A stretch of DNA of 22,085 bases from Candidatus Nanohaloarchaea archaeon (lineage in GTDB: Archaea; Nanohalarchaeota; Nanosalinia; Nanosalinales; Nanosalinaceae), in contig JBKHHG010000010.1 of NCBI GenBank assembly GCA_046539225.1, positions 1-22,085 of the forward strand. Direction: 5' to 3'. The notes under the pieces are model-generated. The model saw only the letters and a program-made list of their open reading frames with translations. It was not told where the DNA came from and searched no databases. A program made the position numbers and the translations under genes. Below, one piece after another: positions 1 through 22,085 of this stretch; the first letter of the stretch is position 1; every line of letters starts with the position of its first letter.

Positions 1-1009
1 TGTCGCCGAGACCGTCCGCTCCCCCGGGAAAGACTGCTATAACTCCAAGTTCTTCGAAAAGCGCTTTCTCCAGCACTTTCTGGACTCCTGTACCTCCGTA
101 TTCCTCGATAAACTCTCTTATGTCTTTCAGAGCTTTTTTCTGTTGTCCGGTGATCTCTTCCTCCTTCAGGATCTCGAATTCTTGGTCTCCGGGCCAGTAC
201 TCGATCAGGCCTTTCTCATCGGCGTTTTTCAAGGCCTTTTCAGCGTGGGCACTGCAGGGGATGAACTCGATGTGATCGTATTCCTCGTCTTTTAATATCT
301 CCTCAAAGTTTTGCTGCGACTCTTCTTTATCCATCTTGTTCGCGGCCACAACGATCGGCTTGGTCTCTTTCCTTATCTCTCTCGACAGGCCTAACTCGTC
401 TTCATCGTCCCAGGCCTCAGGATCAAGTTCAAGGCCTTGACGCAGGATCAGTTTTTTTATCTGGTTTTTATCGACTTTGAAGGCGGACATCTGCTCCGCC
501 AACTCTTCTTCAAGCTTTACATCCTTCTGCTGTCTCTTGTTACTGAATCTTTCAATACCTTTCCTCAGGATATCGAGGTACCACTGGTCAAGCTCGTTCT
601 CCAGGAAATCGATATCCTTTCTCGGGTCGTGTCCCTCCGTTGGTTCTCCTTCCTCATCGGTCTCCCCTGAAAAATCCACGACATGCACGAGAACATCGGC
701 CTCGTTCAGATCCGTTAAAAACTTGTTGCCAAGGCCTTTCCCCTCATGCGCCCCGGGAACCAGGCCAGCCACATCCACAATCTTCACAGGCACGTAACGC
801 GTACCATCATGGTAGTAACCTACACGGGGATCCGGAGTTTCACCGAAGTCGGGCGCGGCGTCTTCAACCCGTACATAGGCCTCTCCTACTGAAGGCTCGA
901 TAGTTGTGAAAGGATAGCTGGCTTCGTCAACAGTGTTCATGGTGGCGGCGTTGAAAAACGTGGATTTTCCGACGCTTGGCTTACCGACGAGGCCTATCCT
1001 GTAGGGCAT
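1..1009 (-). CDS. ychF: YchF/OLA1-family (archaeal Obg-like) translation-associated ATPase/GTPase; C-terminus runs off the window
   Basis: Manual translation from ATG at 1009 gives MPYRIGLVGKPSVGKSTFFNAAT...YPFTTIEP...DVAGLVPGAHEGKGLGNKFLTDL (G1, G2, G3 motifs). A GGTGG SD-like sequence lies upstream. Absent from the ORF track because there is no stop inside the window. Confidence 0.92.
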   Translation of the reverse strand, partial: MPYRIGLVGKPSVGKSTFFNAATMNTVDEASYPFTTIEPSVGEAYVRVEDAAPDFGETPDPRVGYYHDGTRYVPVKIVDVAGLVPGAHEGKGLGNKFLTDLNEADVLVHVVDFSGETDEEGEPTEGHDPRKDIDFLENELDQWYLDILRKGIERFSNKRQQKDVKLEEELAEQMSAFKVDKNQIKKLILRQGLELDPEAWDDEDELGLSREIRKETKPIVVAANKMDKEESQQNFEEILKDEEYDHIEFIPCSAHAEKALKNADEKGLIEYWPGDQEFEILKEEEITGQQKKALKDIREFIEEYGGTGVQKVLEKALFEELGVIAVFPGGADGLGD

Positions 1010-1071
1010 AACCACCAACGACAGAATGATTTTTAAATACTGTTTTAACATTCAAACTACCAGACCACGTT

Positions 1072-1458
1072 ATGAGACGGCTCGAGCTTCCGGGAAGAGG
1101 CGAGGAGATGCCACGCCTCGAGGAAAGAGACATAGGCCTTATCAGGGAGCTCGGCGTACCCGGCATCAAAAAACAGGTAAAAAATATTGTGGAAAAGAAG
1201 CTCCGGGAACAGCCCGGAAACGACGGCCTCCAGACCCCGAGCGCCGGAAACCCGGTATACAAGGCTATGCATGCGTGCAGGGCCTCCTCCAGGAAAGAGC
1301 TCTCCCGGGCCCACAGGATTCCGGCTGGAAGGCCTTTGAAGGACCGTGAGATAGACTCGGTTGTCAACCTTCTGACCCGGTGGATTGTCAGAGAGTACAA
1401 CTTCTACATAGAGGAAGAGGAGCAGCAGCGCAACCTACAGGAGTTTGTAAAAAGTTAA
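1072..1458 (+). CDS. DUF4186-like protein
   Basis: NDGLQTPSAGNPVYKAMHA...HRIPAGRPL...RWI matches the DUF4186 pattern as I recall it (NDGKQTPxRGHPVFxAQHA...HxIPxGRxL...WI). Confidence 0.7.
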   Translation: MRRLELPGRGEEMPRLEERDIGLIRELGVPGIKKQVKNIVEKKLREQPGNDGLQTPSAGNPVYKAMHACRASSRKELSRAHRIPAGRPLKDREIDSVVNLLTRWIVREYNFYIEEEEQQRNLQEFVKS

Positions 1459-1482
1459 ATCCATAGGAGAGTCGGTTAAATT

Positions 1483-1993
1483 ATGAACGAAAAAACGCTG
1501 AAAAGGCTGGAAAAGTTTGAAAACGTTGAGTTCAGCCAGCGCAGAGACTACTTCATCCCTTAGAGCAAATATAAAGAGACGGAAAGAGTTTGGGAAGAAA
1601 GTAGTAGAATCAGTGGAAACCACTGAGAACAAGAACAATGCCTTGAGCCTTTCACGCACGGAGAAAGAGGTTAAAACGTCTCTAAATGTTATAGCCCGGG
1701 AGATGCGTTAGGGAAAAGATCCGAACCTGACAGATCTCAGGAAACAGGTGCAGCAGGTTGAAAAGATAAAACTGTACCTGATGTACGCGGAGCTCGAGCT
1801 CGAAGAATGTATAGAAGAGGCAAAACATCTTCCCAGGATGAGAGAAAAACTCGAGAAAAAATACGATATAAATGTGGAAGCAGAAGCCGAAGACATCAGG
1901 GAAGAGGCCTCACGCGTAAAACAGCTAAATGAGAACAACGATGAACTCGCCAACTTTATAGAAGAAAAAGACTACGAATTCCCCGAGCTCTGA
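1483..1993 (+). pseudogene. Disrupted hypothetical helical protein (one frameshift plus one in-frame TAG)
   Basis: The frame from ATG 1483 (MNEKTLKRLEKFENVEFSQRRDYFIP) stops at TAG 1561. The +1 frame continues LRANIKRR..., hits TAG at 1709-1711, then reads on in the same frame to 1993. Confidence 0.5.
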
Positions 1994-2068
1994 CTGCCTT
2001 AAAGAGAATAGAGGCCTTGAGAACCCGGGCTCCGAAAAGATTTAAGGTTTTATATAACTCCTGTACCT

Positions 2069-2380
2069 ATGGCAGACGATCCTGAAGCTGGAGAACCTGA
2101 AAACTATGTTGAGGCGGTTGAACATTTCTACGGCACAGGTGAAGGGATCGAAGGCCTTATGGGGTACGCAAAGGAAACCGATGGAACACTTGAAGACATA
2201 GTCCTCATATACATGGAAAAAGTAGTGTCTTCCAGCCCTAAATCAATTGTAGGAGATGCCTTAGATCCGAAAAAAGCAATAGAGGCGGCGAAAGATGTAG
2301 AGGAGGTAGCAGAAAGCTTCAACATGGAACTCTCCGAAGACTTCTACCAGGTAAAAGAAGAACTAAAAGAGAAATTATAG
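2069..2380 (+). CDS. Hypothetical acidic protein, 103 aa
   Basis: ATG start about 15-20 nt after a TTTTATATAA TATA-like box. Acidic composition is typical of the other genes here. Confidence 0.75.
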   Translation: MADDPEAGEPENYVEAVEHFYGTGEGIEGLMGYAKETDGTLEDIVLIYMEKVVSSSPKSIVGDALDPKKAIEAAKDVEEVAESFNMELSEDFYQVKEELKEKL

Positions 2381-3676
2381 GAAGTCCTCGCTTTCCAGAT
2401 GCTCAACTACTTCATCCCTGTCAAGCTTCTCTTCCTCGCCTGAATCCATGTGCTTCATCGTAACCTCATCGTTCTCCAAGTCCTGCTCTCCAACAATCAA
2501 AACACGTTTCGCGTTCATCTCATCAGCATAACCAAGTTGTTGGCCGAAGCTTCTTCCAGCCAGATCTGTTTCCACAGATAGGCCTTTCTCACGCAACCTG
2601 GTTGCATAGTCGAGGCCGATCTCTCTCACGGATTCAGAGACTGTCAGAACGTAGACATCTGTCTCAACTTCTTTCAGAGGGTACCGGTCCTCCTTCTTCA
2701 GCAGTTCGATGACAGGCGAGTAACCGAAAGCGAATCCTACAGCAGGAACTTCTCGGTCGCCGTACTCTCCAACCAGTTCATCGTAACGGCCGCCGCCGAA
2801 CAACGCTCTCAACTCTCCTTCCGAGTCGAAGGCTTCAAAGACCAGGCCTGTATAGTATGCGAGGCCCCTGACAATCGAGAGGTCGAAACGGCACATGTCA
2901 AGGACGTTGTAGGCGTCGAGCGCGTCTCTCAACTCTCTCATCCTGTCGATTCTTCCTTCAAGCTCTGTGGGAGCGATCTTCTCCAGCTCGTCCAGCTGAG
3001 CGTCGAAGCCGCCGGAAATATCCTTGATCTCGTCGACCTTCCTGATCTCCTCCTGTTCAAGCCCGATCTCCTCCAGCTCCTCCAGGAATTCTTCTCGAGA
3101 CATTTTCTCCTCGCCGTCAATCACCTTCATAACCTCCTCAGGCGAGGAAACATCGTTTAACTCCAGGTAGTCCTGCACCAGCTTCCTGTCACTGATCTTG
3201 AAGACGACTCGGTCATCCAGATCCAGCTTCTGGAAGACCGTCGCTGCAGCAGCGATAACCTCGGCATCCGCCTCCACAGATTCTATTCCGAAGATGTCGA
3301 AGTCGCCTTGAAGGAATTCACGGTCTCTTCCCCGTGTAACGTCTTCGTACCTCCATCTTTTCGAGGTGTTGTACCATTTGACCGGTGTCTTCAGGTCTTT
3401 CCGCTTCTGCATCAACCGGGCGCGGGTAGGCGTCTGCTCCGGCACCAACGCAATCTCTTTATCTCCTTTATCGGTGAAAGCGTACATCTCGTCCGTCACC
3501 GAGTCCTCTTCTTTCTCCGTCCACAGCTCCTGCCTCTCGATGCTCGGGGGGTCGATCGGCCGGAAACCAAATTCTTAGGCGGTTTCCTCCACTGTTTCAA
3601 TCAAGTACTTCCACGTCGCCCACTCATCAGGATAACGGTCGTAAGTCCCCTTCAAAGATTCCAGTTCAACTGTCAT
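2375..3676 (-). CDS. hisS: Histidine--tRNA ligase with an in-frame TAA at codon 34
   Basis: Motifs LKGTYD, RWRYE..RGRDREFLQ (motif 2), RGLAYYTG and GGGRYD, plus a C-terminal anticodon-binding domain. The real start is ATG 3676, which overlaps the upstream stop as ATGA. TAA at 3575-3577 truncates the provided ORF call. Confidence 0.9.
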
Positions 3677-4452
3677 TTTTGTGTAGCCTCTTGTTGGAAG
3701 ATTCTTTCCGAGTTTTTATACTGGTTTTGCGTTCTCTGAAATCTTCCTAGCCTACTTGTCATTCCGTTGACAGCTTCGTATTCAAGCCCTGCCTCTTCAG
3801 CCGTATTTCCTGAGACAAACATGTATACGCCTGCGACTTCTTCAGAGGATTCAGCCAAGATTTCTTCTTCATCTGCATTGCTTCTGTATTCGGAGAATGT
3901 TGAGTAGTCTGGTGTGGAGTTCCAGTATCTTTCTGCAGCTGCTATCCCTAATGACTGGAATTCCTGAGGTATCAGGACGGTTTCAGGCTCTGTTTCCAAG
4001 TCTGTATTCATTGCTCCCCATTTCACTTCGTCGCCGAGAACTTCAACAAGTTGGTATCCGTTCTCTGCAGCGGTTTCTTCTACGACTTCATTGAAGGATT
4101 TGTTGATTTCCTGAGTGGAGTAATTTTCCTCAACTAAATGGTCGAATCCCTGGTAGAACTCGTCCGGGGTGGAGTTTACTGGGTTTGCCTGATAGGATTC
4201 AACTGTTTTATCTTCAAGTTCTGCACTGGTGAATACAGGTCTTCGGAAGTTTCTTCCTGTGTCTTTGAATTCCACTGATTCAAGACGTTCTACAGCTCTT
4301 TCAACCCAATGACGGTTTAATCCTCTCTTCGCGTACAACTTGCCAACACCGTTGAGAACATCCAGTATGAATTCTGTATCGAACTCTTCGGAGAGCTCTT
4401 GCTCTAGCGCAATACCGGCGTTTCTACCTTTCTCAGGGACATAGATGAACAT
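3673..4452 (-). CDS. Hypothetical protein with weak similarity to ATP phosphoribosyltransferase (HisG fold)
   Basis: About 259-aa acidic ORF with GGTGA SD just before ATG 4452. IYVPEKGR and VSGNTAEEAGL resemble HisG IAxPxKGRL and VxTGxTLxxNGL. The CDS is well supported; the function is tentative. Confidence 0.6.
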   Translation of the reverse strand: MFIYVPEKGRNAGIALEQELSEEFDTEFILDVLNGVGKLYAKRGLNRHWVERAVERLESVEFKDTGRNFRRPVFTSAELEDKTVESYQANPVNSTPDEFYQGFDHLVEENYSTQEINKSFNEVVEETAAENGYQLVEVLGDEVKWGAMNTDLETEPETVLIPQEFQSLGIAAAERYWNSTPDYSTFSEYRSNADEEEILAESSEEVAGVYMFVSGNTAEEAGLEYEAVNGMTSRLGRFQRTQNQYKNSERIFQQEATQK

Positions 4453-4463
4453 ACTCACCTGTG

Positions 4464-4709
4464 TTACTCACAGAGAACCACCTCGACCTTTCCATCGCTG
4501 AAGGAGAAGCTCTTCACCGATCCCAGTTCCTGGATAAACTGGAGGGCTTCCTGGAAGTCTTCTACCTCTCGGGTCAGTACTTTAACCGTTTCAACCGTGA
4601 TTGAGAGCCGGCCTCCTTTTTCCAGTTCAAGTTTGTCTCTGATCCTGGCCGGTACAGTTACTCGGCCTTTGGAGTCAAGAGTTGCTGAGAACGAAACCTG
4701 GGTGAACAC
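4464..4709 (-). CDS. AbrB/MazE/SpoVT-family DNA-binding protein
   Basis: TLDSKGRVTVPARIRDKLELEKG is the swapped-hairpin signature. Probable GTG start at 4709 after AAGGAAG. Confidence 0.85.
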   Translation of the reverse strand: MFTQVSFSATLDSKGRVTVPARIRDKLELEKGGRLSITVETVKVLTREVEDFQEALQFIQELGSVKSFSFSDGKVEVVLCE

Positions 4710-4710
4710 C

Positions 4711-4923
4711 ACAACTTCCTTTTGATAAGAAGTTGTTCGAGCAGCTTTCCTGCTGAAAGCTGCGACGGCCACTGATGTTTGAAGAAGCGGCCTGAGAATC
4801 TTGGATAGAGTTAGAACTGTTTAGAAGGTTTTGAATTTTATCTGATACTTTGCCGTCTGTGAACGCCGCAGATTCTCCTGATAGAGTATCTGCTTGAGCA
4901 TCCTCTCTCTTTTGAGAGATGAT
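4711..4923. other. Cluster of five stem-loops (candidate structured leader or ncRNA)
   Basis: Inverted repeats at 4711-4718/4729-4736, 4741-4749/4755-4763, 4801-4818/4827-4845 (G-U rich), 4868-4877/4884-4893 and 4904-4909/4914-4919. Confidence 0.45.
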
Positions 4924-5043
4924 CGTAGTCACCTTTCATTGGTATCGCCTACGTTTAAGCTGGAGAGAATCATTTTTAAACCGTTTTGGGAGAAGTGTGG
5001 GAGAACAGGAAATAACTTATACTGTGACCTGAAATAATGCATT

Positions 5044-5175
5044 ATGGAGTTCAACCTTTCCATTCTCGGCTTCCTTGGAGTGCTTGGAGTTTTAGGCGTG
5101 TTTTCGCGGCCGGAGCTCTTCGCTCTGTTCGCCTTATTCGCGCTCTTCGGCCTTGACAGGGAAGTCGAGCTTTGA
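5044..5175 (+). CDS. 43-aa small hydrophobic membrane protein (DUF3796-like tripeptide repeats)
   Basis: MEFNLSILGFLGVLGVLGVFSRPELFALFALFALFGLDREVEL; TATA-like ACTTATAC about 25 nt upstream. Too short for the ORF track. Confidence 0.65.
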   Translation: MEFNLSILGFLGVLGVLGVFSRPELFALFALFALFGLDREVEL

Positions 5176-5742
5176 CTCGTTGAAGGGAAGTTTTTCCAGT
5201 AATTTTTTCTCTACTTTTTCGGTCCATCTTGAGAACTTTTCAATGTATTCCCCAAAATTTCCGAGTATCAGGACGGCTACAAGGCCTATGATTGCTGAAG
5301 CCACTATATCGAGCGGGTAGTGTTCTCCTCCGATTACACGCGCCAATCCGTTCAGTACCGCTAAGATCAGGAATATATACCCGGTCTTCTTTCTTTTCCT
5401 GTAGAGAAGTGCGATGGCGAACGTGAACATTGTCGCGGCGTGCTGACTTGGGAAACTGTCTTCAACTCCTGTGCCGAGAAGGGTTTCATGCACCATGTAC
5501 GGCGAGGCCTGGTAGTAGGCCTGTGCAACTATGTAGGAGAGGCCTATGCCGAGTACGGTGGCGAAAAACGTGAAGAACGAGTCCTCCCGGAGTTTTTCTC
5601 TCTTCAGGAACAGGACTATGAGGGTTAACGGGATGAGAAGTACGGGCAGCTCCGCCATTCCGATTACAGTGAGGTCGAGCCACGGGTTTATCCCTGTGAA
5701 GCTTCTCAAGGCCTCCGCCAAGAAATAGTTGTACTCCAGCAT
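5134..5742 (-). CDS. PAP2-family phosphatase (BcrC-like polyprenyl-diphosphatase)
   Basis: SFPSQH and ARVIGGEHYPLD motifs, several TM helices. The first PAP2 motif (K..RP) is degenerate (QASP). Confidence 0.85.
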   Translation of the reverse strand: MLEYNYFLAEALRSFTGINPWLDLTVIGMAELPVLLIPLTLIVLFLKREKLREDSFFTFFATVLGIGLSYIVAQAYYQASPYMVHETLLGTGVEDSFPSQHAATMFTFAIALLYRKRKKTGYIFLILAVLNGLARVIGGEHYPLDIVASAIIGLVAVLILGNFGEYIEKFSRWTEKVEKKLLEKLPFNESKLDFPVKAEERE

Positions 5743-5796
5743 TTATACCCGGGTTTGGGTTCAGGGTACTTAAAATTAAAGTTTCACAGCTTGTTT

Positions 5797-5958
5797 ATGG
5801 CACAGAAATTCGAGGAAGCCGAGGAACGCATCTTCAAGAATGTCTACGTCTGCAGGAGATGCAACGCCAAGAACAAGACGCAGAACCCTGAGGAAACCTC
5901 CTGCAGGAAATGCGGTTACTCGCACCTCAGAAAGAAGAACGACCAGTTCGCAGGATGA
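5797..5958 (+). CDS. rpl40e: 50S ribosomal protein L40e
   Basis: MAQKFEEAEERIF...VCRRCNAKN...CRKCGYSHLRKK. ATG at 5797 is the likely start. Confidence 0.92.
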   Translation: MAQKFEEAEERIFKNVYVCRRCNAKNKTQNPEETSCRKCGYSHLRKKNDQFAG

Positions 5959-7185
5959 TCAGAGTTCTTTAACTACTTCTTCCGCGAACTCAGAGGTGGA
6001 GAGCTCCTCACCGCCTTCGATCTGTCTGTGGAGGTCATACGTTACTTTTTTCGCGGAAATAGTTTTTTCCAGTGCGTCTCTGACTTTTTCTGCGGCATCC
6101 TTCCAGCCGAGGTGTTCAAACAGTATGCAGCCGGAGAGGATTAACGCGGTCGGATTTGCCTTGTCCTTCCCTGCGTGTTTCGGAGCGGAGCCGTGGACAG
6201 GTTCCGCTACTATTCTTTTATCGCCGATGTTGGCGCCTGGCGCAATCCCAAGACCGCCTATCTGGGCTCCAGCCGCATCGCTGAGATAGTCGCCGTTCAG
6301 GTTCATCGTAGCAATTATATCATAATTCTCTGTTCTCGTCAAAAGCTGTTGAAGCATGTTGTCCGCGATCCTATCCTTCACAACAACCTTCCCCTCCGGC
6401 CTTTCACCATCATGTTCCTCCCAGAGTTCGTCCTCGGTTATGGTTTCTTCGGGGAACTCTTCTTCCGCGACCTCGTACCCCCAGTCCTTGAAAGCTCCCT
6501 CAGTGAACTTCATGATATTGCCTTTGTGAACCAGCGTAACTGATTCCCGGTCGTTCTCAACCGCGTATTCAATCGCTTTTCTGACCAGACGCTTGGTTCC
6601 AAACTCGCTGACAGGTTTGACGCCGATTCCGACGTCTCCTTTATGGATTGTGTCGTTGAAACCCATTTCGTCTTCGACAAAGCCGCGGACCTTTTCAACT
6701 TCTGAAGTTCCTGCCTCCCATTCAATCCCGGCGTAGACGTCCTCCGTGTTTTCTCTGAAAGTTACCATATCCATTTTCTCCGGGTTTTTGACTGGAGAGG
6801 GAACTCCTTCAAGATGGAACGTGGGACGGACGTTAACGTATAGATCCAGTTTCTTCCTCAATGCAACGTTCAGAGAACGGAAGCCGCTGCCGACCGGAGT
6901 AGTCAAAGGCCCTTTCAACGCAACATTAAACTCTTTGATCGCTTCAATGGTTTCCCGGGGAAGGTTCTCCCCATACTTTTCGCGGGCGGATTCTCCCGCG
7001 TAAAGCCGCATCCACTCAATGTTCCTTCCTGTCTCCTCCGCTGCTTTTTCAAGGACTTTTCTGGCGGCCGGCATCACGTCTTTTCCGATGCCATCTCCCT
7101 GGATGAACGGTATAACCGGGTTGGAAGAGGCTTCGAGGCCTTCAATTTTATCGGCTTTCGGAGGTTCAACTTTCTCGTACTCCAT
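5959..7185 (-). CDS. icd: NADP-dependent isocitrate dehydrogenase
   Basis: GDGIG, KGPLTTPVGSGFRSLNVALR, RENTEDVYAGIE, VHKGNIMKFTEG, NLNGDYLSD and EPVHGSAPK motifs. Confidence 0.96.
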   Translation of the reverse strand: MEYEKVEPPKADKIEGLEASSNPVIPFIQGDGIGKDVMPAARKVLEKAAEETGRNIEWMRLYAGESAREKYGENLPRETIEAIKEFNVALKGPLTTPVGSGFRSLNVALRKKLDLYVNVRPTFHLEGVPSPVKNPEKMDMVTFRENTEDVYAGIEWEAGTSEVEKVRGFVEDEMGFNDTIHKGDVGIGVKPVSEFGTKRLVRKAIEYAVENDRESVTLVHKGNIMKFTEGAFKDWGYEVAEEEFPEETITEDELWEEHDGERPEGKVVVKDRIADNMLQQLLTRTENYDIIATMNLNGDYLSDAAGAQIGGLGIAPGANIGDKRIVAEPVHGSAPKHAGKDKANPTALILSGCILFEHLGWKDAAEKVRDALEKTISAKKVTYDLHRQIEGGEELSTSEFAEEVVKEL

Positions 7186-7343
7186 AACTGTTTTTTCTGC
7201 GTGAAGGCCTGTAAATCTTTGGGTCGTATAGAGAAAGGCATTAAGCGAAAAATGGTCGGCTCTATAATTCCTCCGATAAGGATAGGCCTCACCTCTTTAT
7301 AGGAGAGGTTTAAGAAAATAGGCCTCAACTGTATCTGTAGAAG

Positions 7344-7490
7344 GCCGCATTAGCTCAGCGGTAGAGCGCGTCCTTGGTACGACTGGTTACGCTCAGGTCG
7401 ACACGCAATAAGGCATTCAAGGAATGCCTTTGAAAATGGAATCGGTCAATGAATAGGACGAGGCCCCGGGTTCAAATCCCGGATGTGGCT
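7344..7490 (+). tRNA. tRNA-Thr(GGT) with 75-nt intron (7380-7454) at position 37/38
   Basis: Acceptor GCCGCAT/ATGTGGC, D-stem GCTC/GAGC, anticodon stem CGTCC/GGACG, GGT at 7376-7378, T-arm CCGGG-TTCAAAT-CCCGG. Confidence 0.9.
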
Positions 7491-7539
7491 TTTCCTCCGG
7501 TTGAACCGGATAAATAAGTCTTTGAGTTAACTGGTCTTT

Positions 7540-7887
7540 ATGGAGGATCTGCGGAAGGAGTTGGCGAGGCTGAAGGATCTGAATGAGCGGCAGTTCAACG
7601 GTTTTAAATCGAATTTCTACGTTGTGAAGGCTGCACTGCGTTATTACTCGGAGAATCAAGGCCTTTCGTTTAATGCTTCGCGTCTGGCGGACGAGTTTCC
7701 TTTAAGCGTTCCTGCTGCAGGTTCTTCCCTCAAAATGCTTTCGGAACTCGGAGTGATCGAGCCAAGAAATGATTCGGGCTCCGCTGACAGGTATATGCCC
7801 CGGGACGTCGATCTTGGAAGGCTTTTGAAGGTTGAAGAAGTCTTGGTTGAGCAGCTGGAGATAGAAAAATTTGAAAAACAAGGATAA
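7540..7887 (+). CDS. Hypothetical protein with probable winged-helix DNA-binding domain
   Basis: FNASRLADEFPLSVPAAGSSLKMLSELGVIE has the wHTH pattern followed by a wing. Confidence 0.6.
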   Translation: MEDLRKELARLKDLNERQFNGFKSNFYVVKAALRYYSENQGLSFNASRLADEFPLSVPAAGSSLKMLSELGVIEPRNDSGSADRYMPRDVDLGRLLKVEEVLVEQLEIEKFEKQG

Positions 7888-7901
7888 AGGCCTTTTGAGG
7901 C

Positions 7902-8426
7902 CTATTCTTCGATTTCCTCGTTGAACTCCTGTACCTGGTGCTTGAGCTTGATCATAAGCTCCTCTGTCTTTTCCAGCGAGTCCTGCAGGGATTCTCTTTC
8001 GTCCTCAAGCTGTTCGATCTTTCTCTGCATCGAGTCCTTGTCAGACTTGAGGTCTTCCTTGTCGTCTTTGAGGTGTGTGACCTTGGACTTGAGGTCGTCG
8101 ACTTTCTCGTCTTTTTCCTTGATGCCTTTCTTCAGTTTTTTCTTGGTATCCTGCAGGTCTTCAACCGTCTCTTCAAGCTCTTCCTTCTCCTCTCTCAGGC
8201 TTCTGACACGCTGCTTCAGTGATTCCTTCTCCTTTTTGAGGTCCAGGGCTTTTTCTGTCTCTTCTTCAAAGCTGTCCACCAGATCTTCGAGTTCGTCGAT
8301 CTGTTTCTCCTGGTGTATCTGGCCTTCGTGGATGTTGAGGCCTGACTCCGTGTCGAACTCTTCGCCGCAGACAGGGCATTCATACGTTTCCTGGTCTTCT
8401 TCCTGTTGATCTTCTTGTTCCGCCAT
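7902..8426 (-). CDS. C2H2 zinc-finger protein with long coiled coil
   Basis: YECPVCGEEFDTESGLNIHEGQIH followed by about 130 aa of heptad repeats. GGTGA SD upstream. Confidence 0.85.
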   Translation of the reverse strand: MAEQEDQQEEDQETYECPVCGEEFDTESGLNIHEGQIHQEKQIDELEDLVDSFEEETEKALDLKKEKESLKQRVRSLREEKEELEETVEDLQDTKKKLKKGIKEKDEKVDDLKSKVTHLKDDKEDLKSDKDSMQRKIEQLEDERESLQDSLEKTEELMIKLKHQVQEFNEEIEE

Positions 8427-8468
8427 TGTTCTTATTCACCTATAGTAAAATTATTTTTTCGCTCCAAT

Positions 8469-8765
8469 TTAATGGTTTTCCAGGTTGTTGACTGTCTTTA
8501 CAATCTCGTCTATCTGGCGTTCCAGCTCTTCCTCTGAGTACTCATTAGGCTCGATCTTTAAACCATGCATTATATCAGAGCTGTTCCAGCCCTCCTCAAA
8601 GCTGTACTCGAATCCATCGTCTTCAACGTCAATCCTTGACTCCATCCTCTCTACAAGGTTTAGAAGTGTTTTATTGGCCTCGATCAGCTTTCTTCTCTGG
8701 TCTTTCAGCTTCTCGATCTTTTCCTCGGCCTCATCTATCTCTTCGAATATTCCCTCTGGATCCAT
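8469..8765 (-). CDS. Hypothetical acidic coiled-coil protein
   Basis: Likely start is ATG 8765 (MDPEGIFEE), which avoids overlap with the divergent aldo/keto reductase gene. Confidence 0.7.
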   Translation of the reverse strand: MDPEGIFEEIDEAEEKIEKLKDQRRKLIEANKTLLNLVERMESRIDVEDDGFEYSFEEGWNSSDIMHGLKIEPNEYSEEELERQIDEIVKTVNNLENH

Positions 8766-8803
8766 GCAGTAAATTTTAGTGTCTCCGGAAATAAAGGTTA
8801 ACC

Positions 8804-9577
8804 ATGGAACTCGGACTCGGTACATGGCAGAACACCGGCGACCAATGCAGAAAATCCGTTGAACACGCCCTCAACATAGGCTACCGGCATATCGACACGG
8901 CCCAGGCCTACGACAACGAGGAACACGTTGGAGTAGGAATAAAGGCCTCGAATGTTGACAGAGAGGATATCTTCCTGGCGTCAAAGGTCTGGACCTCTAA
9001 TCTTATGCCGAGTAACGTGGTCTCCAGCACGGAGGAGTCGCTTCAGAAACTTGGAACCGAATACGTCGACCTGATGTATATTCACTGGCCTTCCGGCGAC
9101 TACCAGGGAAAAGAAACGTTGGAGGCCTTGCAGTCATTGAAGCAGAAAGGCCTGGTAAAGAATATCGGAGTCAGCAACTTTGAGGTACCGCAGATTGAAG
9201 AAGCTCTGGATCATGTAGATGTCTACGCCAACCAGATCGAGATGCATCCCCTCCTGCCTCAACACGAGATCAGAGAATTCTGTGAGGAAAACGGTGTTGA
9301 AGCAGTAGCTTACTCTCCGTTGGCGAGAGGAGAGGTCTTCAACATCAAAGAAATCCAGGAGGTCGCGGAAAAACACGGCGTCTCAGAGGCTCAGGTCTCC
9401 CTTGCGTGGATAATGGAGAAAGGCGCGACACCTATTCCAAAGGCCTCAACCGAGGAACATATAGAAGACAATCTCAAGATCCGGAAACTGGAGCTTGATG
9501 AGGAAGACATCGAAAAAATCAATTCTATACGTGGAGAGGAGAGGATGATCGACCCGGAGTTCGCCCCGTGGTCATAG
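8804..9577 (+). CDS. Aldo/keto reductase (2,5-diketo-D-gluconate reductase-like)
   Basis: GLGTW, GYRHIDTAQAYDNE, IHWP, IGVSNF, NQIEMHP, AYSPLARG and PIPKAS motifs. Confidence 0.95.
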   Translation: MELGLGTWQNTGDQCRKSVEHALNIGYRHIDTAQAYDNEEHVGVGIKASNVDREDIFLASKVWTSNLMPSNVVSSTEESLQKLGTEYVDLMYIHWPSGDYQGKETLEALQSLKQKGLVKNIGVSNFEVPQIEEALDHVDVYANQIEMHPLLPQHEIREFCEENGVEAVAYSPLARGEVFNIKEIQEVAEKHGVSEAQVSLAWIMEKGATPIPKASTEEHIEDNLKIRKLELDEEDIEKINSIRGEERMIDPEFAPWS

Positions 9578-9943
9578 CCTTTCAATCCTTAAGAGCCTGA
9601 GGTAGTCGCCGGCGGATTCAAAGTAGAACATGTAGACCTCTCCATCAGCAGCGAATATATCGTTCTGCCGGCCTTCAAGATCTATCCGGCGGGTCCTGTT
9701 CTCAATCTTCACGTATTCAGGGCCTGAACTGTTGTAGCCGAGAGTCGCGTTCTTACCGTCAAAACTCACGGTCTCCTCAGGGTTATCCGCATCAACTTGG
9801 ACATCAAAGTTTGAACTGTAGCCATCTCCGGGATAGTAGAAGTAGCCTATAGAGAACGCAGCGATGAAAATCGATACACCGAGAACAAGATGCATACCGT
9901 AGCTTTCCCACAGGAGTGTGAATCTTTCAACTATGTTTTCCAT
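9572..9943 (-). CDS. Hypothetical membrane-anchored protein
   Basis: One N-terminal TM helix plus a beta-rich domain with N-x-S/T sequons. Likely start MENIVERF at 9943. Confidence 0.7.
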   Translation of the reverse strand: MENIVERFTLLWESYGMHLVLGVSIFIAAFSIGYFYYPGDGYSSNFDVQVDADNPEETVSFDGKNATLGYNSSGPEYVKIENRTRRIDLEGRQNDIFAADGEVYMFYFESAGDYLRLLRIERL

Positions 9944-9994
9944 GTACTTTGTTGAACGGTAAGGATTCAAAAAGATGGTCGAGAAAGACCGGGT

Positions 9995-10534
9995 ATGTCC
10001 CTCGTCCAGAAAGGCCTGTCCTACCTGACGCTTCTGCTGAACCTTTCCTGGATAGCGGGTCTTGTAATCTACACCTTCTACAGATTCTCTGGAAATAAAA
10101 AAATTGAAAACTACGGCCTGAAGGCCTCAAAAGTTTTGAAAAAGTACTACAGGGAGGCCTCGCTTCTCATAGTCTCGGCGGCGACTTTTGGCAGCCTCTA
10201 CTTTTCCGAGGTTCTGGGCTGGGAGCCATGCAGGCTCTGCTGGTACCAGAGAACATTGATGTACCCGCTTGTTTTTGTAGCGGGTGTAGCAGTCATTCTG
10301 GAGAAAGACGATGTCAGGGATTATATTCTGCCGTTGACTCTCACAGGTTCAGGCCTTTCGCTTTACCATTACGTGGTGCAGAGGATCGAGGCCTTCCAGT
10401 CCGTGGGCTGTAGCGTTACGCAGGTAAGCTGCGAAACACAGTACACCTACTTCTTCGACTATATCACGGTGCCTATGATGGCGTTCACGGCTTTCACCAC
10501 GGTCTTCCTGCTCAACTACTACTTCACGGATTAG
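9995..10534 (+). CDS. dsbB: Disulfide bond formation protein (DsbB/BdbC family)
   Basis: GSLYFSEVLGWEPCRLCWYQRTLMYPL, a second Cys pair, and TM helices. Confidence 0.9.
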   Translation: MSLVQKGLSYLTLLLNLSWIAGLVIYTFYRFSGNKKIENYGLKASKVLKKYYREASLLIVSAATFGSLYFSEVLGWEPCRLCWYQRTLMYPLVFVAGVAVILEKDDVRDYILPLTLTGSGLSLYHYVVQRIEAFQSVGCSVTQVSCETQYTYFFDYITVPMMAFTAFTTVFLLNYYFTD

Positions 10535-10794
10535 AGGAAGTCCCCGGTATCCAGTCTCTCCGCCTCTCTTTCAAGGCCTAAACCGTAGCCCAGCTCAAAA
10601 GGATTAAGAACAACATCTTCAAAACTGTACTCCGGCATATTTTCCTTGATCTCTGCAGGTGTCATGTCGGCGCTGTCAATCCGCCCCGCTGTGTAGCCCA
10701 CTGCTGTAGAAAAAATAGGTATAGACTTTCCAAGTTCGGAGGAAAAGGCCTCCACATCTCTGCTCAGCAGACTGTAAATTTGGTCCTGGCTCAT
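10531..10794 (-). CDS. Hypothetical protein, 87 aa
   Basis: ATG after a GGAGA SD, TATA-like TATAAA upstream on the minus strand, acidic composition. Confidence 0.6.
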   Translation of the reverse strand: MSQDQIYSLLSRDVEAFSSELGKSIPIFSTAVGYTAGRIDSADMTPAEIKENMPEYSFEDVVLNPFELGYGLGLEREAERLDTGDFL

Positions 10795-10860
10795 ATCTCC
10801 GGGATGTATGCAAAGATTTATACGTTTTTGTTAGACTGGATCCGAATAATCACACAGCGC

Positions 10861-10875
10861 TTTTAAATCAGGCCT
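10861..10875 (+). promoter_or_regulatory. TATA box followed by AGGCCT; promoter of the ABC operon
   Basis: TTTTAAAT at 10861-10868, 22-29 nt upstream of ATG 10890, which is leaderless-type spacing. Confidence 0.55.
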
Positions 10876-10889
10876 GTTCAAGCTTCAGT

Positions 10890-12011
10890 ATGGGAAAGAA
10901 GACTTTAATCGTTTTAACCGGTGTTTTACTTTTTACAGGCCTTGCAGCCTCGCAGACCTATACTCAGTCATTTGATCTCTACCTGAATGAGGAGGCCTCT
11001 CTCGGCGATTACCGTTTTGAGTTTAGCGACGCGACCGGGGATCAGCGGCTGAAAGTCGGTGAGAAACGCGACGACTCCGTACACATACTTCACAGTCTGG
11101 AGAGTGATAATATCTACAGCTCTGTTGGAGAGAAAATGAACGTTACTGAAGGCCTGAACTTTACCTTGGAGGAGATTGATGCCGACGATGAAGGCCTGTT
11201 TCTAAGTATTCTTGTGGATTCAGAGAACCAGATCTTTGCGTCTTCCGAGCTTGAATCCGATGCGCCGAGCAAGGTCTACATCGCGAAAGGCGAGACCCTT
11301 TCTCTCAACCTTGAGCTTGAGAACACAGGCATCATCGACGAGGATTACAATCTTTCGACCGATTCCAGGGATCTCGAGGCCTCTTTCGGTTATCAGGGTT
11401 TCAACGTTACTTCTGTAGAGGTTGGAAGCGGAGAGTCAGTCAGTATTTCAGCTGAGATAGAAGTGCCTGAATCCGCGGAGGTCGGGACCCGGAACCTTTC
11501 TCTTATAGCTGAGGATGAGAGCCGGGCAGAGGAGACCGTTGTTCTTGATGTTAGAGGAGTGAAAAACCCGGATCCAGAGATCAACCAGGATATTCAGGAG
11601 ACCTTTGTCAGGACTTCATCAGGTGAAACAGTCAACATACCGGTAAGGGTTTCGAACAGAGAATCCGGGACGGGGATACGCGACGGTTCGGACGCGCCAG
11701 GCCTTACAGATGTGAGGCTCGATGTCGAGGCTCCTGAAGACTGGGAGTCAGAGGTCACTCCTCAGGTTGTTGACTCGATGGAGGGGTATGACAGCGAGAG
11801 ATTCGTCGTGGAGCTGAGGCCTCCCGAAGGAGTTGAACCCGGCGATCACTTCGTCGATATTCAAGCGGTTTCCAGCGAGGTTGAGGCGGAAACCGGCCAG
11901 GTCCGTGTAAATGTATACGAGCAGAGCATGATGAGATACGTCGGCATCGTGATAATGGTGCTCAGCATCGGGTCACTGATCGCTGTTTACAGAAGGTTCG
12001 GGAGGCGGTAG
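10890..12011 (+). CDS. Secreted, membrane-anchored Ig-like protein (COG1470 / NEW3-domain type)
   Basis: Signal peptide, repeated Ig-like units (LENTG, PEDWESEVTP, PEGVEPGDH), C-terminal TM helix ending RRFGRR. First gene of the ABC operon. Confidence 0.75.
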   Translation: MGKKTLIVLTGVLLFTGLAASQTYTQSFDLYLNEEASLGDYRFEFSDATGDQRLKVGEKRDDSVHILHSLESDNIYSSVGEKMNVTEGLNFTLEEIDADDEGLFLSILVDSENQIFASSELESDAPSKVYIAKGETLSLNLELENTGIIDEDYNLSTDSRDLEASFGYQGFNVTSVEVGSGESVSISAEIEVPESAEVGTRNLSLIAEDESRAEETVVLDVRGVKNPDPEINQDIQETFVRTSSGETVNIPVRVSNRESGTGIRDGSDAPGLTDVRLDVEAPEDWESEVTPQVVDSMEGYDSERFVVELRPPEGVEPGDHFVDIQAVSSEVEAETGQVRVNVYEQSMMRYVGIVIMVLSIGSLIAVYRRFGRR

Positions 12012-12014
12012 TAG

Positions 12015-12890
12015 ATGGCTGTCGTCGAACTCGAAAACGTTGAGAAAAGCTATGGGAAACACAGGGTACTCAAAGGCGTCAACCTGGCTGTGGAGAAAGG
12101 CGAGATTTACGGGCTTTTAGGGCCTAACGGCGCGGGAAAAACCACTTTGTTCCAGATCATGACAGGCCTCCTGAAAGAGGACTCTGGCGAGATAAGAATT
12201 AACGGTAGATCCACGGATGGAAAACAGGTTAAACGCGTGGTCGGCTACCTCCCCTCGGATATAAGTTTTTATGATAGTATGACAGCGGTGGAGAACCTCC
12301 AGTACCTTTCGCGGCTCGCCGACAAGGAACCTGATATAGAAGGCCTTCTACAGCTTGTGGATCTTGAAGAGGACAGGGATAGAAAAGTCGGCGACTACTC
12401 CACAGGCATGAAGAAAAGACTGGGAATCGCCCAGGCCTTGATAAAAGAACCGGAGATCGCTATATTCGACGAGCCGACGACAGGCCTCGATCCCGAGGGG
12501 AAGAACAGTTTCAGGAAACAGGTGGAGAAGATAAACCAGGAGAGAGACATGACTGTTATAATATCCTCACATATCACAGGGGAGATATCCCCACTCTGCG
12601 ACAGGTTCGGTATATTGACGAAGGGAGTCATAAAGGCCTCAGGCACCAAAGAAGAGCTTACCGAGAAAACCGGTTCATCCGGTAAAATCCAGTTAAAAGT
12701 TGAAAACCCTGGTGAAGCAGCGGAAACACTGGAAAAATACGAGTTCGAGAGGGATGGAAAACATTTTGAGGTAGAGGCCGATGATTATACTAAAATCGTT
12801 CAACAAATCGTTAACTCTAACGCAGGCCTTGAAGAGTTTTCAAGTGAGGCCTCAAGCCTTGAATCTCTTTACCTGGAGCTGACGAGGTGA
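12015..12890 (+). CDS. ABC transporter ATP-binding protein (ABC-2 type)
   Basis: GPNGAGKTT, YSTGMKKRL, FDEPTTGLDP and SSH motifs. Confidence 0.95.
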   Translation: MAVVELENVEKSYGKHRVLKGVNLAVEKGEIYGLLGPNGAGKTTLFQIMTGLLKEDSGEIRINGRSTDGKQVKRVVGYLPSDISFYDSMTAVENLQYLSRLADKEPDIEGLLQLVDLEEDRDRKVGDYSTGMKKRLGIAQALIKEPEIAIFDEPTTGLDPEGKNSFRKQVEKINQERDMTVIISSHITGEISPLCDRFGILTKGVIKASGTKEELTEKTGSSGKIQLKVENPGEAAETLEKYEFERDGKHFEVEADDYTKIVQQIVNSNAGLEEFSSEASSLESLYLELTR

Positions 12891-12894
12891 AACA

Positions 12895-13866
12895 ATGGGG
12901 GATCTCTGGGACGTCGGGAGAAAAGAGCTGGAGGACAGTTTTTCAAGCAGAAGGTTTCTGATAGTCCTTGGGCTGTTTCTGGTGCTGTCGCTGGCATCGG
13001 TCTACATCGGCATCGATAACTATCAGACACAGATCGACAACTTTGGCGAGGGAAGCAGTATCTACGGTCAGCAGCCGGAGATGCCTTCACTCATTGAAAT
13101 ATTCGAGCCGTTGCTCAGGTTTAATCTGGCGTTGACCGCAGGCCTGCTCGGGCTTTTCCTCAGCTACAACTTTATATCTAAGGAGCGGGAAGCGGGAACG
13201 ATGGAGCTGCTGCTTTCCTACCCGGTTTACAGGGATGAGATAATCAACGGCAAGCTTGTGGCCGGTGTTTTCACCGTGGCTTTAACCCTGCTGATCTCGT
13301 TCCTCGTGTCTTCAGGCCTCGCCATATTCATGCTGGACAAGATACCCTCGATAGAAGTAGTTTCAAGGCTTTCATTTATCTGGCTGGGAACCACTCTGTA
13401 CATCACATTTTTCCTCAGCCTGGGTACCCTGCTCTCCACAGTATTCAGGTCCCAGTGGCGTTCATTGATGATCGGAGTGCTTCTCCTCATCGCGTTCATA
13501 GGAACGCCTTTTATCGCGGGAATAGCAGCACCGTTCATCTACCCTCATGAAGAACCCGCGTCAGAAGGGGCAGCGGTCGAGGGAAGGCCTGGCGTTGATA
13601 TGGGAGAGAAGGATAGGTCTCAAAGAGAGATCGTGGAGGAAAAAAGGCAGCGGTTTATCTCTGTAGTCTCCAACTTTTCGCCGTCGGAGAACTACAACAG
13701 TTTTAACGCCGCGATGCTGGGAACCATGCAGGAGACAGAGGACGGTTTCGAGCCGACGTTTACAGAGAGCCTGAGGACGGCGCTCGACCCGTTGATATAT
13801 CTGGTGAGTCAGACCGCCTTTGTCTTGACAGGGTCTTACCTGGTCTTTCTGCGGCAGGACCTCTAA
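12895..13866 (+). CDS. ABC-2 transporter permease (NosY-like)
   Basis: ISKEREAGTMELLLSYPVYRDEIINGK motif, six TM helices, terminal RQDL. Confidence 0.9.
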   Translation: MGDLWDVGRKELEDSFSSRRFLIVLGLFLVLSLASVYIGIDNYQTQIDNFGEGSSIYGQQPEMPSLIEIFEPLLRFNLALTAGLLGLFLSYNFISKEREAGTMELLLSYPVYRDEIINGKLVAGVFTVALTLLISFLVSSGLAIFMLDKIPSIEVVSRLSFIWLGTTLYITFFLSLGTLLSTVFRSQWRSLMIGVLLLIAFIGTPFIAGIAAPFIYPHEEPASEGAAVEGRPGVDMGEKDRSQREIVEEKRQRFISVVSNFSPSENYNSFNAAMLGTMQETEDGFEPTFTESLRTALDPLIYLVSQTAFVLTGSYLVFLRQDL

Positions 13867-13907
13867 AGGATCCGGTTTTTTAACTCAGGCCTCTAAACAT
13901 TGTGTAG

Positions 13908-16601
13908 ATGGAATGGCACAGTGAGTCCATTGAAAAACTCTTCTCTGAACTTGGTTCCTCGGAAAAAGGCCTGAGTCAGGAAGAGGCCGAGGAAAGACTG
14001 GAGAAGGAGGGAGAGAACAGGATTGAAAGCGGGGAGTCCGCTGAGGCCTGGAAGATCTTTATCAGCCAGTTCCAGGACAACCTGATATACCTGTTGATGG
14101 CGGCTGCTTTTCTATCCGTGGCCATAGGCTTTCTGCCAGGGCATCAACCAGAGTACACAGAAGCCGGTATTATCACGCTTATACTTTTCGCAAACGGTGT
14201 CTTCGGCTTTGTCCAGGACTTCAGGGCCGAGAAGTCGATTGAGGCCTTGAAGCAGATGTCTACCCCTGCAGCAACGGTTTTGAGGGATGGTGAGAAAGTC
14301 GAGGTCGATTCAACACAGGTTGTCCCGGGAGACATAATCTTCCTGGAGCAGGGTGACGCAGTACCTGCCGATGCAAGACTTCTGGAGCAGGAGTCGCTTG
14401 ACACGGACGAATCCGCGTTGACAGGCGAGAGCAGCAACGTATCCAAACAGCCCGGTACAGTAGGGGAAGAGGCCTCTGTCGCCGAGAGATCCAACATGGT
14501 GTTCATGGACACCCATGTTATCAGGGGTAGAGGCAAGGCCGTTGTAGTAGAGACAGGGATGGATACAGAGGTCGGTGATATCGCTGAAGGCCTTGAAGAC
14601 GCTGAGAAAGGCCAGACGCCTTTCCAGGAGGAAGTCGATGAAATGGGTAAAAAGATTGGAGGCCTTGTCATCGGCATCGTCGCGCTTGTGGCGTTTGTAC
14701 AGGTAGGCCTGACCGGCGCAGGAATGATAACAGTCCTTCTAATGGCTATAGGGCTTTCAGTCGCGGCTATACCCGAGTCCCTCCCCGCTATTGTTACATT
14801 GACGCTGGCGCTCGGATCCAAAAAACTGTTAAAGAAGAACGCGCTTGTAAGAAGGCTCCCGGTGGTAGAGGCCCTGGGATCGGTTAACTACATCGTGACG
14901 GACAAGACCGGGACACTGACTGAGGGAGTTATGACTGTGGAAAACCTGTACTTCAACGGAGAGGATTACGAGGTAACAGGTACAGGAACCTCAACAGAAG
15001 GAAAGTTTCTGAAAGAAGATGACGTCGTTGAACCCGACAAGCTTAGGCCTCTGCTGGAGTGCGGAGTCTACTGCAACAACGCCGAGGAAACAGGGGAAAA
15101 ATCGGATAAAGACTTTAGAGGCGACCCGACAGAGGTAGCGATCCTGGTCTCGGGAAGAAAAGCCGGTATCTCAGATATCGACCGGGAGAGAAGCGTTCCG
15201 TTCTCATCCGACAGGAAGAGAATGACAGCAGTAATGGGAGACGGAAAGGCCTACATGAAAGGCGCGCCAGAGACCGTGCTTGAAAGATGCGACAGAATAC
15301 TGGTCGACGGAGAGAAAAAAGAACTGACAGAAGAGAGAAAACAACACGTACTTGACAAAAACCATGAATACGCCAGAGAGGCCTTGAGAGTCCTTGGATT
15401 CGCGAGTAAAAAAGTTGAAGGAGATGAAAAAGATGAAGAACTGGAGCAAGGCCTCATCTTCCTGGGGTTGCAGGGAATGATGGATCCGGCCCGGGAAGAA
15501 GTCAAGGATGCTGTAGAGGACTGCAGGACCGCTGGCATTGGAGTGGTGATGGCGACAGGCGACAACATCGAAACGGCGAAAGCTATCGGGAAAGAACTCG
15601 GCTTCAACCCTGAAGGAGCGTTGACAGGCCCTGAAATAGATGAAATGGATGACTCTGTTTTAAAGCAGAAGGTCACTGAAGTTGAAATCTTTGCGCGTGT
15701 AACGCCGCAGCACAAAGTTAGAATATCGAAGGCCTTGCAGAGTCAGGGATACAACGTTGCGATGACAGGCGACGGTGTTAACGATGCGCCGGCACTGAAG
15801 AGCTCAGATGTCGGTATAGCAATGGGTCAGAGAGGAACGGACGTCGCCAAGAAAAGCAGCGACATGGTTTTACAGGACGACAACTTTGTCACGATCAGGG
15901 ATGCGATCTCAGAAGGCCGCCACATCTTCGACAACATAAGGAAAGTCACAAACCAGTTGCTATCCACAAACTCCGGAGAAGTAATGTTTGTATTTTTAGG
16001 GACTCTGATAGCAGGATTCTTCTTCTCAGGCCAGTTCGCAGGGACGGACGCAGTAGTCCTCACCGCAGTCATGATTCTATGGGTCAACTTCGCCAGCGAT
16101 GGCCCCCCGGCAATAGCACTGGGCGAAGACCCAAAGGTTGAAGGCATCATGGAGAGAAACCCGAGAGACCCAGACGAATCCATCATAGACCGGAAAATAC
16201 TCTTCATGATCGCCGTGACAGGCCCGCTTGCAGCCCTCTCAATGCTGCCACTGTTCTTCATGCATATCAACGACCTCATGCTTGCCCAGACCATCCTCTT
16301 CATGGGCCTCGCATTCTTCGAACTCGCGATGTTCCAAGTCATAAGAAGAGACTACGGTCTCAAACTCCGGGACAACAAGTACCTGATCGCAGCCATACTG
16401 GTATCATCACTCTCCCATCTGGCCATCGTCTACACACCCGTAAACCAGGTATTCGGAGTAACGCCTTTAGGCCTCAACCACTGGCTCTACATCGCAGCAG
16501 CCCTGACAGTCTTCCTCATCATAGAGTACACATTCAGAAGAGGCCTTTCAAAGAGATACGGCAACAGGATCAAAGAATTCGGAGAATACAGCAAGGCCTG
16601 A
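13908..16601 (+). CDS. Cation-transporting P-type ATPase (type II, Ca2+-like)
   Basis: TGES, IPESLP, DKTGTLT, KGAPE, TGD and GDGVNDAP motifs. Confidence 0.95.
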   Translation: MEWHSESIEKLFSELGSSEKGLSQEEAEERLEKEGENRIESGESAEAWKIFISQFQDNLIYLLMAAAFLSVAIGFLPGHQPEYTEAGIITLILFANGVFGFVQDFRAEKSIEALKQMSTPAATVLRDGEKVEVDSTQVVPGDIIFLEQGDAVPADARLLEQESLDTDESALTGESSNVSKQPGTVGEEASVAERSNMVFMDTHVIRGRGKAVVVETGMDTEVGDIAEGLEDAEKGQTPFQEEVDEMGKKIGGLVIGIVALVAFVQVGLTGAGMITVLLMAIGLSVAAIPESLPAIVTLTLALGSKKLLKKNALVRRLPVVEALGSVNYIVTDKTGTLTEGVMTVENLYFNGEDYEVTGTGTSTEGKFLKEDDVVEPDKLRPLLECGVYCNNAEETGEKSDKDFRGDPTEVAILVSGRKAGISDIDRERSVPFSSDRKRMTAVMGDGKAYMKGAPETVLERCDRILVDGEKKELTEERKQHVLDKNHEYAREALRVLGFASKKVEGDEKDEELEQGLIFLGLQGMMDPAREEVKDAVEDCRTAGIGVVMATGDNIETAKAIGKELGFNPEGALTGPEIDEMDDSVLKQKVTEVEIFARVTPQHKVRISKALQSQGYNVAMTGDGVNDAPALKSSDVGIAMGQRGTDVAKKSSDMVLQDDNFVTIRDAISEGRHIFDNIRKVTNQLLSTNSGEVMFVFLGTLIAGFFFSGQFAGTDAVVLTAVMILWVNFASDGPPAIALGEDPKVEGIMERNPRDPDESIIDRKILFMIAVTGPLAALSMLPLFFMHINDLMLAQTILFMGLAFFELAMFQVIRRDYGLKLRDNKYLIAAILVSSLSHLAIVYTPVNQVFGVTPLGLNHWLYIAAALTVFLIIEYTFRRGLSKRYGNRIKEFGEYSKA

Positions 16602-16649
16602 ACTCTTCAATAGAAAGAGATAAATCCCTGCCTCTCCCAACAATTAAGT

Positions 16650-16901
16650 ATGTCACAGAAACTACTGAAGACAACGAAAAAGATGAGCCGCGCAGAAGCC
16701 GGAGAAAAACTTCACAGCCTCGCAGACAAAATCTCCGAAGGCCAGGTAAAACTCAAATCTGGAGACAACTCAGTCAACCTGCAACCCGGAGAACAGGTAG
16801 AACTCGAAATCGAAGTAGAGAAGGAAGCAGACGGCGACACCTCAATAGAAATCGAAGTAGAATGGCCGGAAAAACAAGACGAAGACCTCGAAATACAGTA
16901 G
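16650..16901 (+). CDS. Amphi-Trp domain protein
   Basis: MSRAEAGEKLHSLAD...VELEIEVE...SIEIEVEW has alternating amphipathic strands ending in Trp. Confidence 0.85.
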   Translation: MSQKLLKTTKKMSRAEAGEKLHSLADKISEGQVKLKSGDNSVNLQPGEQVELEIEVEKEADGDTSIEIEVEWPEKQDEDLEIQ

Positions 16902-16949
16902 GCTTATTCTCTTCTTAATTTTTGGAATTAATTAGGATTTAGAAGAATG

Positions 16950-17022
16950 TGCGGTGTCTGGGATTTGAACCCAGGTCTCCACCATGGCAAGGTGGGGTCG
17001 TAGGCCACTGGACCAACACCGC
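16950..17022 (-). tRNA. tRNA-Gly(GCC), intronless
   Basis: Reverse complement gives acceptor GCGGTGT/ACACCGC, anticodon arm CCACC-TTGCCAT-GGTGG and T-arm CTGGG-TTCAAAT-CCCAG. Confidence 0.95.
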
Positions 17023-17125
17023 CTGTAAAAACTGTTAAGGCCTGTTTGAATGTTAGGCCTGTGGAAGTTATAAACCCTTTTCCAGTCTTGGTAAAGTTAA
17101 ATTTCTAACCCTGTATCAGTTATTC

Positions 17126-17371
17126 ATGGCGCAGGAAACAAAGATGACGAAATGCGTGTTCTGCGGAGAAAACGCCACGACGAAGAACTCCGCGGGCCAG
17201 CCGGTATGTCAGGAACACAGGGACAGAGAGCCGAGAGATGTTGCCTGTCCCGAGTGCGGTATGCCGATGAAGATTAAGGAGGGAAGGTACGGATTCTTCT
17301 GGGGCTGTGAAGGATACCCGCAGTGCCAGAAAACTTATCAGATAGAGGCCTTGGTTGAGGAGAAAGAATAA
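17126..17371 (+). CDS. Small double zinc-finger protein with topoisomerase C4-type zinc ribbon
   Basis: CVFC...CQEH plus CPECGMPMKIKEGRYGFFWGCEGYPQC. Confidence 0.85.
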   Translation: MAQETKMTKCVFCGENATTKNSAGQPVCQEHRDREPRDVACPECGMPMKIKEGRYGFFWGCEGYPQCQKTYQIEALVEEKE

Positions 17372-18069
17372 TGGGTTTGACGCTGTGTATACCGGCATAC
17401 AATGAGGCTGCCTTTATAGGGGATACAGTCGATGATACAGTCGAGTATCTTCATCAACTTGATTCTGTAGAGGAGTTTGAGGTTGTGGTGGTTGACGGAG
17501 GTTCTGAGGACTCGACTCCAAGTATCGTTAAAAATAGATCTGAGGAACAGCCGGAAGTTCATCTCATTAAAATCGAAGGCCTGCTGAAGGGCGAGTCGAT
17601 CATGGAATGCTTTAGCCGGTCAAATTCTCGGTTCTTTATCTTTATGGATGCGGACGGCGCAACCGATATCACCCACCTGAAAGAAATGATGGAAGGCCTT
17701 GAGGAGTACAGTATCGTGGTAGGATCTCGGAGAAACCCGGATAGAACGTTTCTCCGCCTGGTTTACAGCAAGGCCTACAATCTCATAGTTAAAACAGTAT
17801 TTGGATCAAAGATTTCGGATCACCAGTGCGGGTTCAAAGGTTTCAGGAGCAAGGATGTTGAACAACTCTTCGAGGATTTGGAGAGCCGTCACTGGTTCTG
17901 GGACACAGAGATGCTGATTAAAGCCCAGAGAAGAGACCTATCTATAAGAGAGATTCCTATACGATGGCAAGAGAAAAATGGTTCAAACGTAAACCTCTTC
18001 AGAGACAGCCTTAATTTTTTAGGTAAAATTATCGAACTCAGGTACAGGCTCTGGAGGAAAAAACAATGA
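17371..18069 (+). CDS. GT2 glycosyltransferase (dolichyl-phosphate hexose synthase-like)
   Basis: IPAYNE, VDGGSED, MDADG, DHQCGFK and WFWDTEML motifs. Confidence 0.92.
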   Translation: MGLTLCIPAYNEAAFIGDTVDDTVEYLHQLDSVEEFEVVVVDGGSEDSTPSIVKNRSEEQPEVHLIKIEGLLKGESIMECFSRSNSRFFIFMDADGATDITHLKEMMEGLEEYSIVVGSRRNPDRTFLRLVYSKAYNLIVKTVFGSKISDHQCGFKGFRSKDVEQLFEDLESRHWFWDTEMLIKAQRRDLSIREIPIRWQEKNGSNVNLFRDSLNFLGKIIELRYRLWRKKQ

Positions 18070-19379
18070 AAACAGGCAAGATTTTAGACAGATTTAAAGC
18101 CTTTTTAGCCTCCAGGAAACTGTTTACAGCCTATTTCCTGGCTGTCACGTTTCTCATGGTTTTCCAGCACTCAACGGGATGGAGCTGGGACTTCAACGTC
18201 TACTCGCTGAACGCCCAGTACCTTTTCCACAACGGCGTCTACATGGAATGGCTGAGGCCTCCACTTGTACCGGTAATACTCGGATTTCTCCAGTACGTTT
18301 TCCCGGTCAAGGCCTCGGAGTACGTCTTCATCGTATTAAGCTCGATTCTGTTTGCGTACAGCGTCGAAAAGCTTTCCCGGACATACGGTTTAAAGCAGGA
18401 GGCTTTCTACATTCTCGCGTTTTCTCCTTTCGTGATTTTCTACGCCAATTTCAACGGTACAGAGCTTCTATACCTCGGGTTTCTGACACTTTTCCTCACC
18501 GACTTTAAATCGCCGCGTTCAGGCCTCTGGATGGGTTTAGCGTTTCTTACCCGGTACACTGCATTCATACTGATACCTTTATCCCTGTTGCAGAGAGATA
18601 TCAGGAAAACCTTCAAAACGCTTTTAACCGCGTTTTTAACGGTTCTACCATGGTTTATTTACAACCACATCGCGCTCGGCCATCCCTTCGCATCACTTTC
18701 CAGCAACTACGCGTTGAACGCCGCGGAGAGAGGCCTCGCAACCGCTTTTGATCCTCTCCACATTTTTCTGATAACAGCGTTCTCTATACCTCTCGCACTC
18801 CTCTACGTAAAGGATCTGAAGCTTGAATCAGAGGATTACCTGATGTTTGCGGTTTCAGCCTTGATCATTTTCAGGCAGTTCGCCACACAGGTGAAAGAAC
18901 TGCGTTATGTCATCGATCTCGCGGTTCCTGCTGCGTTTCTCGGCGCTAAAGGCCTTGAAAAACTGGAGATAGATCAAAGGAAAATATTACTTGTTTTAAC
19001 CGGTGTTTACCTGATAGGATTCGGTGTTCTAATGGTAAATTATCCGCTGGAAGATCCAGGAATATACATGGAGGCATCTAATGAAGTCGGCGACTGTCAG
19101 GCAGTATCGGACGAATGGGTTCATCTCTCCTATGCCGGGACACCTTCAGGTCCTCTAAGGTTTCAAAGTGCGGAAGAGTTCAAGGATGAAGGCTACAAGG
19201 TTGTAAACTTTTCCCAGGGCTCCTATACCGTTGAGGGTTCAGAGTGTATAGAAAGGCCTTACAACACCAGCTACGTCGAAAGCATTGGACAGCTCTACGG
19301 AAGAGAGATCCGTTACTGCGAGTACCTCCCTGTTGAAACCTGTGAAGTTGAAGAAATGTTCGGGAGGCCTTTCAGATGA
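18066..19379 (+). CDS. Polytopic GT-C-fold glycosyltransferase (ArnT/PMT-like)
   Basis: WD in the first loop, RPPL, TE, GLAFLTRY and KELRY motifs; many TM helices; lies between GT2 and GtrA. Confidence 0.75.
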   Translation: MKTGKILDRFKAFLASRKLFTAYFLAVTFLMVFQHSTGWSWDFNVYSLNAQYLFHNGVYMEWLRPPLVPVILGFLQYVFPVKASEYVFIVLSSILFAYSVEKLSRTYGLKQEAFYILAFSPFVIFYANFNGTELLYLGFLTLFLTDFKSPRSGLWMGLAFLTRYTAFILIPLSLLQRDIRKTFKTLLTAFLTVLPWFIYNHIALGHPFASLSSNYALNAAERGLATAFDPLHIFLITAFSIPLALLYVKDLKLESEDYLMFAVSALIIFRQFATQVKELRYVIDLAVPAAFLGAKGLEKLEIDQRKILLVLTGVYLIGFGVLMVNYPLEDPGIYMEASNEVGDCQAVSDEWVHLSYAGTPSGPLRFQSAEEFKDEGYKVVNFSQGSYTVEGSECIERPYNTSYVESIGQLYGREIRYCEYLPVETCEVEEMFGRPFR

Positions 19380-19768
19380 ACCTGGATGTGTTCAAAGATT
19401 ACAGGAAGATAATAATGTTTGGACTGGTTGGAGGCCTTGGGCTGTTTATCGATAACGCGGTGCTCTTCCTGCTTGTCGACATCTTGAATATAAACCTGTA
19501 TATTTCCAAGGCTTTAAGCGCCGAGGCCTCGATAGCCGTTATGTTCATTCTGAACAATTCTGTAACGTTCAGAGAGTTTGAGGCACAGGCCTACGCGTTC
19601 ATACGTTCAAATATTGTCAGGATAGGCGGGGTAATAATTGCTTTCATCGCGATAGCTTTCGGAGAACTCATAGGAGTGAATTACTTGGTCTCCAACACCG
19701 CTGGAATCGCGGCGGGATTTGTTTTCAACTACTACTTTGAGAGAGTTCTAACCTGGAACAGTACTTAA
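19376..19768 (+). CDS. GtrA-family putative flippase
   Basis: MFGLVGGLG...D, FILNNSVTF, VFNY...TW; four TM helices. Confidence 0.88.
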   Translation: MNLDVFKDYRKIIMFGLVGGLGLFIDNAVLFLLVDILNINLYISKALSAEASIAVMFILNNSVTFREFEAQAYAFIRSNIVRIGGVIIAFIAIAFGELIGVNYLVSNTAGIAAGFVFNYYFERVLTWNST

Positions 19769-19793
19769 AAATTGGATGTTTGTACTGGTTTAA

Positions 19794-19939
19794 GGGCCTG
19801 TAGCTCAGCTGGACAGAGCGCAAGGTTCCTAATACCTCTTACTCGAGTTCTACGAGAGTTTAGAGGTTAGAGAAGCGAACAACTGTGAGCTTCGAACGGG
19901 AATACCTTGAAGTCGTGAGTTCGAATCTCACCAGGTCCG
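19794..19939 (+). tRNA. tRNA-Arg(CCT) with 72-nt intron (19832-19903)
   Basis: Acceptor GGGCCTG/CAGGTCC, stem CAAGG/CCTTG, CCT at 19828-19830, central helix TTCC/GGGA with 3' bulge ATA. Confidence 0.92.
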
Positions 19940-19940
19940 A

Positions 19941-21521
19941 TCACCTGTAGGCCTTTGTCATGTACTCCTTCAGCATTCTCTCCGTGTTGAAGTAGGCCGC
20001 GTTCAAGGCGATACAGTTCTTCATCACGTCCAGCCACTGCTGCCTATCATTCTGGTACATTGAAAGAATGTGATCCAGCTTCCTGTAGATCGATTTCGAG
20101 TCGACTTTGTCCTCGTCCTCTCCCTCAACATAGTCCTCTCCGATACTCCACCCGGTAACATCTTCTATATGGCCTTCAAGCCACCAACCATCCAGAACAG
20201 AGAGCTGCGGAGTAGCGTTCAACGCTGCCTTCATTCCGGACGTTCCGGAGGCCTCCTGACCTCTTACAGGATTGTTAAGCCAGAGATCGCATCCAGAAAC
20301 CATTTTACAGGCTTCTTCTATGCTGTAATCTTCTATAAAGTAGACGTTCACGTTTTCAAGCATATCTGCATAGTTAACAATCTGCTGGATCAGTTCCTTG
20401 CCGTTAGTATCGTCGGGATGGGCTTTCCCTCCAAAAACAACGTTGAAACCGCCGTACTTTTCCCCAAGTTTTTTCAGAGAATCTATATCCTTGAATAAAA
20501 GCGTAGGCCTCTTGTAGGCGGTTGATCTTCGGGCGAAGCCGATAGTAAAGTTTTCATCCATGGTTTCGCCGGTTTTAGATTCTACAAGTTTTCTCAAATC
20601 TTCCCTGCTTCCCTGTTTTGCCTCCCAGACCTTGCTATCCTCTATCTTCAAGGCCTGGAAAAGCCTGTCTGAGTCTTCGCGCCAAAGCGGCAGCTCTTCA
20701 TCGTAAAGAGAGCTGAAATGCTCTGAGGCCCAGGTATTGCAGTGTATCCCGTTTGTAACGGCTTCAAAGCTGTAATCCTCGAACATTTTCTCCGAGACCT
20801 TTCTATGCTTCTCCGAGACAGCGTTGCAGAACCCCGAGTTCTTCAGTGCAAGCTCGGTCATATTCAGATCTCCGTCAAGCTCAAGCTGTTTCGCCCGGTC
20901 GCCAAGAACTTTTTCAACCAGTTCAGGCCTGAAACTGTCATGCCCCGCCGCTACAGGCGTATGAGTTGTAAAGACACAGTTATCAGCTTCAAGTGTTAAA
21001 AGCGCAGAATGCCCCTCGTTCATGTGGAAATAGTCAGGCCTGAAACCTGTTTCTTCTACAGCTTTCACACCTCCTATACCCAGTACTACTTCCTGGCAGA
21101 GCCTCATCTCATCGCCGCCACCGTAAAGCTGAGACGTGTACCCCCGGGCCTCTTCGGAGTTGGAGTCAAGGCCTGAATCAAGGAACAGTATATCGACGTC
21201 GCCTCTCTCACCTTCCACAGTATACTTCCAGATCTTCAGATCCACAGACTCTCCTTTAACCTCTACCTCCACGGTTTTACCCGTATCCGTCAAGACTTCT
21301 TCAAAACCCCAGTCCTGATCCTCTTCATGTTGAAAACCGTCTTCAAGCACCTGCCTGAAGTAGCCGTTCCGGTAAAGCAATGTCACACCCAGAAAATCAA
21401 GACCTAAATCCGCGGCAGACTTCAAAGTATCGCCCGCCAAGACTCCAAGGCCTCCACTGTACGTCTTGATTTCAGGATTCACTCCTACCTCCATCGAAAA
21501 ATAGGCCACTGAACGCGCCAT
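19941..21521 (-). CDS. glgP: Alpha-glucan (glycogen/maltodextrin) phosphorylase, compact 526-aa form
   Basis: AYFSME, YSGGLGVLAGD, HMNEGH, FTTHTP, GKAHP and the PLP-Lys motif EASGTSGMK. Start set at MARSVAY (21521) because the longer ORF overlaps tRNA-Ala. Confidence 0.93.
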   Translation of the reverse strand: MARSVAYFSMEVGVNPEIKTYSGGLGVLAGDTLKSAADLGLDFLGVTLLYRNGYFRQVLEDGFQHEEDQDWGFEEVLTDTGKTVEVEVKGESVDLKIWKYTVEGERGDVDILFLDSGLDSNSEEARGYTSQLYGGGDEMRLCQEVVLGIGGVKAVEETGFRPDYFHMNEGHSALLTLEADNCVFTTHTPVAAGHDSFRPELVEKVLGDRAKQLELDGDLNMTELALKNSGFCNAVSEKHRKVSEKMFEDYSFEAVTNGIHCNTWASEHFSSLYDEELPLWREDSDRLFQALKIEDSKVWEAKQGSREDLRKLVESKTGETMDENFTIGFARRSTAYKRPTLLFKDIDSLKKLGEKYGGFNVVFGGKAHPDDTNGKELIQQIVNYADMLENVNVYFIEDYSIEEACKMVSGCDLWLNNPVRGQEASGTSGMKAALNATPQLSVLDGWWLEGHIEDVTGWSIGEDYVEGEDEDKVDSKSIYRKLDHILSMYQNDRQQWLDVMKNCIALNAAYFNTERMLKEYMTKAYR

Positions 21522-21601
21522 ACACACAGATACGGTACAATCAAATAAATAATCCGTCCCGGAACACAATAAAAAACTCAGGCCTCCAAACCAGTTTACA
21601 C

Positions 21602-21738
21602 GGGCTCGTAGTTCAGTCCGGCAGAACGCCACCTTCGCAACACTTGGTTTTGCCTCTGCAAAAGTAAGTTCGAGAAAATCTCTTGGATTTTCGACGCGGA
21701 ACAGGTGGAGGCCTCGGGTTCAAATCCCGACGAGTCCA
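21602..21738 (+). tRNA. tRNA-Ala(CGC) with 63-nt intron (21640-21702)
   Basis: Acceptor GGGCTCG/CGAGTCC with G3:U70, discriminator A, stem CCACC/GGTGG, central helix TTCG/CGGA, 3' bulge ACA. Confidence 0.93.
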
Positions 21739-21853
21739 AACTCATATAGAGAGTTTAATCATCTTGAGCCATTTTGTTAATGGCGCTGACAGATGCGTTG
21801 GCTCGAGGCCTTTCTTCCAGCTATAAAAAGTTTCCAATCTTTATACTCGGCAA

Positions 21854-22084
21854 GGGCCCGTAGCTCAGCACGGACAGAGCGAGCGGCTTCGGCCGACTGG
21901 TTACCGCATCTTTCCTTTGGGGAAAGCATGCTTAGAGCAGCTCTTCCTTGCGGAAGACTGCGACACTCGATCGATACGCAATGACCAGCTCCGCTGGTCG
22001 ACGGCCATAGGCCGTCATGTTGATCGAACTGACTGCAGTTTGGAAGATACCGCTAGGTCCAGGGTTCAAATCCCTGCGGGCTCG
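21854..22084 (+). tRNA. tRNA-Arg(TCG) with 156-nt intron (21893-22048)
   Basis: Acceptor GGGCCCG/CGGGCTC, stem AGCGG/CCGCT, TCG at 21889-21891, canonical BHB (CTTC/GAAG with bulges GGC and ATA). Confidence 0.9.
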
Positions 22085-22085
22085 T

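Follow-up and report, generated by a model that had tools for sequence, protein, structure and literature searches.

Introduction

SINEs are retroposed by target-primed reverse transcription, and Introner elements are eukaryotic. In archaea, transposed bulge-helix-bulge (BHB) introns have been described in tRNA genes of the Thermoproteales (Fujishima et al. 2010, via PMC4090602); as far as the available part of that source goes, they imply that introns were gained after speciation, presumably by a mechanism at the DNA level, and they are cut by the splicing endonuclease. The tRNA-Thr(GGU) gene of Caldiarchaeum contains a 1.8-kb insertion bearing a recombinase, and intron gain is linked to a mobile element in the accessible part of that paper (PMC3293823). 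Moreover, a high density of MITEs is reported for a Woesearchaeal genome, with no link to tRNA in the portion of the report at hand (PMC11602168), and a 2026 preprint on Asgard tRNA introns, in the part available, calls the arrival of introns an open question.

Here we analyse a conserved RNA core shared by the introns of tRNA-Thr(GGT) and tRNA-Arg(TCG) in a nanohaloarchaeal contig. This core probably forms the conserved head of small, non-autonomous mobile elements that encode no protein and make up a family in DPANN archaea; copies in tRNA loops would be spliced as BHB introns. As in the Thermoproteales, highly similar introns occur in tRNAs of different identity and position. However, the lineage is DPANN, the sequence is another one and copies are also found beyond tRNA genes; furthermore, target duplications of 10–56 nt, nesting and a covarying hairpin are not reported for the Thermoproteales introns in the available part of PMC4090602. 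Like MITEs, the copies are short, non-coding, multi-copy and patchy in close relatives, and lie in intergenic or gene-end positions at sites that are found both filled and empty, but they have no terminal inverted repeats, their duplications are long and variable instead of short and fixed, and no matching transposase was found. The direct repeats of a tRNA part that flank the insert, and the use of tRNA genes as hot spots, recall attL/attR at archaeal tRNA genes as in Caldiarchaeum; unlike the element there, so far as the accessible text describes it, the present copies measure 50–157 nt, encode nothing and are also placed in protein gene ends and introns. With SINEs and Introners the family shares duplications of variable length, a 5′ junction that shifts with microhomology and insertions that can become introns. 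It differs from them in the absence of RVT_1 from five carrier genomes, in the lack of a consistent A-rich tail, in intron copies without duplication and in splicing, for which a protein endonuclease would act on a structured RNA. Like the C/D-box guide of the archaeal tRNA-Trp intron, it is a structured RNA inside a tRNA intron, but it has no C/D box pair and no Rfam match, and the head is not bound to one tRNA.

Literature searches on DPANN and BHB introns, tRNA intron transposition and miniature archaeal elements at tRNA genes returned no description of the head family, and searches with the letters of the motif gave only unrelated papers among the matches listed. The preliminary description of the locus, made from the sequence of the window alone, had suspected an undescribed family, with which the lack of an Rfam match and of a describing paper agrees.

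Results

The intron-bearing tRNA genes of the window

The source genome (G000) is an assembly of 606,781 bases in 38 contigs with a completeness of 82%, and the window, i.e. the whole stretch of 22,085 nucleotides that was analysed, is its contig C10. With introns allowed, ARAGORN gave 27 tRNA genes over all contigs; introns of 46–196 nt are present in 16 of these. In the window, Rfam 15 at the gathering threshold gave four tRNAs and no other family; a tRNA-Gly without intron is also present. The two shared cores are enclosed by tRNA-Thr(GGT) and tRNA-Arg(TCG) (ARAGORN with introns; Rfam tRNA model). The intron-bearing genes are as follows:

7344–7490, plus strand: tRNA-Thr(GGT) (ARAGORN with introns; Rfam tRNA, 53 bits)
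19794–19939: tRNA-Arg(CCT)
21602–21738: tRNA-Ala(CGC)
21854–22084, plus strand: tRNA-Arg(TCG) (ARAGORN)

Both core-bearing introns lie at position 37/38 according to ARAGORN, and the joined exons equal the intron-less orthologues, so that removal of the introns restores a canonical tRNA. On re-reading the sequence, CGACTGGTTAC is common to both introns (7380–7390 and 21894–21904, 11/11 identical), as had been noted. It opens the Thr intron as claimed, but the Arg intron begins one base earlier. The second shared motif, TCGAYACGCAAT (7398–7409 and 21971–21982, 11/12), was likewise found as described, and perfect hairpins with 3-nt loops follow it directly, namely AAGGCATTC/AAG/GAATGCCTT at 7410–7430 and GACCAGC/TCC/GCTGGTC at 21983–21999. 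The proposed back-pairing of TCGA with TTGA is part of a predicted 10-bp helix, UCGAUCGAUA/UGUUGAUCGA, in the Arg intron, and is absent from the minimum-energy fold of the Thr intron. The observation that C/D boxes are lacking holds for both: no such box was seen in the Thr intron, CUGA occurs without a C box in the Arg intron, and neither matches Rfam.

The copy in the tRNA-Thr(GGT) intron

The Thr gene contains one complete copy of the element, with the following parts, all on the plus strand:

7344–7379: 5′ exon, tRNA positions 1–37 (ARAGORN with introns; Rfam tRNA)
7380–7454: intron of 75 nt at position 37/38, one complete element copy
7380–7400: head hairpin P1, CGACUGG / hexaloop UUACGC / UCAGGUCG (P1 covariation; covariance model)
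7401–7409: conserved single-stranded linker ACACGCAAU (CGCAA is invariant in 104 aligned copies)
7410–7430: variable hairpin P2 of 9 bp with loop AAG (fold)
7431–7454: intron tail (fold of 7370–7461 and pairing read from the sequence)
7455–7490: 3′ exon (ARAGORN; Rfam tRNA)

A covariance model trained on copies of other genomes and one other copy of the source genome matched 7377–7409 with 39 bits (E 2.4e-7), and the 3′ strand of P1 has one extra G in this copy. The likeness of the Thr and Arg cores is more than chance. In the predicted fold, AUCGGUC of the tail (7441–7447) pairs with GACUGGU (7381–7387) to give the splice motif its inner helix, and AUGA (7449–7452) stands opposite UUGG of the anticodon loop, as read from the sequence and the fold. 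Three of the four central pairs form, giving an arrangement of helix, internal loop and helix.

DNA contigs of four sequencing runs contain, in 4/4 cases, a joint that omits exactly 7380–7454. The matching sides measure 22–28 nt and the flanks differ; most likely these contigs represent intron-less tRNA-Thr genes of other organisms and not alleles of the source. In a contig of run X4, one base at 7397 is missing.

The copy in the tRNA-Arg(TCG) intron

The Arg copy is longer and composite, and its parts on the plus strand are:

21854–21892: 5′ exon (ARAGORN)
21893–22048: intron of 156 nt at 37/38, comprising an element copy, a nested insert and a right-end module
21894–21904: left half of the head (CGAC UGGUUAC)
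21905–21965 (approximate boundaries): nested insert in the P1 loop, made of a hairpin, UUAGAGCAG and a hairpin
21966–21982: right half of the head (CUCGAUCGAU ACGCAAU; nhmmer match 21966–21983)
21983–22016: hairpins P2 (21983–21999) and P3 (22000–22016) (fold)
22017–22040: right-end module, AUGUUGAUCG followed by the hairpin AACUG-ACUG-CAGUU
22042–22048: GGAAGAU, whose GAAG pairs with CUUC of the anticodon loop and whose AU|A is the 3′ bulge (read from the sequence)
22049–22084: 3′ exon, up to the end of the window (ARAGORN)

In a profile search of the source genome, the two halves of the head score singly with E-values of 0.11 and 5.4, because the nested insert splits the copy. One outer P1 pair is broken, since N4′ (AUCG) fits CGAU and the actual N4 is CGAC. 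Inserts akin to the nested one follow UGGUUA(C) at two other places of the source genome (C13 7698–7707 and C3 23685–23770), and the inner part of the Arg intron is 75% identical to the latter (E 1.6e-9). The right-end module of this type (UGAUCG and hairpin) also terminates copies on contigs C13 and C4 of the source genome and at loci L021 and L057; in the Arg intron it pairs back with UCGAUCGAUA in the predicted fold. The splice motif can be drawn with CUUC/GAAG as a central helix of 4 bp and the bulges GG|C and AU|A, and the fold gives again helix, internal loop and helix. In G007, G012 and G015, the Arg(TCG) site holds unrelated introns that likewise terminate in GAGGAU or GAAGAU. A third intron module (GAGAA-stem-loop-stem-UUCGA) was recognised by eye; when searched with a strict regular expression, it matched one site only.

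According to the predicted folds, the start of the head pairs with the intron tail beside the anticodon stem in the Thr as well as in the Arg intron, and the loop between this helix and the anticodon stem can form a BHB central helix with two bulges. The 5′ strand of P1 has thus two alternative partners. P1 itself was also considered as the central helix of the splice motif and was rejected, as the loop after UGG has no partner strand.

Structure and covariation of the head

The head consists of 32 nt, N4-UGG-UUACGC-YCR-N4′-AYACGCAA. Its first part is P1, a 7-bp hairpin in which four variable, covarying outer pairs and UGG/YCR close the hexaloop UUACGC; the linker AYACGCAA and a hairpin of free sequence follow. 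Among 104 aligned copies, CGCAA of the linker is invariant and the A two bases earlier nearly so, a conservation that is partly built in, as the copies were gathered with a fixed pattern that left free only N4, two positions of N4′ and the flanks.

Of 114 distinct copies, 102 have a complete set of four outer P1 pairs, compared with 51.1 when the partners were shuffled (sd 3.1, maximum 61) and with 0, 0, 12 and 4 when the 5′ strand was slid by 1–4 nt; related copies in this count are not independent events. In the 104 aligned copies, 97.5% of the P1 cells are paired versus 87.3% after shuffling, a value reached by 0 of 500 shuffles, and 72 cells show double changes versus 13.9, with compensatory changes at four of the seven pairs. 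For the outer four pairs, eight or more Watson-Crick versions exist. Moreover, three positions change in concert, namely the final base of N4, the base that opens N4′ and the Y of AYACGCAA; they read C, G, C in 82/104 copies and U, A, U in 13/104. The Thr and Arg copies of the window have N4 (CGAC) in common; the Met and Val copies of the source genome have equal N4′ and different N4.

The pair that closes the loop is G.U in 104/104 copies, and the next one is U.G in 68, so that the P1 hairpin is favoured on this strand only, which speaks for RNA or a single DNA strand and against a duplex site. The hairpin that follows begins within 0–1 nt of the head in 73 of 109 distinct copies. The 45 nt after the head fold with a median of −13.8 kcal/mol versus −5.2 for random 45-mers of the same loci, and −10 or better is reached by 77% of these copies versus 17% of the random 45-mers and 26% of shuffles. 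The preliminary description had seen the signs of a functional RNA motif in two introns; conserved single-stranded parts together with covarying or freely varying stems are now found across isotypes and many genomes, which makes the family a real one. None of the three observations that had been named as speaking against it was made: the motif is found elsewhere, covariation is present and no known Rfam family was matched.

Distribution in the source genome and in other archaea

A profile search of the whole assembly found 11 head sites at E<0.2 in the source genome:

Four intron copies: tRNA-Thr, tRNA-Arg(TCG), a Val(GAC)-like tRNA at C2 c555-707, and a Met(CAT) gene truncated where its contig ends
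Three trailer copies: directly behind tRNA-Ser(CGA), tRNA-Phe and tRNA-Arg(TCT), each with the last ~22 nt of the tRNA repeated behind it in degenerate form
One degenerate head: ~140 nt downstream of tRNA-Ser(TGA), just behind a degenerate copy of its 3′ end
Two antisense copies: each directly adjacent to the 5′ end of a different tRNA-Ser gene
One copy on C3: beginning within the stop codon of a TFB-like gene, whose product ends like transcription factor B

The head intron is thus shared by tRNAs of several identities (Thr, Arg-TCG, Val-like and Met). Nine of the 11 copies share the orientation of the gene just upstream or around them, and next to tRNA genes copies are found in both orientations. 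In other DPANN records, introns with the head were read from the sequence at 37/38, T-loop and D-loop positions. Nested copies and inserts occur in the source genome, in G008 and at other carrier loci. The core had been taken as a product of tRNA introns as such. This does not hold, as the same head lies behind tRNA 3′ ends, before 5′ ends, at the starts and ends of protein genes and inside a repeat; the search of non-tRNA loci that had been proposed did yield copies outside tRNA genes.

Of 70 genomes that belong to the order of the source, 39 were positive with a covariance model of the head (R1; 32 positions, 7 pairs), with 1–8 copies each and a patchy distribution within genera. None of four congeners (completeness 68–97%) had a match, versus seven matches in the source genome, and in a looser pattern search the congeners stayed at the noise or control level. 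In a second order, that of the distant carrier G041, 25 of 101 genomes carry the head, and G041 has 17 copies. In a sample of 41 genomes from the order of the source, 21 had a 14-mer of the motif with at most one mismatch, while the reversed pattern gave a single match overall. With an exact 24-nt pattern and one genome per species, at least 117 loci were collected; among the 80 matches listed, the titles name Nanohaloarchaea, Woesearchaeota, Nanoarchaeota, Iainarchaeum and loosely labelled archaeal MAGs, and none is bacterial. A script assigned these copies to genomic contexts, and 52 of the 117 fell in no class. Rfam at E≤1 gave only tRNA and rRNA on thirteen copy-bearing loci. The idea of looking in viruses led to nothing, as the 24-nt pattern had 0 matches in a viral contig collection.

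Target duplications, filled and empty sites

Comparing 60 nt upstream with 330 nt downstream of each copy, we found exact direct repeats of at least 12 nt around 23 of 117 distinct copies, whereas the controls gave 0 (reversed downstream sequence) and 1 (reverse-complemented). Repeats of at least 16 nt flank 19 of 117 copies, with 0 in both controls. The repeats are variable in length (10–56 nt) and span the 3′ parts of tRNAs (from the T loop to position 73) or their 5′ parts from position 1; at protein genes they span the start including ATG or the end including the stop codon. At every duplicated site one intact copy of the gene is left. In seven of 29 copies with a repeat of at least 10 nt, the repeat reaches the four outer positions of the P1 5′ strand, so the target junction is often inside the hairpin. 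Copies bounded by duplications measure 50–157 nt (median 90). Terminal inverted repeats were not found, the longest inverted match of the ends being 1–6 nt in 23 bounded copies versus a shuffled mean of 4.3, and the element has no coding capacity. Intron copies lack a target duplication, and at the 3′ end each is adapted to its own tRNA.

Comparison of the same sites between genomes gave several pairs of filled and empty states. At position 37/38 of tRNA-Thr(GGT), a head intron is present in G000, G010, G021 and G008, with further nested material in G008 and a compensated P1 (GGAC/GUCC) in G021. An intron of another family occupies the site in G014 and yet another in G030. The gene is intron-less, with adjoining exons, in G003 and G004, both of the same genus, and in G005, and the exons of G004 are 100% identical to those of the window. 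At tRNA-Arg(TCG), a head intron is present in G000 and, in shorter form, in G007; G012 and G015 have introns of other kinds, and the gene is intron-less in G004, G005 and G009. Behind tRNA-Ser(CGA), two element copies and the duplicated tRNA end are absent from G003, G004 and G005, and G003 retains the same downstream gene. Behind the TFB-like gene, the head of G000 contains a nested insert, that of G001 differs but is followed by the same hairpin, and G002–G004 have nothing. In addition, a ~190-nt repeat of G041 carries an element in its tip loop and is also found empty, with no duplication there. At the tRNA-Phe and tRNA-Arg(TCT) sites congeners lack the element, but the downstream flanks are non-syntenic.

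Search for a mobilising enzyme

Five carrier genomes were searched, the source genome (82% complete) and four single-contig genomes that are 95–98% complete. RVT_1 (PF00078) and the Y1 transposase (PF01797) were found in 0/5, and the TnpB zinc ribbon (PF07282) was over the cut-off in 0/5. A tyrosine recombinase (PF00589) is present in 3/5 and gave no match in the source genome or in G018, which has four copies of the head. In G010 and G021, two tyrosine recombinase genes closely follow intron-bearing tRNAs; considered as mobilisers of the element, they were set aside and read as ordinary tRNA-targeting elements, with no second att copy within 15 kb of either gene. A full-length integrative element bearing the head was not seen in these searches or in the viral contig collection, and neither an autonomous partner nor a candidate enzyme emerged from the families searched.

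Discussion

The preferred reading is a family of mobile elements of ~50–170 nt, in which constraint would act on the head and extra hairpin modules follow it or are nested inside it. In a tRNA loop, the flanks and tail of the element would form a relaxed BHB with the tRNA, and the host splicing endonuclease and ligase would remove the copy as an ordinary intron, as suggested by the folds and by the need for these tRNAs to be functional. The Thr(GGT) and Arg(TCG) introns would then be alike because both are copies of an element spliced out of tRNA loops, where it can be tolerated for this very reason. Elsewhere, copies persist only at gene boundaries, where a 10–56-nt target duplication spares one intact gene end and would thereby rescue the insertion. 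The head is most likely the part recognised in movement, as a strand-specific hairpin of RNA or single-stranded DNA. Movement itself we infer only from the comparison of genomes. Because the intron copies lack a duplication and have 3′ ends fitted to each tRNA, the element may have entered pre-existing introns; the near-equal last 6 nt of the unrelated Arg(TCG) introns fit either the creation of introns or a settling in existing ones. Among the roles proposed earlier (guide, ligand-binding, catalytic or mobile), the data favour the mobile one, and nothing was seen that would indicate circles, a guide target, ligand binding or catalysis.

The main rival is that the head is an RNA module useful to the host, such as a protein-binding, processing, stabilising or circularisation signal or a guide, which would be transcribed together with tRNAs and mRNAs, maintained by selection and dispersed by recombination instead of transposition. 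The head letters are extremely conserved across phyla, and the near-identity of the 24-nt core could mean a host function under strong selection; the strand-specific G.U pairs suggest RNA, and the prevailing orientation of the copies of the source genome with the gene upstream or around, as well as copies placed exactly after tRNA position 73 or stop codons, fit a signal. However, the head is missing in 31 of the 70 genomes of the order and in all four congeners and is therefore dispensable, and the target duplications, nested insertions, pairs of filled and empty sites and antisense copies at tRNA ends speak against it. The proposed search for complements of the motifs was also unproductive, as the 9–10-nt antisense matches in the source genome, where rRNA genes are almost absent from the assembly, are the copies themselves and scattered single matches. 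Absence from close relatives together with the insertion footprints weakens this explanation, which we regard as unlikely.

It is quite improbable that the copies are decayed integrase-borne viruses or plasmids in tRNA genes, with the duplications as attL/attR and the head as a dif-like arm or core site. Such integration classically leaves direct repeats of tRNA 3′ parts that start in the T loop, tandem arrays of such repeats stand behind one tRNA, tyrosine recombinase genes adjoin intron-bearing tRNAs in G010 and G021, and P1 taken as DNA would be inverted 7-bp arms with a 6-bp spacer. But the head is also found in introns without duplication, at protein gene starts and in another repeat, the elements measure merely 50–157 nt and yet their stems covary, the outer 4 bp of the arms vary among copies of one genome, and the G.U pairs would be mismatches on the opposite strand; the recombinase, att and viral searches reported above point the same way. 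A miniature single-strand transposon of the IS200/IS605 type, with N4 as the target or cleavage tetranucleotide and N4′ as its internal guide by the hairpin, is more improbable still. Its attraction lies in a 4-nt flank that pairs with an internal 4-nt segment near a subterminal hairpin, in the nested insert directly after TTAC and in the strand-specific structure. Members of the IS200/IS605 family are not known to make target duplications and have a hairpin of fixed sequence, whereas long duplications (at least 12 nt in 23/117 copies) and a free P2 sequence are seen here, and neither Y1 nor TnpB was detected in the five carrier genomes. As for a single neutral duplication of an intron within the source genome, with no wider meaning, both window copies do have N4 CGAC, but heads in 39/70 and 25/101 genomes of two orders and their compensatory changes leave practically nothing of this idea, which is refuted by the pattern scan, the covariation and both order-wide covariance searches.

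Taking the mobile-element reading further, we tentatively consider a more specific version, which is possible though doubtful: the family could be an archaeal counterpart of intron-generating transposons, i.e. a structured, protein-less element with a strand-specific intermediate of RNA or single-stranded DNA, in which N4′ sets the junction by pairing with the target end, enzymes of host tRNA splicing and repair carry out excision and insertion, and which serves as a source of new BHB introns in DPANN tRNA genes. If this is true, the long target duplications would be the footprint of an N4′-guided mechanism run by host enzymes.

For genome annotation, the copies yield pseudo tRNA ends, long introns that are mislabelled by tRNA finders and short duplications of gene starts upstream. 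Since the head element is found in DPANN archaea both as tRNA introns and as gene-end insertions, it bears on the origin and spread of archaeal tRNA introns, whose gain is an open question. The family offers a concrete object that is traceable by a 32-position covariance model and by sites filled in one genome and empty in a congener, and that is caught in two states, a spliceable intron and a gene-end insertion with a long footprint. Thereby the question of intron gain becomes testable by population comparison and by RNA and enzyme assays in cultivable nanohaloarchaeal co-cultures.

Covariation and variant forms of the head

In the head, the conserved N4-UGG-UUACGC-YCR-N4'-AYACGCAA hairpin and linker that opens the small putative mobile element of DPANN archaea, columns 7, 20 and 25 of the 104-copy alignment A1 covary three ways, reading C,G,C in 82/104 copies and U,A,U in 13/104. 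Moreover, the outer 3' strand N4' and the two bases that follow it often form a palindromic or G.U-palindromic hexamer in this alignment, such as GUCGAC, GUUAAC, AUCGAU or GUUGAC. An alternative form of the head, with CCUCC-AAUCAC-GGAG and then ...ACACG, lies directly past the stop codon of the TFB-like gene in a relative's genome (L180 of G001), and the hairpin 3' of it, GAGGCCUUAACAGGCCUC, is the same as the one behind the usual head in G000, the Candidatus Nanohaloarchaea archaeon assembly to which the window belongs. The tRNA-Asn intron of G000 (C27 6850-7044) also starts with a head resembling this type.

Other modules in the tRNA introns

A second repeated module in G000, the hairpin RAACUU-CUGA-AAGUUY followed by GAYCAUCAS, stands at the start of four further tRNA introns and, in reversed orientation, forms the end of head-element copies; both orientations are present in introns, and, standing alone, the module adjoins the start codons of two protein genes. 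The two remaining intron-bearing tRNAs of the window carry a hairpin module distinct from the head, GAGAA-stem-loop-stem-UUCGA, which was also found by eye in the tRNA-Arg(TCT) intron on C27 of G000 and in two relatives, G012 and G015, where it lies in the Arg(TCG) introns; as a strict regular expression it matched a single site.

Sites of the two modules
G000 C7 22151-22292, RAACUU-CUGA-AAGUUY module
G000 C4 683-889, same module
G000 C4 28326-28456, same module
G000 C11 5998-6145, same module
G000 C37 2995-3010, same module, additional site
G000 C21 8285-8300, same module, additional site
Window 19794-19939, tRNA-Arg(CCT) with GAGAA...UUCGA intron module
Window 21602-21738, tRNA-Ala(CGC) with GAGAA...UUCGA intron module

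The tRNA-Trp gene of G000 (C1 4445-4714) has an intron of 196 nt, whose first half contains C/D-box-like motifs and whose 3' end carries the CUGAUGAUC-hairpin module. The minus-strand span C2 555-707, called by ARAGORN as Leu(TAA) with a 59-nt intron, reads better as a tRNA-Val(GAC) whose intron of about 80 nt, at 37/38, opens with the head.

Other repeats, recombinases and nested inserts

In G041, a distant carrier of the head from a second order, a repeat of ~190 nt (L138-L142), which bears a CUGAUGA motif and whose terminal stem is long, occurs in at least 14 copies, frequently at contig ends; its tip loop houses the head element, and empty versions are also present. Tyrosine recombinase genes lie directly downstream of intron-bearing tRNA genes in two relatives.

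Tyrosine recombinase genes
L167 8210-9433 (G010), 407 aa
L168 7443-8696 (G021), 417 aa

At another locus (L001 1336-1740), the 3' end of one tRNA is found in four successive copies behind a single tRNA gene, separated by hairpin-rich inserts of 60-110 nt and of differing kinds.

Within the head itself, inserts are nested in G000.

Inserts nested in the head
Window 21905-21965
G000 C3 23685-23770
G000 C27 1022-1080
G000 C2 about 10-58

They are flanked by short direct repeats, namely ACGC on both sides of the insert located after UGGUU and AUACG on both sides of the two-hairpin UAGAGCAG insert. Such repeats around the inserts suggest additional kinds of mini-element that make short duplications.
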